A DNA stretch of 64,000 bases from the NCBI RefSeq assembly GCF_050920415.1, contig NZ_CP169309.1. The stretch is one strand, 5' to 3'. Source of the stretch: Escherichia coli. Its GTDB lineage: Bacteria; Pseudomonadota; Gammaproteobacteria; Enterobacterales; Enterobacteriaceae. The translations under genes were made by a program, and so were the position numbers. Of this stretch, positions 1-64,000 are shown piece after piece (position 1 is the first letter of the stretch; every line of letters begins with the position of its first letter). Under the pieces are notes generated by a model. It was not told the DNA's origin and made no database searches. It saw only the letters and a list, made by a program, of their open reading frames with translations.

Positions 1-12
1 GGCAATGTAATC

Positions 13-915
13 ATGCGCTGGATTAAAACAGCCCGTGACCGTGATGAAATGGAAAGGCTAATGCAAGCGGCTTGCGATGCTTTCACGGAAGAAATACCCC
101 GAGCGGAGGCCGTGCCAGTGCCGGAAATTGATTTTCAAAAAAGTCTGGCCCTTTATCCGGTATTCGATTTGCATATAGGGGCGCTTGCTCATAAAGCTGA
201 GTGCGGCGAAAGCTACGACACCGGGATCGCTGAACGCGTGCTAAATGATTTCTTTGACTACGCGGTAGGCGCTGCGCCAATGTCTGAAAAGGCTGTTTTG
301 CTTCTCGGCGGTGATGTGCTTCACACTGACGGCCTGTTACCAGTGACGCCATCAAGTAATCACGTTTTAGATTGTGATTCACGCTACGCAAAACTGGTTT
401 ATGTGGCGATCCGGTCGGTCCGGCGTGCGGTCGGGAAGATGTTACTAAATCATAAGGATGTCGAGATCCAGGTATTATCCGGTAATCACGACCAATCAGG
501 TATGATCTGGCTACGTGCTGCGCTTGCGGCTTTTTACGAAGATGAGCCGCGTGTGACTGTTGACGTGTCACCTGCCATTGTCCACCACACACAGTACGGC
601 AAAACATTCCTTGCTTACCACCACGGGCACACTATCAAAAAGCCAGAAAATTTACTTTCTGCCTGCGTTTCTGACTGGCGGGAGGATTTCGGCAAGTCGT
701 CGGCGGTTTACGCTCATTGCGGGCACTGGCATCATCAACGGCTGATTGAATCATCGTTAGGCGTTGTCGAGTATCACGGCACATTAGCTGGCAAAGACGC
801 TTATTCAACGAATGGCGGCTGGCGGTCGCGGAGGCTGGCGGCGGTAATAATTTACAGTCCTGATCACGGGGAGATCGGGCGCTTTGTTTATTACCCTGAA
901 TATTCCATTTTGTAA
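13..915 (+). CDS. Calcineurin-like metallophosphoesterase-fold protein (phage-associated); may be 5'-truncated by the window edge
   Basis: Motifs DLHIG, GGDVLHTDG, GNHD, HHGH, GHWHH in the translation; reading frame is open back to position 1. Confidence 0.55.
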   Translation: MRWIKTARDRDEMERLMQAACDAFTEEIPRAEAVPVPEIDFQKSLALYPVFDLHIGALAHKAECGESYDTGIAERVLNDFFDYAVGAAPMSEKAVLLLGGDVLHTDGLLPVTPSSNHVLDCDSRYAKLVYVAIRSVRRAVGKMLLNHKDVEIQVLSGNHDQSGMIWLRAALAAFYEDEPRVTVDVSPAIVHHTQYGKTFLAYHHGHTIKKPENLLSACVSDWREDFGKSSAVYAHCGHWHHQRLIESSLGVVEYHGTLAGKDAYSTNGGWRSRRLAAVIIYSPDHGEIGRFVYYPEYSIL

Positions 916-933
916 ACCTGAGGAAATACCATA

Positions 934-2355
934 ATGGTGACTGAGCAAGTAAACTCATTACGCCAGGAACGGGAAGCTGCTGTGATAGGTGGACTCCTGT
1001 TAGGCGGGCTTACTCCTAACGCGCAAGATGTTCTTGCTACGCTCGATCCTGAAGTCTTCACCATTCCACTATATAAACGAGCGTTTGAGATCATCCGGGC
1101 GCAAGCCAGAAACAGAAACCTTATTGACGCGCTGATGGTCGGTGATGAAATCGGTAACGAAAATTTTGTCCCGCTAATGCAAACTGCGCGATCGTGTCCA
1201 TCTGCCGCCAACCTGAAGGGGTACGCCGCGCTATTGCAGGAGGAATATCAGCGGCGGCAAATGCTGGAACTAATGGACGATATACGCTACAACCTGGAAA
1301 CCGGGACACTTGAATCTGTCAGGGAGACGATGAAATATTTTGATTCCCGGTATTCAAAATTAAAGGTAACAAAAGATCAGATTATCCCGGTGCTGTTGCG
1401 CGATGCTGTCCAGGAATACACGGAAGTGCTAAGTAAACGCATGGAGTGTGGCGTGAACTCTGACAACATCAAAACAGGGATTGACCCACTCGACGAAATG
1501 TTAGGCGGCATTAACGCTACTGATCTGGTGCTTATAGCTGGACGCCCAGGGTCTGGTAAATCTGCGTTGGCGTTGGCAATTGCCCGCGCGGCGGCTGAAC
1601 GTCCATACCCTGGCAGCGAAGGTCAACGGGTCGGCGTTTTGCTGTTCACGCTTGAAATGTCGCTCGATCAGATGACTGAACGAGCTATCGCTGGCGCTGG
1701 GAATTTATCAACGGATTGCCTACGTAATCCGGTAAAACTGGATGACGAAGGATGGGCGCACGTTGCCCAGGGGATGAGCGCCCTTGCCGATCTCGATGTG
1801 TGGATTGTTGACGCATCGCAGTTAACGGTTGAGGAAATACGCGCCACCGTCGAACGGATGAAACAGGACCATCCTAATCTTGGAATGGTGATGATTGACT
1901 ACATCGGGTTAATGAAACTGGCTAAGGCCGAACGTCATGATCTCGCCGTAGGGCAATTGTCGTGGTCATTGAAAATGATGGCGAAAGAGTTGCGCGTGCC
2001 AGTGGCGGCGCTGGCGCAATTATCCCGCCGCGTTGAAGAACGACCGAACAAGCGCCCGAACAATTCTGATCTGCGTGATTCCGGTAATCTTGAACAAGAC
2101 GCAGACCGGATCATCATGGTCTACCGCGACGGCTACTACAACGAACAATCAGTTGCCCGCGAATACATGGAGATCATCGTTTCAAAAAACCGTCACGGGA
2201 AAACGGGGACTGTTTACCAGCGGTTTGACGATAACGGCAACATCATTCCATGCGACCAGGCTCGCGCGGCGTCCGCCTGCATCCAGTCAATGCAACAACG
2301 TCCGGCAGCAAGCCGATTCTCCCCACGAAATAACCAGAATAACTCATCCTTTTAA
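934..2355 (+). CDS. DnaB-like replicative DNA helicase (phage type)
   Basis: 473 aa; Walker A motif GRPGSGKSALALAIA and DnaB-like N- and C-terminal regions; GAGGA ribosome-binding site before the ATG. Confidence 0.8.
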   Translation: MVTEQVNSLRQEREAAVIGGLLLGGLTPNAQDVLATLDPEVFTIPLYKRAFEIIRAQARNRNLIDALMVGDEIGNENFVPLMQTARSCPSAANLKGYAALLQEEYQRRQMLELMDDIRYNLETGTLESVRETMKYFDSRYSKLKVTKDQIIPVLLRDAVQEYTEVLSKRMECGVNSDNIKTGIDPLDEMLGGINATDLVLIAGRPGSGKSALALAIARAAAERPYPGSEGQRVGVLLFTLEMSLDQMTERAIAGAGNLSTDCLRNPVKLDDEGWAHVAQGMSALADLDVWIVDASQLTVEEIRATVERMKQDHPNLGMVMIDYIGLMKLAKAERHDLAVGQLSWSLKMMAKELRVPVAALAQLSRRVEERPNKRPNNSDLRDSGNLEQDADRIIMVYRDGYYNEQSVAREYMEIIVSKNRHGKTGTVYQRFDDNGNIIPCDQARAASACIQSMQQRPAASRFSPRNNQNNSSF

Positions 2356-2434
2356 TTAACTTGAGCAAACGGCTTACCGGAAAGTTGATCTCTTTCTGGT
2401 GGCTGTTTTCGCGCTTAAAACGAGGCGAAAAACA

Positions 2435-2992
2435 ATGAGCATTGAACTTGAAACAAAAGTTATCAATATCCTTGAACTGGACGGCATCGCAACAATGCAC
2501 CAGCTACGCCAGAAAACCGGATTATCAGCGGAATATGACGAAGCCGGATGTTTGCCTGAGACAATTAAACACTTGATTGATACTGGTATTGTCGAGCGTG
2601 TATATACATATTTCGGACCGCGCCGCAGATTATTGGGGTATCGAATTAAATATTTGTATGCACAACGTCGTGATCGTGTGGCGGCGTTATTTAGTGACTA
2701 CAGCGTTAAGAAGCGTATGCGTGACATTAGCGCGGAAACTGGTATCCCGTGGAATTACCTGTCGCGCACGCTGCGTTTAATGGTACTTGATGAAACGCTT
2801 TGCATAGACACCAATAAACACGGCCTTAACTTTTACTCACTGTTTAAACCTGGTCGCTTTGGTCACGCTAATGATCTCGCGTTTGATTTTGACAGCCGCC
2901 TGAATGAATACCGGAAAAATAACGGCCTGTTACCGGATAAACCAGTATTTGAGATCGAAAAACTTAACGGTGAAACGGGGTTAGAATTATGA
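2435..2992 (+). CDS. Hypothetical phage protein with an N-terminal winged-helix-like segment
   Basis: ORF 2399-2992; start chosen at MSIELETKV after a GAGG ribosome-binding site; no recognised family. Confidence 0.45.
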   Translation: MSIELETKVINILELDGIATMHQLRQKTGLSAEYDEAGCLPETIKHLIDTGIVERVYTYFGPRRRLLGYRIKYLYAQRRDRVAALFSDYSVKKRMRDISAETGIPWNYLSRTLRLMVLDETLCIDTNKHGLNFYSLFKPGRFGHANDLAFDFDSRLNEYRKNNGLLPDKPVFEIEKLNGETGLEL

Positions 2993-3195
2993 GACGGGTA
3001 ATCTTTTATTCAGTTGAAACGTTTGTCGACGATACGCGCGTTTATTATCCGTGGGAAGTATACGACGCAAAGGTGTATACACCGCCACTGATGCGGAAAT
3101 ATAAACACGTAAAATTTAACCGGGTTTTTGTGCCAATGCGCGATGCATTGCGGGCGCTGCGCGGGGAATTACGAAACACAATGCGGATTGTGTAA
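2989..3195 (+). CDS. Hypothetical small phage protein (68 aa)
   Basis: ATGA start/stop overlap with the upstream ORF suggests translational coupling; no recognisable motif. Confidence 0.35.
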   Translation: MRRVIFYSVETFVDDTRVYYPWEVYDAKVYTPPLMRKYKHVKFNRVFVPMRDALRALRGELRNTMRIV

Positions 3196-3205
3196 GGAGG
3201 GGATT

Positions 3206-3403
3206 ATGAACAAGGATTTAGAATTGACCGTGGAGGATTTAAGCACGATTGCGGAATACATGCGCGGCGATGATCCTGATAAACCTGTCACTGTTGACAT
3301 GAAATATTTAAAAGGCGCTTACATGACAAGCTCGCGGCTAATTTCTTTGCAGGCGATTATGTATGCGCGGGCGCAATGGAAAAATAGCAACGGTGTATTA
3401 TGA
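3206..3403 (+). CDS. Hypothetical small phage protein (65 aa)
   Basis: Strong Shine-Dalgarno AAGGAGG 6 nt upstream of the ATG at 3206; stop overlaps the NinB-like start. Confidence 0.45.
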   Translation: MNKDLELTVEDLSTIAEYMRGDDPDKPVTVDMKYLKGAYMTSSRLISLQAIMYARAQWKNSNGVL

Positions 3404-3831
3404 GGCAAATTAGATTTGAAGTAGTTAATGACGCCGTGAAAGAAAATGCTATCAGGCAGATAAGGGAAATACAGCCTGATAGCAAAAGCCCGCTGATAAT
3501 TACCATCCAGGAGAAAACCCGCTCACTAAGCCAAAATGCGTTGCTTTGGGCGCTGCTAACCGACATTAGCGATCAGGTTAATTGGTACGGCAAGAAGCTG
3601 TCTCCGGAAGACTGGAAAGCGGTATTCACTGCCGGACTTAAGAAATATGGCGTCGTCCCTAACCTGGATAAATCCGGCTTCGTTGTATTGGGAACGTCTA
3701 CAAGCCGGATGAGCAAATCGGAATTCAGTGAACTAATCGAATTAATTTACTCGTTCGGTGCTGAACATAATGTCCAATGGTCGGGTGATACGAAATTAAA
3801 TGAGGAATTCATAAAACGCTGGGGGCAATAA
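3400..3831 (+). CDS. NinB-like recombination protein (lambda Orf/NinB family)
   Basis: 143 aa; pattern IQEKTRSLSQNALLWALLTDISDQVNWYGKKLSPEDWKAVFTAGL resembles lambda NinB as recalled from memory. Confidence 0.7.
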   Translation: MRQIRFEVVNDAVKENAIRQIREIQPDSKSPLIITIQEKTRSLSQNALLWALLTDISDQVNWYGKKLSPEDWKAVFTAGLKKYGVVPNLDKSGFVVLGTSTSRMSKSEFSELIELIYSFGAEHNVQWSGDTKLNEEFIKRWGQ

Positions 3832-4007
3832 TGGCGCGTTATTATATGGCTAAACCTACCGGAATTTTGTATAAGGTTGATGGCGAATACGTTTTTTATT
3901 TTCACAACCAGGCGCGAGAGTGGCGATTGTGTCACGCGCACTTTCAGCACGAAATAGAAAACCACCCTGAATATTTTATTAAGGTTGACAATGTAACGGT
4001 GGCGTAA
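3831..4007 (+). CDS. Hypothetical small phage protein (58 aa)
   Basis: ATG overlaps the NinB-like stop by 1 nt (TAATG); translation MARYYMAKPTGILYKVDGEYVFYFHNQAREWRLCHAHFQHEIENHPEYFIKVDNVTVA; below the ORF-track length cut-off. Confidence 0.35.
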   Translation: MARYYMAKPTGILYKVDGEYVFYFHNQAREWRLCHAHFQHEIENHPEYFIKVDNVTVA

Positions 4008-4022
4008 CTGAGGATAGGCAAA

Positions 4023-4667
4023 ATGAATAAACTTAAAGCAATTGGCGTAATTCGCCATCGTGTAGACCCGGACTACCCTTCTTTTGAGGTTGCCACATAC
4101 CGCAACGAATACCAATATGGATCATCTTTCCTTGTGGGTGTTCGCGCTGATACTGGCGGCACTTATTCAGTTATGGCGGCTTCATGTGTTTTTGAAGAAT
4201 ATAAAAATATAGATGATGACGGCATGAATAAAGAAAGCGAAATTATTGATGAATTAATCGAAGATGAGCGGCATGATTGCGATGCGCCGAAAGTCACGGA
4301 ATGGAAACCAGGAGAAAAGCCTCCGTGCGGCGTGTGGCTTGATTGTTATTATCCTGATGGCTATCACATTGGGATTTTAATGTTTAAATTTATCGGTGAT
4401 AAATACGGGGTATACACAGAAAAAGGCAGTATACAGAAAGAAAATGCTATTGAATGGGGTTTTTATAATTATTATTTATACGTTGATCCGAAAGAAAAAG
4501 CACTGGCACAAATTGCGTTTGCGTTGGCTGCTAAGGTTATTGGTGAGGATGCGGCAGGAGAAATAAATTTCAATCGTGATAATGATTATTCGCGTGATTA
4601 TCGGAATATGGCAAAAGCCATTATTAATGGGGATATCCCGCTAACTAAATATAACGGGGATAAGTGA
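4023..4667 (+). CDS. Hypothetical protein, AT-rich cargo ORF (214 aa), function unknown
   Basis: GAGGA ribosome-binding site; markedly lower GC than flanking genes; acidic stretch followed by a Cys/His-containing segment (HDCDAPKVTEWKPGEKPPCGVWLDCYYPDGYH). Confidence 0.5.
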   Translation: MNKLKAIGVIRHRVDPDYPSFEVATYRNEYQYGSSFLVGVRADTGGTYSVMAASCVFEEYKNIDDDGMNKESEIIDELIEDERHDCDAPKVTEWKPGEKPPCGVWLDCYYPDGYHIGILMFKFIGDKYGVYTEKGSIQKENAIEWGFYNYYLYVDPKEKALAQIAFALAAKVIGEDAAGEINFNRDNDYSRDYRNMAKAIINGDIPLTKYNGDK

Positions 4668-4897
4668 TGGATAAAACCGCGACATTGTTATTGACTACGG
4701 CACGAATAAGGGAAATGCTCGGAGGAATAAGTAGGACAACATTCAGAGTATGGAAAATGAAATGGGAAGCGGCTGGAACACCATTTCCTGAACCGCTTCA
4801 CGAATTATCAACTACGTCGCGCCCTGTATATCGTTATCAAGATGTAATGCAGTTCTTTAAGTCAGTAGGCTTGCTTTCTGATACTGATAAAACGTAA
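4664..4897 (+). CDS. Putative excisionase / AlpA-family DNA-binding protein
   Basis: 77 aa; helix-turn-helix-like TTARIREMLGGISRTTFRVWK; lies next to the integrase; start overlaps the upstream stop (ATGA). Confidence 0.45.
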   Translation: MMDKTATLLLTTARIREMLGGISRTTFRVWKMKWEAAGTPFPEPLHELSTTSRPVYRYQDVMQFFKSVGLLSDTDKT

Positions 4898-6057
4898 TTA
4901 GCCCATAATTCCGCAGCGTCTTTCTGTTCTTCTACATAATCATATCTGTCATAAACTCCTAATACTCCGCCCAGGGTATGGCCCAACATTTTTTCGGCTA
5001 CCTGGGCGGTCACGCCTAATGCCGCTAAATGCGTGCGGCACGTCCGGCGCAAATCATGCGCAGTAAAACCCGCCTTAAATCCAATTTCATTACTAAGCCT
5101 TGTCGCTAGTCTTGTGCACACAGCTTTATCCATTGGTTTACCATCCAGCGACAATACCGCAGGGAAAACTATGTCGAAGTTGTGACAATTAAACATCATG
5201 CTTAATAGCTCGACGCTTAACGTTGACAGGCCGCGCGTAAACCGCTTTTTGTTTTTGGATAGTTCCGCAGGAATATTCCATACCCTGTTATTGAGATCAA
5301 AATGTTCACGCTTTGCTAGCCTCAATTCTACCGTCCTGCATCCTGTTAATAGCAGTAGTCTGAAGAATGTCATATTGGCCTTAGACATAAAATCGCCAGT
5401 CGTAAAACGCCAGAATTCCCCTACTTCCTCGCCAGATAAATATCTGTCGATCTTGCGCGGCGGTTTGCCAACGTCTTCCACTCGCAACAAGCGGATCTCG
5501 TTGTCTTTTACTATCCCTTTCCTTTGCGCCATAGCGACAATGGATTTCATGCGTCGTAACATCGCGCCAGCCTGTACCGGATGGCCCGCTTTCGTTATCT
5601 CTGAGAATATTGCCTCCCACGCCCTTGCGTTAATGTCATCCACAATAAAATCGCCATACCTCTTGATTATGTGCTTTTGTAAGTTTTGCTTGATCTCTTT
5701 GTATCCCTTAATTTCCCTGGTCGTCTGTTTATTAAGATAGTTGTTAACGATATCGCTAACGGTTGCTCTCGCCCTCGCCTCTTCAATGCGCTGCTTCTTA
5801 GCAAGTCCGGGATCTTTGCCGTCTGCTAATATCGCCTTGCACTCAATTACCGCTAGCCTGGCTTCCTTTAGCGTCATTATGCCATAGTTGCCTAGCTTCA
5901 TTCTTTTAGGCTTCCCGTCATACCTGTAGCGATACTGAAACGTAATTACGCCTTTCGGGCTTACCCTTACTGACAGACCGCCGCCATCCGGGATCTCGAC
6001 CGGACCATCATAACTTTTACCGTGGATGCTTCTTAACTTAGTGTCAGATAACGCCAT
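4837..6057 (-). CDS. Site-specific tyrosine integrase (P4 family)
   Basis: 406 aa; N-terminal arm-binding-type region (GLSVRVSPKGVITFQYRYRYDGK), C-terminal catalytic signature HDLRRT...LGH...YDRY. Confidence 0.85.
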   Translation of the reverse strand: MALSDTKLRSIHGKSYDGPVEIPDGGGLSVRVSPKGVITFQYRYRYDGKPKRMKLGNYGIMTLKEARLAVIECKAILADGKDPGLAKKQRIEEARARATVSDIVNNYLNKQTTREIKGYKEIKQNLQKHIIKRYGDFIVDDINARAWEAIFSEITKAGHPVQAGAMLRRMKSIVAMAQRKGIVKDNEIRLLRVEDVGKPPRKIDRYLSGEEVGEFWRFTTGDFMSKANMTFFRLLLLTGCRTVELRLAKREHFDLNNRVWNIPAELSKNKKRFTRGLSTLSVELLSMMFNCHNFDIVFPAVLSLDGKPMDKAVCTRLATRLSNEIGFKAGFTAHDLRRTCRTHLAALGVTAQVAEKMLGHTLGGVLGVYDRYDYVEEQKDAAELWANYVLSVSESKPTDLKNCITS

Positions 6058-6464
6058 AATCGCCCCTTATTTGGTGCACAACATGGTACACAAATCATGG
6101 TTTACGCAATATAACGCAAAAGCGCGCTTGTTTACAGCGAAAACCAGTAAATCTACTAAATTCATGGCGTTAGGGGTGATTTTGCTTGCGTATGTTTACG
6201 CTTGTGCGCGGTATGTAGCATTAGAAAGAGAAATGCTGCTGACCAACAGCGCACAACACGTGACTGAAACAGAGTGCTTCATAAGTTACCCTCAAACCTG
6301 CGTTAATAATCATGCGTAATTATTTGTTTCGCCTTAAAGAAATGCAAACAACTTCCGGCAAAAAAGTGATACGAGATCGATAACATAGCGTTGAAGAAAA
6401 GGATTTGATAATCCGCAAAATTTGCACAACACTGCCTGTAATACTTCCTGAACCAGAGACGATC

Positions 6465-7193
6465 ATGACCGTAACTCGCCCACGCGCCGAACGCGGCGCA
6501 TTTCCGCCCGGTACAGAACATTACGGACGTTCATTATTGGGCGCGCCTTTGATCTGGTTTCCGGCCCCAGCCGCCAGTCACGAAAGTGGTTTGATTCTGG
6601 CTGGCACCCACGGTGATGAAAACTCTTCGGTCGTGACCCTCTCCTGTGCTCTGCGGACATTGACACCTTCTTTGCGCCGCCATCATGTGGTGCTGTGTGT
6701 GAATCCTGACGGCTGCCAGTTAGGGTTACGGGCCAATGCTAATGGCGTGGATTTAAATAGAAACTTTCCGGCAGCAAACTGGAAGGAAGGTGAAACGGTT
6801 TATCGCTGGAACAGCGCCGCTGAAGAACGTGATGTCGTTTTACTGACAGGTGACAAACCTGGCTCCGAACCTGAAACTCAGGCGCTGTGCCAGCTTATAC
6901 ATCGCATTCAACCTGCCTGGGTGGTCTCATTCCACGATCCACTGGCCTGTATTGAAGACCCCAGACACAGCGAATTAGGTGAATGGCTGGCCCAGGCGTT
7001 TGAATTGCCACTGGTAACCAGCGTCGGTTATGAAACGCCTGGCTCTTTCGGCAGTTGGTGTGCAGATCTGAACTTGCATTGCATCACCGCAGAGTTTCCG
7101 CCCATCTCCTCCGACGAAGCCAGCGAAAAATATCTCTTTGCGATGGCAAACTTGCTGCGCTGGCATCCTAAAGATGCAATTCACCCGTTGTGA
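6465..7193 (+). CDS. mpaA: Murein peptide amidase A (gamma-D-Glu-Dap amidase)
   Basis: Translation MTVTRPRAERGAFPPGTEHYGRS...; 242 aa from the internal ATG, matching the known length. Confidence 0.85.
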   Translation: MTVTRPRAERGAFPPGTEHYGRSLLGAPLIWFPAPAASHESGLILAGTHGDENSSVVTLSCALRTLTPSLRRHHVVLCVNPDGCQLGLRANANGVDLNRNFPAANWKEGETVYRWNSAAEERDVVLLTGDKPGSEPETQALCQLIHRIQPAWVVSFHDPLACIEDPRHSELGEWLAQAFELPLVTSVGYETPGSFGSWCADLNLHCITAEFPPISSDEASEKYLFAMANLLRWHPKDAIHPL

Positions 7194-8133
7194 ACTGAAG
7201 CGCCGGTTCCACATCTACCGCCAGCCAGGTCGGTCCGTCAAGATCGGCGAAACTGACCTGCGGCACCAGCGGTAAAGCGGCGCTAATGGCACGAGAGGTA
7301 CACAACATGCAGCCCAGCATCAGACTAAAACCTTGTGCACGTGCTTCAGTCGCCAGCGCCAGCGCTTCCGTCAGGCCACCCGTTTTATCGAGCTTAATGT
7401 TAACCATCTCATAGCGCCCTTGCAGCGCCTTCAGATTGCTACGAGTATGACAACTTTCATCTGCACAAATCGGTAACGGATGAATAAAATTCTCCAGTGC
7501 CGCATCGTCCTGCGCAGGAAGCGGTTGTTCAAGCATCGCAACGCCTAAATCCGCCAATAGCTGGCAACGCGCCGCCAACCCTTCTGAACGCCAGGATTCA
7601 TTTGCATCAACGATCAGCGTCGCATCGGGCACAGCTGTGCGAATTGCCACCATCCGCTCACTGATAAGATGGTTATCCAGCTTCACTTTCAGTAATTTCG
7701 CGCCTGCCTGCCAGAGTGTTGATGCACTATTGGCCATCTGATCAGGCGTACCGATGACTACCGTCTGGGCAGTGGTGACTGTCTCGGGAAGCGTTATGCC
7801 GATCAAATCAGCCAGCGATTGCTGCTGTTTTCGCGCCGCCAGATCCCACAATGCACAATCCAGCGCATTACGTGCTGCGCCGGCAGGGAGAATTTTTTGC
7901 AACTCCTCCCGTGTCAGCCCTTTCTCTAATTGCGGCACGACGCTCATAATTTGCGCCATTACCGAGGCATCACTTTCTCCATAACGCGGATACGGCGTGC
8001 ATTCACCGGTGCCTTTAATACCTTCTTCTTCCAGTTCAACCACCACCACGCGCGCTTCACTACGACTTCCCCGAGCAATCACAAACGGGGTATGTAAGGG
8101 CCAGGCTTCCTCAAATACCTTAACGGTTCTCAT
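7168..8133 (-). CDS. ycjG: L-Ala-D/L-Glu epimerase
   Basis: Enolase-superfamily translation MRTVKVFEEAWPLHTPFVIARGSR...; 321 aa; 3' end overlaps mpaA convergently. Confidence 0.85.
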   Translation of the reverse strand: MRTVKVFEEAWPLHTPFVIARGSRSEARVVVVELEEEGIKGTGECTPYPRYGESDASVMAQIMSVVPQLEKGLTREELQKILPAGAARNALDCALWDLAARKQQQSLADLIGITLPETVTTAQTVVIGTPDQMANSASTLWQAGAKLLKVKLDNHLISERMVAIRTAVPDATLIVDANESWRSEGLAARCQLLADLGVAMLEQPLPAQDDAALENFIHPLPICADESCHTRSNLKALQGRYEMVNIKLDKTGGLTEALALATEARAQGFSLMLGCMLCTSRAISAALPLVPQVSFADLDGPTWLAVDVEPALQFTTGELHL

Positions 8134-8251
8134 CTTTACTCCTTGTTGTCGCGGTGGTCTGCAGATTAAGCGCAAATAGCGTTTGCTGTGTTATTGACAG
8201 TTAGCATAAACTAGGTGTGACGTTAACTATATGTAAACAGGAAAGATAATC

Positions 8252-8758
8252 ATGTCACAAACCGTTCATTTCCAGGGCAACCCGGTTACAGTCGCCAATT
8301 CCATCCCGCTGGCGGGTAGCAAAGCGCAGACTTTTACTCTCGTGGCAAAAGATCTGTCTGACGTCACCCTCGGTCAGTTTGCGGGTAAACGCAAAGTGCT
8401 GAACATTTTCCCGAGTATTGATACCGGTGTTTGCGCCGCATCAGTACGTAAGTTTAACCAACTGGCAACCGAGATCGACAACACCGTTGTGCTGTGTATC
8501 TCTGCTGATCTGCCGTTCGCCCAGTCTCGTTTCTGCGGCGCAGAAGGTCTGAACAACGTTATCACCCTCTCCACTTTCCGTAACGCTGAATTCCTGCAAG
8601 CCTACGGTGTGGCAATTGCTGATGGCCCACTGAAAGGTCTGGCAGCGCGTGCCGTTGTGGTTATCGATGAAAATGACAATGTGATTTTCAGCCAGCTGGT
8701 TGATGAAATCACCACCGAGCCGGATTACGAAGCAGCTCTGGCTGTACTGAAAGCATAA
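8252..8758 (+). CDS. tpx: Thiol peroxidase
   Basis: 168 aa; [28 protein letters not shown]... Confidence 0.92.
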
Positions 8759-8762
8759 GTTA

Positions 8763-8795
8763 ATATGCCTGATGGTGTTGCACCATCAGGCATAT
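8763..8795. terminator. Hairpin between convergent tpx and tyrR (putative bidirectional terminator)
   Basis: Perfect 15-bp inverted repeat atatgcctgatggtg / caccatcaggcatat with a 3-nt loop. Confidence 0.55.
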
Positions 8796-8801
8796 TCGCG
8801 C

Positions 8802-10343
8802 TTACTCTTCGTTCTTCTTCTGACTCAGACCATATTCCCGCAACTTATTGGCAATCGCGGTATGCGAAACGCCGAGACGTTTTGCCAGTTTGCGCGTGCT
8901 GGGATAATTGCGATAAAGCTGACTTAATACCGAGCGTTCAAAACGGCTGGTAATTTCGTCCAGCGAACCTTCCATCGCATCTTCGCCCACGGCTACCGTT
9001 GCGGCGTCATAATCCGGCAACAAAATATCCTGAGGACGCAGCTCATAGCCGTCCAGTTGTGTCAGTGCGCGATAGATAGCGTTCTTTAACTGCCGCACAT
9101 TTCCCGGCCACGCATAACGCGTAAGTACAGTATTCAGGTCAGCGGCCAGTTTCGGACGCGGCACGCCCTGCTCGTCGGCAAAGCGGGCGACGAACAGCTC
9201 GGTTAACGGCATGATGTCCTGCGGACAGTCACGTAACGGCGGCAGATTGAGCGTCAACACGTTCAGACGATAATAGAGATCTTCACGGAACACGCCTTTT
9301 TGCACCAGTTCGACCAAATTCTTCTGCGTAGCGCAAATAACCCTTACATCGACATGCACTTCATGATCTTCACCAACTCGACGGAAAGTACCATCATTAA
9401 GGAAACGCAGTAATTTCGCCTGCATCCTTGGCGACATCTCGCCTATCTCATCTAACAGCACCGAACCACCGTTCGCCTGCTCAAAGAACCCTTTTTTACC
9501 TTCCGGAGCATGACCAAACAGTTCACTCTCGACCGCATCTTCCGGTATAGACGCGCAGTTCAGCGCCAGATAAGGTTTGCCCGCTCGTGGGCTTGCCTGA
9601 TGGCAGGCGTAGGCAAAGAGATCTTTACCTGTACCGGTGTCACCCGTAATCAGCAACGGCGCGCTTAGCATCGCCAGTTTCTGCGCCTGTTCGACAACAT
9701 GCTTCATTTTCGGGCTGACGGCGACAATTTGACTGAAGGCACTGACGTCCTGTGCAGCGACATTCTGCAACTGACGACCCATACGAATCGTCGAGCGCAA
9801 CATCACCACCGCACCGGTCAGAACGTGTTGATCATTTTCATCCTGAAGATAAACAGGCGTAATCTCCATCAGGAAATTCTGCCCATTAATAACGACATGC
9901 TCGTTATGCGAGTCTTGCGGTTCGCTTTCCAGCCAGCGTAAAAAATTAAAGCCGTTAATTAATTGCGCGGCGGTATGGTTGCGCAGGCGATCCAATTTTT
10001 GCCCAAAAAGCTGACAGCTCGCCGGGTTCGCCATATCCACTTTGCTTTTCATATCAACAGAAAGCACAGGCTCAGGCAACGCCTCCAGTAACGCGCTCAA
10101 CGCCAGATGCTCACGTTCGGAAGGCATCCACGGAACAGTGCGCACATCGGTAACACCTGCAATACGGCGTATTTCGGCCATCAGACTGCTGAAACTTTCA
10201 AATTCCAGTTCGGCAAAATTGAGGTAGATTCGCCCAATGGGGTCAATCTCAATACCGCGTAAATCAATACCTCTTAGCACGAGTAGATCGAGTAATTCGC
10301 GGGTCAGACCGAGTCGGTCTTCACAAAAGACTTCCAGACGCAT
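8802..10343 (-). CDS. tyrR: Transcriptional regulator TyrR (sigma54-type AAA+ fold)
   Basis: MRLEVFCEDRLGLTRELLDLLVLRGIDLRGIEIDPIGRIYLNF...; 513 aa from the internal ATG. Confidence 0.9.
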   Translation of the reverse strand: MRLEVFCEDRLGLTRELLDLLVLRGIDLRGIEIDPIGRIYLNFAELEFESFSSLMAEIRRIAGVTDVRTVPWMPSEREHLALSALLEALPEPVLSVDMKSKVDMANPASCQLFGQKLDRLRNHTAAQLINGFNFLRWLESEPQDSHNEHVVINGQNFLMEITPVYLQDENDQHVLTGAVVMLRSTIRMGRQLQNVAAQDVSAFSQIVAVSPKMKHVVEQAQKLAMLSAPLLITGDTGTGKDLFAYACHQASPRAGKPYLALNCASIPEDAVESELFGHAPEGKKGFFEQANGGSVLLDEIGEMSPRMQAKLLRFLNDGTFRRVGEDHEVHVDVRVICATQKNLVELVQKGVFREDLYYRLNVLTLNLPPLRDCPQDIMPLTELFVARFADEQGVPRPKLAADLNTVLTRYAWPGNVRQLKNAIYRALTQLDGYELRPQDILLPDYDAATVAVGEDAMEGSLDEITSRFERSVLSQLYRNYPSTRKLAKRLGVSHTAIANKLREYGLSQKKNEE

Positions 10344-10413
10344 GGGAACCTTCACCTGAAAAAAGAACAATTAATATGATGATATGACACTATTTGGATA
10401 GCAGGAAGGTTTC

Positions 10414-10431
10414 TGTCAACAATCATTGACA
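10414..10431. promoter_or_regulatory. TyrR-box-like palindrome in the tyrR upstream region
   Basis: tgtcaacaatcattgaca = TGTCAA-N6-TTGACA, close to the TyrR box consensus TGTAAA-N6-TTTACA. Confidence 0.4.
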
Positions 10432-10490
10432 CAAAGACGGAAAAACGGGCACTTCGGCGTAAAGATATCCGGTCAGCACCCGATATTGCA

Positions 10491-11552
10491 TTATTTTTCG
10501 CTGGGCGTTTTGCCTTTTTGCAGCGTCTCTTTCACCTGACCGATAAGCTGACGACGGAAATCCCCGAGGCGAGGTTTGTCATCGTCAATCCACGGCAGCG
10601 GGCGGCAAAGCTCCATAGCTTTAATCCCCAGTCGTGCCGTCAGAAGTCCAGCACCAATTCCCTGAGCTGCGCGGGTAGACAAACGCGCAGCGAGATCTTG
10701 CGACATCCAGTCCATCCCCACTTCGCGCACCAATTCGCTGGCTCCGGCAAAAGCGATATTCAGCAATACCAGCTTAAACAGGCGCAAACGGCTGTAATAT
10801 CCCAGTTCAATGCCATACAGCGTGGCGATGCGATTGATCAAACGCAGATTGCGCCAGGCGATAAATGCCATATCCACCAGCGCCAGCGGGCTAACGGCGA
10901 TCATTAACGTTGATTCCGCCGCTGAGCGACTGATTTCGCGCCGCGCCTGGGCATCTAAAACCGGCTGGACCAGATGAGCATACAGGCTGACCACTTCACG
11001 ATCGTTCTGCGTTTCATGGATTGAGGCATACCAGCGTTGCAGTGCCGGATGCGACTGGTCGATGCCCGCCTGCTGCGCCAGTTTTTCGCAGAATGCACGG
11101 CCTTTACCCGTGCCGTGGCTGTGCAACAAATCGCGCGCTTCGTCGCGTTCATGGGCGCGCTGTCGCAAGCGCCATAAGCGCCGCCACTCTGTTACCACAG
11201 AACCTACGCCAGCGCCGATAATCAATGCCCCAGCGGCACAGCCGCCCAGGGCCACCCAGTCCTGAGTTTGCCAGGCGTTCATCGTCCACTGCACACCCTG
11301 ACCAACAACGCTTGCACCAAACAGAGCCAACCCGCCCATCACCATTTTGCGCCACAGGCTGCGTTTCGGACGTAACGCTGCGTCCATCACCGCTTCAACT
11401 TGCCCCTCTTCTTCCTGCGCTTCGTCGAGCGTGGCCGGGGCAAAATTTTGCGCCTGATTTTCGTCAAAGGTCTGCTGCGCCCTGAATTTTGGATTCTGAT
11501 CGACCTCCAGTGGACCGTCGAAATCAATACGTGGTTTTAACGGTTCGGTCAT
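10491..11552 (-). CDS. ycjF: Inner membrane protein YcjF (DUF697-type)
   Basis: 353 aa; hydrophobic core segments; 4-nt overlap with ycjX. Confidence 0.8.
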
Positions 11553-12946
11553 CGCAATTTATCTCCTATTAAAAATTCCAGCGCAGCATCAAGGCGAATA
11601 TGCGGCAACGGTTTGTCGACATCCATTACCTGCGGGCGAAACGCCTCAAACTGGAAGCCTTGCTTATCCCAGAACGCCTGGCCAGGCAAACGTGCGGGAA
11701 CTTCGCCAGGATACACAGTGAGCGGTGCGCCATCGCTGAGTCGATTACCGCGCAGCGCCGGGATTTTCTCACCGTTAACATCAATAATGCCGCTGGTGGT
11801 CGCCTGAACTGACGCCAGCCCCAGGCAGTCCATGCTGATCCCTTCGAACGCCGCATTTTGCCAGGCATCCTGAATCAGTTGTTGCAGTAATGAAACCATA
11901 TTGGCGTGCTGATCGATGGTCACATGATCCGCTTTAGTGGCAGCAAACAATAGCTTATCGATAACCGGCGAAAACAAGCGCCGGAACAAGGTACGCTGCC
12001 CGTAGTGGAAGCTTTGCATCAGCTGCGTCAGCGCCAGACGCATATCATTGAATGCTTGTGGTCCACTGTTGAGAGGTTGCAGGCAATCCACCAGCACAAT
12101 CTGCCGATCAAAGCGCAGAAAATGATTTTTATAGAATCCCTTCACCACTTTCTCGCAGTAATAATTAAATCGTTCGCGCAGCATTCCGGCATTGGTGTGC
12201 TTGTCGGCTTGTGCTAGTTTTGATTCGCCCCAGGCATCGACATCTGGCCACGGGAAGAATTGCAGCGCGGGCGCACCTGCCATATCGCCCGGCAAGACAA
12301 AACGCCCAGGCTGAATAAAGTGCAGCCCCTGCTGTTTGCAGTGGTGGAGATAATCGGTCCATGCGGCAGCAATGTCTGCAAGACGGTTTTCGTCGGCAGG
12401 TGCTAGTGGGTCCAGCCCTTCGCACATCATTCGCCATTTTGCCGACCATTCGCCGCGCTGACCATTGAGTAAGCCCGTCATCTGGCGCGACCAGCTTAAA
12501 TAGTCCTGCGCCAACATCGGCAAGTCGAGTAACCATTCGCCAGGATAATCCACTATCTCCAGATACAACGTGGAAGTGTCTTTGAAGTGACGCAACAGCG
12601 AATCGTTCGATTTATAGCGTAGCGCCAGGCGAATCTCACTGACGCCGCGTGTTGGGGTTGGCCAGGCGGGAGGATCGCCATATAACTGCGCCAGCCCTTC
12701 ATCGTAGGTGAAGCGCGGAATGCCAAAGTCACGCTGGGGAATGCGTTTTACGCCCAGCAGGCGCTCTTCACGCACCGCACTTAATAGCGGCAAGCGTGCT
12801 CCGGCATGAATATTGAGCAACTGATTGACCATCGCAGTGATAAACGCGGTTTTGCCGCTGCGGCTAAGTCCGGTTACAGCGAGGCGCAGATGTCTGTCGA
12901 CACCCCGATTCACCAGCGCATTAAGTTCATTTTTAAGTCGCTTCAT
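11549..12946 (-). CDS. ycjX: P-loop NTPase YcjX (DUF463-type)
   Basis: [35 protein letters not shown]... (Walker A GLSRSGKT); 465 aa from the internal ATG. Confidence 0.8.
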
Positions 12947-13090
12947 TGCTGTCCTGTGGACCAGAAAAAAATCATTCGTAAGGATATGAATGTGGGGGCC
13001 ATGCCCTTGATTATCAACTGCCCGTGTTGTCATCTTGAGGCGAACTCCATAAGATGTGCAGCATTCACGTTCGGACGGAGTTCCTGACCT

Positions 13091-14089
13091 ATGTCCCCTA
13101 CTATTTATGATATTGCCAGGGTTGCCGGCGTATCAAAATCCACCGTATCACGCGTGCTGAATAAGCAAACCAATATCTCCCCGGAAGCGCGCGAAAAAGT
13201 GTTACGGGCCATTGAAGAATTACAGTATCAGCCAAATAAACTGGCCCGCGCGCTGACCTCTTCGGGCTTTGATGCCATTATGGTGATTTCTACCCGCTCG
13301 ACCAAAACTACGGCGGGTAACCCGTTTTTCTCCGAAGTTTTGCATGCCATTACCGCCAAAGCGGAAGATGAGGGTTTCGACGTGATATTGCAGACGTCGC
13401 ACAACCCGGCTGAAGACTTACAAAAATGTGAAAGCAAAATTAAGCAGAAAATGATTAAAGGCATTATTATGCTAAGTTCGCCAGCAGATGAGTCTTTTTT
13501 CGCCCAACTCGATAAATACGATATTCCGGTGGTAGTAATTGGCAAAGTTGAAGGTGAATATGCCCATGTTTATTCTGTCGATACCGATAATTTTGGCGAC
13601 AGTATTGCGCTGACCGATGCATTAATTGAAAGTGGACATAAAAATATTGCCTGCCTGCATGCTCCGCTTGATGTTCATGTTTCGGTTGATCGCGTTAATG
13701 GCTATAAGCAAAGTCTGGAAGATCATAATATTGCAGTGCGCAGTGAGTGGATCGTTGACGGCGGTTATACCCATGAGACAGCATTAAAAGCCGCACGGCA
13801 ATTATTAAGTCAGTCACCGTTGCCTGAGGCAGTGTTTGCTACTGACAGCCTGAAATTAATGAGCATTTATCGTGCGGCGGCAGAGAAAAACATTGCTATT
13901 CCGCAGCAGTTAGCGGTGGTGGGTTATAGTAATGAAACGCTGTCGTTTATATTAACGCCTGCACCGGGCGGCATCGATGTTCCGACGCAGGAGTTAGGTC
14001 AACAAAGCTGCGAGTTATTATTCCGCTTAATTGCCGGAAAACCGTCACCACAAAATATTACCGTTGCCACGCATATGTCGTTGAAATAA
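13091..14089 (+). CDS. ycjW: LacI-family transcriptional regulator
   Basis: 332 aa; N-terminal helix-turn-helix [24 protein letters not shown]. Confidence 0.85.
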
Positions 14090-14103
14090 ATGCCAGCTAC
14101 GTT

Positions 14104-14188
14104 GCCTGAATGCCGGATGCGATGCTGGCGCATCTTATCCGGCCTACATTTATAAACCGGATAAAGTACTCGCGCCGCATCCGGCAAT
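14104..14188. repeat. REP/BIME-type palindromic repeats
   Basis: gccggatgcgatgctggcgcatcttatccggcctac and an inverted ccggataaag...cgccgcatccggca copy. Confidence 0.5.
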
Positions 14189-14199
14189 TTAGCACATTA

Positions 14200-15105
14200 T
14201 CAGAACGCGTAATTCACACCGACACCTGCATAATGGAATTTATCGCTGTCGCCTTCATCGTGATCCTGCCACTCAAACGCGTATTCCAGCGAAACGGAAA
14301 GACCATTCTGGAAATCATAACCGTAAAACAAACCAAGACGGTTAAAATCATGGCCTTCACGTTCGATATCATCCTGCCAGTCCCAGTTACTCCAGCGATC
14401 CAACCCAATGCGCGTATACGGTGTTACCGAGTGATTGCCGAGCGTCAGCGGTAAATAGGCGCGAATTTCTTGCGTGGAGAATTCACCGTTATTGCGGCTG
14501 TCGTCCATATTGAAGCCGCGCTCGAGATAATAGTTCACCCGCAAGGCAACCGTTTCGTTGAAGGTATATTGCAGACCCGTTTCCGTTTCGACACGGGTAT
14601 CAGCATAACCGGTCGTATTCAGATCGTTGGCAAATTTATACATCGACAGCCAACCGTTGAAACGTAAATCGTCAGTCAGTTTCACATCCCAGTCTGGCGC
14701 GATTTTCCAGCGCTGCATATTTGCCGTGTCTTTACCCGGTTCATCAACGTAGTGATAACCATAGTTACGGAAACCACCGGTCAGGCCGAAACTGAAATCA
14801 TCGCTTTCGAGAAACTGATAATGCACTTCCAGTTCCGGGCGATCAAACCAGGTTCCACGTTTACCCGCGCTATAATCTACCGGCCCTTCCTGGTAATAAG
14901 CCAGCGATATTCTCCACGGCCCATTGGCAGCATTAAAATAGACGGAAGGCTCCGCCAGCCCGTCCATATCTTCGCCATAACCCTCAACGTTTTCTATTTC
15001 GTACATCGCGCCGATATTAAAGTGCCAGTCTTTTTTTTCCTCAGCCTGTGCGCAGGCCATTCCCGCACACATCACCAGTGCGGTACAGGGTAATAACTTT
15101 TTCAT
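14200..15105 (-). CDS. ompG: Outer membrane porin OmpG
   Basis: 301 aa; signal peptide MKKLLPCTALVMCAGMACA; beta-barrel sequence ending ...GVGVNYAF. Confidence 0.9.
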   Translation of the reverse strand: MKKLLPCTALVMCAGMACAQAEEKKDWHFNIGAMYEIENVEGYGEDMDGLAEPSVYFNAANGPWRISLAYYQEGPVDYSAGKRGTWFDRPELEVHYQFLESDDFSFGLTGGFRNYGYHYVDEPGKDTANMQRWKIAPDWDVKLTDDLRFNGWLSMYKFANDLNTTGYADTRVETETGLQYTFNETVALRVNYYLERGFNMDDSRNNGEFSTQEIRAYLPLTLGNHSVTPYTRIGLDRWSNWDWQDDIEREGHDFNRLGLFYGYDFQNGLSVSLEYAFEWQDHDEGDSDKFHYAGVGVNYAF

Positions 15106-15149
15106 TATTGTTCCTTGTATTATCCTGGGGGAATGCCTTCCCCCTGTAT

Positions 15150-16232
15150 TTAGCGAATTGCTATTTCCGTTTCTGCATCAAAGAAATGACATTTGGTCAT
15201 ATCAAAATGAATAGTGACGTTTTCTCCTGCATGATAATCATTTAACGCACCGGCACGGACCACCAGCTCGTGCCCCCCAACCGTGGTGTAGAGCATAAAT
15301 TCCGCACCGGTTAATTCCGCCACGCTAATTTTGGCGGAAATGTTATTTTCCTCTTGCGCATCCGGATGAATATCCTCCGGGCGTATTCCCATCACGATGG
15401 GTTTATGCAAACTTTCCTGCGTTTTCAGAACGGCTAATTTATCTTCGGGAATGGTTAATTTAAGCGTTTCCGTAACGAATTTATCGCCATCGATCGTGCC
15501 GCGAATAAAATTCATTGCTGGTGACCCAATAAATCCGGCAACAAACATATTCGCCGGTTGGTTATAGACCGTTTTCGGCGCACCGACCTGCTGAACAATC
15601 CCATCCTTCATAATGACAATCCGCGTCGCCATGGTCATCGCTTCGGTCTGATCGTGGGTCACGTAGATCATGGTGGTGTTCAGTTTCTGATGCAGCTTGC
15701 TGATTTCCGCGCGCATTTGTACGCGCAGCTTGGCATCCAGGTTAGAGAGCGGTTCATCCATCAAAAACACGCCCGCTTCACGCACAATCGCCCGTCCGAG
15801 CGCCACACGCTGGCGTTGCCCGCCGGAAAGCGCCCCCGGCTTGCGTTTCAGGTACTCACGCAGGCCGAGGATTTGCGCCGCCCAGTTAACCCGCTCATCA
15901 ATCACCTCTTTGGCGATTTTTTGCATCTTCAGGCCAAACGCCATGTTGTCGTAGACCGTCATATGCGGATACAGCGCGTAGTTCTGGAAAACCATCGCAA
16001 TATTGCGCGCTTTGGCCGGAACGTCATTCATTCGTTTGCCGTCGATCAACAGATCGCCGCCGCTGATCTCCTCAAGCCCGGCAATCATACGCAGCGTCGT
16101 CGATTTACCGCAGCCCGACGGACCGACAAACACGATGAACTCTTTATCGGCAATCTCCAGGTTGAAGTCCTTCACCACATGCACCTGGTTATCGTAGATC
16201 TTTTGAATATGTTGTAACGAAAGCTGTGCCAT
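15150..16232 (-). CDS. ycjV: ABC transporter ATP-binding protein (MalK-like), intact
   Basis: 360 aa with Walker A GPSGCGKST, signature LSGGQRQR and Walker B FLMDEPLSNLD; uninterrupted frame. Confidence 0.85.
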   Translation of the reverse strand: MAQLSLQHIQKIYDNQVHVVKDFNLEIADKEFIVFVGPSGCGKSTTLRMIAGLEEISGGDLLIDGKRMNDVPAKARNIAMVFQNYALYPHMTVYDNMAFGLKMQKIAKEVIDERVNWAAQILGLREYLKRKPGALSGGQRQRVALGRAIVREAGVFLMDEPLSNLDAKLRVQMRAEISKLHQKLNTTMIYVTHDQTEAMTMATRIVIMKDGIVQQVGAPKTVYNQPANMFVAGFIGSPAMNFIRGTIDGDKFVTETLKLTIPEDKLAVLKTQESLHKPIVMGIRPEDIHPDAQEENNISAKISVAELTGAEFMLYTTVGGHELVVRAGALNDYHAGENVTIHFDMTKCHFFDAETEIAIR

Positions 16233-16245
16233 GTTGATTCCTTTG

Positions 16246-16905
16246 CTATACGTTTTGCCAGAAGGCCGATAACCGCGGCCAGGTCAGAGATTCCGTTGAG
16301 GGCAGCAACAGTTGCGCCCCGGTTAAGCTCGTGCCGATCCCCACCGAGCGCATACCGCTGGCGTTAATGGCGTCAATGCCCGCCTGCGCATCTTCAATGC
16401 CAATGCAGGCCTGTGGAGGCACGCCCAGCCCGGCACAGGCGGCGAGAAAGATTTCCGGATCCGGTTTCGAGTGTTTAAGTTGGGAAGCGTCCGCGCAGAA
16501 GGTGAAAAACTCGCGCAGCTCCAGCGCCGCTAAAATTGTTGGGGCATTCAGAGAGACGGAGGCCAGCCCTACCGGGATGCCTTGCGCCCGAAGATCTGCC
16601 AGCAAAGGCCGAATTCCCGGCAGAACAGCGTTAACCGTCAGTTCGCGCAGTGAGTGGACGTAGAGCAGATTTTTGCGATACGCCAGTTGCGCCCGCTCTT
16701 GCACGTTAAAGTCGCCCTCTTTGCCCCCGTGTTGCAGAATGCGCCGCAGGGACTCATCGCGGCTGATCCCTTTTAACGTCTCGTTAAATTGCGCATCGAT
16801 GCTGATGCCGATTTCGGCGGCAATCTGCTGCCATGCCTGGAAGTGCAGATGTGCGGTGTCGGTGATCACGCCATCCAGATCGAAAATTACCCCTTGTAGT
16901 TTCAT
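16246..16905 (-). CDS. ycjU: Beta-phosphoglucomutase (HAD family)
   Basis: 219 aa; [20 protein letters not shown] motif. Confidence 0.85.
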
Positions 16906-19169
16906 TCATCCTCCTGATGTTTGGTAGCGGTCCCATTGAAGGGCAAAATAAAATCACCCAAACAGAAAACAGATTCTTCAGTCACGGAAATAAGCTGACC
17001 GTTCAACCGCATTGAAACGGGCGCAGAAGTTCGAATCGCAATACGCTGCGCGTCGAGAGTGACCTGTAATTCGCAGCCCTGCCAGAACAAAGGGAAAGAT
17101 AACTGTTGCCACTGCTCAGGTAACGCTGGGTTCAGATGTAATTCGCCGTCGCGCACGCTGACTCCGGCAAAACCCTGAATCGCCCCCAGCCAGATAGCGC
17201 CAGTTGCGGCGGCATGGATACCGTCATCGCAGCTATGCGGATCAGCACCAAGATCGATTTCACTCCCCTCGCGCCAGAACGGGTAACTCTGCGCAAGCAA
17301 GCCACAACGCGCGGCAACAATGCCGTGGATCGCTTTACTCAATGACGAGTCGTGAATGGTGCGCGGTTCATAAAATTGCAGATTGGCGAGACAAGAGGCC
17401 GCTGAAAATTGTTCTGGTAGCATGTAATTGAGCATCACCACATCGGCCTGCTTGAGGATCTGCATCTCGTTCACTTCTGCGCGTGAATAATCCAGCAGAA
17501 TGGTTTGTTTGCCTGCCGCCGCTTTGTATTTCGCCAGATCTATCGCCGGTTTCGCCATAAACGAATCATCCTGCGGCAAAACGCCGTCGGGCTGAATTTC
17601 TGGCATCCACAGCTCTTTGAGGAACATGTCGGCACGATGAATAAACGCATCGTCGCTACAGCCAAACTGGCGAGCAATATTCAGTGCCTGTTGGACGTTG
17701 TAGCAGGCCATATAACTTGTGTATGCGTTATTGTTAACGTGTTCGGTATATTCGTCTGGCCCAATAACATCATGAATTTCCAGACGATCGTTAACCCTTA
17801 CCGCGCGGCTAATCCAGAACTTTGCGGTCTCCAGCAGTAGCGCCATGCCTTCGTGAGCAACGAAGCTTTCATCCCCCGTTACCTGCCAGTATTGAATAAC
17901 CGCCCAGGCGATATCGGCAACCAGATGATGTTCCGCCTGCGCTGAGGCCACTTTTTGCCGTAGCCCGGTACGAATGTTTATGGCGGCAAATTCCGGGGTC
18001 TCTTCTTCGCCGCTGCGTGCGCTTTCCCACGGAAATAGCGCGCCCTGCCAGCCATTGCGTCGCGCTTTCTCCTGCGCCCCCGGTAAGTTGTGCCAGCGAT
18101 AGCGCAGCAAACTCCGGGCAATCGTCGGTTCGCTAAACAGATGGAACGGCAGCAGGAACACTTCCGTATCCCAGAAAACATGGCCTTTGTAGCCTTCCCC
18201 GGTTAAGGCTTTTGCCGCAATGCTGCTACGCTCGTCGTGGGCGGGCGTCATAATACGCAAATGATAAAGCGCATAGTCTAACGCCCGCTGATCGTGCGTA
18301 TCGCAACTCTTTACCGTGATACGACGTTTCTGCCACCATTGCTGCCAGTTTTCTGTCGATGCTGCAAGAAGTTGGTCATAACTCTGTTGTGTACACATTT
18401 CAAGCTGGCGAAGCGACGCACTGCCCCACTCGTCTAAAGCGGCTTGTCGGTCATCCCGCCAGTCAATCCACACCCGCTTTTGCAAGGTCAGTGTTTCACC
18501 TGTGCGAAGTTGCGCGCTGGTATGTTGCAGCAAACGGCGCTCTTTGGCGGTATAGCACTGCTGAACGTCACCACTCGCCTGACAGTGACAACTGATTGCC
18601 ACATCACTGCGCCCATCCTGGGTGGTGTAGATCCCCTGCATCAAATGCTGACCAAACACCCGGACCTGGGTTTCATCCAGATGCTGGCGACCGTGGTTGG
18701 TTTGCGTGGCGTTAATGCCTGTTGAGATCAGCACTGATGCCTCGGCGTCCAGCGGGGTAATACTGATTTCCAGCGCGATCAGCGGCAGTTGATCTGTCGA
18801 AACAAAACGACGACTTGCAAGGGTAAACCGTGCGCCGTCGCTGCTGCGCCAGATAACACTGCGGCGTAATTCTCCACTGGCAAAGTCAAGCTCACGCTGC
18901 CACGCTTCGCGGGATAACGAAAAAATCTCGCCGTTTAGGGTAATTTCCATTCCCACCACGTCTGGCAGATTCACCAGTTCGTTGATTTCTCCTTTCCCGG
19001 CTCGATGATAAAGCCCTGCCAGATACATGCCGCGCGTCTGCCGCGTGTAATCTTCTTCATGGCTGGCACGAAGCCCAAGATAGCCGTTCCCCTGCGCCAT
19101 TAATGAGGCATATTTATTCAGGGTATGCTGGCTGAATTGGGGTTCCGTTAATGTTACTGGCCTGGTCAT
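16902..19169 (-). CDS. ycjT: Glycoside hydrolase family 65 phosphorylase (kojibiose phosphorylase)
   Basis: 755 aa; overlaps ycjU and ycjS by 4 nt. Confidence 0.85.
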
Positions 19170-20221
19170 AATTCCACACGCATCCCTGTTTCTGCGGATT
19201 GATACAGCGCCGCCACCAGTTGCTGGATGATGTACCCTTGCTCGGCGTCGGCAATCATCACAGGCTTGCCCTGTACGTGATTGATAAAGGCTTCCATGCT
19301 GCGCAAATGACGGTTGTCGTCGGCCAGTTCCCGTTGCATCAGCGTCATTAATTCACCGTTGTTATCGGTGTAGATATGCGCCGGAAACAGCGTGGCTCCC
19401 GCTTTATCGCCGCAAAAGCTGACGTTCATCATCGACTGTTCGCGGATGTTGAGTGCAAATGATGTCTCCAGCAAAAGAATGCCGCCGTTATGAAATTCAA
19501 TGGTGCCAAACAGCGAATCTTCGACGCTGTAGGTTGCCGGGTCCCACTCACCAAATTGACCACAGCTCTTTTGAGTACCTATTTTCTGAAAGCTGTGCGC
19601 CGTGACGCTTTTCACCGCCGGAAAGCCCAGCACATACATCGCGGCATCCAGCATATGAATGCCAATGTCGATCAGCGGGCCGCCACCCTGCAGTTCTTTA
19701 TTGGTAAAGACACCCCAGCCGGGAACGCCGCAGCGACGCAGGGCGCGGGCGGTCGTGACGTAAATCTCACCCAAAACGCCGTTGGTCACCTGTTCACGCA
19801 ATTGTTGCGTATCAAGGGCAAAACGATGGTGAAAGTCGTAGGCCAGCACCTTGCCCCGTTTGCGCGCGGTATCACACATCTCCCGCGCCTGTTCTGGTGT
19901 CATGGCGGGCGGTTTCTCGCACATCACATGGCAGCCTGCCTCCAGCGCCATCAGGGTATGCTCGTAATGAAAACGGTTAGGTGAACAGACGCTTACCACG
20001 TCAGGTTTTACCGCCAGCAGCATGGCCTGCGGATCGTCCCACACGGATGCGTTCCCGTATTTCTCTGCCAACGCCTGCGCCTGGGAAAGGCGGCTGTCAC
20101 AGACAGCCACCAGTTCCAGATCGTTGCGGGTGCAGTAGTACGAAGCATGAACCTTATCCGCCACCTGGCCCGCGCCTATTATCGCGACCCGCAGCGGAGA
20201 GCTTGTCATTGCACTTTTCAC
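19166..20221 (-). CDS. ycjS: Gfo/Idh/MocA-family NAD-dependent sugar dehydrogenase
   Basis: 351 aa; Rossmann motif VAIIGAGQVADKVH. Confidence 0.85.
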   Translation of the reverse strand: MKSAMTSSPLRVAIIGAGQVADKVHASYYCTRNDLELVAVCDSRLSQAQALAEKYGNASVWDDPQAMLLAVKPDVVSVCSPNRFHYEHTLMALEAGCHVMCEKPPAMTPEQAREMCDTARKRGKVLAYDFHHRFALDTQQLREQVTNGVLGEIYVTTARALRRCGVPGWGVFTNKELQGGGPLIDIGIHMLDAAMYVLGFPAVKSVTAHSFQKIGTQKSCGQFGEWDPATYSVEDSLFGTIEFHNGGILLLETSFALNIREQSMMNVSFCGDKAGATLFPAHIYTDNNGELMTLMQRELADDNRHLRSMEAFINHVQGKPVMIADAEQGYIIQQLVAALYQSAETGMRVEL

Positions 20222-20230
20222 AAAGACCTC

Positions 20231-21019
20231 TTAGCAGGTGCGCAACCAGGCCAAAGAATCACGGTACGCCTGAGCAGGATCTTCTGCCCGAATGCGCCCT
20301 TCATACACCACATAGCCCTGATAGTTATCGGCGCGCAGCTGTTCAAACAGCGCGTGGAAATCGAGGGTGCCGCTGCCCGGCTGATAGCGATGGTTATCGG
20401 CAATATGCACATGACCAAGCAGGTCACGGTTGTCATGCAGCGCCTGCGCCAGGTTATCCTCTTCGATGTTCATGTGATAGAAATCGCCGATAATCTGCAC
20501 ATGTTTAAGGTTGTTTTCGACGATGTAACGACGAGCATCGGCGAGCGTGTTGATCATGTGGTCCTGATAGCGGTTTAGCGGTTCGAGATACACCACCGTT
20601 CCGGTACGCGCGGCCACCTTTTCCAGGAAACGCAGGGAATCGCTCACCATTTGACGATCGCCGTCCAGGCTGCGCGGTGAGGTCATCGGCGGTAAGCGGA
20701 AGGTAAACATGCCCCACGCAGCCGGAACGACAATACCTTTACCGCCCACTTCCGCCAGCGCCTCAAGAATGCGCTCGATCTGCTTTAAACCATTAAGACG
20801 ACGCTCTTCGATAAAGTCGCCAATCCAGCCGTCATAGCCGCCGCAGGCGGTGGTCACCGGTAAACCGGTTTCTTTGATCGCTGCTTTGACTTCTTCGAGA
20901 TTGTTGACCAGCAGTTTGCCGTCAATCTCAAAACCATCAAAACCCATCTCTTTGATATAACGAAATTTCTCCAGAATATTTTCCGGAAAGAAGGCCTGAT
21001 TCTGTGTGCCGATTTTCAT
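20231..21019 (-). CDS. ycjR: Sugar phosphate isomerase/epimerase (TIM barrel)
   Basis: 262 aa; MKIGTQNQAFFPENILEKFRYIKEMGFDGFEI. Confidence 0.85.
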   Translation of the reverse strand: MKIGTQNQAFFPENILEKFRYIKEMGFDGFEIDGKLLVNNLEEVKAAIKETGLPVTTACGGYDGWIGDFIEERRLNGLKQIERILEALAEVGGKGIVVPAAWGMFTFRLPPMTSPRSLDGDRQMVSDSLRFLEKVAARTGTVVYLEPLNRYQDHMINTLADARRYIVENNLKHVQIIGDFYHMNIEEDNLAQALHDNRDLLGHVHIADNHRYQPGSGTLDFHALFEQLRADNYQGYVVYEGRIRAEDPAQAYRDSLAWLRTC

Positions 21020-21035
21020 TTTTCCGTCCTTAGAA

Positions 21036-22088
21036 TTAAAAAGTTACGCCCATTTTGATGCTCTGTTCCGGATGCTGGTCGACATACTGCATGTAGCTTT
21101 CCGGGCTGTTAGCAAAGGTCACCACCGGGTCGATTAAATCTTCACAATTGAGATAACCGTTCATCAGCAGTTCCCAGCAGGTTTCTTCAATACGCTTGCG
21201 GCTCCAGCGCGGATAATCCGGGTTCGGTTCACTGCACGCACGAGAGAAGACAATTTTGGCGTTGTTGAAATGCGCTTCGCGTCCGAGGTTAAAACCTTCG
21301 GCAAATGGTTTGGCAAATGCGACATACGAGATGGTGCCGCCATAAGCCAGGCCGCGCAGTGCCGATTGCAGCGCGTCGGCGTAGCCGCTGGTTTCGATAA
21401 TCACATCGGCACCCTGCTTGCCGGTCAGCGTTTTAATCTCTTTGCCTACATCCGTGCCAATGGGGTTAAGGCAGAAATCCGCCCCGTGGCGACGGGCAAT
21501 ATCACAGCGATGAGCGATAGGATCGACACCAATCACCACCGACGCGCCAGCGCGTTTTGCCAGTTGAATGGCAATTTGACCAATCGCGCCAAGCCCGACT
21601 ACCACCACAAAATCGCCCACACGCACGTTGGCATCGCGCACGCCGCTCATGGCAAACTGCGCCGGGTCGTAACAGACGGCGTTTTTCCACGAGCTACCTT
21701 GCGGCATTTTGCGCAGTTTGTAGTTATTCACCGCGTTAATGATGACCGTTTCGGAAAGCGGGCCGTAGCCGCATACGCTGTCGCCCACCGCGTAGTCGGT
21801 AACCTCGCTGCCGCACTCGATAATGTCGCCAACCACCATGTTGCCAAGCTGGAACTTGCCAAACTCAATGCCGCGCGGCGCATCTGCCGGACGGGGGGTG
21901 AACATCTGCCATTCGCCATTAAAGTCTTCATTAATAAACGGGCTGGCGGCGCGGAAATCGACCACTTCCGTCCCGTGTTTCGGCGCGCCGAACCGCACGC
22001 GGATCTTCACTTCATTGGCTGAAATCGCCCTGTCTTCATACTCCACCAACGCGGCAACGCGCGGTGCTGTGGCTACTAACTTTTTCAT
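21036..22088 (-). CDS. ycjQ: Zn-dependent medium-chain dehydrogenase
   Basis: 350 aa; GVDPIAHRCDIARRHGAD region typical of MDR dehydrogenases. Confidence 0.85.
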   Translation of the reverse strand: MKKLVATAPRVAALVEYEDRAISANEVKIRVRFGAPKHGTEVVDFRAASPFINEDFNGEWQMFTPRPADAPRGIEFGKFQLGNMVVGDIIECGSEVTDYAVGDSVCGYGPLSETVIINAVNNYKLRKMPQGSSWKNAVCYDPAQFAMSGVRDANVRVGDFVVVVGLGAIGQIAIQLAKRAGASVVIGVDPIAHRCDIARRHGADFCLNPIGTDVGKEIKTLTGKQGADVIIETSGYADALQSALRGLAYGGTISYVAFAKPFAEGFNLGREAHFNNAKIVFSRACSEPNPDYPRWSRKRIEETCWELLMNGYLNCEDLIDPVVTFANSPESYMQYVDQHPEQSIKMGVTF

Positions 22089-22118
22089 GTAAAACTCCTT
22101 GTCAAGAAACTGGCCGCT

Positions 22119-22961
22119 TTAGCCCTTCACGCCACCGGCGGTCAAACCACTCTTAATAAAACGTTCCGAAAGTGCATACATAATCACCACCGGCAATGCG
22201 GTCACCAGCGAGGCCGCCATCATTCGGCCCCAGATGTAATCAGGGGTACTGAACAGCGCGTTCAGGCCTACCGGTAAAGTGAAATTGCTGGCGCTGGAGA
22301 GGAAAATCGAGGCAAACAGATAGTCGTTCCACGCCACCATAAAGCAGTAGACGAACACGGATATCAGCCCGGACATCGCCAGCGGTACCGTGATGCGGAA
22401 GATGATTTGCAGCCGGTTGAGGCCATCCATCATCGCCGCTTCTTCGATTTCATCGGGGATGGTGTCGAAGTAGCTTTTCAGCATAAACACAGCGGTAGGC
22501 AGGGTTTGCGTCACCATGGTGATGATCAGCGCCATCTCGGTGTCATAAACGCCAAGCGCGGTGATGATTTTGAACAGCGGCACCACCAGCAAAATGCCGG
22601 AGAACATGTACACCGTGTAAAAGCTGGCGTTGATGGTCATTCGCCCTTTAAAGCGCAGGCGGGAAAGCGCGTAAGCCCCGAGAATGCCGAGAAATACTGC
22701 TATCACGGATGAAACTACCGACACCACCAGGCTGTTACGGAAATAATCGACAAACGGGAAAATCACCGGGTTAAAAATGTCGACGTAATGCTCCAGCGTC
22801 CACTGCTGTGGCAGCAGCGTAGGATGCAGCGAGATCGCCTCTTTCGCGCTTTTGAACGAGGTCATCAGCATCACAAAAAAGGGAAACAGCGTGATGATGA
22901 GAAACAGCGCCAGCCCGCAGTAAAAACCGATGCGACTGAGTGTGCGTTTATTTGTTGCCAT
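22119..22961 (-). CDS. ycjP: ABC transporter permease
   Basis: 280 aa; multi-pass hydrophobic sequence; overlaps ycjO. Confidence 0.85.
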   Translation of the reverse strand: MATNKRTLSRIGFYCGLALFLIITLFPFFVMLMTSFKSAKEAISLHPTLLPQQWTLEHYVDIFNPVIFPFVDYFRNSLVVSVVSSVIAVFLGILGAYALSRLRFKGRMTINASFYTVYMFSGILLVVPLFKIITALGVYDTEMALIITMVTQTLPTAVFMLKSYFDTIPDEIEEAAMMDGLNRLQIIFRITVPLAMSGLISVFVYCFMVAWNDYLFASIFLSSASNFTLPVGLNALFSTPDYIWGRMMAASLVTALPVVIMYALSERFIKSGLTAGGVKG

Positions 22962-23829
22962 TGAGGTTCACCCGTTTTCTGGTCAGCAGAATGACAGCGA
23001 AAATAATGATGAAGAGCACCACTGAGATCGCCGCCGCTTTCCCTAAGTCATTAAAGGCAAAGGCGGTTTTGTAGAGATAGACGCCGAGAATATCGACCTT
23101 GGTCGTCAGCAAATAAACGTCAGCGAACATGTAGAACATCCAGATGGTACGCAGAGTCACCACCGTCGCCAGGACCGGCATAATCGCGGGCAGCGTGACG
23201 ATGCGAAACCGTTGCCAGGCATTCGCGCCGTCCATCTCTGCCGCTTCGTACAGCGATTTATCAATGGTCTGCAAAATCGCCAGAAACGAGATAAAGGCAT
23301 ACGGGAAGTAGCGCCAGATGGCGAACAGCACCACCAGCACAAAACTACTGCCCGGGTTATCGAACCACAGCGGCGCCTGCTCATAGAGATGCAGAAGATC
23401 GACGCCGAGGTAGTTCACAATGCCGTAGCCGTTGTTGAACATGTATTTCCAGGCGAACACCAGCGAAATGGACGGCGTTACGTAGGAGAGGATTACCAAC
23501 GAACGCGCGGTTTTGCGCAGGCGAAACTCGCGGTTGAAAAACATCGCCACCGCCAGGCCGAGCACGGTGCTACCTGCCACCACCAGCGCGGTATACCAGA
23601 CCGTCATCCACAGCGAGTGCCAGAAGCCGGGATCGGAGAGAATACGCACATAGTTGCTCACCCCAACAAACGTTGCCTCGATGTTGGGATTGAGCGGCAG
23701 ACGTAAAAAACTAATTTCGATATTCGACACCATTGGCCACGCCACCAGACCGCCCAGCAGTAATAAGCTGGGCGCGAGAAGCAGCAGCGCAAAGGGCATA
23801 TCGGAACGACCTGAAAAAAGCCTGTTCAT
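22948..23829 (-). CDS. ycjO: ABC transporter permease
   Basis: 293 aa; MalF/G-like membrane protein. Confidence 0.85.
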   Translation of the reverse strand: MNRLFSGRSDMPFALLLLAPSLLLLGGLVAWPMVSNIEISFLRLPLNPNIEATFVGVSNYVRILSDPGFWHSLWMTVWYTALVVAGSTVLGLAVAMFFNREFRLRKTARSLVILSYVTPSISLVFAWKYMFNNGYGIVNYLGVDLLHLYEQAPLWFDNPGSSFVLVVLFAIWRYFPYAFISFLAILQTIDKSLYEAAEMDGANAWQRFRIVTLPAIMPVLATVVTLRTIWMFYMFADVYLLTTKVDILGVYLYKTAFAFNDLGKAAAISVVLFIIIFAVILLTRKRVNLNGNK

Positions 23830-23849
23830 TGCGGATTCCTGTCCTGGGA

Positions 23850-25142
23850 TTAGTGCTGTTCGATCAGTTCATCCAGCTTTTTCTGGCTCGCTTGCAGCGT
23901 GGTTGAGAGATCGGCTTTCCCCACGGTGACGTTATGCACCATTGAACTCACCACACCAGACCCCGTCACATCGCCCATGCGGGTAAAGTTTTTGTCCCCT
24001 ACCGCACCAAAGACCTGAATGTTTGGCAGTTCGCTAATCAACTGATTCGGCAAGTCTCCCAGCGCCTTAATCACGTCGTTATCTTTCCAGGTGGCAGTCG
24101 TCACAACCGCTTTGTTCACCGGCAGCGCCGCGCCTGGCGACATCATCACCCAGTCGGCAATGTTGTCCGCCTGCTCCATAAAGGTGACAAATTTTTCTGC
24201 CGCTTCCGTCTCTTCGCTCTTTTGCCCGGCGGTAATGGTCAGCGAGGTCAACATGCCGTAGACCGCCGAGTTTTTCTCGGTTGGCACCACGAAACCGACA
24301 TTTTTCGGGTCACCTTCTTTAATCACAGCCGGAAGGATATAGGTGGAGTAAATCGCCATCGGCGCGGTGCCGTTCATAAAGGCGTCTTTCACTTCCATAA
24401 TGTCGTTAGAACCCGGCATGGTGTTGGCAGCAAGGTCGCGGTAATAGGTCAGCGCCTGCATCATCTCCGGCGTATCAAGGGTGATTTTGCCTTCGGCGTT
24501 AAAAACGTTGGCCTGATTGGATAACGCAAACTGAGAGAACGATTGTTCCGTCAGTACGCTTTCTGCCGTCGGCAGTGCAATACCGTATTTTTTATTCGCC
24601 GGATCGTTCAGTTTCTGTGCGACATCCAGCAACTGTTGCCAGTTTTTCGGCTCATCCAGCCCGGCTTTTGCCAGCACATCTTTGCGATACCAGATACCGC
24701 CAATCCATGCGCTGACAGGAACACCGGTCCAGGCGCTACCATCTTCGGTGCGCACAATCCGCAGAACGCCGTCATAAAACGCGCCTTCACCGACATTACT
24801 GATGACCGTAGCAACCGCTTTGCGATCGATAAGCTGTTCTTTGTCCATCACTTTCGCGTAGTCATGGCTGGTTTCGATCACTTCCGGCAGCGAGCCGCTA
24901 CGGGAAAGGGTGATGACTTTGGTGTTATAGGCATCTTCTTCCACCGGCACTTGTTTAACAGTGATGCCTGGGTTTTCTTTTTCAAAACGCGCAATTAAAT
25001 GACTAATTACCGCCTGGCGTTCCTGTTCCACCGAAGAATGCATAAACTCGATGGAAACATTCGTTTTATTTTCTTCTTTACAACCTGAAATCAGGGCGCA
25101 GGAAACCAGTGCTGATAACAGCACGATTTTTGATTTAATCAT
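23850..25142 (-). CDS. ycjN: ABC transporter periplasmic sugar-binding lipoprotein
   Basis: 430 aa; lipobox MIKSKIVLLSALVSCALISGC. Confidence 0.85.
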   Translation of the reverse strand: MIKSKIVLLSALVSCALISGCKEENKTNVSIEFMHSSVEQERQAVISHLIARFEKENPGITVKQVPVEEDAYNTKVITLSRSGSLPEVIETSHDYAKVMDKEQLIDRKAVATVISNVGEGAFYDGVLRIVRTEDGSAWTGVPVSAWIGGIWYRKDVLAKAGLDEPKNWQQLLDVAQKLNDPANKKYGIALPTAESVLTEQSFSQFALSNQANVFNAEGKITLDTPEMMQALTYYRDLAANTMPGSNDIMEVKDAFMNGTAPMAIYSTYILPAVIKEGDPKNVGFVVPTEKNSAVYGMLTSLTITAGQKSEETEAAEKFVTFMEQADNIADWVMMSPGAALPVNKAVVTTATWKDNDVIKALGDLPNQLISELPNIQVFGAVGDKNFTRMGDVTGSGVVSSMVHNVTVGKADLSTTLQASQKKLDELIEQH

Positions 25143-25155
25143 GAGATGTTCCTTT

Positions 25156-26835
25156 TTATTTAATCCACATAACCTGCCAGGGGCGCAGCGTTATTTCATT
25201 ATCCACTATATCAACTTCACTAATCAGATCCCGACCGTGCAGGTCAGTAATATTTATATGCAGAATATTTTCACTGACATTAAACAACCCCGTCAGACAA
25301 TCACCAGTTGCAGTGCTTCTTCGAATACGCATTACAGATGAATTAACCGTATCGATGGTAAAACTATTATCCGGATGAAATTCTTTATGCCGGCGACGAA
25401 GCGTAATTAAATGCGACAACTGATGATATACTGCGTGCCTGAGTGTCGTTTCATCGTTCAGTTCACTGGCTATCTCTTCACTACGATATTTCTTACGGTT
25501 AATCGCACGGTTATATCCCGGCTTTTCGACACCAGCGTAATCATTACGTGAACCCAGAATACTTTGAATATAGACAGCAGGCACACCGGGAAAGGTTAAC
25601 AATATGGCATGAGCAAGAATAAACCGGGCACAGCGTTCTTCGTCACTGCAATCGCGATGGCTCAATGCGTCCATGTAGGTCACATTCATTTCATACGGAC
25701 TGCGCGTACCATCGGGATTATTTTTCCAGTTTACTAATGCCCCTTCCTGCTGTAACGCCTCGACTAGCGCTAATATCTCGCTTTCAGGCAACAAGCCTCG
25801 CAGTGGGTTAAGTCCAATACCATCATGAGACGCGAGGAAGTTAAACCAGGTGGTTTTGCTGGAAGGCAACGTCAGACTTTGCGCCCACTGGCACAGCGCC
25901 TGGACGTTCTGTTTTTGCACCGCATGTAACACCAGCGGCGGCAGTGAGAACTGGTACACCATATGCGCTTCGTCATCGCCGTTGCCAAAGTAAGCAATGT
26001 TGTCTTTATGCGGGACATTGGTCTCAGTAATGATGACCGTCCCCGGCGCGACGCTGTCAGTAATGGCGCGTAACAGTTTGATAATTTGATGTGTTTTATC
26101 CAGGTGGATGCAACTCGTTCCCGGCTCTTTCCACATAAAGCCAACGGCATCCAGACGGACATACTCTGCGCCTTTTTCCAGGTAACACATCAGCACATCT
26201 ACCATCGCCAGTAATACATCTGGGCTGCGATAATTGAGGTCAATTTGATCGTCGCTAAAGGTCGTCCATAAATGGCGCATTGAATTATCGTGCATTTTAA
26301 ACGGCGTTAATAAGGGTAACGCGCGTGGGCGAGTGACGGCGCTAAGATCGGTTTGCGGGTCAACAGCAATGAAAAAGTCTTCAAAGCCTGGCTTTTGTTG
26401 TAAATAGTTTTTAAACCATTCACTTTTAGCCGACATGTGGTTGCAGACAAAATCAAACATTAAATGACTGCATTCACCGAGTTGCTGAATATCCTGCCAC
26501 TCCCCCGCTTCACTGGCGACCTGATGATAATCAATTACCGAAAAGCCATCATCAGATGACCATGGATAAAACGGCAATAAATGAACATGTGAAAAAATGC
26601 TTTGCAGCCAGTGATGGTAAAACTGATTAAATGTGGGTAGTGGTTTTAAATCATTACTGTGAAATTGATCGGCATAGGTAATTAACACGACATCACTTTC
26701 ATCCCAGTGTTTTTTACGTCGCTGTGTAATTAATCTTTTCGCACTCTCAAGACGCGTTACAAGTTTCTGTAAATGAGTCGCGGTAAATGTTCCACCGTAG
26801 ATTTCGTCCAGGTAATCCGTAATTTTCTGTTTCAT
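25156..26835 (-). CDS. ycjM: GH13 sucrose-phosphorylase-like glycoside phosphorylase
   Basis: MKQKITDYLDEIYGG...; 559 aa from the internal ATG. Confidence 0.85.
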   Translation of the reverse strand: MKQKITDYLDEIYGGTFTATHLQKLVTRLESAKRLITQRRKKHWDESDVVLITYADQFHSNDLKPLPTFNQFYHHWLQSIFSHVHLLPFYPWSSDDGFSVIDYHQVASEAGEWQDIQQLGECSHLMFDFVCNHMSAKSEWFKNYLQQKPGFEDFFIAVDPQTDLSAVTRPRALPLLTPFKMHDNSMRHLWTTFSDDQIDLNYRSPDVLLAMVDVLMCYLEKGAEYVRLDAVGFMWKEPGTSCIHLDKTHQIIKLLRAITDSVAPGTVIITETNVPHKDNIAYFGNGDDEAHMVYQFSLPPLVLHAVQKQNVQALCQWAQSLTLPSSKTTWFNFLASHDGIGLNPLRGLLPESEILALVEALQQEGALVNWKNNPDGTRSPYEMNVTYMDALSHRDCSDEERCARFILAHAILLTFPGVPAVYIQSILGSRNDYAGVEKPGYNRAINRKKYRSEEIASELNDETTLRHAVYHQLSHLITLRRRHKEFHPDNSFTIDTVNSSVMRIRRSTATGDCLTGLFNVSENILHINITDLHGRDLISEVDIVDNEITLRPWQVMWIK

Positions 26836-27048
26836 GTTGCCTTTCCGTGGTAGCGGTCCCATGAGACGAGAGACTACTCCGCAGAAAATAAACTGTCAAT
26901 TGAGCACAAGGGTTTTAGTCACGCAGGAAATCATTTTTTACCAGGGAAAAAGCGTATTTGTGAACTGACGCAAATAATCTATGGGGATGTAAATAAGGTG
27001 TGACAGAAAAAGTAAACGGCGCATAAGCGCCGCTTAGGGGGGATTCTT

Positions 27049-27363
27049 TTAACCTTTGACCTTCGGCATTGCGATGTCTTTCAGGCCGCCAGCGTTCTCA
27101 ACGTGGGTATATCCCATCTCGCTAAGGATCTCTTTTGCCTGCCCTGACTGGCGTCCGGCATTGCAATACACTTTCACGGTGTCGTTTTTATCCGGAACGG
27201 CGGTGGCAATGCGCTCTTTCACTTCCTTCAGGGGAATATTGATGGCTCCCTGAACGTGCTCTTGCTGATACTGCTCTGGAACACGAACATCGATCCAGTG
27301 TTCAGCGGCGAAAACGGGCAGTGAAAACACCAGTGTCAGAGCAAGTAAGCCTTTTTTAAACAT
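27049..27363 (-). CDS. pspE: Thiosulfate sulfurtransferase (rhodanese) PspE
   Basis: 104 aa; signal peptide plus rhodanese motif VKVYCNAGRQSGQA. Confidence 0.9.
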   Translation of the reverse strand: MFKKGLLALTLVFSLPVFAAEHWIDVRVPEQYQQEHVQGAINIPLKEVKERIATAVPDKNDTVKVYCNAGRQSGQAKEILSEMGYTHVENAGGLKDIAMPKVKG

Positions 27364-27437
27364 GTAAGCGTCCTTCTATGGATGAAAATTGCCATCCATA
27401 ATACGCCTTAGCTTTAACAATTTTTGCGAAACTCCCC

Positions 27438-27659
27438 TCACCTTTTATAACGCTGCGCCAGTTTATTGGCAGCCCGACTTAACAGCGGTTCCAGCGCCAC
27501 GGCCAGCAACATTTTCAGCGGTCGGCGAGCAACTGATTTTATCGCCCAGCCAGCTACACCTGCCGGGCCATAGCGCAGTGCGGTAAGAAGTACCAGCTTG
27601 CCTGCTAATTTGAAACCAGGCTTCACCTTTTGCCCGGCCTGTTGCCAGCGAGTATTCAT
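27438..27659 (-). CDS. pspD: Phage shock protein D
   Basis: [22 protein letters not shown]...; 73 aa. Confidence 0.85.
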
Positions 27660-27667
27660 AACTTTCC

Positions 27668-28027
27668 TCACAGTTGACGGAAACGGCTACGTAACGTGAA
27701 AGTATCGGAAGTGACATAACGTTCCATCTCGCGTAAACGCGTTTCACTTGCCGCCAGTTCACGGTCGACATCATCCAGCAATTCGCTGCTGGAAGGTAGC
27801 TGCTCACCAAAGGCCATGTTGTCCGGCATTGGATCAAGCGCAAATGACAAAATGATGTAAGCAACCAGGGTAAACAGCGCCAGGCCGAAGAAAATCGACA
27901 GCACCACCAGGATACGTACCAGTTTTACCGGTACATCAAAATAGTTGGCAATCCCGGCGCAGACGCCACGTACCATGCCCTGCTGTGGAATACGCCATAA
28001 TTTTTTATTGAGATTAATACCCGCCAT
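27668..28027 (-). CDS. pspC: Phage shock protein C
   Basis: 119 aa; [30 protein letters not shown]. Confidence 0.9.
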
Positions 28028-28251
28028 TAGCGATCCCTCCAGTTCGGATGTTCTGCATCAAGAATGGATTCCAGTGCCTGAATACGTTCGCGCATCCGTT
28101 TTGCTTCATCAGCCAGTTGCGCTAATCGTTGCTGCTCACTTTGCGACAATTCACCGCGACCGGAACGATTGCTGTAATGCAGCCATAACCAGATCGGTAA
28201 AACAAACAGCACAAAAATGGTTAACGGAATAGCCAGAAATAGCGCGCTCAT
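28027..28251 (-). CDS. pspB: Phage shock protein B
   Basis: 74 aa; MSALFLAIPLTIFVLFVLPIWLWLHY. Confidence 0.9.
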   Translation of the reverse strand: MSALFLAIPLTIFVLFVLPIWLWLHYSNRSGRGELSQSEQQRLAQLADEAKRMRERIQALESILDAEHPNWRDR

Positions 28252-28304
28252 AAGGACTCCTTAGACGATGAGCGGCGGCGCGTTCGGACGCCGCCTGGAT
28301 GTTA

Positions 28305-29045
<741 letters not shown>

Positions 29046-29139
29046 TTATCTTTTTGATTTATAAAGATCTGATTGAAGAATCAACAGCAACATGCCAGGA
29101 TGAGTTAGCGAATTACACTAACAAGTGGCGAATTTCATC

Positions 29140-30117
29140 ATGGCAGAATACAAAGATAATTTACTCGGTGAGGCGAACAGCTTTCTCGAAGTGCTGGAAC
29201 AGGTTTCGCATCTCGCACCGCTGGACAAACCGGTGCTCATCATCGGCGAGCGCGGCACAGGTAAAGAGCTGATTGCCAGCCGTCTGCATTATCTCTCCTC
29301 CCGTTGGCAGGGGCCGTTTATTTCCCTTAACTGCGCGGCGTTAAATGAAAATCTGCTGGATTCCGAACTGTTTGGTCACGAAGCGGGCGCGTTTACCGGT
29401 GCGCAAAAACGTCATCCAGGGAGATTTGAACGTGCCGACGGCGGTACGCTATTTCTTGATGAACTCGCTACGGCACCGATGATGGTACAGGAGAAATTAT
29501 TGCGCGTGATTGAGTACGGTGAACTGGAGCGCGTTGGCGGCAGCCAGCCATTGCAGGTGAATGTGCGGTTGGTATGCGCGACGAATGCCGATCTCCCGGC
29601 GATGGTCAATGAAGGTACTTTTCGCGCTGACCTGCTCGACCGGCTGGCTTTCGATGTAGTGCAACTGCCGCCCCTGCGCGAGCGCGAAAGCGACATTATG
29701 CTGATGGCAGAACACTTTGCCATTCAGATGTGTCGGGAAATCAAGCTGCCTCTGTTCCCGGGTTTTACGGAGCGCGCCAGAGAAACATTGCTGAATTATC
29801 GCTGGCCAGGAAATATTCGTGAATTGAAAAACGTGGTGGAACGTTCGGTGTATCGCCACGGCACCAGCGATTATCCGCTTGATGACATTATTATTGATCC
29901 CTTTAAACGGCGTCCGCCTGAAGACGCTATCGCCGTTTCAGAAACCACCTCGCTTCCAACGCTGCCGCTGGATTTACGTGAGTTTCAGATGCAGCAGGAA
30001 AAAGAGTTGCTGCAACTCAGTTTGCAACAAGGGAAATATAACCAGAAGCGCGCGGCTGAATTACTGGGGTTAACCTATCATCAGTTCCGCGCGTTGTTGA
30101 AAAAGCACCAGATTTAG
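29140..30117 (+). CDS. pspF: Sigma54-dependent transcriptional activator PspF
   Basis: MAEYKDNLLGEANSFLEVLEQVSHLAPLDKPVLIIGERGTGKELIA...; 325 aa; AAA+ domain plus C-terminal helix-turn-helix. Confidence 0.9.
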   Translation: MAEYKDNLLGEANSFLEVLEQVSHLAPLDKPVLIIGERGTGKELIASRLHYLSSRWQGPFISLNCAALNENLLDSELFGHEAGAFTGAQKRHPGRFERADGGTLFLDELATAPMMVQEKLLRVIEYGELERVGGSQPLQVNVRLVCATNADLPAMVNEGTFRADLLDRLAFDVVQLPPLRERESDIMLMAEHFAIQMCREIKLPLFPGFTERARETLLNYRWPGNIRELKNVVERSVYRHGTSDYPLDDIIIDPFKRRPPEDAIAVSETTSLPTLPLDLREFQMQQEKELLQLSLQQGKYNQKRAAELLGLTYHQFRALLKKHQI

Positions 30118-30138
30118 CGAAGTTGGGCAATACAACTT

Positions 30139-30220
30139 GCCGGATGCGGCGTGAACGCCTTATCCGGCATACATAATGAATACGTCGTTTGCAGGCCTGA
30201 TAAGCGCAGCGCATCAGACA
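30139..30220. repeat. REP/BIME-type palindromic repeats
   Basis: tgccggatgcggcgtgaacgccttatccggcatac and caggcctgataagcgcagcgcatcagaca. Confidence 0.5.
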
Positions 30221-30236
30221 TTATTGCGTTGGGCTA

Positions 30237-31502
30237 TTAATCGCTCAGCGCATCCTGCAATATTTTCATTGCCGCATCGAATTGCGCATCCGGGATGGTC
30301 AGCGGATACAGGAAGCGAATCACGTTGCCGTATGCACCACAGGTCAGCAGGAGCAGCCCCTGCGCCAGCGCGCGTTGCTGGATTTTCTGTGCAATCGCCG
30401 CTGACGGCTCGCCCGTTTGCGGATCGTTAAACTCTGCCGCAATCATCGACCCCAGACCGCGTACCGCCGCGATGGCCGGAACGCTTTCTTTGGCATCAAT
30501 CAACGTATTTGTCAGACGCTGGCCCAGTTGATTAGCGCGTTCACAGAGTGATTCTTTGTCGATAATGTTGAGCACCGCGTGCGCGGCAGCCACCGCCAGC
30601 GGGTTCCCGGCGTAGGTACCACCAAGTCCGCCCGGCGCGGGCGCGTCCATAATATTCGCGTTACCGACCACGCCCGAAAGCGGCATCCCGCCCGCGAGGC
30701 TTTTCGCCATTGTCATTAAGTCCGGCTTATCGGCGTAGTGATCCATGGCAAACAGTTTACCGGTACGCGCAAAGCCGCTTTGCACTTCATCGGCAATCAT
30801 CACAATACCGTGCTCGTCGCACAGGCGGCGAATGGCGGCAACCAGCTCTTTTGGCGCAACGTTGAAACCGCCTTCGCCCTGCACCGGTTCGAAAATAATC
30901 GCCGCCACCTGCTTCGCTTCAATGTCCGATTTAAACAAGCGTTCGATGGCATCGAGGGAGTCCTGCGTTGAAACGCCATGTAAATCTGACGGATAAGGTA
31001 CGTGATACACCGAACCGGGGAACGGGCCGAAGCCGATTTTGTACGGCGCGACCTTTCCGGTCAGCGCCATGGTCATATATGTACGACCGTGGAAGCCGCC
31101 GCTAAACGCAATCACGCCAGGGCGTCCGGTATGGGCGCGGGCGATTTTCACCGCGTTCTCCACCGCTTCCGCATCGGTGGTGAAGAACGCGGTTTTAGCC
31201 TGCCCGCTCACCGGGGCAAGGGCGTTGATTTTCTCCGCCAGGGTGACGTAGCTTTCGTACGGCACAATCTGATACGCCGTGTGGGTAAACTGTTGCAATT
31301 GCTGCTCCACCGCCGCGACCAGATCAGGGTGGCGATGCCCGGTATTCAGCACCGCAATGCCTGCGGCGAAATCGATATATTCGTTGCCCTCTACATCCTT
31401 CAGCGTGGCGTTTTCTGCCGACTGGGCGAAGAAGTTACACATCACGCCAACCCCGCGTGGGGTAGCAGAAAGACGACGCTGATGGAATTCATTGTTGCTC
31501 AT
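30237..31502 (-). CDS. puuE: 4-aminobutyrate aminotransferase
   Basis: 421 aa; class-III PLP aminotransferase sequence. Confidence 0.88.
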   Translation of the reverse strand: MSNNEFHQRRLSATPRGVGVMCNFFAQSAENATLKDVEGNEYIDFAAGIAVLNTGHRHPDLVAAVEQQLQQFTHTAYQIVPYESYVTLAEKINALAPVSGQAKTAFFTTDAEAVENAVKIARAHTGRPGVIAFSGGFHGRTYMTMALTGKVAPYKIGFGPFPGSVYHVPYPSDLHGVSTQDSLDAIERLFKSDIEAKQVAAIIFEPVQGEGGFNVAPKELVAAIRRLCDEHGIVMIADEVQSGFARTGKLFAMDHYADKPDLMTMAKSLAGGMPLSGVVGNANIMDAPAPGGLGGTYAGNPLAVAAAHAVLNIIDKESLCERANQLGQRLTNTLIDAKESVPAIAAVRGLGSMIAAEFNDPQTGEPSAAIAQKIQQRALAQGLLLLTCGAYGNVIRFLYPLTIPDAQFDAAMKILQDALSD

Positions 31503-31539
31503 GTTTCACACCTTTTGACTCTTCACTGTTAATCGGAAA

Positions 31540-32820
31540 TTAAACGCCCAGACGATCGCGCAGGCTGTAATAAGCCGCGCCCATCGCGGTAAATGGCACG
31601 CGCAGCGTGCGCCCGCCGGGGAACGGGTAATGCGGCAGATTGGCGAAGGCGTCGAAGCGTTCGGCGTCACCGCGCAGCAGTTCAGCAATCAAACGCCCGG
31701 CAAGATGGGTACAGGTGACGCCGTGGCCGCTGTAACCCTGCATGTAATAGATGTTGGTATCAAGGCGATCGAACTGCGGCATGCGCGACAAGGTCAGCAG
31801 GAAGTTGCCCGTCCAGCGGTAATCAATTTTCACGCCCTTCAGCTGCGGGAAGGTTTTCAGCAGTTTCGGCACCACAAGACGCTCAACGTCATCCGGGTCG
31901 CGCGCGCCGTAGACCACGCCGCCGCCGTACAGCAGGCGGTTATCGGCAGTCAGGCGGTAGTAATCAAGAAGATAGTTACAGTCTTCCACACAGTAGTTTT
32001 TCGGGATCAGCGAACGGGCTAAATCTTCCGACAGCCGCTCGGTGGTGATCACCTGCGTGCCGCACGGCATGCTGCGTTTCGCCAGTTCCGGCTCTACTTT
32101 ATCGCCCAGATACGCATTCCCGGCGACAATCACATACTTCGCCGTCACCTGACCATTGGCAGTCCGCACCACGGCTGGCGTGGTGTGCTGGATATGCGTC
32201 ACGGCGGAAAGCTCATACACGCGCCCGCCGTTCAGGCGAATGGCATCGGCTTCACCAATGGCGAGGTTTAGCGGATGAATATGCCCACCGCTGTGATCCA
32301 GCAGCGCACCAGTGTAGCGATCGCTGGCGACCTCGCGGCGAATAGCGTTGGCGTCCAGCAGCTCCAGCTGTTTATTGCCGTAGCGTTCCCAGTTCTCTTT
32401 CTGCTCTTCGAGTGTGGCGAGTTGTTTATCATTCATCGCCACAAACAGGCCGCCGGGGCGATAGTCGCAGTCAATCTGATAACGTTTGATACGTTCGCGG
32501 ATGATCTCGCCACCCTCGAACATCATGCTGCCGAGCATACGGGCGGTATCCATGCCGTAGCTTTTTTCGATAACGTCGATGTCGCGGCTGTAGGAGTTCA
32601 CAAGCTGCCCGCCGTTGCGTCCGCTTGCGCCGAAGCCGATGCGTGAGGCTTCAAGAACCACCACGTCAAAGCCCGCTTCCGCCAGATGCAGCGCGGAGGA
32701 AAGCCCGGTATAGCCGCCGCCGACCACGCAAACGTCGCAGGAAATCGACTCATTCAGCGTGTCGAATGGCGCGTATTTATTCGCACTGGCGGCGTAATAA
32801 CTGCTGGTATGTTCGGTCAT
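31540..32820 (-). CDS. puuB: Gamma-glutamylputrescine oxidase (FAD-dependent)
   Basis: 426 aa; FAD-binding motif VCVVGGGYTGLSSAL. Confidence 0.88.
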   Translation of the reverse strand: MTEHTSSYYAASANKYAPFDTLNESISCDVCVVGGGYTGLSSALHLAEAGFDVVVLEASRIGFGASGRNGGQLVNSYSRDIDVIEKSYGMDTARMLGSMMFEGGEIIRERIKRYQIDCDYRPGGLFVAMNDKQLATLEEQKENWERYGNKQLELLDANAIRREVASDRYTGALLDHSGGHIHPLNLAIGEADAIRLNGGRVYELSAVTHIQHTTPAVVRTANGQVTAKYVIVAGNAYLGDKVEPELAKRSMPCGTQVITTERLSEDLARSLIPKNYCVEDCNYLLDYYRLTADNRLLYGGGVVYGARDPDDVERLVVPKLLKTFPQLKGVKIDYRWTGNFLLTLSRMPQFDRLDTNIYYMQGYSGHGVTCTHLAGRLIAELLRGDAERFDAFANLPHYPFPGGRTLRVPFTAMGAAYYSLRDRLGV

Positions 32821-32821
32821 T

Positions 32822-34309
32822 TCAGGCCTCCAGGCTTATCCAGATGGTTTTCAGTTCGGTGAATTTTTCAAGGGCGTGCAGGGATTTGTCGCGACCGTTG
32901 CCGCTCTGCTTATAGCCGCCAAACGGCACGGTCATATCACCGTCGTTGTAGTTATTGACGAAGACGGAACCGGCTTTCAGGCGGCGACTCATGCGGTGCG
33001 CGCGGGAGAGGTCGCGTGTCCATACCGCCGCGCCAAGTCCGTACTGGCTGTCGTTGGCAAGCTGTAGCGCCTGTTCTTCTGATGTGAAACGCGTGACCAC
33101 CAGCACCGGACCGAAAATCTCTTCGCGGCTTAAGGACGCATTCGGGTCTACATCTACAAAGATGGTCGGGCCGATGGCGGCAGCCAGCTCGGCGTTACGG
33201 CCATCCAGCAGCAGTTGCCCTTTGCTTTCGCCTTCCCGAATAAAGCTATGGACCGAGTCGGCGTGGGCGCAGTCGATTAAGGTGCCCATGGTGGTTGCGG
33301 GATCAAGTGGATGGCCCGGCTGCCAGTTTTGCGCCTGCTGTTTTAACAGGGCTAAGAACTCATCGGCAATGCTCTCTTCCAGCAACAAACGCGTTCCGGC
33401 GATGCACACCTGGCCCTGGTTATAGAAGATACCTGCAGCGGTGGCACTCGCGGCTTTTTGCAGATCCGGGCAGTCAGCGAAAACGATGTTGGCGCTTTTG
33501 CCGCCCGCTTCCAGCCAGACGCGTTTCATGTTGCTGTCGCCTGCATCTTTCAGCAGCTGTTTCCCGGTACGGGTCGAACCGGTAAAGGCGATGGCATCGA
33601 TATCGTTATGACGCGACAGCGCCTGCCCCGCTTCATGACCAAAACCCGTCACCACGTTCAACACGCCATCCGGCAGACCTGCTTCTTTCGCCAGCCCGGC
33701 GAGACGAATCGCGCTAAGCGGTGATTTTTCCGACGGCTTCAGGACGACACTGTTCCCTGACGCCAGCGCCGGGCCGAGTTTCCAGCAGGTCAGCAGCAGC
33801 GGGAAGTTCCACGGTACAATGGCAGCAATCACGCCCACCGGTTCACGCACGATCATCGCCAGGTCATTGCTACTGGTGGTCGCCACTTCGCCATACACTT
33901 TGTCGATTGCTTCGGCGTACCAGCGAATGGCGCGCGCCGCGCCGGGAATATCATCACGCAGACTGTGACGAATCGGTTTGCCGGTGTCGAGCGTTTCCAG
34001 CAGTGCCAGCTCTTCGGCGTTGGCTTCCATTAAATCGGCGAGTTTATTCAGTACCGCTTTACGTTTTGCCGGAGAAGAGAGTGACCAGTCGCCGCGTTCA
34101 AATACGCCGCGTGCTGCGCTCACCGCACGGTCGATATCGACGCTCTTGCCGCGGGCAATTTTCGCCAGCGGTGCCTGGGTGACCGGATCAACGGTTTCAA
34201 AAGTTTCATTTTCCGCCGCAGCAGTATATTCACCGTTAATAAATAAGCGGGTTTCAATGGCGAGACTTAACGTTTTATCCTGCCAGTAAGCCAGATGATG
34301 AAAATTCAT
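32822..34309 (-). CDS. puuC: Gamma-glutamyl-gamma-aminobutyraldehyde dehydrogenase
   Basis: MNFHHLAYWQDKTLSLAIETRLFINGEY...; 495 aa from the internal ATG preceded by AGGAG; aldehyde dehydrogenase family. Confidence 0.85.
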   Translation of the reverse strand: MNFHHLAYWQDKTLSLAIETRLFINGEYTAAAENETFETVDPVTQAPLAKIARGKSVDIDRAVSAARGVFERGDWSLSSPAKRKAVLNKLADLMEANAEELALLETLDTGKPIRHSLRDDIPGAARAIRWYAEAIDKVYGEVATTSSNDLAMIVREPVGVIAAIVPWNFPLLLTCWKLGPALASGNSVVLKPSEKSPLSAIRLAGLAKEAGLPDGVLNVVTGFGHEAGQALSRHNDIDAIAFTGSTRTGKQLLKDAGDSNMKRVWLEAGGKSANIVFADCPDLQKAASATAAGIFYNQGQVCIAGTRLLLEESIADEFLALLKQQAQNWQPGHPLDPATTMGTLIDCAHADSVHSFIREGESKGQLLLDGRNAELAAAIGPTIFVDVDPNASLSREEIFGPVLVVTRFTSEEQALQLANDSQYGLGAAVWTRDLSRAHRMSRRLKAGSVFVNNYNDGDMTVPFGGYKQSGNGRDKSLHALEKFTELKTIWISLEA

Positions 34310-34458
34310 TATGACTCCTGTTTCACGTGTATCAGATATATGCAGTTTGTGAACGTCAGGGCGCAGAGATCCCCGGGCCGTATGCCCGTTTATTTCTGGC
34401 GACATTCTTTATGGATTGCCGGGCGCATTGCGCTTACCCGGCTTACAGAACAAAAAGA

Positions 34459-35016
34459 TTAAAACGTGGTGGGCGTATGGGCGCTGATAATTCGGCAAAT
34501 ACCTGCCGACGTATTACTGAAACTGTGCGGGATGCCGGTATTAATGGCATAACTTTGCCCCGCGACGAGGTGGTAATCCTGACCATTAATCGTCAGAACA
34601 ATTTCACCTTCCAGTACAGTGCCTATTTCCTCACCCTGATGCTTAATTCTTTCCCCAGTGGTTGTGCCCGGCTGGTAAGTTTCAAAGATCATCGCCAGCG
34701 TGCGATTCGGGTTACCGTTATGAACCAGCTTCATTGACACACCCTGACTGCCCATCTCAATTAAGTCGTCCTGATTAATGACGACCTGTGGCTCATCAGG
34801 TTTTTCCGGCTCGGAAAAGAATTCCGAGAGTGACAGACCATACACCTTCAGCAGCTTTTGCAGCGTACTGATGGCAGGGCTGACTTTATCTTGTTCTATC
34901 GTACTGATAGCACTGTGAGTCAGCCCGGAGAGTTCGGCGGCACGACGTTGTGAAAGCCCCTGCTGCTGGCGGATTTCCGACAAGCGTTTTCCTGGCGCCA
35001 GTCCCTCATCACTCAT
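34459..35016 (-). CDS. puuR: HTH/cupin transcriptional repressor PuuR
   Basis: 185 aa; helix-turn-helix LSQRRAAELSGLTHSAISTIEQDKVSP. Confidence 0.88.
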   Translation of the reverse strand: MSDEGLAPGKRLSEIRQQQGLSQRRAAELSGLTHSAISTIEQDKVSPAISTLQKLLKVYGLSLSEFFSEPEKPDEPQVVINQDDLIEMGSQGVSMKLVHNGNPNRTLAMIFETYQPGTTTGERIKHQGEEIGTVLEGEIVLTINGQDYHLVAGQSYAINTGIPHSFSNTSAGICRIISAHTPTTF

Positions 35017-35042
35017 ATTTGCATTTCCTTAAACTGTAGTGG

Positions 35043-35807
35043 TCAGAGTCGCTGTTTTTCAGCGATATGGTGCTGACAAGCGGTGATAAAGCCCTCGAAC
35101 AATATACGCGAAAGCGCGTACTCGCTACTGTTCCATTCCGGGTGCCACTGTACGCCCAGCGCAAAAGGATGATTGATGACGCTAACCGCCTCAACTAAGC
35201 CATCCGGCGAGCGAGCTTCAACACGCAACCGTGGGCTAACGACCTTCGCCCCTTGTCCATGCAGAGAGTTTACCCAAAAGTTGCTACATTCAGGTAACAG
35301 TGCAGACAGCAATCCCCCCTCTTCAACCTGAACTTCATGCGACGGTGCATATTGCTGTTCCACCGGCAGTTCGGGATCTTCCCGATGTTCCAGCAATTCA
35401 GGCTGTTCGCACAGCTTGCGATGCAACGAACCACCGGTTGCCACCACCAGTTCCTGTAAACCCCGGCAGATGGCGAAAATGGGGATGCGCCTTTCGAGTG
35501 CGGCATTAATTAACGCCATGCTCAGAAGATCACGCCCGGGATCGGCGTCAGGCTCATCGCCGTTTTCACCATATAGGTGCGGCTGCACATTGCTGGGACT
35601 ACCAGGAAGATAAATACCATCGAGTTTCGGCAAAAGTTGTTCAAGTAATGACGGTTCCGCCAGCGCATGTGGCAGCGCAATTGGCAAGCCGCCTGCGTGG
35701 ATGATGGCATTCAGGTACTTTTCTTGCAGAGTCTGGGTCGCATGACCCTTAAGCCTGTTCCTGCACATTACGACACCGATAACCGGATTGTTCATTATAT
35801 TTTCCAT
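35043..35807 (-). CDS. puuD: Gamma-glutamyl-GABA hydrolase (class I glutamine amidotransferase)
   Basis: MENIMNNPVIGVVMCRN...; 254 aa. Confidence 0.85.
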   Translation of the reverse strand: MENIMNNPVIGVVMCRNRLKGHATQTLQEKYLNAIIHAGGLPIALPHALAEPSLLEQLLPKLDGIYLPGSPSNVQPHLYGENGDEPDADPGRDLLSMALINAALERRIPIFAICRGLQELVVATGGSLHRKLCEQPELLEHREDPELPVEQQYAPSHEVQVEEGGLLSALLPECSNFWVNSLHGQGAKVVSPRLRVEARSPDGLVEAVSVINHPFALGVQWHPEWNSSEYALSRILFEGFITACQHHIAEKQRL

Positions 35808-35976
35808 GCTCAATCTCACAAAGTGGACTAAATTATCGCCATTACTGCGCTTTAAATGACCTTTATGTTCAATATTTTTTCAATTTAGCAGCGGGTTTTC
35901 ATTTTTGCAAACTCAATTTAACATTTGACAAACATTTAGTTTGCATACAGATTCGAATGGTGGTCATTATATTTTA
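35790..35976. promoter_or_regulatory. puuD-puuA divergent control region with three copies of a PuuR-box-like motif
   Basis: gttcattatatttt (35790-35803), tgttcaatatttttt (35866-35880) and ggtcattatatttta (35962-35976) share the core TCATTATATTTT; the first overlaps the puuD start. Confidence 0.5.
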
Positions 35977-36018
35977 CGCTTTGATAACGAGCGGAAAACA
36001 AACCAAAGGCGAAGAATC

Positions 36019-37437
36019 ATGGAAACCAATATCGTTGAAGTAGAGAACTTTGTTCAGCAGTCAGAAGAGAGGCGGGGTAGCGCCTTTACGCAGGAAGTGA
36101 AACGCTACCTGGAGCGCTACCCGAATACGCAATATGTTGATGTTTTACTTACCGATCTGAATGGTTGTTTTCGTGGGAAACGTATTCCTGTTTCAAGCCT
36201 GAAGAAGCTCGAGAAAGGGTGTTATTTCCCGGCCTCGGTGTTTGCAATGGATATTCTGGGCAACGTAGTAGAAGAAGCGGGCCTGGGTCAGGAAATGGGC
36301 GAGCCGGATCGTACCTGTGTTCCTGTTCTCGGTTCCTTAACCCCATCTGCTGCAGATCCTGAGTTTATCGGTCAGATGCTCCTGACCATGGTCGATGAAG
36401 ATGGCGCTCCCTTTGACGTTGAGCCGCGGAACGTTCTTAACCGCCTGTGGCAGCAGCTACGCCAGCGCGGATTGTTCCCGGTTGTAGCGGTAGAGCTGGA
36501 GTTCTATTTACTGGATCGCCAGCGCGACGCTGAAGGGTATCTGCAACCGCCCTGCGCGCCCGGCACCGATGACCGCAATACACAAAGTCAGGTTTACTCC
36601 GTTGATAACCTCAACCACTTCGCCGACGTGCTCAATGATATTGATGAGCTGGCGCAGTTACAGCTGATTCCGGCAGATGGCGCGGTCGCCGAGGCCTCGC
36701 CAGGTCAGTTTGAAATCAATCTTTACCATACCGATAACGTGCTGGAAGCTTGCGATGATGCGCTGGCACTAAAACGCCTGGTGCGTCTGATGGCAGAAAA
36801 GCATAAGATGCACGCCACTTTTATGGCGAAGCCGTATGAAGAGCACGCGGGCAGCGGGATGCATATCCATATCAGTATGCAAAATAATCGTGGCGAGAAC
36901 GTGCTTTCTGACGCGGAAGGCGAAGATTCGCCGCTGCTGAAAAAGATGCTCGCCGGGATGATTGACCTGATGCCGTCATCAATGGCGTTGCTGGCACCAA
37001 ACGTGAACTCGTATCGCCGCTTCCAGCCGGGGATGTATGTACCGACGCAGGCGTCGTGGGGCCATAACAACCGCACCGTCGCCCTGCGTATTCCCTGCGG
37101 CGATCGCCATAATCACCGCGTGGAATATCGCGTGGCGGGTGCCGATGCCAACCCGTATTTGGTGATGGCAGCGATTTTTGCCGGTATTTTGCACGGTCTT
37201 GATAACGCGCTGCCGTTGCAGGAAGAAGTCGAAGGCAACGGGCTGGAGCAGGAAGGCTTACCCTTCCCGATTCGCCAAAGCGATGCCCTGAGTGAGTTTA
37301 TCGAGAACGATCATCTACGCCGCTATTTAGGTGATCGCTTCTGCCATGTCTATCACGCCTGTAAAAATGATGAGCTGTTGCAGTTTGAGCGCCTCATCAC
37401 AGAAACAGAAATTGAGTGGATGCTCAAAAACGCGTAA
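36019..37437 (+). CDS. puuA: Glutamate-putrescine ligase (glutamine-synthetase family)
   Basis: METNIVEVENFVQQSEERRGSAF...; 472 aa. Confidence 0.88.
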   Translation: METNIVEVENFVQQSEERRGSAFTQEVKRYLERYPNTQYVDVLLTDLNGCFRGKRIPVSSLKKLEKGCYFPASVFAMDILGNVVEEAGLGQEMGEPDRTCVPVLGSLTPSAADPEFIGQMLLTMVDEDGAPFDVEPRNVLNRLWQQLRQRGLFPVVAVELEFYLLDRQRDAEGYLQPPCAPGTDDRNTQSQVYSVDNLNHFADVLNDIDELAQLQLIPADGAVAEASPGQFEINLYHTDNVLEACDDALALKRLVRLMAEKHKMHATFMAKPYEEHAGSGMHIHISMQNNRGENVLSDAEGEDSPLLKKMLAGMIDLMPSSMALLAPNVNSYRRFQPGMYVPTQASWGHNNRTVALRIPCGDRHNHRVEYRVAGADANPYLVMAAIFAGILHGLDNALPLQEEVEGNGLEQEGLPFPIRQSDALSEFIENDHLRRYLGDRFCHVYHACKNDELLQFERLITETEIEWMLKNA

Positions 37438-37438
37438 T

Positions 37439-37462
37439 ACCCCTTACGGGGTTGTTTCATCG
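37439..37462 (+). terminator. Putative rho-independent terminator after puuA
   Basis: ccccttacgggg hairpin followed by ttgtttc. Confidence 0.5.
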
Positions 37463-37739
37463 GCCTGAGCGGAGCCAGGCCTGACATTTGCTGGTAATCC
37501 AGACATTTCCCGGATGTCGCGTTATGGAGCGCAGGCGGCAACGGGCTTCCGTTAACGATTAAGACTGTGACGAGGAAATGAGATGATGCCGATGATTAAA
37601 TCCCCGCATGGCGAGGGAGGCTGCGTATGCGCCCCTCCTGCGACTGACTGGACTCCGCCCCCTTTGCTTCCCTTGCTAAACAGGTTTGATTTCAGGTCGA
37701 TACGACCGCAAACCTTATTACGCAGGGGAGGCAGCAATT

Positions 37740-39125
37740 ATGGCTATTAATTCACCACTGAATATTGCTGCGCAACCCGGCAAAACCCGTCTGCGAAAAT
37801 CACTGAAATTGTGGCAGGTGGTGATGATGGGTCTGGCCTATCTCACGCCGATGACTGTGTTCGATACCTTTGGCATTGTTTCCGGCATTAGCGACGGTCA
37901 CGTTCCGGCGTCCTATTTGCTGGCGCTGGCGGGTGTGCTGTTTACCGCGATCAGCTACGGCAAACTGGTTCGCCAGTTTCCGGAGGCCGGTTCGGCCTAT
38001 ACCTACGCGCAAAAGTCGATTAACCCGCACGTCGGATTTATGGTCGGCTGGTCATCGCTGCTGGATTATCTCTTTTTGCCGATGATCAACGTTTTGTTGG
38101 CGAAAATCTATCTCTCCGCCCTCTTCCCGGAAGTGCCGCCGTGGGTGTGGGTGGTAACCTTCGTCGCCATTTTAACCGCCGCGAATCTGAAGAGTGTCAA
38201 CCTGGTCGCTAACTTCAATACCCTGTTTGTGCTGGTGCAGATTTCCATCATGTTGGTGTTTATCTTCCTGGTGGTTCAGGGGCTGCATAAAGGAGAAGGC
38301 GTTGGCACCGTCTGGTCACTTCAGCCGTTTATCAGCGAGAACGCGCACCTGATCCCGATTATTACCGGGGCGACGATTGTCTGTTTCTCGTTCCTCGGTT
38401 TCGATGCGGTGACCACGCTTTCGGAAGAGACGCCGGACGCCGCACGCGTGATCCCGAAAGCCATCTTCCTGACGGCGGTATACGGCGGCGTTATCTTTAT
38501 CGCGGCGTCGTTCTTTATGCAGCTGTTCTTCCCGGATATCAGCCGCTTTAAAGATCCGGACGCCGCACTGCCGGAAATCGCACTGTACGTTGGCGGCAAG
38601 TTGTTCCAGTCGATTTTCCTCTGCACGACGTTTGTGAACACGTTAGCGTCTGGCCTGGCGTCACATGCCAGCGTGTCGCGTCTGCTGTATGTGATGGGGC
38701 GCGACAATGTGTTTCCGGAACGCGTGTTTGGCTATGTGCATCCGAAATGGCGGACTCCGGCACTGAATGTCATTATGGTCGGGATTGTCGCGTTGTCAGC
38801 GCTGTTCTTTGATTTAGTCACCGCGACAGCATTGATTAACTTCGGTGCTCTGGTGGCGTTTACCTTTGTGAATCTGTCGGTGTTTAATCATTTCTGGCGG
38901 CGTAAAGGAATGAATAAAAGCTGGAAGGAGCACTTCCACTATTTGCTGATGCCGCTGGTTGGCGCGCTGACGGTGGGTGTGCTGTGGGTTAACCTCGAGT
39001 CAACGTCACTGACACTCGGTCTGGTATGGGCTTCATTAGGCGGCGCATATTTGTGGTATCTGATCCGCCGCTATCGCAAAGTGCCGTTGTATGATGGTGA
39101 CAGAACGCCGGTGAGCGAAACGTAA
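37740..39125 (+). CDS. puuP: Putrescine importer (APC family)
   Basis: [34 protein letters not shown]...; 461 aa. Confidence 0.88.
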
Positions 39126-39134
39126 TAGTCGGAT

Positions 39135-39173
39135 GCGCGGCGCATTATCCTGCCTGAGGGTAATGCGCCGCGC
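39135..39173. terminator. GC-rich palindrome after puuP (terminator or REP-like)
   Basis: gcgcggcgcattatcc / gggtaatgcgccgcgc inverted repeat with a 7-nt loop; no clear T-tract. Confidence 0.35.
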
Positions 39174-39258
39174 CATTAACTATAAAAAGATGTATGACCC
39201 GGATCACGAGTGCTATCATCCGCCCTTATGCTTAGCGCATTAACCCCAGGGGCAAATA

Positions 39259-39504
39259 ATGAACCACGATATCCCGCTAAAATATTTTGATATTGCCGAT
39301 GAGTACGCGACCGAATGCGCAGAGCCTGTCGCAGACGCTGAACGCACACCGCTGGCCCACTACTTCCAGTTACTGCTCACCCGTTTGATGAACAATGAAG
39401 AGATCAGCGAAGAAGCCCAACATGAAATGGCTGCTGAAGCGGGGATTAATCCCGTACGCATTGATGAGATCGCAGAGTTTTTGAATCAATGGGGTAATGA
39501 GTAA
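39259..39504 (+). CDS. ymjA: Small protein YmjA
   Basis: 81 aa; [23 protein letters not shown]... Confidence 0.8.
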
Positions 39505-39538
39505 TTATTTCATTGCAGACGCTCGGTCAGTATCGTTG

Positions 39539-39568
39539 CCCGGATAAAGCGTTCACGCCGCATCCGGC
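39539..39568. repeat. REP-type palindromic element
   Basis: gcccggataaagcgttcacgccgcatccggc. Confidence 0.45.
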
Positions 39569-39816
39569 TAAAAATGACACGCACTGCAGCGTGCTTTAAT
39601 GGGTTTCTCACGATCGTACCGCTCTGCTCCTCGCTAAGTTGTTCTGTGAGTTATAGTTATAGAGAAATCACGGGTACGAATGTTGAACAGATGGCGACGT
39701 CACCTGTTCAACGACCAACCACACGGCCCTCATTACGACCCCTGAACACAAACGGTAATGGCAAATGTCATTAAATATTAGTAAGATAGCCTCTTTACAT
39801 AAAATCCCTTAATATT

Positions 39817-41460
39817 ATGCGCCAGGTATTATCGTCTCTTTTGGTGATTGCTGGACTTGTGAGTGGTCAGGCAATCGCCGCGCCTGAATCCCCCCCGCAT
39901 GCTGATATCCGCGACAGCGGTTTTGTCTATTGCGTCAGCGGGCAAGTCAACACCTTTAACCCATCCAAAGCGAGCAGTGGGTTAATTGTCGATACCCTTG
40001 CCGCCCAGTTTTATGATCGACTCCTGGATGTCGATCCCTATACCTATCGCCTGATGCCGGAACTTGCCGAAAGCTGGGAAGTGCTCGACAACGGCGCGAC
40101 CTATCGCTTCCACCTGCGTCGCGATGTTCCGTTTCAAAAAACCGACTGGTTTACTCCCACTCGTAAAATGAATGCCGACGATGTGGTGTTTACCTTCCAG
40201 CGAATTTTTGACCGCAACAACCCGTGGCATAACGTCAACGGCAGCAACTTCCCCTACTTCGACAGCCTGCAATTTGCCGATAACGTGAAAAGCGTCCGCA
40301 AACTGGATAATCATACCGTTGAGTTCCGACTCGCCCAGCCGGATGCTTCTTTTTTGTGGCACCTGGCGACCCATTATGCATCGGTCATGTCGGCAGAATA
40401 TGCCGGGAAGTTAGAGAAAGAAGATCGCCAGGAGCAACTCGACCGTCAACCGGTTGGCACTGGACCGTATCAGTTGTCGGAATACCGCGCCGGGCAATTT
40501 ATTCGCCTACAACGTCATGATGACTTCTGGCGCGGCAAACCGTTAATGCCGCAGGTGGTGGTGGATTTAGGCTCCGGCGGTACCGGACGTCTGTCGAAAC
40601 TCCTGACCGGGGAGTGCGACGTTCTGGCCTGGCCTGCTGCCAGCCAGCTATCTATTTTGCGTGACGACCCACGCTTGCGTTTAACGCTGCGTCCAGGGAT
40701 GAATGTCGCCTATCTGGCATTTAACACCGCTAAACCGCCGCTAAATAATCCCGCCGTGCGCCATGCGCTGGCTCTGGCGATCAATAACCAACGCCTGATG
40801 CAATCCATCTATTATGGTACGGCTGAAACGGCGGCCTCTATTTTACCGCGCGCCTCGTGGGCCTATGACAACGAGGCTAAAATTACTGAATACAATCCGG
40901 CGAAATCGCGCGAACAGTTGAAGGCGTTAGGGCTGGAAAACTTAACTCTGAAACTTTGGGTGCCCACACGTTCGCAGGCGTGGAACCCCAGCCCACTGAA
41001 AACCGCCGAACTAATTCAGGCGGATATGGCGCAGGTTGGCGTAAAAGTGGTGATTGTGCCGGTAGAAGGTCGTTTTCAGGAGGCGCGGTTGATGGATATG
41101 AGCCATGATCTGACGTTATCCGGTTGGGCGACAGACAGTAACGATCCGGACAGTTTCTTTCGTCCGCTACTGAGCTGCGCAGCAATACATTCCCAGACCA
41201 ACCTCGCCCACTGGTGCGATCCGAAATTCGACAGCGTGTTGCGTAAGGCGCTCTCCTCGCAGCAGCTAGCGGCGCGTATTGAAGCCTATGACGAAGCGCA
41301 AAGTATTCTGGCGCAGGAATTGCCCATTTTGCCGCTGGCGTCGTCATTGCGCTTGCAAGCCTACCGTTACGATATCAAAGGGCTGGTTCTTAGCCCGTTT
41401 GGTAACGCCTCCTTTGCTGGTGTGTATCGCGAGAAACAGGATGAGGTGAAAAAACCATGA
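39817..41460 (+). CDS. sapA: Periplasmic peptide-binding protein SapA
   Basis: 547 aa; signal peptide; family-5 solute-binding protein. Confidence 0.9.
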
Positions 41461-42422
41461 TTATCTTCACCTTACGCCGCATTTTGTTATTGATTGTCAC
41501 CTTGTTCCTGCTGACGTTCGTTGGCTTTAGCTTGAGCTATTTCACCCCACATGCGCCGTTACAAGGCGCGTCACTGTGGAATGCCTGGGTGTTCTGGTTT
41601 AACGGCCTGATCCACTGGGATTTTGGTGTTTCCAGCATTAACGGTCAACCGATTGCCGAACAGTTAAAAGAGGTCTTCCCGGCGACGATGGAACTGTGCA
41701 TCCTCGCCTTCGGTTTTGCGCTGATTGCTGGCATCCCCGTAGGAATGATTGCCGGGATTACGCGCCATAAGTGGCAGGATAACTTGATCAACGCCATCGC
41801 CTTACTGGGCTTTTCAATCCCGGTGTTCTGGCTGGCGCTTCTGTTGACGCTGTTTTGTTCACTCACGCTAGGTTGGTTGCCCGTTTCAGGGCGTTTCGAT
41901 CTGCTCTACGAAGTGAAACCGATTACCGGTTTTGCGTTGATTGATGCCTGGCTTTCGGACTCACCGTGGCGGGATGAAATGATCATTAGCGCAATCCGTC
42001 ATATGGTATTGCCCGTGATCACCCTGTCGGTTGCGCCAACAACTGAAGTGATCCGACTAATGCGTATCAGCACTATCGAAGTGTATGACCAGAATTATGT
42101 AAAAGCGGCGGCGACCCGCGGTTTGTCACGCTTTACTATTTTGCGTCGCCACGTTCTGCATAACGCGTTACCTCCGGTTATTCCTCGCCTGGGCTTACAG
42201 TTTTCCACCATGCTGACGCTGGCAATGATCACCGAAATGGTCTTTAGCTGGCCGGGTTTAGGGCGCTGGTTAATTAACGCCATCCGCCAGCAAGATTACG
42301 CGGCCATTTCCGCCGGAGTGATGGTGTGTGGCTCACTGGTCATTATTGTTAACGTGATTTCTGATATTTTGGGTGCCATGGCTAACCCTCTGAAACATAA
42401 GGAATGGTATGCCTTACGATAG
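41457..42422 (+). CDS. sapB: ABC permease SapB
   Basis: 321 aa; 4-nt overlap with sapA. Confidence 0.9.
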
Positions 42423-43299
42423 CGTATACAGCGAAAAGCGCCCGCCGGGCACGCTGCGTACCGCCTGGCGCAAATTTTATAGTGATGCCTCTGCGATGGT
42501 CGGTCTGTACGGCTGCGCGGGACTGGCTGTACTGTGTATTTTTGGCGGCTGGTTTGCGCCTTACGGCATCGATCAGCAATTTCTCGGCTATCAATTATTG
42601 CCGCCTTCATGGTCACGCTATGGCGAAGTTTCTTTCTTCCTGGGGACTGACGACCTCGGACGCGATGTTTTAAGTCGTTTACTGAGTGGAGCTGCACCAA
42701 CCGTGGGGGGGGCATTTGTGGTGACGCTTGCAGCGACAATCTGTGGCCTGGTACTTGGCACCTTTGCCGGGTCGACGCACGGTCTACGCTCAGCAGTACT
42801 AAACCATATTCTGGATACCTTACTGGCGATCCCTTCTCTGCTGCTGGCAATTATCGTTGTAGCGTTTGCCGGACCGAGTTTGTCGCACGCCATGTTTGCC
42901 GTCTGGCTGGCGCTGCTGCCTCGTATGGTACGTTCGATTTACAGCATGGTGCATGACGAACTGGAAAAAGAGTACGTTATCGCCGCCCGTCTGGATGGCG
43001 CATCAACGCTGAATATTCTCTGGTTTGCTGTGATGCCAAACATCACCGCCGGGCTGGTCACCGAGATCACCCGCGCACTTTCGATGGCAATTCTCGATAT
43101 CGCCGCGCTGGGCTTTCTCGATCTCGGCGCACAACTCCCCTCGCCTGAATGGGGAGCGATGCTCGGTGATGCGCTGGAACTGATTTATGTCGCCCCGTGG
43201 ACTGTCATGCTGCCAGGTGCGGCAATTATGATTAGCGTGCTGTTGGTTAACCTCCTTGGCGACGGTGTTCGTCGTGCAATTATTGCGGGGGTGGAATAA
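42409..43299 (+). CDS. sapC: ABC permease SapC
   Basis: 296 aa; overlaps sapB. Confidence 0.9.
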
Positions 43300-44291
43300 T
43301 GCCATTACTCGATATTCGTAACCTGACCATTGAATTTAAAACCGGTGATGAGTGGGTTAAAGCCGTCGACCGCGTAAGTATGACCTTAACCGAAGGTGAA
43401 ATCCGCGGTCTTGTTGGCGAATCCGGTTCCGGCAAAAGTTTGATTGCAAAAGCAATTTGTGGGGTGAATAAAGATAACTGGCGTGTTACTGCTGACCGTA
43501 TGCGTTTTGATGATATCGATTTGCTGCGTCTCTCCGCACGCGAACGGCGCAAGCTGGTTGGTCACAACGTGTCGATGATTTTCCAGGAACCGCAGTCGTG
43601 TCTTGACCCGTCAGAACGTGTGGGTCGCCAGTTGATGCAAAACATCCCAGCCTGGACCTATAAAGGCCGTTGGTGGCAGCGTTTTGGTTGGCGCAAACGT
43701 CGCGCTATTGAACTGTTGCACCGCGTGGGGATTAAAGATCACAAAGATGCGATGCGCAGTTTTCCCTATGAGTTGACAGAAGGTGAATGTCAGAAAGTGA
43801 TGATAGCCATTGCACTGGCGAATCAACCGCGTCTGCTGATTGCTGACGAACCGACCAACTCAATGGAGCCAACAACCCAGGCGCAAATTTTTCGCCTGTT
43901 GACGCGTCTCAACCAGAACAGCAATACCACTATTTTGCTTATCAGCCATGACTTACAAATGCTTAGCCAATGGGCGGATAAAATTAACGTGCTTTACTGC
44001 GGTCAAACGGTGGAAACCGCGCCAAGTAAGGAGTTGGTGACAATGCCACATCATCCTTATACCCAGGCGCTGATCCGCGCGATACCAGACTTCGGCAGCG
44101 CGATGCCGCATAAAAGTCGCCTCAATACGCTGCCCGGCGCTATCCCACTGCTGGAACAGTTACCGATTGGGTGTCGTCTGGGGCCGCGTTGCCCGTATGC
44201 ACAACGAGAATGCATTGTGACGCCACGTTTGACGGGGGCGAAAAATCATCTCTATGCCTGTCACTTCCCGCTGAACATGGAGAAAGAGTGA
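43299..44291 (+). CDS. sapD: ABC ATPase SapD
   Basis: 330 aa; Walker A GESGSGKS. Confidence 0.9.
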
Positions 44292-44292
44292 G

Positions 44293-45099
44293 ATGATCGA
44301 AACGCTGCTTGAAGTGCGTAATTTAAGTAAAACGTTCCGTTACCGGACCGGCTGGTTTCGTCGTCAGACCGTAGAAGCGGTAAAACCTTTGAGCTTTACG
44401 CTACGTGAAGGCCAGACACTGGCGATCATTGGCGAGAATGGTTCTGGTAAATCCACGCTGGCGAAAATGCTGGCGGGAATGATAGAACCGACCAGCGGCG
44501 AGTTATTGATTGACGATCATCCGCTGCATTTTGGCGATTATTCCTTCCGTAGTCAGCGTATTCGCATGATTTTTCAGGATCCTTCGACCTCGTTGAATCC
44601 CCGTCAACGTATCTCGCAGATTCTTGATTTTCCACTGCGCTTGAACACCGATCTGGAACCTGAACAGCGTCGGAAACAGATTATTGAAACGATGCGGATG
44701 GTTGGGCTGCTACCGGATCACGTCAGTTACTATCCGCATATGTTGGCACCCGGGCAAAAACAGCGTCTGGGGCTGGCGCGCGCGCTGATATTGCGCCCAA
44801 AAGTCATTATTGCCGATGAAGCCCTCGCCTCACTGGATATGTCGATGCGTTCGCAGTTGATTAATCTGATGCTGGAGTTACAGGAAAAACAGGGCATTTC
44901 GTATATTTATGTTACCCAGCATATTGGGATGATGAAGCACATTAGCGACCAGGTACTGGTGATGCATCAGGGCGAGGTTGTCGAGCGAGGTAGTACTGCG
45001 GATGTGCTCGCCTCTCCGCTGCACGACCTCACTAAACGACTGATTGCCGGTCATTTTGGCGAGGCATTGACGGCGGATGCGTGGCGTAAGGACCGTTAA
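44293..45099 (+). CDS. sapF: ABC ATPase SapF
   Basis: 268 aa; Walker A GENGSGKST. Confidence 0.9.
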   Translation: MIETLLEVRNLSKTFRYRTGWFRRQTVEAVKPLSFTLREGQTLAIIGENGSGKSTLAKMLAGMIEPTSGELLIDDHPLHFGDYSFRSQRIRMIFQDPSTSLNPRQRISQILDFPLRLNTDLEPEQRRKQIIETMRMVGLLPDHVSYYPHMLAPGQKQRLGLARALILRPKVIIADEALASLDMSMRSQLINLMLELQEKQGISYIYVTQHIGMMKHISDQVLVMHQGEVVERGSTADVLASPLHDLTKRLIAGHFGEALTADAWRKDR

Positions 45100-45169
45100 T
45101 TTTCTGAATCAAGCTTGCAGAATATTCACCTCATTCTGACAGGGAAATTCATCCTGTCAGAATGAAGGG

Positions 45170-45532
45170 ATGGATAAAATAAAAGCAAATGCCCGCGATT
45201 TAAGACGCAACCTCACCCCGCAGGAGCGAAAGTTCTGGCGATATCTTCGCAGCCGACGTTTTGCTGATTTCAAATTTCGCCGTCAACATCCGGTGGGGAA
45301 TTACATTCTCGATTTTGCCTGTTGCTCTGCACGTTTAGCGGTAGAGCTTGATGGTGGGCAACATGATTCAGCTATCGCGTATGATACCAGGCGCACGCGC
45401 TGGCTTGAGTCCCAGGGCTGGACCGTGCTGCGTTTCTGGAATAACGAGATCGATCATAATGAAGAGGCGGTTCTGGGGGAGATTCTGCAGGAACTGAGCC
45501 GCCGGTCACCCTCACCCCAACCCTCTCCCTGA
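45170..45532 (+). CDS. ycjD: DUF559-family (endonuclease-like) protein
   Basis: 120-aa ORF; MDKIKANARDLRRNLTPQERKFWRYLRSRRF...; the 3' end runs into a repeat region. Confidence 0.7.
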   Translation: MDKIKANARDLRRNLTPQERKFWRYLRSRRFADFKFRRQHPVGNYILDFACCSARLAVELDGGQHDSAIAYDTRRTRWLESQGWTVLRFWNNEIDHNEEAVLGEILQELSRRSPSPQPSP

Positions 45533-45737
45533 AAGGGCGAGGGGGCTGTATGTGCCTGTTTGTTGCTGCGCAGGCAAATGAACAAGCGGTGCCGGGGATC
45601 ATTCTGCAGGAACTGAGCCGCCTGTTACCCTCTCCCTGAAAGGGCATGGGGGCTGTATGTGCCTGTTTGTTGCTGGGGTGACAACGCGCACAATCGGTCC
45701 CCTCGCCCCTCTGGGGAGAGGGTTAGGGTGAGGGGAA
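45482..45737. repeat. Tandem partial duplication of the ycjD 3' end plus flanking inverted repeats
   Basis: attctgcaggaactgagccgcc occurs at 45482 and 45601; ccctctccctgaaagggc(g/at)ggggctgtatgtgcctgtttgttgctg at 45521 and 45628; ccctcaccccaaccctctccc (45508) is inverted at gggagagggttagggtgaggg (45714). Confidence 0.7.
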
Positions 45738-45888
45738 AAGCGCACACCCGTGCCCACATTCCTGCCAACTATAGCCACTCACACCCAGGTTGATTATAAT
45801 AACCGTTTATCTGTTCGTACTGTTTATTCAAACGACGAATCGCCTGATTTTCAGGCAACAACAAGCATCAACAATAAGGATTAAAGCT

Positions 45889-46677
45889 ATGGGTTTTCTT
45901 TCCGGTAAGCGCATTCTGGTAACCGGTGTTGCCAGCAAACTGTCCATCGCCTACGGTATCGCTCAGGCGATGCACCGCGAAGGAGCTGAACTGGCATTCA
46001 CCTACCAGAACGACAAACTGAAAGGCCGCGTAGAAGAATTTGCCGCTCAATTGGGTTCTGACATCGTTCTGCAGTGCGATGTTGCAGAAGATGCCAGCAT
46101 CGACACCATGTTCGCTGAACTGGGTAAAGTTTGGCCGAAATTTGACGGCTTTGTACATTCCATTGGTTTTGCACCGGGCGATCAGCTGGATGGTGACTAT
46201 GTTAACGCCGTTACTCGTGAAGGCTTCAAAATTGCCCACGACATCAGCTCCTACAGCTTCGTTGCAATGGCAAAAGCTTGCCGCTCCATGCTGAATCCGG
46301 GCTCTGCCCTGCTGACCCTTTCCTACCTTGGCGCTGAGCGCGCTATCCCGAACTACAACGTTATGGGTCTGGCAAAAGCGTCTCTGGAAGCGAACGTGCG
46401 CTATATGGCGAACGCGATGGGTCCGGAAGGTGTGCGTGTTAACGCCATCTCTGCTGGTCCGATCCGTACTCTGGCGGCTTCCGGTATCAAAGACTTCCGC
46501 AAAATGCTGGCTCATTGCGAAGCCGTTACCCCGATTCGCCGTACCGTTACTATTGAAGATGTGGGTAACTCTGCGGCATTCCTGTGCTCCGATCTCTCTG
46601 CCGGTATCTCCGGTGAAGTGGTCCACGTTGACGGCGGTTTCAGCATCGCTGCAATGAACGAACTCGAACTGAAATAA
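45889..46677 (+). CDS. fabI: Enoyl-ACP reductase (NADH)
   Basis: [40 protein letters not shown]...; 262 aa. Confidence 0.95.
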
Positions 46678-46694
46678 TCGTTCTGTTGGTCAAG

Positions 46695-46725
46695 ATGGGC
46701 GGCGTTCTGCCGCCCATTATCTCTG
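46695..46725 (+). terminator. Putative terminator after fabI
   Basis: atgggcggc gttct gccgcccat hairpin followed by a T-rich stretch. Confidence 0.45.
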
Positions 46726-46820
46726 TTATACCTTTCTGATATTTGTTATCGCCGATCCGTCTTTCTCCCCTTCCCGCCTTGCGTCAGGATAACGATTTCC
46801 TTCACGACCAAGGAGCGCCC

Positions 46821-47948
46821 ATGGAACAACGCCACATCACCGGCAAAAGCCACTGGTATCATGAAACGCAATCCAGTACTGCGGAGAATGACGTTCTGCC
46901 TCTGGTCCCGGAAGCCGCAAAGGTTCGCGATCCCTTTCTGCTCGACGTGATCCTTGATGAAGAAACGCTGGCCCCCTTCCTTTCATGGATGGTCCCGGCG
47001 CGCATTCTTGCAGCGGAGTTGTTCCCTGACCAGCTTACTGTGACCCGTTCACAGACCTTCACCGCTTATGAACGCTTGACGACGGCCCTGACGGTTGCTC
47101 AGGTTTGCGGCGTCCAGCGGTTATGTAACTACTATTCGGCGCGACTTACGCCGCTCCCCGGGCCTGATTCCTCCAGGGAAAGTAATCATCGGTTGGCACA
47201 AATCACGCAATATGCCCGCCAACTGGCCAGCTCGCCTTCTATTATCGACAACCGATCGCGCCAACATCTGAATGACGTCGGTCTTACTGCCTGGGACTGT
47301 GTGATAATCAACCAAATAATTGGTTTTATTGGCTTTCAGGCGCGGACAATTGCGACATTTCAGGCTTATCTCGGGCATTCGGTACGCTGGTTACCCGGTC
47401 TGGAGATACAAAACTACGCCGACGCGTCACTGTTTGCTGATGAATCAATACGCTGGCGAAGCAGCTATGAGGTGGAAAAACTACCTGAAGAGCACACAAA
47501 AAGTTCTAATGCAGAACTTTGCCAACTGACCGAAACACTCTCTCTCCACCCTATTTCACTTTCCCTTCTCGAAAAGTTGTTAAACAGCACACGGGTCAAT
47601 ACACAGCCGGATAATAAGCTTGCGGCGTTGTTATGCGCGCGTATTAATGGCAGTCCTGCCTGTTTTGCTGCCTGTATGAATTCATCAAATGAATATAAAA
47701 AAATCAGCCCCCTTCTGCGCAAGGGCGAAAATGAAATTAACCAATGGGCTGACCGTGATTCTGTTGAGCGCGCTACCGTTCAGGCGATACAATGGCTGAC
47801 CCGAGCACCCGATCGCTTTAGCGCCGCCCAGTTCAGCCCATTACTCGAACACGAAAAATCATCAACGCAGATTATTAATCTGCTGGTATGGAGCGGGCTG
47901 TGTGGCTGGATAAATCGCTTAAAAATCGCGTTGGGTGAGACATATTAA
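46821..47948 (+). CDS. yciW: Uncharacterised protein YciW
   Basis: [19 protein letters not shown]...; 375 aa from the internal ATG. Confidence 0.75.
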
Positions 47949-48015
47949 CCTTGCCGCGTCAGACAGATTCGCGTAAAACTGTCAGCCGCTCTAATGGCCA
48001 CCAAAATAGACAATT

Positions 48016-49950
48016 ATGTTTCAGGACAACCCGCTGCTAGCGCAGCTTAAACAGCAACTGCATTCCCAGACGCCACGCGCTGAAGGGGTGGTAAAAGCCA
48101 CAGAAAAAGGCTTTGGCTTCCTGGAAGTCGACGCGCAAAAAAGTTATTTCATTCCGCCGCCGCAGATGAAAAAAGTCATGCATGGCGACCGAATTATCGC
48201 GGTGATCCACAGTGAAAAAGAACGTGAATCCGCAGAGCCAGAAGAACTGGTTGAACCGTTTCTGACTCGTTTCGTGGGTAAAGTTCAGGGCAAAAATGAC
48301 CGTCTGGCCATCGTTCCTGATCATCCACTCTTAAAAGACGCCATTCCTTGCCGCGCAGCCCGTGGCCTGAACCACGAGTTTAAAGAAGGCGACTGGGCGG
48401 TTGCCGAAATGCGCCGTCATCCGCTGAAAGGCGATCGTTCTTTCTATGCTGAACTAACACAATACATCACTTTTGGTGACGACCACTTTGTACCGTGGTG
48501 GGTTACCCTGGCGCGCCATAACCTGGAAAAAGAAGCACCAGACGGCGTCGCTACCGAAATGCTCGATGAAGGTCTGGTTCGTGAAGATCTGACAGCGCTG
48601 GATTTTGTCACCATCGACAGTGCCAGCACTGAAGATATGGATGACGCCCTTTTCGCTAAGGCGTTGCCGGATGACAAACTTCAGCTGATTGTGGCGATTG
48701 CCGATCCAACCGCGTGGATTGCTGAAGGCAGCAAGCTGGACAAAGCCGCGAAAATTCGCGCATTCACCAACTATCTGCCTGGCTTCAACATCCCTATGCT
48801 GCCTCGCGAGCTTTCTGACGATCTCTGCTCACTGCGCGCCAATGAAGTCCGCCCGGTACTGGCATGCCGCATGACGCTCTCCGCTGATGGCACCATTGAA
48901 GATAATATCGAATTCTTTGCCGCCACCATCGAATCCAAAGCGAAGCTGGTGTATGACCAGGTCTCTGACTGGCTGGAAAATACCGGTGACTGGCAGCCTG
49001 AAAGTGAAGCAATTGCCGAACAAGTCCGTTTGTTAGCGCAAATTTGCCAACGCCGTGGCGAGTGGCGTAATAACCACGCACTGGTATTTAAAGATCGCCC
49101 GGATTACCGCTTTATTCTCGGTGAAAAAGGTGAAGTGCTGGATATCGTCGCCGAGCCTCGTCGCATTGCCAATCGTATCGTCGAAGAAGCGATGATTGCC
49201 GCTAACATTTGTGCGGCCCGCGTACTGCGCGATAAGCTCGGTTTTGGCATCTATAACGTGCATATGGGCTTTGATCCGGCGAATGCCGACGCGCTGGCGG
49301 CGTTGCTGAAAACCCATGGTCTGCATGTCGATGCCGAAGAAGTGCTCACGCTGGACGGTTTCTGCAAACTGCGTCGTGAACTGGATGCGCAACCAACTGG
49401 TTTCCTCGACAGCCGCATTCGTCGCTTCCAGTCATTTGCTGAAATTAGCACTGAACCCGGTCCTCACTTTGGCCTCGGTCTGGAAGCATACGCCACCTGG
49501 ACTTCGCCAATCCGTAAATATGGCGACATGATCAACCACCGTCTGCTGAAAGCGGTTATCAAAGGCGAAACTGCGACGCGTCCGCAGGATGAAATCACTG
49601 TCCAAATGGCCGAGCGTCGCCGTCTCAACCGAATGGCAGAACGTGATGTTGGCGACTGGTTATACGCACGCTTCCTGAAAGACAAAGCCGGGACCGACAC
49701 CCGTTTCGCGGCGGAAATTGTCGATATCAGCCGTGGCGGCATGCGTGTGCGTTTGGTTGATAACGGCGCTATCGCCTTTATTCCAGCACCTTTCTTACAC
49801 GCTGTGCGCGATGAACTGGTTTGCAGCCAGGAAAACGGCACTGTACAAATTAAAGGTGAAACGGCTTACAAAGTGACCGACGTTATTGACGTCACCATTG
49901 CCGAAGTCCGCATGGAAACCCGCAGCATTATTGCACGCCCGGTCGCGTAA
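48016..49950 (+). CDS. rnb: Exoribonuclease II
   Basis: 644 aa; [39 protein letters not shown]... Confidence 0.92.
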
Positions 49951-49959
49951 TCTCCTTTC

Positions 49960-49993
49960 ACGGCCCATTCCTCATGAATGGGCCGTTTATTTC
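49960..49993 (+). terminator. Rho-independent terminator after rnb
   Basis: acggcccattc ctcat gaatgggccgt hairpin followed by ttatttcc. Confidence 0.6.
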
Positions 49994-50184
49994 CCCGCTC
50001 CACCTTCGCCATATCCCGGCAGATTTTTAACTGACTTTCGTTTGAAAACTGGCGTTTTTCCAAAACTGGATTACAAATAAATAGATAAAAAAAACAATGC
50101 GTTTAGCCGCCGTTAATTTCATGTAAGTCATGTTGTTCCTTTTATTTAACCGCGAACTCCGCTGTTAACCGGAGGATATGCATC

Positions 50185-52170
50185 ATGAAAACCGTTAGGG
50201 AGTCCACAACGTTGTACAACTTTCTCGGATCGCACAATCCATACTGGCGGTTGACGGAAAGCAGCGATGTTTTGCGCTTTTCTACCACCGAAACCACAGA
50301 ACCTGAACGTACGTTGCAGTTATCTGCCGAACAGGCTGCTCGCATCAGGGAAATGACGGTCATCACTTCCAGCCTGATGATGAGTCTGACCGTCGATGAA
50401 AGCGATCTTTCTGTGCATCTGGTAGGACGAAAAATCAATAAACGGGAATGGGCTGGCAACGCGTCGGCATGGCATGACACACCGGCGGTTGCTCGTGATT
50501 TATCACACGGGCTTTCCTTTGCTGAGCAGGTAGTTTCTGAAGCACATTCCGCAATAGTGATTCTCGACAGTCGGGGGAATATCCAACGCTTCAATCGGTT
50601 ATGTGAAGATTACACAGGGTTGAAAGAACACGACGTCATTGGGCAAAGCGTGTTTAAACTGTTTATGAGCCGTCGTGAAGCTGCGGCATCCAGGCGCAAT
50701 AACCGTGTATTTTTTCGAAGCGGCAATGCATATGAAGTCGAACTGTGGATACCAACACGTAAAGGCCAGCGGCTGTTTCTGTTTCGCAATAAATTTGTCC
50801 ACAGCGGCAGTGGCAAGAACGAGATTTTTTTAATCTGTTCCGGCACCGACATTACCGAAGAGCGCCGCGCTCAGGAGCGACTGCGTATTCTGGCAAATAC
50901 CGACAGTATCACCGGACTGCCGAATCGTAACGCAATGCAGGAGTTAATCGATCACGCCATTAATCAGGCAGATAACAATAAAGTTGGGGTTGTGTATCTT
51001 GATTTGGATAATTTTAAAAAGGTCAACGACGCTTATGGGCATTTGTTTGGTGACCAGCTATTACGCGAAGTGTCATTGGCCATTTTAAGCTGTCTCGAAC
51101 ATGATCAGGTGTTGGCGCGTCCAGGTGGCGATGAGTTTCTGGTACTGGCATCCAATACCTCACAAAGCGCGCTGGAAGCAATGGCATCACGAATTTTGAC
51201 CCGCTTACGACTCCCCTTCCGCATTGGTTTAATTGAAGTTTATACCAGCTGTTCAGTGGGTATTTCACTCTCTCCCGAACATGGTTCGGACAGCGCGGCT
51301 ATTATTCGTCACGCCGACACAGCAATGTACACAGCGAAGGAAGGCGGACGAGGACAATTTTGCGTTTTTACCCCAGAAATGAATCAGCGGGTATTTGAAT
51401 ATCTCTGGCTGGATACCAACTTGCGTAAAGCACTGGAAAACGATCAGTTGGTTATTCACTATCAACCGAAAATCACTTGGCGTGGCGAAGTACGCAGTCT
51501 GGAAGCTTTAGTACGTTGGCAGTCACCTGAACGTGGGTTGATTCCACCGTTGGACTTTATTTCCTACGCCGAAGAGTCAGGGCTAATTGTGCCTTTAGGC
51601 CGTTGGGTGATTCTCGATGTCGTACGCCAGGTGGCGAAGTGGCGGGATAAAGGCATTAACCTGCGAGTGGCGGTAAACATTTCTGCACGTCAGCTCGCCG
51701 ATCAAACCATTTTCACCGCCCTGAAACAGGTTCTCCAGGAACTCAATTTTGAATACTGCCCTATTGATGTTGAACTGACGGAGAGCTGCCTGATTGAGAA
51801 TGATGAACTGGCACTGTCTGTTATTCAACAATTTAGCCAACTAGGTGCGCAAGTGCATCTGGACGATTTTGGTACCGGCTACTCTTCACTTTCGCAACTG
51901 GCGCGCTTTCCGATCGATGCGATTAAACTTGACCAGGTTTTTGTTCGAGATATTCACAAACAACCTGTATCGCAGTCGCTGGTCCGGGCGATCGTCGCTG
52001 TGGCCCAGGCATTGAATCTTCAGGTGATCGCTGAAGGAGTGGAGAGTAAAAAGGAAGATGCTTTTTTAACCAAGAACGGGATCAATGAGCGGCAAGGATT
52101 TTTGTTTGCCAAACCGATGCCCGCCGTCGCCTTCGAACGCTGGTATAAACGCTATCTGAAGCGCTCATAA
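50185..52170 (+). CDS. pdeR: Cyclic-di-GMP phosphodiesterase (PAS-GGDEF-EAL)
   Basis: 661 aa; degenerate GGDEF region and EAL-domain sequence (EALVRWQ). Confidence 0.88.
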   Translation: MKTVRESTTLYNFLGSHNPYWRLTESSDVLRFSTTETTEPERTLQLSAEQAARIREMTVITSSLMMSLTVDESDLSVHLVGRKINKREWAGNASAWHDTPAVARDLSHGLSFAEQVVSEAHSAIVILDSRGNIQRFNRLCEDYTGLKEHDVIGQSVFKLFMSRREAAASRRNNRVFFRSGNAYEVELWIPTRKGQRLFLFRNKFVHSGSGKNEIFLICSGTDITEERRAQERLRILANTDSITGLPNRNAMQELIDHAINQADNNKVGVVYLDLDNFKKVNDAYGHLFGDQLLREVSLAILSCLEHDQVLARPGGDEFLVLASNTSQSALEAMASRILTRLRLPFRIGLIEVYTSCSVGISLSPEHGSDSAAIIRHADTAMYTAKEGGRGQFCVFTPEMNQRVFEYLWLDTNLRKALENDQLVIHYQPKITWRGEVRSLEALVRWQSPERGLIPPLDFISYAEESGLIVPLGRWVILDVVRQVAKWRDKGINLRVAVNISARQLADQTIFTALKQVLQELNFEYCPIDVELTESCLIENDELALSVIQQFSQLGAQVHLDDFGTGYSSLSQLARFPIDAIKLDQVFVRDIHKQPVSQSLVRAIVAVAQALNLQVIAEGVESKKEDAFLTKNGINERQGFLFAKPMPAVAFERWYKRYLKRS

Positions 52171-52317
52171 GTAGATGAATATATATACTTAGCGATGTAT
52201 TCCGTCATTATATATCGTATTCCCGGATGATAATTAGCCGTTGCCGTTAAACACTTCTCTTTTAGCGGCAATTTTTGCATTATTCACTTTCCCCCTTTTG
52301 CTATAAGGATGTCCTTG

Positions 52318-52491
52318 ATGTCTGAATTTGATGCCCAGCGCGTTGCCGAACGTATTGATATTGTGTTAGATATCCTTGTGGCAGGCGATTACCACTCTGC
52401 GATCCATAATCTCGAGATACTTAAAGCAGAACTCTTGCGCCAGGTTGCTGAATCTACGCCAGACATCCCGAAGGCACCGTGGGAGATTTAA
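52318..52491 (+). CDS. yciZ: Small protein YciZ
   Basis: [43 protein letters not shown]...; 57 aa; AAGGA 9 nt upstream. Confidence 0.7.
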
Positions 52492-52580
52492 CAATCGTGC
52501 CTTCAGGTTTTCCTATTTGAGGATGCCCGGCGCGTCAGTATTTTTTTATTAAGTATTATAACGTTATAAGAATTACAGCG

Positions 52581-53330
52581 ATGAATTCCCGACAACAAAC
52601 TATTCTACAGATGGTCATTGACCAGGGTCAGGTTAGCGTAACCGATCTGGCAAAAGCCACTGGAGTTTCTGAAGTTACCATTCGCCAGGATCTCAACACC
52701 CTCGAAAAACTGAGTTACCTCCGCCGTGCACATGGCTTTGCAGTTTCGCTTGATAGTGATGACGTCGAAACCCGTATGATGAGCAACTATACACTGAAGC
52801 GTGAACTCGCCGAGTTTGCCGCGTCACTGGTTCAACCGGGCGAAACTATCTTTATCGAAAATGGCAGCAGCAATGCCCTACTCGCCCGGACTCTGGGCGA
52901 GCAGAAGAAAAACGTCACTATCATCACGGTCAGCAGCTATATTGCACATTTGCTGAAAGACGCGCCTTGTGAAGTCATTTTACTCGGTGGCGTGTACCAG
53001 AAAAAAAGCGAAAGTATGGTTGGCCCTTTGACACGTCATTGCATCCAACAGGTGCATTTCAGCAAGGCATTTATTGGTATTGATGGCTGGCAGCCTGAAA
53101 CTGGGTTTACCGGTCGCGATATGATGCGTACCGATGTGGTCAATGCCGTGCTGGAAAAAGAGTGCGAAGCGATAGTCCTGACTGACAGTTCGAAATTTGG
53201 TGCTGTACATTCATACTCCATCGGCCCCGTTGAGCGATTCAATCGCGTGATTACCGATTCGAAAATACGCGCCAGCGATCTGATGCATCTTGAGCACAGT
53301 AAACTCACCGTTCACGTCGTTGACATTTAA
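52581..53330 (+). CDS. yciT: DeoR-family transcriptional regulator
   Basis: 249 aa; helix-turn-helix [21 protein letters not shown]. Confidence 0.85.
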
Positions 53331-53598
53331 CCATTTCCCTTCTCTACGGATGATTTGCTGTTTTGCAAATCATCCGCTCTAAGATGATTCCTGGTTGATA
53401 ATTAAGACTATTTACCTGTTATTAACACTCTCAAGATATAAAATTATTATCAGCGATATAACAGGAAGTCATTATCACCTGCGTGATATAACCCTGCGCG
53501 CGAGCGGATTTCACGGAATAATTTCACCAGGCTTATTCTTAGCTATTATAGTTATAGAGAGCTTACTTCCGTGAATCATAAATTCAGGAGAGAGTATT

Positions 53599-53817
53599 AT
53601 GTTTGTAACGAGCAAAAAAATGACCGCGGCTGTTCTGGCAATTACCCTGGCAATGTCTCTGAGTGCCTGTTCTAACTGGTCTAAACGAGACCGTAACACC
53701 GCAATTGGCGCGGGCGCAGGTGCATTAGGCGGTGCAGTACTGACCGATGGCAGTACGCTGGGTACATTAGGTGGTGCAGCCGTCGGTGGTGTTATTGGTC
53801 ACCAGGTCGGTAAATAA
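53599..53817 (+). CDS. osmB: Osmotically inducible lipoprotein OsmB
   Basis: 72 aa; lipobox LSAC; Gly-rich GAGAGALGGAV. Confidence 0.92.
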   Translation: MFVTSKKMTAAVLAITLAMSLSACSNWSKRDRNTAIGAGAGALGGAVLTDGSTLGTLGGAAVGGVIGHQVGK

Positions 53818-53911
53818 TCGTAAATAAATGTCGATTATCGACTCGCAATTATAATACGCTTGATTCTGTTCAGTACGAAATAACTGAATAATACACACAG
53901 TAAAATATTCT

Positions 53912-53940
53912 AAAGCCACGGATATATCCGTGGCTTTTTA
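53912..53940. terminator. Bidirectional rho-independent terminator (osmB / yciH)
   Basis: aaagccacgga tata tccgtggcttttt. Confidence 0.65.
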
Positions 53941-53942
53941 TG

Positions 53943-54272
53943 TTAACCGCCGGCGAGTTTTACCTTCATCCCTTTCGCTTCAAGCAGTGATTTTAATAAA
54001 TCGCGCTTATCACCCTGGATTTCAATAATTCCATCTTTAACTGCCCCGCCGCAGCCGCATTTTTTCTTCAGTTCCGCTGCCAGTTTTGTCAGTTCGGCAT
54101 CATCGAGATCGACACCGGTAATCAAGCAAACGCCCTTACCTTTACGTCCACTGGTCTGACGCTGAATACGCACCACACCGTCGCCTTTAGGGCGTACAGG
54201 GGCCGCTTTTGGCTCATCAATACGTCCGGTTTCCGTTGAGTAGACCAGACGGCTGTTGGAATCACTCATCAT
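53943..54272 (-). CDS. yciH: SUI1/eIF1-family translation factor YciH
   Basis: 109-aa ORF; ...[22 protein letters not shown]... Confidence 0.85.
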
Positions 54273-55006
54273 GCACTCCGCTGTAAAGAGGCGTTGATCG
54301 CTTTCAGCGTTTGCGCTGGATCTACCGATTGCGTTACCGGGCGACCAATCACCATATAATCAACACCAGCCGCCAACGCCTGTTCTGGCGTCATAATGCG
54401 GCGCTGGTCACCAGCTTCACTCCCCTGCGGACGAATGCCCGGCGTAACCAGTTTGAACTCCTGACCGAATACCTGTTTAAAGCGCACAGCTTCCTGAGCA
54501 GAACACACCACACCATCAAGGCCACATTTTTGCGTCAGTGCCGCCAGACGTTCTGCATAATCTGCAGGTGACAGCGTCACGCCAAGATCGGCCAGGTCGC
54601 TGGCTTCCATGCTGGTCAACACCGTCACAGCAATCAAAAGCGGTGCATCTTTGCCAAACGGGACGAGTGCCTCACGCGCTGCGGTCATCATACGCGCCCC
54701 ACCGGAGGCGTGAACATTCACCATCCACACGCCTAAGTCAGCTGCAGCAGCGACAGCGTGCGCTGCAGTGTTGGGAATATCGTGAAATTTCAGGTCGAGG
54801 AAGATATCAAAACCACGCTGTTGAAGTTCGCGTACAAATTGAGGTCCAAACAGCGTAAACATCTCTTTGCCGACTTTCAGACGACAATCGCGTGGGTCGA
54901 TCTTGTCGACAAAGGCCAGCGCGGCATCACGATTATGATAATCAAGGGCAACAACCACAGGAGAATTCGTAACAGCGCGGGAAGAAGATGAAGCAGTTAA
55001 CGTCAT
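54269..55006 (-). CDS. pyrF: Orotidine-5'-phosphate decarboxylase
   Basis: [23 protein letters not shown]...; 245 aa; 4-nt overlap with yciH. Confidence 0.9.
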
Positions 55007-55197
55007 GACCAGACCTTCTTGATGATGGGCACCGGAAGTGGCGCGAAACAGGTAAACGGCGAGCATTCTACCCGTGGAAATAAAAAATTAACAGTTGCGA
55101 TTTCTCCCCTGGCAGGCTTTTCTGCGCCCGAGTTACCGGAGCACAATGGAACATTAATAATAAGTATGTTGTAACTAAAGTCGGATTTTTTTAAAAA

Positions 55198-56367
55198 TTA
55201 CAGGCCATCAAGACCGCGAATCGGTTTAATGGTTGACCAGGCCCGACAAGATGGACAATGCCAGTAGAGGGTGTATGCGGTAAAACCACATTTCTGGCAG
55301 CGATAACGAGGCTTACTACGCACCTTCTCGCCAACCATGTCACGCAGCACCATCAGACTCTCTTTGGCACGCCCTTCTTCCGCTTCATTTAAGTGGTAAT
55401 CCATTAGCTTATGGAACACACGCATGGTCGGATGACGCTGAAGCTGACGCGTAATATAGACCTGTGCGGCCTCACTACCGTCGCGCGCTTCGATGATGTC
55501 CGCAAGCATTAGTTCAGCATCGGCACCGGTGTTCTCTTCCACCGCGCGCTGCAGGAACTCAGCCCATTCGGCAGTTTTACCCAACTGCTGGTAGCAGGTT
55601 TGCAGCATTTCCAGCGTTTCGCTGACCAGTTCTCTGTCCTGGGATATCACGCGTTGCAAACTTTCGACGGCTTTGGCGTATTCTCCTTTCGCCATAAATA
55701 CGCGTCCCATCATGATGGATACGCGGGCGCTGTTTTTATCTGCCGCTGCACCTTTTTTTAACAAGGCCATGGCACGATCGAGATCGTCGCTGGCCATATG
55801 CTGTAGGGCTAACTCGCAGTAGAAATGAGCAATTTCGACGCGCTGCTTATCTTTACCCAGCTTCACCAGGCGTTCGGCAACATCAATTGCTTTCTGCCAC
55901 TCGCTGGTAGCCTGGTAGATTTGTAGCAGTTGTTGCAGCGCACCAATGCGGAAGTCAGTTTCATCGGTCAACTGATTGAACATGTCTTCCGCGCGGTCGT
56001 ATAACCCGGCGGCCATGTAATCACGCCCCAGTTGTTGAATCGCCAACAGACGCTGTTCATAGGTCAGCGAGGCGCTTTCCATTAGGGTCTGATGGATGCG
56101 AATAGCGCGATCAACTTCGCCACGCGAACGGAACAGGTTTCCGAGCGTAAGGTGGGCTTCAACGGTACCCGTATCCTCTTTAAGCATATCGAGAAACAGG
56201 TCTACCGCTTTATCCTGTTGATTACTAAGCAGAAAGTTAACCCCCGCTACGTAATCACGCGACAAGCGGTTGGCTTCATCTTGCTTGTTTTGTTGCGCAC
56301 TTCTGCGGCCCATATACCAGCCATAGGCAGCGGCTACAGGCAAAAGCAGAAACAACAACTCCAGCAT
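55198..56367 (-). CDS. lapB: LPS assembly protein LapB (TPR plus rubredoxin-like zinc finger)
   Basis: 389 aa; C-terminal CQKCGF...CPSC. Confidence 0.9.
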   Translation of the reverse strand: MLELLFLLLPVAAAYGWYMGRRSAQQNKQDEANRLSRDYVAGVNFLLSNQQDKAVDLFLDMLKEDTGTVEAHLTLGNLFRSRGEVDRAIRIHQTLMESASLTYEQRLLAIQQLGRDYMAAGLYDRAEDMFNQLTDETDFRIGALQQLLQIYQATSEWQKAIDVAERLVKLGKDKQRVEIAHFYCELALQHMASDDLDRAMALLKKGAAADKNSARVSIMMGRVFMAKGEYAKAVESLQRVISQDRELVSETLEMLQTCYQQLGKTAEWAEFLQRAVEENTGADAELMLADIIEARDGSEAAQVYITRQLQRHPTMRVFHKLMDYHLNEAEEGRAKESLMVLRDMVGEKVRSKPRYRCQKCGFTAYTLYWHCPSCRAWSTIKPIRGLDGL

Positions 56368-56373
56368 AGAAAG

Positions 56374-56682
56374 TTATTCCTTCGCCGCTGACGAATGCGG
56401 CGCTACAGCCACGTCAGTCGCGGGTGAAAGCTGGTTTTCCAGTCGCTTTATTTTACGTTCAGCGCGCGCCAGGGAAACACGAACTCGCAGCCAGAACAGG
56501 CCGCAAATCAGCCAACCGATAGCAAACCCCGCAGCAAACAATACCGCCAGCAATGTGGAAATACGGTACTCCCCTTGCGCTAACAGATAATTAAACGTCA
56601 CCTGTTGATCGTTCTGCGCACCCAACGTGACCGAAATCACGAAGATCGCTAACACCAGTAAGAAAATGAGTAAATATTTCAC
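56374..56682 (-). CDS. lapA: LPS assembly protein LapA
   Basis: 102 aa; MKYLLIFLLVLAIFVISVTLGAQNDQ. Confidence 0.88.
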   Translation of the reverse strand: MKYLLIFLLVLAIFVISVTLGAQNDQQVTFNYLLAQGEYRISTLLAVLFAAGFAIGWLICGLFWLRVRVSLARAERKIKRLENQLSPATDVAVAPHSSAAKE

Positions 56683-56830
56683 ATTACTTCCCGTTATGTG
56701 GTTAGAGCGAATAAATTATGGTCAACTTACCGCAATAGCCCTTTAAAGTACCATTTTCGCGCCGTCTGCGAAATGGCAACCACGCGCATTGTTGATGATT
56801 TAAGGGCTAAATTCAGAAAATCAACCAGCG

Positions 56831-57595
56831 TTAACTTTCTTGTTCTCGTTGTGCAATTTCGCGATTTTCTTCCGCAGGTGGTGTTAATGGCCCACAAATT
56901 CGTTGCGCAAGCCACGTTGCCACCGCCACCAGCGCCCACGAAATCAACGTAGCTACCACCAGATCGCGTGGCCAATGCATCCCGAGCAGCAGGCGGCTTC
57001 CCATGACTCCGGTTGCCCAGACCAGCAAGATAGCAATAGTTAACGTTCGCCGACGCGGCCATAGCAAACCAACGGCCAGCAGCGCCCAACTGGCAGCAAA
57101 CATCGTGTGACCGGAAGGAAAGGCAAACCCCGTCTCTTTCTGCCAGTGTGAACGCAAATATTGTGGGATATTATTCTCTTCAGCCAACTGTTCTTTCACT
57201 AAATTTCCGCGTTCTGCTCGCTTTAAAGTGTAGAACTCATCAACCGGAATATGATGTGTTTTTTCCAGCCAGATTACAAAAGGTCGTGGTTCCTGGACTT
57301 TGTCTTTGATCCAGGATTTAACGCCTTGTCCCACAAGGATTGCCGCCGCCAGAATGGCAAATAACATAATGGCAGCCTTAATGCGAAAACGCAGACACCA
57401 GAGAAACCAGCCGAATAAAATCAAATGTGTAATGACGCCCCAGGGCTGAGTGACAGTTTCAGTAACCCAAAAAGCCGCTTTTAGTAGCCAACTTTGTTCT
57501 CCAGGTTGCCAACGCCAGCCAGAAATCCATACGGCTACCGGCATAACAAGCAATAGTGCAGCTCCCACTGCGGTACGTCTGGCAATCGAACGCAT
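56831..57595 (-). CDS. pgpB: Phosphatidylglycerophosphatase B (PAP2)
   Basis: 254 aa; PAP2 motif SGH (FPSGHT). Confidence 0.88.
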   Translation of the reverse strand: MRSIARRTAVGAALLLVMPVAVWISGWRWQPGEQSWLLKAAFWVTETVTQPWGVITHLILFGWFLWCLRFRIKAAIMLFAILAAAILVGQGVKSWIKDKVQEPRPFVIWLEKTHHIPVDEFYTLKRAERGNLVKEQLAEENNIPQYLRSHWQKETGFAFPSGHTMFAASWALLAVGLLWPRRRTLTIAILLVWATGVMGSRLLLGMHWPRDLVVATLISWALVAVATWLAQRICGPLTPPAEENREIAQREQES

Positions 57596-57764
57596 GGCAT
57601 CTCCTTTTTGATAAGTCCCACAATCATAACTGAAAATGCCAGTTCCAGGAAAAATTGACAGATTTGTGCCATTCCGTGAACGATCGACGCGTCGTGATTA
57701 GGTGAACCCCTTCTCGTTATGGCAAAATAAGCCAATACAGAACCAGCATTATCTGGAGAATTTC

Positions 57765-58355
57765 ATGCAGCTTAAACGTGTGGCAGAAGCCAAACTGCCA
57801 ACCCCATGGGGCGATTTCCTGATGGTGGGATTTGAAGAACTGGCAACCGGACACGATCATGTCGCGCTAGTCTATGGCGATATTTCCGGGCATACCCCGG
57901 TACTTGCGCGCGTCCATTCCGAATGTCTGACCGGTGACGCCCTGTTCAGCTTGCGCTGCGATTGTGGCTTCCAGCTCGAAGCGGCACTGACGCAAATTGC
58001 CGAAGAAGGCCGTGGTATTTTGCTGTATCACCGTCAGGAAGGTCGTAACATTGGTCTGCTGAATAAAATCCGCGCTTATGCACTGCAGGATCAAGGTTAC
58101 GATACTGTAGAGGCTAACCACCAGTTAGGCTTCGCCGCTGATGAGCGCGACTTCACTCTTTGCGCTGATATGTTCAAACTCCTTGGCGTCAATGAAGTCC
58201 GCTTGTTAACCAACAACCCGAAAAAAGTCGAAATTCTGACCGAAGCAGGGATTAATATTGTTGAACGCGTACCGTTGATTGTAGGTCGTAACCCCAATAA
58301 CGAACATTATCTCGATACCAAAGCCGAGAAAATGGGTCATTTGCTGAACAAATAA
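57765..58355 (+). CDS. ribA: GTP cyclohydrolase II
   Basis: [26 protein letters not shown]...; 196 aa; [15 protein letters not shown] zinc site. Confidence 0.92.
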
Positions 58356-58375
58356 CCCTCTTGCATTGTTTAATT

Positions 58376-58413
58376 CATTTGCTTGCCGGAAGCAAAATAA
58401 CCGGCAAGCAAAT
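58376..58413. terminator. Hairpin between convergent ribA and acnA
   Basis: catttgcttgccgg / ccggcaagcaaat inverted repeat with an 11-nt loop. Confidence 0.5.
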
Positions 58414-58418
58414 ACTCG

Positions 58419-61094
58419 TTACTTCAACATATTACGAATGACATAATGCAAAATGCCGTCGTTCTGGTAGTAAGTCAACTCCGTCGCGGTGTCGATACGA
58501 CAACAGCAGGGTACGACTTCCTGGCTACCATCCGCGCGCGTAAACGTCACCGGAACCGTCGCACCGGGTTGTAGACTTTGCAGATCGACAATATCAATCT
58601 TCTCTTCCCCGATTAGCCCTAACGTTTTACGCGTCACGCCTAGCGGAAATTCCAGCGGCAGGATGCCCATGCCAATTAAATTCGAACGGTGAATTCGTTC
58701 AAACGATTCGGCAATCACAACACGAATACCAAGCAGACGCGGACCTTTTGCTGCCCAGTCACGGCTGGAGCCTGATCCATACTCTTTCCCGGCAATCACC
58801 GCCAGCGGCGTTTGCTCCTGCTTATAGCGCATCGCGGCATCATAAATAGAGACGACATCACTGTCAGGTAGATGCCGCGTCATCCCCCCTTCAACGCCAG
58901 GCACCATTTCATTACGAATGCGAATATTGGCGAAGGTGCCGCGCATCATCACTTCATGGTTACCACGCCGCGAACCGTAGGAGTTAAAGTCTTTGCGCTC
59001 AACACCCCGACCTTGTAGATATCGCCCCGCCGGGCTATCGGGCTTAATGCTGCCCGCCGGAGAAATGTGGTCAGTGGTAACCGAATCCCCCAGCATTGCG
59101 AGGATCCGCGCACCGTGAATATCTTCCACAGGTGCTGGTGTTGCCTGCATTTCATCAAAGAAAGGCGATAAGCGAATATAGGTTGAATCCTCCTGCCAAC
59201 CGTAGGTATCGGATCGCGCAACGTTAATCTCTTTCCATTCCGCCGTGCCTTCAAAAACTTCTGCGTACTCTTTGCGGAACATTTCTGTGGAGACTTGTTC
59301 TACCGCACGGGCAATTTCTTGTGCCGATGGCCAGATATCTTTCAGATATACCGGATCGCCTTTACGATCGTGACCAATAGGCTCAGAAGTGAGGTTAATA
59401 TTCATATTTCCCGCCAGCGCATAGGCAACCACCAGCGGCGGCGAGGCCAGCCAGTTAGTTTTAACCAGCGGATGGATACGGCCTTCAAAGTTACGGTTGC
59501 CGGACAGCACCGCACCGACGGTTAAATCGCCTTTTTTGATTGCCGTTTCGATAGGATCGGGCAATGGACCAGAGTTACCAATACAGGTGGTACAACCGTA
59601 TCCCACAAGGTTAAATCCCAGTTCATCCAGATACGGTGTCAGTTTCGCTTTTGCCAGATAATCAGAAACGACTTTCGAGCCTGGTGCCAGCGACGCTTTG
59701 ACCCACGGTTGCCGCTTGAGGCCCAGAGTTACAGCTTTTTTCGCCAGCAAACCTGCGGCCATCAGCACACTTGGGTTAGAGGTGTTGGTGCACGACGTTA
59801 TCGCAGCAATGACCACCGCGCCATCAGGTAACTGATACTGATGTCCGTTCATAACATAATCGACCGGCTGGCGATCTTTATGCGTGGCATTTACTTCCAG
59901 TTCGTTACTGGCGGCAAATGCTTTTGGTACATCGGGCAGTGCAACGCGATCCTGTGGGCGTTTTGGCCCTGCCAGGCTCGCTTCAACGTCATTCATATCC
60001 AGTTCTAACGTACTGGTAAAAATCGGTTCATCGCCCGGGTTACGCCACATGCCCTGCGCTTTGGCATATTTTTCGACCAACTCGACCTGATCTTCGCTGC
60101 GCCCGCTTAAACGCATGTAATCGAGGGTGACAGCATCGATTGGGAAGAAGCCACAGGTGGCACCATATTCTGGCGACATATTGGCAATGGTGGCGCGATC
60201 CGCCAGCGGTAGTGAATCCAGCCCATCACCATAAAATTCGACGAATTTCCCCACCACGCCATGTTTGCGCAGCATTTGGGTAACGGTGAGAACCAGGTCT
60301 GTGGCGGTAATACCTTCACGTAATTTTCCGGTGAGTTTAAAGCCCACTACGTCCGGGATAAGCATGGAAACCGGCTGGCCTAACATTGCGGCTTCGGCTT
60401 CGATCCCACCAACGCCCCACCCCAGCACGCCAAGGCCGTTGATCATGGTGGTGTGCGAGTCAGTACCAACGAGTGTATCCGGATAAGCAATCCATTCACC
60501 GTCCTGCAATTCGCTCCACACTGCTTTGCCGAGATATTCGAGGTTAACCTGATGGCAAATGCCTGTGCCTGGCGGCACGACGCTAAAACGACTGAACGCC
60601 TGCTTTCCCCATTTCAGGAACACATAACGTTCGTGGTTGCGCTCCATTTCCAGGCGCACGTTTTCTTCAAATGCCTCATCATCACCAAAACGATCGACGG
60701 TCACCGAGTGGTCAATGACCAGGTCGACCGGTGAGAGCGGGTTAACCTTTGCAGTATCGCCGCCGAGGCGTTTAACCGCTTCGCGCATTGCCGCCAGATC
60801 AACAACGGCAGGTACGCCGGTAAAGTCCTGCATCAGCACCCTTGCCGGGCGGTAGGCAATTTCACGGTCAGCATGGGCATTTTTCAGCCATCCCACCAGC
60901 GCGTAGATATCCTCTTCGGTAACCGAGTTACCATCCTGCCAGCGCAGCAGGTTTTCGAGCAAAACTTTGAGTGACTTAGGCAGACGGGTGATATCGCCCA
61001 GTGATTTGGCAGCAAGCGGCAGGCTGTAGTAGTGGTAAGTTTTATCTTTGGCCTGCAACGTGTCCTTACTGGCTTCTCGTAGGGTTGACGACAT
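58419..61094 (-). CDS. acnA: Aconitate hydratase A
   Basis: 891 aa; [34 protein letters not shown]... Confidence 0.95.
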
Positions 61095-61466
61095 AGCTCC
61101 TCCTTAATGACAGGGTTGCGAAGCCCTGATTCTCTTCAGGGTGAATATTAAAGATAACACAAACATTGCGTAACGATTTGATAACAACCCAAATTGATAA
61201 AAGAGGAGAAACCTTGTGGCAAAGCAAATGAAAACCCCGCCGCAGCGGGGTCAGGGATCAGTGAGTAATGATCCAGAGGAGTTCGGCCCAGAAGAGCATC
61301 GACAGAGAAAATGCGCCCATCCAGGACCAATATTTCATATTTGTGTTGATCATAGGCTACACCCTTAACGGTTATTACTTTGTGTTGAGATAACTCAACC
61401 TGTTATTGCTGCGGTGTATTAAAAGCCCTTTAATTCATTAAAAATGGGTAATAAGAATGATGATAA

Positions 61467-61634
61467 TTATTGTTTCGGCTGATCATCTTCAGCAAACAGT
61501 TCTATAAAGGCTTGCTGCTGCGTTGTTAGTTGCCAGTCGTCTGGAATAACGACGGAACATTCCCGTTTCGTTACTGGTTCATTGTCACTATGCTGACATA
61601 ATTGTGACGACTCCAGTTGCTCCTGACCGACCAT
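61467..61634 (-). CDS. yciX: Small protein YciX
   Basis: MVGQEQLESSQLCQHSDNEPVTKRECSVVIPDDWQLTT...; 55 aa from the internal ATG of ORF 61467-61655. Confidence 0.6.
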   Translation of the reverse strand: MVGQEQLESSQLCQHSDNEPVTKRECSVVIPDDWQLTTQQQAFIELFAEDDQPKQ

Positions 61635-61636
61635 AG

Positions 61637-61765
61637 TTATCCCCACACTTTCCAAATCAGCAGTGCGACAACCCCCCAGAAAAGTGCAGAACCAAGAAAT
61701 ACCGCTAGCCAGGCTTTGCGTTTTAATTCAGGGTCCCGGCGGGGTTCCTGATTTCCAGAAGGCAT
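61637..61765 (-). CDS. ymiA: Small membrane protein YmiA
   Basis: Manually translated as MPSGNQEPRRDPELKRKAWLAVFLGSALFWGVVALLIWKVWG (42 aa); sits immediately upstream of yciX. Confidence 0.55.
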   Translation of the reverse strand: MPSGNQEPRRDPELKRKAWLAVFLGSALFWGVVALLIWKVWG

Positions 61766-62095
61766 TGCTAACCTCATATAATCGCCATCACTTATCAGCA
61801 AGACGTTGAACGATTGGTGTAATTAATCATACGATGAGACAAATCCTAAAGAAACTTTAGTCAAAAATCCAGCGAATTTACGAATCGTCTCCAGTGAATA
61901 ATTCAATCTTTTGACCTGAAATAGATATTTGAAAACTGGAGTTTGCGAGGCGGGTAATTAGACACTACTTTACAGGTGATTTACCCTATAAATATGAGGG
62001 ATAAAAATATTGTGCACGGTATACAAATAAGCAACAAAAGAGAATATATTCCGGCACCTTCGCTACATAAAAGGTGCCGAAAATAACGCAAGAAA

Positions 62096-63094
<999 letters not shown>

Positions 63095-63226
63095 TCAGAA
63101 CATCGTTTTTTCGTCACACCTGGCGGGTGACTAATACGATTTAATAATAAAAAATGTGCTAACTATAACCACTATATCATTTATAGCCTTAGTGTATAGG
63201 TGTGAAGAAAAAATAATATGCAATAA

Positions 63227-63258
63227 AAAAGGGCCGCTTTCGCGACCCTTTGTTTATA
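63227..63258 (-). terminator. Putative rho-independent terminator after topA
   Basis: Minus-strand gggtcgcg aaa gcggccc hairpin followed by ttttttatt. Confidence 0.55.
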
Positions 63259-63279
63259 ATAACCTGACAGGATTAAAGG

Positions 63280-64000
63280 TTATTTTTTCCCTTCAACCCA
63301 TTTGCCATCAACATAAAATGCTGACCAGCCAGTCGCCTTTCCGTCTTTTTCCGAAGAGACATATTGCTGTTTGGTTTTACGGCTAAAGCGAACCATGGTC
63401 TTATTACCTTCCGGATCCTGCTGTGGCGCATCGGCCAGATAACGCAGTTTTTCCGGCAGACGGTCGCGGAAGCGATAAAGCTCTTCCACCAGTGGCGCAC
63501 GTGTTTCACGCGATTTCGGGAAGGTATTGGCCGCCAGGAACACACCGGCAGCACCGTCACGCAGCACGAAATAAGCATCTGATTTTTCGCACGGCAGCTC
63601 CGGTAATGGCACCGGATCTTCCTTCGGTGGTGCCACTTCGCCGTTACGTAAAATCTTACGTGTGTTTTTACACTCTTCGTTAGTGCAGGCCATGTATTTA
63701 CCGAAACGCCCCATTTTCAGGTGCATTTCAGATCCACATTTTTCACACTCAACGATCGGGCCGTCATAACCTTTAATGCGGAATTCGCCCTCTTCGATCT
63801 CGTAACCGTCGCAGGTTGGGTTATTACCACAGACATGCAACTTACGTTTCGGATCGATGAGATAGCTGTCCATCGCCGTGCCGCATTTCGGGCAACGACG
63901 TTTTGCGCGCAGCGCGTTGGTTTCAGCGTCTTCACCTTCCAGCACGTTTAGCACTTCGTTTTCCGGCACCAGGTTGATGGTGGTTTTGCAACGCTCTTTC
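63280..64000 (-). CDS. topA: DNA topoisomerase I, C-terminal part (5' end lies outside the window)
   Basis: Zinc-ribbon repeats (CPKCG...C..C, CEKCG...C) and C-terminus ...[16 protein letters not shown]; frame open to the window end. Confidence 0.9.

Follow-up and report, generated by a model that had tools for sequence, protein, structure and literature searches.

The stretch of Escherichia coli DNA analysed here, a window of 64 kb, raises a question at the 3′ end of ycjD, where GC-rich sequence recurs in both direct and inverted order before fabI (formerly called envM) begins. The sequence-only reading of the locus took this for something specific to the strain, either a local slipped-strand duplication or a repeat insertion, at the end of an ordinary gene. 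The question is whether the structure is a local accident of that kind or whether the gene and the repeat belong together.

The repeat cluster at the end of ycjD

Within the window, sapD, sapF (which ends at 45099), ycjD (45170-45532) and fabI (which starts at 45889) all lie on the plus strand; the features discussed below are collected in Table 1. The product of ycjD scores 233.8 bits against the NCBIfam model NF007294, above the curated cut-off of 218, and is thus a member of the DUF559/NF007294 family. It also matches PDB entry 3HRL at E=2e-28, and precomputed annotation places PF04480/PF18741 on its homologues. The residues that are invariant in the family (D48, E59, D61, G62, R75, R88 and W90) are all kept in the window protein, with D48, E59 and D61 invariant throughout 57 aligned, diverse family sequences. 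A place for ycjD in a known defence system was considered and rejected, as PADLOC and NCBIfam gave only marginal matches, to the nuclease domains of large proteins. On the other side of the gene, between sapF and ycjD, the palindrome at 45130-45167 differs from its K-12 counterpart by paired changes in both arms (GACAGG/CCTGTC against GACAA/TTGTC in the alignment), and it carries promoter-like hexamers on both strands. No BoxC was found on this left side of ycjD in the Enterobacteriaceae examined.

Table 1. Features of the sapF-ycjD-fabI interval, in window coordinates
Feature	Position	Strand	Description	Remark
Palindrome between sapF and ycjD	45130..45167	none	ends 2 nt before the ycjD ATG	left side of the ycjD insert
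ycjD	45170..45532	+	120 aa, DUF559 / Vsr-fold PD-(D/E)XK nuclease	ORF list; RefSeq annotation of identical strain
Tandem unit 1	45458..45576	+	119 nt: last 48 nt of the pre-BoxC ycjD CDS, complete BoxC, tail	
BoxC copy 1	45509..45543	-	complete TMECO: CCCTCGCCC TTTCA GGGAGAGGG TTG GGGTGAGGG	overlaps the ycjD stop
Tandem unit 2	45577..45683	+	107 nt: non-coding copy of the ycjD 3′ end, degenerate BoxC, tail	
BoxC copy 2	45628..45651	+	hairpin core only, 2 mismatches: CCCTCTCCC TGAAA GGGCATGGGG	
BoxC copy 3	45700..45735	+	complete type-A TMECO	identical to MG1655 TMECO no. 9
fabI promoter-like site	45772..45800	+	TAGCCA-17-TATAAT, 3′ of and outside the repeat cluster	consensus scan; conserved in ycjD-less genomes

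A repeat search of the interval gave two direct repeats, 45458-45517 with 45577-45636 (60 nt, 83%) and 45520-45577 with 45627-45684 (58 nt, 90%), and one inverted repeat, 45509-45560 with 45683-45734 (52 nt, 79%). Once gaps are allowed, the two direct repeats merge into one contiguous pair of head-to-tail units, which match at 93 of 107 positions (87%) and are separated by a single 12-nt indel, CACCCTCACCCC. Each unit opens with the last ~48 nt of the ycjD frame (NEEAVLGEILQELSR...) and continues with the GC-rich element and a tail of ~30 nt; in unit 2 the copied gene end would read NEQAVPGIILQELSRLLPSP and then stop, and the degenerate BoxC that follows is without the 12-nt third block. The best local scores, 50 for the direct and 24.5 for the inverted comparison, far exceed the maxima of 14 and 12.5 reached in 200 dinucleotide-preserving shuffles of 45300-45900. 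The hairpin core pattern occurs in the 64-kb window at this locus only, with 0 expected. Tandem Repeats Finder did not report the array, presumably on account of the indel and the divergence of the units, and an Rfam scan of 44900-46100 returned only two chance matches to microRNA models (E ~0.6-0.9).

Identity of the GC-rich element

The GC-rich element between ycjD and fabI is BoxC, also called PIT or TMECO (triplex motif of E. coli), for which Hoyne and Maher (2000/2002) are reportedly sources. The TMECO consensus is CCCTCNCCC-N3-6-GGGNGAGGG-N3-GGGNGAGGG, with 23 copies listed for MG1655 (Holder et al. 2015, PMC4666352). A regular expression for this consensus matches at 45700-45734 (+) and at 45509-45543 (-), that is, at two of the three copies; copy 2 departs from the consensus and folds weakly (DNA fold z=0.07). 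Copy 3 together with its tail (45683-45737) is the inverted partner of copy 1, and its MG1655 counterpart, TMECO no. 9, is catalogued at 1,351,239-1,351,204, at 29 min, between ycjD and fabI (PMC4666352, Table 1). Elsewhere in the 64-kb window, regular-expression and hairpin-core scans detected no BoxC motif. The element is dispersed in E. coli, a BoxC-A query landing at a median of 19 places per genome and at 16-30 in ycjD-positive chromosomes. BoxC was first described by Bergler et al. in 1992, in the envM paper, as referenced by Holder et al. (PMC4666352), and because it was first described there, ycjD-fabI is the BoxC type locus. The origin and function of BoxC/PIT/TMECO were called unclear by Holder et al. 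(PMC4666352).

The cluster resembles the arrangements reported by Holder et al. (PMC4666352) in that a type-A copy is paired with a partner of opposite orientation and the sequence around them is locally variable. Three differences are evident. The second loop of copy 1 is TTG, which is neither that of type A (TTA) nor that of type B (CCG). The complete copies are 156 nt apart, against 16-59 nt in K-12 pairs, a spacing due to the tandem duplication. Finally, the 23 MG1655 copies are stated to be strictly intergenic (PMC4666352), and copies 2 and 3 conform to this, whereas copy 1 overlaps the end of ycjD: codons 113-120 (SPSPQPSP), the last eight of the gene, and the TGA stop are the C-rich strand of copy 1, with the TGA sitting in its hairpin loop.

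Much of what had been noticed beforehand survives this analysis. The 22-nt segment of the ycjD end and the GC-rich unit of ~48 bp, each described as present twice with one indel, correspond to the units of 119 and 107 nt, and the 21-bp segment described as inverted between 45508 and 45714 overlaps the 52-nt inverted repeat. The structure had been likened to a repetitive-element insertion or a slipped duplication; it combines a cluster of repetitive elements (three copies of BoxC/TMECO) with a tandem duplication where a DUF559 gene ends.

Distribution and age in E. coli

The population sample consisted of 5,426 complete E. coli genomes, searched with 45100-45900. This interval occurs at 100% identity in one complete genome (NZ_CP169399.1), and the window allele is found at an identity of at least 99% in 5 of the 5,426. 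Roughly 3,370 genomes have ycjD, at about 82% identity over the interval, and ~2,050 match only its fabI promoter part; in an example of the ycjD-less group (L003), an RND efflux operon and a TetR gene stand in the place of ycjD. Pugh et al. (2026, PMC12817139) found eefRABCD in the majority of phylogroups; ycjD occurred in phylogroups A, B1 and C as well as in ST69 and ST182, and the ycjD of these two sequence types had 12 nt inserted at its 3′ end. The ycjD-negative genomes gave 2-20 BoxC matches (some, such as CFT073, 2-6, others 11-20, O157:H7 14) and the ycjD-positive chromosomes 16-30. This loose difference in the 5,426-genome query is confounded by phylogeny, and BoxC count as a correlate of ycjD was not used as support for anything that follows.

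Alignment of the window with a K-12-like strain and with JNE12-007 reveals the two-unit layout in both. The comparison with the K-12 ycjD-fabI region that had been called for thus finds the same duplication there, with K-12 lacking 12 nt of BoxC copy 1; this 12-nt block is the third block of copy 1 and is present in the window and in JNE12-007. Between K-12 and JNE12-007, the first units (u1) are 95% identical and the second units (u2) 93%, values that exceed the identity of u1 to u2 within either strain (K-12, 80%; JNE12-007, 75%), which means that the duplication predates the split of the compared alleles. The duplication took place in an ancestor of the ycjD-bearing alleles compared, i.e., those of the window, K-12-like and JNE12-type strains. 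The window itself is unusual in two respects: its u1 and u2 are 87% identical, and its u2 stands nearer to its own u1 than to the second units of the other alleles (79-83% identity).

Recombination within the array

The interval that runs from the 3′ end of ycjD to fabI measures 501, 503, 509 or 529 bp in a spread of sampled genomes. In strain 167 it is 395 bp, and alignment accounts for this as the exact loss of 106 bp, one unit, with the junction inside a 23-nt stretch, GGAGACGGTGCTGGAGAATATTC, that is identical in K-12 u1 and u2. RefSeq annotates the ycjD of strain 167 as a pseudogene without its C-terminus. Four protein clusters (P0015, P0016, P0058, whose source name is Shigella dysenteriae, and P0087) have the tail that is predicted from a unit-loss fusion, and P0001, a 99% relative of the window protein, has lost its stop and reads through the stop codon in the loop. 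The earlier suggestion that the structure could alter the C-terminus of ycjD is upheld by these cases, by the 12-nt allele difference, and by the fact that BoxC encodes the last eight codons and the stop.

Compared by eye, both units of the window combine a u1-type 5′ part with a u2-type tail, a pattern that points to a history of gene conversion, or of collapse followed by renewed duplication. The array still recombines, as witnessed by the unit loss of strain 167 and by the homogenised hybrid units of the rare window allele. As to how the duplication arose in the first place, slippage, template switching or unequal exchange at these structure-prone repeats would each be a candidate.

The repeat in homologues outside E. 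coli

A database search for homologues 55-70% identical to YcjD recovered Klebsiella, Kluyvera, Enterobacter, Lelliottia, Phytobacter, Scandinavium, Franconibacter and others. Nearly all of these proteins end in ...PSPRPSP followed by the stop, which is a translated type-B TMECO (CCCTCACCC CGG CCCTCTCCC TGA). The series is not one of simple orthology, because the genes occupy different loci: in Enterobacter asburiae the homologue lies between hemW and yggN, in Klebsiella between an ABC-transporter binding protein and a Dyp peroxidase (the yfeX site), in Phytobacter between DUF1202 and yggN, and in a more distant case between two-component genes. In Enterobacter and Phytobacter the gene is followed by an opposite-strand TMECO over the stop, then by 11-38 nt, and then by a type-A TMECO; this order is the E. 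coli layout minus the duplication. Klebsiella has three tandem repeats of ~96 bp between the two motifs, which would be an independent duplication of the same kind as that of E. coli. Independent tandem copies of the 3′ motif are found in Klebsiella (L018/L019) and in three unrelated metagenome genomes (L038, L063 and L075). Two distant homologues (L021 and L022) are preceded immediately by one motif and have the inverted one over their end. The contig of L025 carries three copies with the unusual loop CTTGT, one over the gene end and two in other intergenic gaps.

For a wider view, 1.84 billion cluster representatives were searched, yielding 26,450 DUF559 relatives (50%-identity clusters) at E<=1e-3, and the 145 new representatives among the best 150 of these 26,450 were examined. 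By eye, most of the 145 tails look like a translated C-block, loop and G-block (PSPQPSP..GEG, PLPNPSPARGEG, TPSPPAPLPxAGEG, LTQTLSQRER); a strict regular expression matched 33 of them. At the DNA level, 80 loci from many phyla (including Proteobacteria, Melainabacteria, Chloroflexi, Nitrospirota, Elusimicrobia and Gracilibacteria) were fetched with the help of an alignment of 57 diverse members; on the gene strand, they were searched for a loop between a C-rich arm and its G-rich complement, and matches were taken irrespective of a third block. Between +10 and +55 nt past the domain end, there were 48 motifs with the third (C) block upstream, 1 in the opposite orientation and 6 plain hairpins, at a median offset of +31 nt (interquartile range, 30-34). 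In 493 kb of background more than 300 nt from the genes, the same scan gave 19 and 16 motifs in the two orientations, so that ~0.14 would be expected in the +10..+55 windows where 48 were seen. The composition of the motif is C block, C block, loop, G block. Taken across these loci, the counts show that YcjD-like DUF559 genes of many phyla share a BoxC-type motif at fixed distance and orientation past the domain.

On the upstream side of the gene (-150..+5), motifs of the opposite orientation outnumber those of the same orientation by 41 to 16. Inverted motifs bracket 33 of the 80 loci, in other bacteria, and 5 of the 80 have the E. coli-like layout; by strict criteria, no three-block motif was found in 22 of the 80. 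When the upstream flank was compared with the reverse-complemented downstream flank, a score of at least 20 was reached at 40 of 76 loci but in only 23 of 451 pairs taken from different loci, and these flanking inverted repeats extend to as much as 77 nt at ~97% identity. Moreover, the locus's own variant reappears more than 300 nt away, within 4 kb, at 9 of 65 loci, against 1 of 192 in the cross-locus comparison. By these comparisons, an inverted upstream copy is the usual companion of the downstream motif, and the pair constitutes lineage-specific terminal inverted repeats. Several metagenome genomes hold two or three copies. One Legionella genome has two that are 89% identical over 339 nt, with homology running from repeat tip to repeat tip between unrelated flanks; no target-site duplication is evident at these two copies. 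Hence, the DUF559 gene and its BoxC-type repeats form a unit of fixed geometry, found at non-orthologous sites and in multiple copies, with ends that the repeats define.

Discussion

For the cluster itself, three explanations compete with the anatomy described above. That it is an assembly or sequencing artefact of a GC-rich repeat has a practically negligible chance of being right. Short-read contigs do break at the motif (L016 and L017 both end 5 nt past the DUF559 stop), but the window sequence recurs in complete genomes, in one at 100% and in four more at 99% or above, and a homologous layout exists in thousands of complete genomes, MG1655 among them; with these matches and the K-12-like alleles, the artefact that had been foreseen as a possible refutation is excluded. 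The local, strain-specific event is very improbable. The rarity of the window allele and the greater likeness of its two units, compared with those of K-12 or JNE12-007, are what such an event would leave behind; against it, K-12-like and JNE12-type alleles have the same two-unit layout with units that pair by position, which contradicts a local event, and the generic family feature named beforehand as a refutation is what is found, BoxC over the stop codon recurring in other genera and at other loci. Nor is it likely that the cluster acts in cis, with the long inverted repeat ending transcription, stabilising the mRNA 3′ end or insulating the essential fabI promoter from ycjD transcription. 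The cluster lies just upstream of the fabI promoter-like site, and the RNA of 45480-45745, folded as had been suggested, forms a single long stem in which BoxC copies 1 and 3 pair (-136 kcal/mol, z = -5.8). But any inverted repeat should fold at low energy, and a consensus scan of 45480-45740 found no hairpin followed by a T-run on either strand. Earlier work saw no promoter or terminator activity for BoxC-type elements (Holder et al. 2015, PMC4666352), and genomes that have the eef operon instead of ycjD retain a fabI promoter region 96-98% identical with no BoxC at all; in total, ~2,050 E. coli genomes have this promoter and none of the cluster. The proposal of a terminator or insulator before fabI thus finds no support.

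The anatomy of the BoxC cluster and the history of its duplication can therefore be given with high confidence. An inverted pair of BoxCs lies directly behind ycjD, the first, on the opposite strand, supplying the last codons and the stop; a segment of ~119 bp (the last 48 nt of ycjD, BoxC and tail) was duplicated head to tail between the two; and one unit can be lost by recombination across the 23-nt identical stretch, as in strain 167. Beyond this, the DUF559 gene and its repeats may be a small mobile cassette (~0.5 kb) that ends in BoxC-type repeats, on which the Vsr-fold nuclease would act. Such a cassette is plausible because YcjD keeps the invariant acidic residues and matches 3HRL and NF007294, and because the same PD-(D/E)XK clade includes a homing endonuclease (PMC3424549). 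For the last, functional step, in which the dispersed BoxCs of E. coli would be non-autonomous relatives or targets of the cassette, the chances are close to even and no better. The proposal in its full form is more tentative still, and we would put it at somewhat short of even: BoxC/TMECO-type repeats may be the terminal repeats of phylum-spanning cassettes of ~0.5 kb, whose sole gene would encode a YcjD-like nuclease that recognises and cuts them and drives their spread, homogenisation and instability, with the gene-less copies as derivatives or targets. Two readings fit the data, one in the manner of REP-RAYT, in which gene-less BoxCs are non-autonomous derivatives, and one in which the gene homes into palindromic BoxC doublets. 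K-12 possesses BoxC doublets that enclose no gene and share a conserved 27-nt spacer; they might be derivatives on the first reading or vacant targets on the second. The different notion that solo K-12 BoxCs are remnants of DUF559 3′ ends was rejected, on nine of the 18 K-12 TMECO loci, which proved to be short intergenic gaps with no ycjD-like sequence adjoining. To our knowledge, no activity of any DUF559 protein on BoxC-type DNA has been recorded.

The chief alternative to the cassette is that gene and repeat are associated with no enzyme-substrate relation between them, BoxC-type repeats spreading alone or by way of host functions. It takes two forms, one in which the repeats prefer the ends of DUF559 genes and one in which the DUF559 gene inserts into palindromic BoxC doublets; in the second form, the flanking “terminal repeats” would be the two parts of an older target split by the gene. 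Taken together we consider the two forms doubtful, but worth serious consideration. The gene-less K-12 doublets with their 27-nt spacer may represent unoccupied targets; the two repeats of a single cassette resemble each other more than they resemble those of another cassette in that genome, as would be the case for halves of a palindrome; and BoxCs persist in E. coli that have no ycjD. Against mere association stand the offset and the orientation (48:1), which are constant across phyla. This constancy calls for a very specific, conserved insertion rule, and such a rule implies that the repeat is recognised by a factor encoded alongside. The presence of a homing endonuclease in the Vsr/DUF559 clade (PMC3424549) weighs on the same side.

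If the unit is a mobile cassette ended by BoxC-type repeats, it has recognisable relatives in form. One comparison is with REP/BIME sequences and their RAYT transposase (REPIN-RAYT). Both involve short, GC-rich, structured repeats dispersed in intergenic DNA, and in both a single- or low-copy nuclease gene can have inverted repeats at its flanks, which here may likewise be of the genome's own variant and co-vary with the gene. The protein here, however, is a Vsr-fold PD-(D/E)XK nuclease and not an HUH Y1 transposase, and the BoxC-type repeat has a third block besides the hairpin. Inverted repeats on both sides of the gene, as in REP-RAYT, are absent in the window and in Enterobacteriaceae but present at the 33 bracketed loci elsewhere. 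In Enterobacteriaceae the gene is not bracketed, both BoxCs being downstream, an observation that runs against a simple cassette model. The same is true of the nine K-12 BoxC loci with no trace of the gene, of the 11-20 BoxC matches in some ycjD-less E. coli, of the 22 loci at which the strict scan found no three-block motif, and of the Legionella copies with no evident target-site duplication. Small insertion sequences and MITEs are similar in that the unit is bounded by inverted repeats (35-77 nt), in that two copies in the same genome (Legionella) are homologous only between the repeat tips, and in that gene-less doublets exist in K-12; unlike them, the unit encodes no protein of a recognised transposase family, and a target-site duplication is not evident. 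It is also, at ~0.5 kb, smaller than any autonomous IS that we know of. As the protein is no HUH transposase and belongs to no recognised transposase family, the BoxC-DUF559 unit, judged by analogy, would have REP-RAYT- or MITE-like anatomy while being a member of neither. By fold, a precedent is I-Bth0305I, a Vsr-like homing endonuclease of the same PD-(D/E)XK clade as Vsr and DUF559 (PMC3424549), and thus an example of a selfish, self-propagating gene with this fold. It differs in being intron-encoded, and no flanking repeats are mentioned for it in PMC3424549; going by its description, the likeness is one at the level of the clade.

Our literature search did not find the link between DUF559 and BoxC, but it was thin on subscription journals, and an earlier description is possible. 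Holder et al. reported that TMECO is absent from Salmonella; a cassette model would accordingly predict no close YcjD homologue in that genus, and Salmonella is not among the named entries of the best 120 clusters in the homologue search. They saw neither a link between TMECO and mobile elements nor a stable triplex in vivo, and the terms “DUF559”, “ycjD” and “endonuclease” occur zero times in that paper (PMC4666352). The feature that drew attention to the locus is itself already known and ordinary for E. coli: BoxC has been on record here since 1992, TMECO no. 9 is catalogued, and the 12-nt allele difference was reported in 2026. What is new is that BoxC supplies the last codons and the stop of ycjD and that homologues elsewhere end likewise, a family-wide link of gene and repeat that is worth following up. 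Moreover, the locus shows BoxC clusters in the act of making variation, by tandem duplication, by unit loss that truncates or extends a protein, and by homogenisation, and so lends concrete support to the “genomic instability” reported around BoxC motifs. Two puzzles, the origin and function of BoxC/PIT/TMECO and the function of DUF559, thus become physically linked, and the cassette, if it is real, would provide a function for DUF559 and an origin for BoxC.

Variation at the ycjD 3′ end

The tandem units that carry the ycjD 3′ end and its BoxC repeat have left their mark on the gene product in other strains. In E. coli strain 167, one tandem unit is gone (exactly 106 bp), and the loss joins ycjD to the second unit, with the product annotated as a pseudogene. 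The fused tail predicted from this loss was found in protein clusters P0015, P0016, P0058 and P0087, one of which (P0058) is named in the source as Shigella dysenteriae. A different change is represented by protein P0001 (134 aa, 99% identity to the window YcjD), a variant of the window allele that no longer has the stop in the loop of the BoxC hairpin, so that read-through continues across the G-rich arm (...PSPQRGEGAVCACLLLG). As a side observation, some representatives with a YcjD-like domain (P0121, P0122, P0127 and others) are either very long (377-1214 aa) or have 2-3 matched stretches; they may be genuine fusion proteins, cassettes in tandem or gene calls that run through a stop.

The array found in two Klebsiella loci is a duplication of separate origin and of the same kind as that in E. 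coli. It is placed between the DUF559-stop motif and a degenerate type-A BoxC motif, and the hairpin CCCTCTCCCTCAGCGAGAGGG is present in each of its repeats.

Features considered in this part, with coordinates in the locus named
Feature	Location	Coordinates	Description
Palindrome	window, sapF-ycjD spacer	45130-45167	right end 2 nt before ycjD ATG
sapF-ycjD segment	window	44293-45532	
Unit loss	strain 167 (L107)	301-695	
Tandem array	Klebsiella (L018, L019)	about 3373-3560	~3 repeats, ~96 bp each
Two DUF559 cassettes	Legionella sp. metagenome genome (L078, L106)	about 3924-4430	77-nt terminal inverted repeats

Composite repeats and cassettes

Pairs of TMECO (another name for BoxC) also occur in K-12 with no gene between them. 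In pairs 7/8, 10/11 and 12/13 (L010, L011 and L012), a 27-nt spacer that is conserved (AACAGGCCRGCAYYGGYGCGAA..TTA) lies between the type-A motif and its type-B partner, and therefore each pair is one composite repeat of ~100 bp and not two independent insertions. Cassettes consisting of a DUF559 gene with flanking repeats extend to Legionella, where each terminal repeat is made up of two hairpins plus a third block. Left and right repeats within one copy are ~97% alike, whereas the repeats of one copy are only ~80% like those of the other, and the homology between the two copies ends at the repeat tips.

Upstream of ycjD, both arms of the palindrome are changed in pair relative to K-12 (GACAGG/CCTGTC versus GACAA/TTGTC), promoter-like hexamers lie on both strands, and the ~20 nt directly 5′ of the start codon are similar to Enterobacter and Phytobacter cassettes (GGCAGAGTGTGGGGATGGAAAT). 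The palindrome may mark the left side of the cassette in enterobacteria, or may be an operator for ycjD or a terminator for sapF.

The sapF-ycjD segment is unusually far from K-12 (identity 95.5% for sapF and 86.8% for the ycjD core, with fabI at 98.4%), and the window allele is found at ≥99% in only 5 of 5,426 complete genomes. Among the matches listed, the nearest protein cluster that bears the name of a species other than E. coli comes from Escherichia ruysiae (88%). Taken together, the divergence, the rarity and this match suggest an imported or old allele.

Consequences for short-read assemblies

Short-read assemblies are broken by the BoxC-type repeat: contigs L016, L017 and L020 stop within it, 5 to 53 nt past the DUF559 stop codon. 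Hence, YcjD-like DUF559 genes will often sit at contig ends in such assemblies.

Follow-up and report, generated by a model that had tools for sequence, protein, structure and literature searches.

Does the DNA between acnA and yciX encode a second small protein, on the strand opposite to its neighbors? The stretch analyzed here, which we call the window, comprises 64,000 nucleotides of an Escherichia coli genome, and the gene order at its end is that of the topA-cysB-ymiA-yciX-acnA region, with all genes on the minus strand. A reading of the sequence alone had drawn attention to a Shine-Dalgarno (SD)-like motif on the + strand, AAGAGGAG (61201-61208), followed by a 50-codon open reading frame (61216-61368) that opens with a GTG at 61216, has an in-frame ATG at 61228, and closes with a stop codon at 61366-61368. 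It placed this ORF in the acnA promoter region and offered two interpretations, an unannotated small protein or a coincidental motif in acnA regulatory DNA. The motif, both start codons, the stop and the hydrophilic 50-residue product (MAKQMKTPPQRGQGSVSNDPEEFGPEEHRQRKCAHPGPIFHICVDHRLHP) were all found as described. The duplex between AAGAGGAG and the 3′ end of 16S rRNA is strong (-9.1 kcal/mol) and the GTG lies 7 nt from the motif, so that by spacing and by duplex energy this codon has a ribosome-binding site. The ATG, which shares the frame of the GTG, has no SD of its own (duplex -1.5 kcal/mol). As set out below, the + ORF is very probably a non-functional shadow ORF, a chance frame lying opposite ymiC and its terminator, and we infer that its product is not expressed.

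A frame in register with ymiC

The minus strand at these coordinates is already annotated and partly characterized, as ymiC, STnc180 and the acnA upstream region. With acnA (aconitate hydratase A; 58419-61094, minus strand) as its downstream neighbor and yciX (61467-61634, minus strand) upstream in the ymiA-yciX-ymiC operon (PMC11429745), ymiC (61258-61353, minus strand) encodes a small membrane protein of 31 amino acids (MINTNMKYWSWMGAFSLSMLFWAELLWIITH; RefSeq WP_001310756.1; K-12 b4741). It is preceded by a ribosome-binding site, AAGGGTG (61360-61366, minus strand), located 6 nt 5′ of its ATG, with a duplex energy of -5.9 kcal/mol. The position between yciX and acnA is that of b4741 in K-12 (1335572-1335667), and in the listed records the RefSeq annotation beneath the interval reads "small membrane protein YmiC". 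Profile scores for YmiC are above the curated cut-offs in both NCBIfam (NF041484, 66.3 bits vs 42) and Pfam (PF23694, 87.5 vs 27). The protein was confirmed by chromosomal epitope tagging after an earlier appearance in tetracycline ribosome profiling (PMC6001520), and it is membrane-localized; its induction at low Mg2+, as a member of the ymiA-yciX-ymiC operon, depends on PhoQP (PMC11429745).

STnc180 (Rfam RF02079; 61224-61426, minus strand) corresponds to the 3′ part of the ymiA-yciX-ymiC transcript, the part that carries ymiC; cmscan matched it over model positions 1-208 of 208 with 202.7 bits against a gathering score of 50 (E = 1.8e-44). In Salmonella, STnc180 is considered a processed mRNA species of 500-2000 nt (Sittka et al. 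2008, PMC2515195). A terminator scan located the intrinsic terminator hairpin of ymiC/STnc180 at 61233-61252 on the minus strand, with its U tract at 61224-61232; its fold is stable (-16.4 kcal/mol, z = -2.45) and the stem pairs are recovered in the Rfam match. A transcript 3′ end that lies fewer than 200 nt past ymiC has been labelled ymiC-acnA, and on the basis of that end ymiC was listed as a candidate upstream ORF for acnA (Adams et al., PMC7815308). All model cut-offs are thus passed on the minus strand across 61224-61426, and the neighborhood is that of K-12; the + ORF lies on the opposite strand and has the DNA of this locus in common, not its function.

The overlap is extensive. Of the 153 nt in the + ORF, 96 are antisense to ymiC and 20 fall on the ymiC terminator hairpin, and the TAA that ends the ORF (61366-61368) overlaps the ymiC ribosome-binding site. 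The codon boundaries of the two frames occupy the same position modulo 3, and the + ORF is accordingly made of ymiC codons reversed, one for one: its codons 15-46 are the reverse complement of ymiC, codon by codon, and its codons 6-13 span the ymiC/STnc180 terminator hairpin. The hairpin also folds in + strand RNA, where it begins 17 nt past the GTG; the + strand fold is ordinary (z = -1.34).

This exact register accounts both for the openness of the frame and for the hydrophilic composition of the product. The frame stays open within ymiC because YmiC uses no TTA, CTA or TCA codons. None of its 4 leucines and 3 serines is encoded by these triplets, an outcome with a chance of about 0.26 given the codon usage of the window's long ORFs. 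The product owes its hydrophilic character to the middle bases of membrane-peptide codons, which are rich in U and are read as A on the opposite strand. T is the commonest middle base in YmiC codons (13 of 31) and A the commonest in the + ORF (19 of 50), and the two products have mean Kyte-Doolittle hydropathies (GRAVY) of +0.61 (YmiC) and -1.2 (+ ORF).

Placement of the ORF in the acnA promoter region therefore needs to be divided. It holds for the SD-like motif and does not simply hold for the ORF, which is mostly antisense to ymiC and its terminator. The suggestion of a coincidental motif in acnA regulatory DNA is likewise apt for the motif, while the identity of the ORF body as the reverse complement of ymiC and its terminator had been overlooked.

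Conservation of the two strands

We compared the interval with related genomes. A contig scan gave 11 loci, of which nine were usable: three from non-coli Escherichia, three from Citrobacter amalonaticus, and one each from C. sedlakii, Lelliottia nimipressuralis and Salmonella enterica subsp. arizonae; none came from Klebsiella, Enterobacter or S. enterica proper. The YmiC ORF is intact in all nine loci, spanning Escherichia, Citrobacter, Salmonella and Lelliottia. Of the nine loci, eight have in-frame stops in the + frame; these premature stops affect each of the three sister Escherichia lineages and five of the six other enterobacterial loci, and the ninth locus has an unrelated upstream start region. 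The reading frame of the + ORF is thus not conserved in relatives. The three Escherichia stops, in E1V33, in the "E. coli" strain SCPM-O-B-8794 and in MOD1-EC7003 (MOD1), result from the ymiC codon changes CTC>CTA, TCT>TCA and TCC>TCA, each of which is silent in YmiC.

Substitution patterns show the same asymmetry. Variable columns are distributed over ymiC codon positions 1:2:3 as 12:7:21. Measured against the window, the ymiC frame has pN/pS values of 0.18-0.27. For the antisense frame, eight of the nine comparisons give values of 1.2-5.1, the exception being MOD1 (0.17); these figures come from a short region in which the two frames are not independent. Purifying selection on the + ORF, in the sense of pN/pS below 1, was not found in this comparison. 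The terminator carries a signal of another kind. Its stem reads CCCCGC/GCGGGG in E. coli and CCTCGC/GCGAGG in other Escherichia and Citrobacter lineages, a compensatory change from C-G to T-A which points to RNA-level selection across the + ORF codons that span it.

Two database records deserve comment on their own account. SCPM-O-B-8794 (NZ_JAATUR010000011.1), labelled Escherichia coli, is 88.9% identical to the window over 61000-61700 and is more distant from it than Escherichia sp. E1V33; it is probably a non-coli Escherichia lineage. A 454-nt contig assigned to Terrisporobacter mayombei, a member of the Firmicutes (NZ_JAHZMP010000227.1), shares 97.6% identity with the ymiC region of E. coli and almost certainly represents E. 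coli contamination of that assembly.

Within E. coli, the 61095-61470 interval was found in 5,421 of 5,426 complete genomes, and the YmiC protein is identical in every allele examined. Across five E. coli alleles, the 28 overlapping codons analyzed contain four SNPs, all silent for YmiC and all amino-acid-changing in the + ORF. A fifth SNP converts the ymiC stop from TGA to TAA and replaces Ser with Leu in the + ORF. The allele shared by the window and K-12, in which the + ORF runs for 50 codons from the GTG, is present in about 4,190 of the 5,421 genomes (~75%). Another, found in at least 90 of them, has a +1 insertion of C in the hairpin stem that cuts the + ORF to 17 aa. A cryptic-clade stop allele, also looked for, is not present in the complete E. 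coli genome set. Taken together with the broken frame in eight of nine related loci, a frameshift allele carried by this many genomes speaks against the proposal of an unannotated small protein.

A third allele, with a deletion of 14 nt (61229-61242), occurs in about 1,150-1,230 of the 5,421 genomes (21-23%). It removes the ATG and shifts the frame of the GTG, and the version in Combat2C1 has in addition a GTG>GAG change. We considered this deletion as a clean disruption of the frame and rejected it as such, since a TTG at 61214, overlapping the GTG, comes into frame and keeps 46 codons open downstream of the same SD. The N-terminal residues of the + ORF consequently differ between the two major E. 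coli alleles. With start codons beside the SD in two of the three frames, a frameshifting indel will be "rescued" about one time in two, and we read the TTG rescue as coincidence, though it does weaken the within-species argument.

The 376-base ymiC region of strain 2013C-4282 is identical to that of the window. In the same strain, sapC (42411-43300, approximately 42409-43298 in the window) is annotated as a frameshifted pseudogene. Upstream, its coordinates are offset from those of the window by about 2 nt, and small indels must therefore separate the two sequences elsewhere.

Origin of the SD-like motif and rival explanations

If the body of the ORF is accounted for by ymiC and its terminator, what of the strong SD-like motif? 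The acnA 5′ leader and promoter region (61095-61213, minus strand) form a block that is near-invariant across genera. In the alignment of Escherichia, Citrobacter, Salmonella and Lelliottia it extends from the acnA start codon to ...TTGATAACAACCCAAATTGATAAAAGAGGAGAAACC. AAGAGGAG is the distal edge of this block, and conservation ends just short of the proposed start codon. The adjoining spacer, 61214-61232, which holds both the GTG and the ATG, is variable in length as well as sequence, and its indels do not come in multiples of three. The motif itself is kept in the Escherichia clades, Citrobacter and Salmonella arizonae, even at loci whose downstream frame is interrupted or not the same. It is present in Escherichia sp. 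E1V33, where the ORF ends after three codons, and in C. sedlakii, where it is followed by a 65-codon ORF in another frame that encodes an unrelated peptide. Retention of the motif where no matching ORF follows suggests that its conservation reflects acnA regulation, and not a + strand ribosome-binding site.

The acnA block is of some interest in itself. Its sequence (…ATTAAAGATAACACAAACA…GTAACGnTTTGATAACAACCCAAATTGATAAAAGAGGAGAAACC) hardly varies between Escherichia, Citrobacter and Salmonella, and it contains repeated TTGATAA/GATAAC motifs that resemble putative regulator-binding sites. The promoters of acnA reportedly lie about 50 bp (P2) and about 407 bp (P1) upstream of the gene.

The likelihood of encountering such an ORF by chance was estimated from the window. 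Opposite its long ORFs, the antisense frame that is in register with the sense codons is stop-free in 29% of 50-codon windows and 44% of 32-codon windows. The other two antisense frames are stop-free in 18% and 13% of 50-codon windows, which makes the in-register frame the one most often open. We then collected every ORF that had 46 or more codons and an SD duplex no weaker than -8 kcal/mol and that lay outside open frames of 150 codons or more. Eight ORFs in 64 kb pass: the real genes pspB and pspC, the present ORF, and five that are unannotated (3206-3403, 3831-4007 and 27056-27253 on the + strand; 45372-45515 and 62185-62343 on the minus strand). Two of the five are located within or opposite mppA, and one each within or opposite pspE, a DUF559 pseudogene and cysB. 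One of the mppA-antisense ORFs (3206-3403) has 65 codons and a perfect SD, TAAGGAGG, whose duplex energy (-12.6 kcal/mol) is better than that of the present ORF. The combination of SD and open frame at 61201-61368 is no more than chance gives. A strong SD, a start codon and 50 open codons can evidently arise without a gene opposite a small gene, a terminator and a conserved promoter block, and such combinations should be interpreted with caution.

The + ORF matches no family in NCBIfam or Pfam. None of four start and allele variants of its product has an exact match in a 15-billion-protein collection, in which YmiC is found on at least 1000 contigs. A consensus scan, which may miss weak or alternative promoters, predicted no sigma-70-like promoter upstream on the + strand. 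No + strand terminator was found, the U tract adjoining the hairpin on the minus strand only, and no Rfam family matched on that strand. In a Ribo-seq screen of O157:H7 Sakai that covered intergenic ORFs of at least 30 aa and reported 465 as translated, YmiC is listed (XECs183) and the + ORF is absent. The preprint text of Weaver et al. 2019 mentions neither ymiC nor acnA, and the PIRT-Seq and TRAINSPOTTER supplements contain no coordinates within 13355xx-13357xx.

These observations can be set against other explanations. A young small protein, restricted to E. coli and antisense to ymiC, might be translated from a weak antisense transcript through the SD and the GTG, or the TTG in the deletion allele, and be too recent for wider conservation. 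The strength of the SD (-9.1 kcal/mol) and the good spacing of the GTG fit this proposal, as does a frame that is open from the GTG in ~75% and from the TTG in ~22% of E. coli genomes, and validated antisense small proteins are known in E. coli (Weaver et al. 2019). Against it, each of the three sister Escherichia lineages has stops in the frame, a +1 frameshift is tolerated in at least 90 genomes, the N-terminus differs between the two major alleles, and all five E. coli SNPs across ymiC and its stop codon alter + ORF amino acids. Expression would have to proceed with no predicted + strand promoter and past a stable hairpin that begins 17 nt beyond the GTG, and the product is missing from the Sakai screen that detected YmiC and was called by no gene caller in the 15-billion-protein collection. 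We regard this possibility as very unlikely. Slightly less probable again is low-level translation in E. coli proper of a hydrophilic peptide of 46-50 aa, as a very young proto-gene opposite ymiC whose ribosome-binding site is shared with the acnA promoter block. Were the + ORF translated after all, it would add one more lineage-restricted antisense micro-protein, of modest interest. Least probable is a non-coding + strand antisense RNA that pairs with the ymiC 3′ end and terminator or with the long acnA leader, the ORF and SD being incidental. Two regulated units meet at this site, the PhoQP-induced ymiA-yciX-ymiC operon and acnA, and antisense transcription is described as widespread in E. 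coli in literature cited by Weaver et al. 2019. Such an RNA would nonetheless have neither a promoter-like site upstream nor a terminator on its own strand, where the U tract is lacking, and it would belong to no Rfam family and have a fold that is not unusual (z = -1.34).

The validated antisense small proteins YoaM, YqgG, YqhJ and YibX offer an instructive comparison. Like the + ORF, they are encoded by ORFs of 50 codons or fewer that lie antisense to an annotated gene and have a start codon and an SD. They were, however, found through start-site peaks in ribosome profiling and confirmed by tagging or fusions; in the case of the + ORF, the comparative evidence speaks against a conserved product.

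A shadow ORF provides the closer parallel. Shadow ORFs are open stretches opposite a genuine gene, and they arise most often in the antisense frame whose codons are in register with it. The + ORF has this register with ymiC; it is open only for as long as ymiC is free of TTA, CTA and TCA codons, and synonymous changes in ymiC introduce stops into it. The present example departs from the usual case in running 42 nt past ymiC, through the terminator, to a start beside a strong SD-like motif, and it is this extension that made it resemble a gene. As a shadow ORF it would have been assembled from three unrelated, constrained elements of the minus strand. Reversal of ymiC would supply codons 15-46 and the ymiC/STnc180 terminator hairpin codons 6-13, and the edge of the acnA block would supply the apparent Shine-Dalgarno, with a GTG/TTG pair that chances to sit 5-7 nt beyond it. 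The presumed targets of selection would then be YmiC, the terminator stem and the acnA regulatory block, and not the 50-aa product. The overlap with ymiC, the shared register, the asymmetric conservation and the rate of such ORFs by chance are all direct observations.

Loss of the ymiC terminator in a common allele

The most interesting by-product of the analysis concerns the minus strand of the 14-nt deletion allele. The deletion is derived (it is visible at positions 434/435 of locus L003) and is carried by Combat2C1 and a Nissle 1917 derivative, among others. On the minus strand, it deprives the ymiC terminator of half of its loop, the whole of its 3′ arm and most of its U tract, and the deletion allele yielded no terminator prediction. 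With this terminator lost, the PhoQP-induced ymiA-yciX-ymiC transcript would be predicted to read through into acnA, and the distribution of the allele predicts that such read-through may occur in about a fifth of E. coli genomes.

Variation in the same interval was also seen outside Escherichia. In C. amalonaticus AUH_CA_2023_1, an insertion of about 165 nt with a palindromic, GC-rich and REP-like segment separates the conserved terminator-like hairpin from the ymiC stop codon (approximately 1130-1290 of locus L009). In C. sedlakii, the insertion between the corresponding hairpin and the ymiC stop is about 60 nt long (approximately 2400-2450 of locus L015).

Follow-up and report, generated by a model that had tools for sequence, protein, structure and literature searches.

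The cysB-acnA interval and its small genes

The window analysed here is the whole 64,000-nucleotide stretch of Escherichia coli DNA presented above. It carries ymiA (b4522) and yciX (b4523) on the minus strand between cysB and acnA, the flanking products CysB and AcnA being encoded at 62096-63070 (-) and 58419-61094 (-), respectively. RefSeq and K-12 coordinates were mapped onto the window for ymiA, yciX and the downstream gene ymiC, and terminators were located with a terminator scan. The resulting features are:

61637-61777, minus strand: ymiA coding sequence as currently annotated (141 nt, 46 aa plus stop, MRLAMPSGNQEPRRDPELKRKAWLAVFLGSALFWGVVALLIWKVWG; RefSeq/K-12 mapping)
61467-61634, minus strand: yciX coding sequence (55 aa plus stop; annotation, at identical coordinates in the genome that matches best)
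61258-61353, minus strand: ymiC (b4741) coding sequence (31 aa; annotation, with matches to PF23694 and NF041484)
61233-61252, minus strand: intrinsic terminator after ymiC (terminator scan)
62049-62082: terminator after cysB (terminator scan)

The gene names and the position between cysB and acnA, both claimed in the initial annotation of this DNA, are borne out by the RefSeq and K-12 annotations. A search of complete E. coli genomes with 1 kb of the window that spans the spacer from cysB to acnA gave matches in 5,421 of 5,426, at a median of one place each, with ymiA, yciX and ymiC annotated; over this kilobase the window is 98% identical to K-12. An IS1 insertion lies within this small-gene region in two E. 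coli sequences (NZ_CP083880.1 and NZ_LS992185.1). The interval 61467-61765, previously given without its strand (minus), is exact from the sequence, and we are highly confident that it represents ymiA and yciX as the opening genes of an operon already known from E. coli, the small-protein operon ymiA-yciX-ymiC; its description as a pair of genes is incomplete in that ymiC, the third gene of the operon, was left out. Both ymiA and yciX are already annotated, expressed and published.

Short open reading frames are frequent by chance in this region, where 69 with 20 aa or more occur within 4 kb, so that the ymiA and yciX frames taken by themselves constitute weak evidence. The two genes are considered real because of HMM matches, annotation at the same place across genomes and purifying selection across genera. 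That ymiA had escaped the program-made ORF track is plausible, as its longest possible ORF (54 aa, from TTG at 61801) is below a cut-off of 60 aa.

Conservation across Enterobacteriaceae

A scan of species-representative genomes yielded 121 loci encoding YmiA relatives, 80 of which were kept; comparisons of start codons, junctions and yciX lengths were made over 84 loci. The genera represented are Escherichia, Citrobacter, Salmonella, Enterobacter, Kosakonia, Leclercia, Lelliottia, Phytobacter, Trabulsiella, Yokenella, Franconibacter, Pluralibacter, Silvania and others. Wherever the retrieved sequence reaches far enough upstream of ymiA, as it does in 82 of 84 loci, it contains cysB; acnA lies downstream, at variable distance, in 82 of 84. 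The order cysB-ymiA-yciX(-ymiC)-acnA, together with a tight ymiA/yciX junction, is thus conserved across Enterobacteriaceae.

Nei-Gojobori estimates over 19 genera gave dN/dS values of 0.07 for ymiA, 0.14 for ymiC and 0.24 for yciX as a whole, the latter dividing into 0.40 for the N-terminal and 0.12 for the C-terminal half.

YmiA, a predicted single-pass membrane protein

YmiA of the window matches the Pfam family PF22868 (YmiA-like) over residues 1-46 (121.9 bits against a cut-off of 27, E=9e-36) and the NCBIfam equivalog NF000536 over residues 5-46 (95 bits against a cut-off of 30, E=1.5e-27). A basic N-terminal stretch (residues 1-22, net charge +3) is followed by one hydrophobic segment (residues 24-42, Kyte-Doolittle maximum 2.30); the hallmark of the family, one hydrophobic helix at the C-terminus preceded by a basic stretch, is therefore found in the window, as are all of the invariant residues K19, W23, V26, F27, S30, W34, W42 and W45.

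61643-61711, minus strand: YmiA transmembrane segment (residues 23-45; Kyte-Doolittle), containing Val35Gly

The single-pass membrane topology predicted in the initial annotation agrees with this hydrophobic segment and with the membrane localization of an N-terminal fusion, GFP-YmiA, in K-12 (PMC11429745). YmiA is furthermore included in a list of predicted tail-anchored proteins, and PRM proteomics reports it as a protein of 46 aa at approximately 1,000-3,000 copies per cell.

Relative to K-12, ymiA of the window has one replacement, Val35Gly (nt 61674, codon GTG in K-12 to GGG), at a position where Val is the consensus, and five changes at third positions that are synonymous, leaving 45 of 46 residues identical. 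Since exactly this Val35Gly protein is found on 93 public contigs, and the K-12 form on at least 1,000, the replacement in the transmembrane helix is a natural minor variant.

The translation start of ymiA

Three starts of ymiA have been annotated in succession. The minus-strand ATG at 61765 opens a frame of 42 codons that ends with TAA at 61639-61637, and this 42-aa form was the GenBank annotation of 2006; a record of 2014 placed the start at TTG 61801 (54 aa); the start annotated today (61777) lies 12 nt upstream of ATG 61765. The initial annotation had adopted lengths of 42 and 55 aa and had named differing database sequences as its refutation. The 55 aa of YciX equal the annotated protein, which has the same sequence, whereas the database YmiA differs (46 aa, MRLAMPSG...).

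61763-61765, minus strand: alternative ymiA ATG (42-aa form; ATG in 84 of 84 loci; start of NF000536)

Comparative data may suggest that the main or ancestral YmiA is the 42-aa product of ATG 61765, with the 46-aa form as a minor or E. coli-specific isoform, and that the sequence just upstream of this ATG is a ribosome-binding region rather than coding. ATG 61765 is the sole start kept as ATG in all 84 loci, while the codon at the annotated start is ATG in 61, GTG in 5, and a non-start codon (ACG, GCG or AAG) in 18. It is preceded by GAGG at 61772-61775; AGG is invariant 6 nt upstream and GAGG is present in nearly all loci, and predicted Shine-Dalgarno (SD) pairing is stronger than at the annotated start (-6.3 versus -4.6 kcal/mol). 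The 11 codons before the universal methionine have a pS of 0.20, compared with about 0.65-0.70 in the genes themselves, and a pN/pS of 0.77; judged by this substitution pattern, the constraint on them is at the level of nucleotides, not of protein. The NF000536 model also begins at this methionine, and its length is that of the 42-aa form. Given the better SD sequence and the universal ATG, the choice of the 42-aa frame is understandable from sequence alone.

However, experimental data from K-12 point to the upstream start. Two independent profiling methods, TetRP initiation profiling (PMC4909307) and Onc112/retapamulin profiling (bioRxiv 10.1101/511675), place the main initiation signal at MRLAMP, with little signal at the 2006 site. 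The tryptic peptide LAMPSGNQEPR (PMC4909307) cannot derive from the 42-aa product and hence requires translation from an upstream start, and the PRM data likewise give 46 aa. Moreover, in all 18 loci where MRLAMP lacks a start codon, an ATG is present seven codons before it, and an extended ymiA product can therefore always be encoded. The 46-aa start is consequently established for E. coli, correcting the 42-aa start proposed before, and a 42-aa main or ancestral product appears improbable. A 42-aa isoform beside the 46-aa protein is a minor possibility, to which the universal conservation and the better SD pairing of the downstream ATG leave room. The evolutionary pattern behind the three competing starts is clear.

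The ymiA/yciX junction

61632-61644, minus strand: ymiA/yciX junction GGGGA-TAA-CT-ATG (sequence)

The separation of 2 nt noted at the outset corresponds to CT at 61636-61635, between the TAA of ymiA and the ATG of yciX. The start of yciX, which the initial annotation had regarded as doubtful, coincides with the annotated start, and the junction is conserved: the distance from ymiA stop to yciX start ranges from -4 to +4 nt in all 84 loci and is 2 nt in 51. The yciX start of Salmonella is a GTG that directly abuts the ymiA stop with a gap of 0 nt (L064 2639-2690; L084 1663-1833). The SD sequence of yciX, GGGGA, is formed by the last two codons of ymiA (TGG GGA), which encode the invariant Trp-Gly at the end of YmiA; its pairing energy is -5.5 kcal/mol with a spacer of 5 nt.

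The pair hence displays the anatomy of coupled genes, with a start close to the preceding stop, an SD sequence inside the upstream gene, and both kept in relatives. This conserved tight junction with its internal SD argues for translational coupling, and we infer from the sequence that ymiA and yciX may be coupled in this manner. A distant contig (L087) shows a 1-nt overlap at the corresponding junction, where the end coordinate of an uncalled YmiA-like ORF is the first base of the ATG of the YciX-like gene.

YciX, a conserved family with a C-terminal motif

YciX of the window is 100% identical to WP_001355251.1 (strain MFDS1022581). Compared with K-12 YciX, with which it shares 93% identity, it has the four replacements P11Q, T20P, E21V and S38T, with one synonymous change. 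On 95 public contigs the exact 55-aa sequence occurs under the title 'protein YciX [Escherichia coli]'. Searches of Pfam and NCBIfam returned no family model for YciX, and membership was assigned by orthology and alignment of the C-terminal motif. A first word-index search gave the impression of a protein confined to Escherichia and Shigella, as the index missed orthologues of about 45% identity; syntenic tblastn and a full HMM scan refuted this. Orthologues of 54-59 aa follow ymiA in 83 of 84 loci, the diverged ones with identities of 38-52%, and an exhaustive profile search retrieved 69 cluster representatives, almost all of them small proteins. Database entries described as YmiA-YciX fusions look like the products of frameshifts or of mis-called ORFs rather than true fusions. 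By these sequence comparisons, YciX is a fast-evolving yet conserved family that is not specific to Escherichia.

61494-61547, minus strand: YciX C-terminal motif (residues 30-47; alignment, AF2 and dN/dS)

The protein is acidic, with a net charge of -8, and its sequence varies in the N-terminal half. Six residues, W34, L36, Q40, F43, I44 and F47, are invariant in the alignment, and all of them belong to the motif. The AF2 model as a whole has a pTM of 0.34 and contains a single short helix (residues 38-45) whose hydrophobic moment is modest (at most 0.29). The pLDDT is 50-55 for residues 1-20, 94 for residues 31-40 and 85 for residues 41-50, and there is no secondary structure before residue 38; the N-terminal part of YciX thus looks disordered in this model. 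A profile search of the PDB for structural relatives gave only matches with E>1.

One might ask whether yciX is functional as a protein at all, or rather a translated spacer between ymiA and ymiC, or a young and drifting ORF. Such a reading could draw on the lack of a Pfam or NCBIfam family and of a PDB relative, on the rapid evolution of the N-terminal half and the excess of replacements over synonymous changes against K-12, and on the literature found, which reports neither a phenotype nor a binding partner of yciX. S. arizonae may be added, in which yciX is cut to 15 codons with ymiA intact, while yciX is intact in Salmonella subsp. enterica and diarizonae. However, the gene is kept at 54-59 aa with six invariant residues in 83 of 84 species loci, the C-terminal half is under clear constraint (dN/dS as above), the motif has high confidence in the AF2 prediction, and it is kept in very distant homologues, which are still located behind cysB and a ymiA-like gene. 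We consider a non-functional yciX highly improbable, and a constrained C-terminal motif in a conserved protein remains our preferred reading. On the contig of L087 (1571-1965) the YciX-like gene is kept in a setting where cysB is followed by ribA and pgpB, with no acnA.

Operon structure and the downstream gene ymiC

The genes ymiA, yciX and ymiC form one transcription unit, bounded by the terminator of cysB and the terminator after ymiC, and the operon has been published as such (PMC11429745). All genera inspected have a hairpin with a T-run behind ymiC, although the stem sequences differ. A preprint on sPepFinder states with reference to dRNA-seq that ymiC has no separate promoter. There was no significant match to ymiC in 14 loci that keep ymiA-yciX (L046, L050, L051, L053, L059, L060, L062, L075, L079, L080, L043, L067, L083 and L037), which belong to Citrobacter (freundii-group and related), Pseudescherichia and one Pluralibacter MAG.

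The Rfam family STnc180 (RF02079), a Salmonella sRNA candidate, has a full-length match at 61224-61426 (-) with 202.7 bits, which coincides with the ymiC ORF and its terminator. This element is part of the same transcript directly downstream of yciX and lies outside 61467-61765. Whereas STnc180 has been called an sRNA candidate, ymiC is here a translated ORF for a membrane protein of 31 aa, followed by a terminator; the original paper on STnc180 regarded it as a likely processed mRNA, and RIBOseq of EHEC displays high ribosome coverage over STnc180/ymiC.

The region upstream of ymiA

61778-61971, minus strand: non-coding block preceding ymiA, conserved (promoter, operator, leader; 24-genus alignment)

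Transcriptional reporter and RNA-seq data from K-12 show that the region upstream of ymiA confers PhoQ/PhoP-dependent expression at low Mg2+ (PMC11429745). Approximately 195 nt of this region are conserved at the nucleotide level in more than 20 genera, with TTAGGATTT invariant at 61838-61846, and probably constitute an undescribed operator or promoter architecture. A hidden ORF in the block was considered and rejected, as the alignment contains 1-nt indels and the changes lack a bias to third codon positions. A search of the leader for conserved RNA structure gave an MFE z-score of +0.56, and consensus hairpins were weak, invariant or broken in E. coli.

The canonical PhoP box, (T/G)GTTTA-N5-(T/G)GTTTA, has only two matches upstream of ymiA, at 61836-61852 and 61847-61863, each with three mismatches, a quality that occurs 178 times in the window where 131 are expected by chance. 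In view of this, PhoP control of ymiA could be indirect. The CpxR box GTAAA-N5-GTAAA has a single match upstream of ymiA (61959-61973, two mismatches), which is at chance level. Regarding yciX itself, a 3-12-fold decrease under LolCDE inhibition has been reported, linking it to envelope stress, and it is listed in the Salmonella Cpx regulon.

The published PhoP site TGTTTGTGTTATCTTTA was considered as operator of ymiA and rejected, as it adjoins acnA: it is situated at 61149-61165 (-), 55-71 nt upstream of the acnA start, and PhoP binding to it has been reported by EMSA for the acnA promoter of Salmonella. Together with the PhoP dependence of ymiA, this site places PhoP links at both ends of the cysB-acnA spacer. 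The P1 start of acnA is reportedly located about 407 bp upstream of acnA and would, as we presume, fall inside yciX.

Proposed function and comparison with known systems

Based on these data, a sequence of steps may be envisaged. Translational coupling would yield YmiA and YciX together in a fixed proportion; YmiA would be a tail-anchored protein of the inner membrane whose N-terminus remains in the cytoplasm, and might modulate a larger envelope protein, by analogy with MgrB, MgtS and PmrR; YciX could then act as a cytoplasmic partner or adaptor of YmiA, docking through its conserved helix. The interaction of the two proteins is purely conjectural, and the intact ymiA beside a truncated yciX in S. 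arizonae implies that a partnership would not be obligatory. We hypothesize a module of Enterobacteriaceae and of distant cysB-linked contigs, controlled by PhoPQ or by envelope stress, in which tail-anchored YmiA and a co-translated, largely disordered and acidic YciX may jointly act on a target in the envelope; YciX would dock via the helix with its six invariant residues (W34 to F47). This proposal includes two N-terminal isoforms of YmiA, since the downstream ATG is the only universally conserved start. Taken as a whole, it is tentative, and we would consider it rather unlikely to hold in every part.

Overexpression of YmiA alone causes a lag of 8-10 h and longer cells, an effect abolished by mutation of the start codon (PMC11429745). 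This observation, and the tight coupling to a protein of opposite charge (+4 for YmiA versus -8 for YciX), could be taken to indicate a toxin-antidote pair, with YmiA as small membrane toxin and YciX as its co-translated neutralizer. However, harmless regulators such as MgrB, MgtS and PmrR show the same lag upon overexpression (PMC11429745), ymiA is tolerated in S. arizonae although yciX is no longer intact there, and the pair is chromosomal, syntenic, vertically conserved and under strong purifying selection. Type I toxin-like peptides (Ldr, Ibs, DinQ) are characterized by an antisense or overlapping antitoxin RNA and by a patchy and often multi-copy occurrence, and ymiA-yciX differs in both respects, with no antisense or other RNA family found on the opposite strand. 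A toxin-antidote function hence seems very unlikely.

In itself, the finding matters little, as the genes are known and the only correction is a shift of the ymiA start by 12 nt. The added value is comparative: YciX lacks a curated model and nevertheless accompanies ymiA in 80 species or more and has a sharp C-terminal motif, and to this are added the pattern of ymiA starts and approximately 195 conserved upstream nucleotides without a recognizable PhoP box. New here are the conservation of synteny and junction over 80 species loci, the YciX family with its motif, the dN/dS estimates and the universal ATG of ymiA. These points provide handles for assigning a function to the PhoPQ-induced ymiA-yciX-ymiC operon.

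Among known systems, the closest counterpart is ymiA of E. coli K-12 itself, with the same locus, the same neighbours and a full-length HMM match, together with E. coli yciX (b4523), whose position relative to ymiA is identical. MgrB, MgtS and PmrR appear as functional analogues, which YmiA resembles as a protein of less than 50 aa with a single pass through the inner membrane, induction at low Mg2+ and a lag upon overexpression (PMC11429745). In contrast to this likeness, YmiA has no sequence similarity to them, and deletion of ymiA in K-12, like that of ymiC, causes no phenotype (PMC11429745); ymiA is furthermore unusual among these genes in being tightly joined to the gene of a soluble acidic partner.
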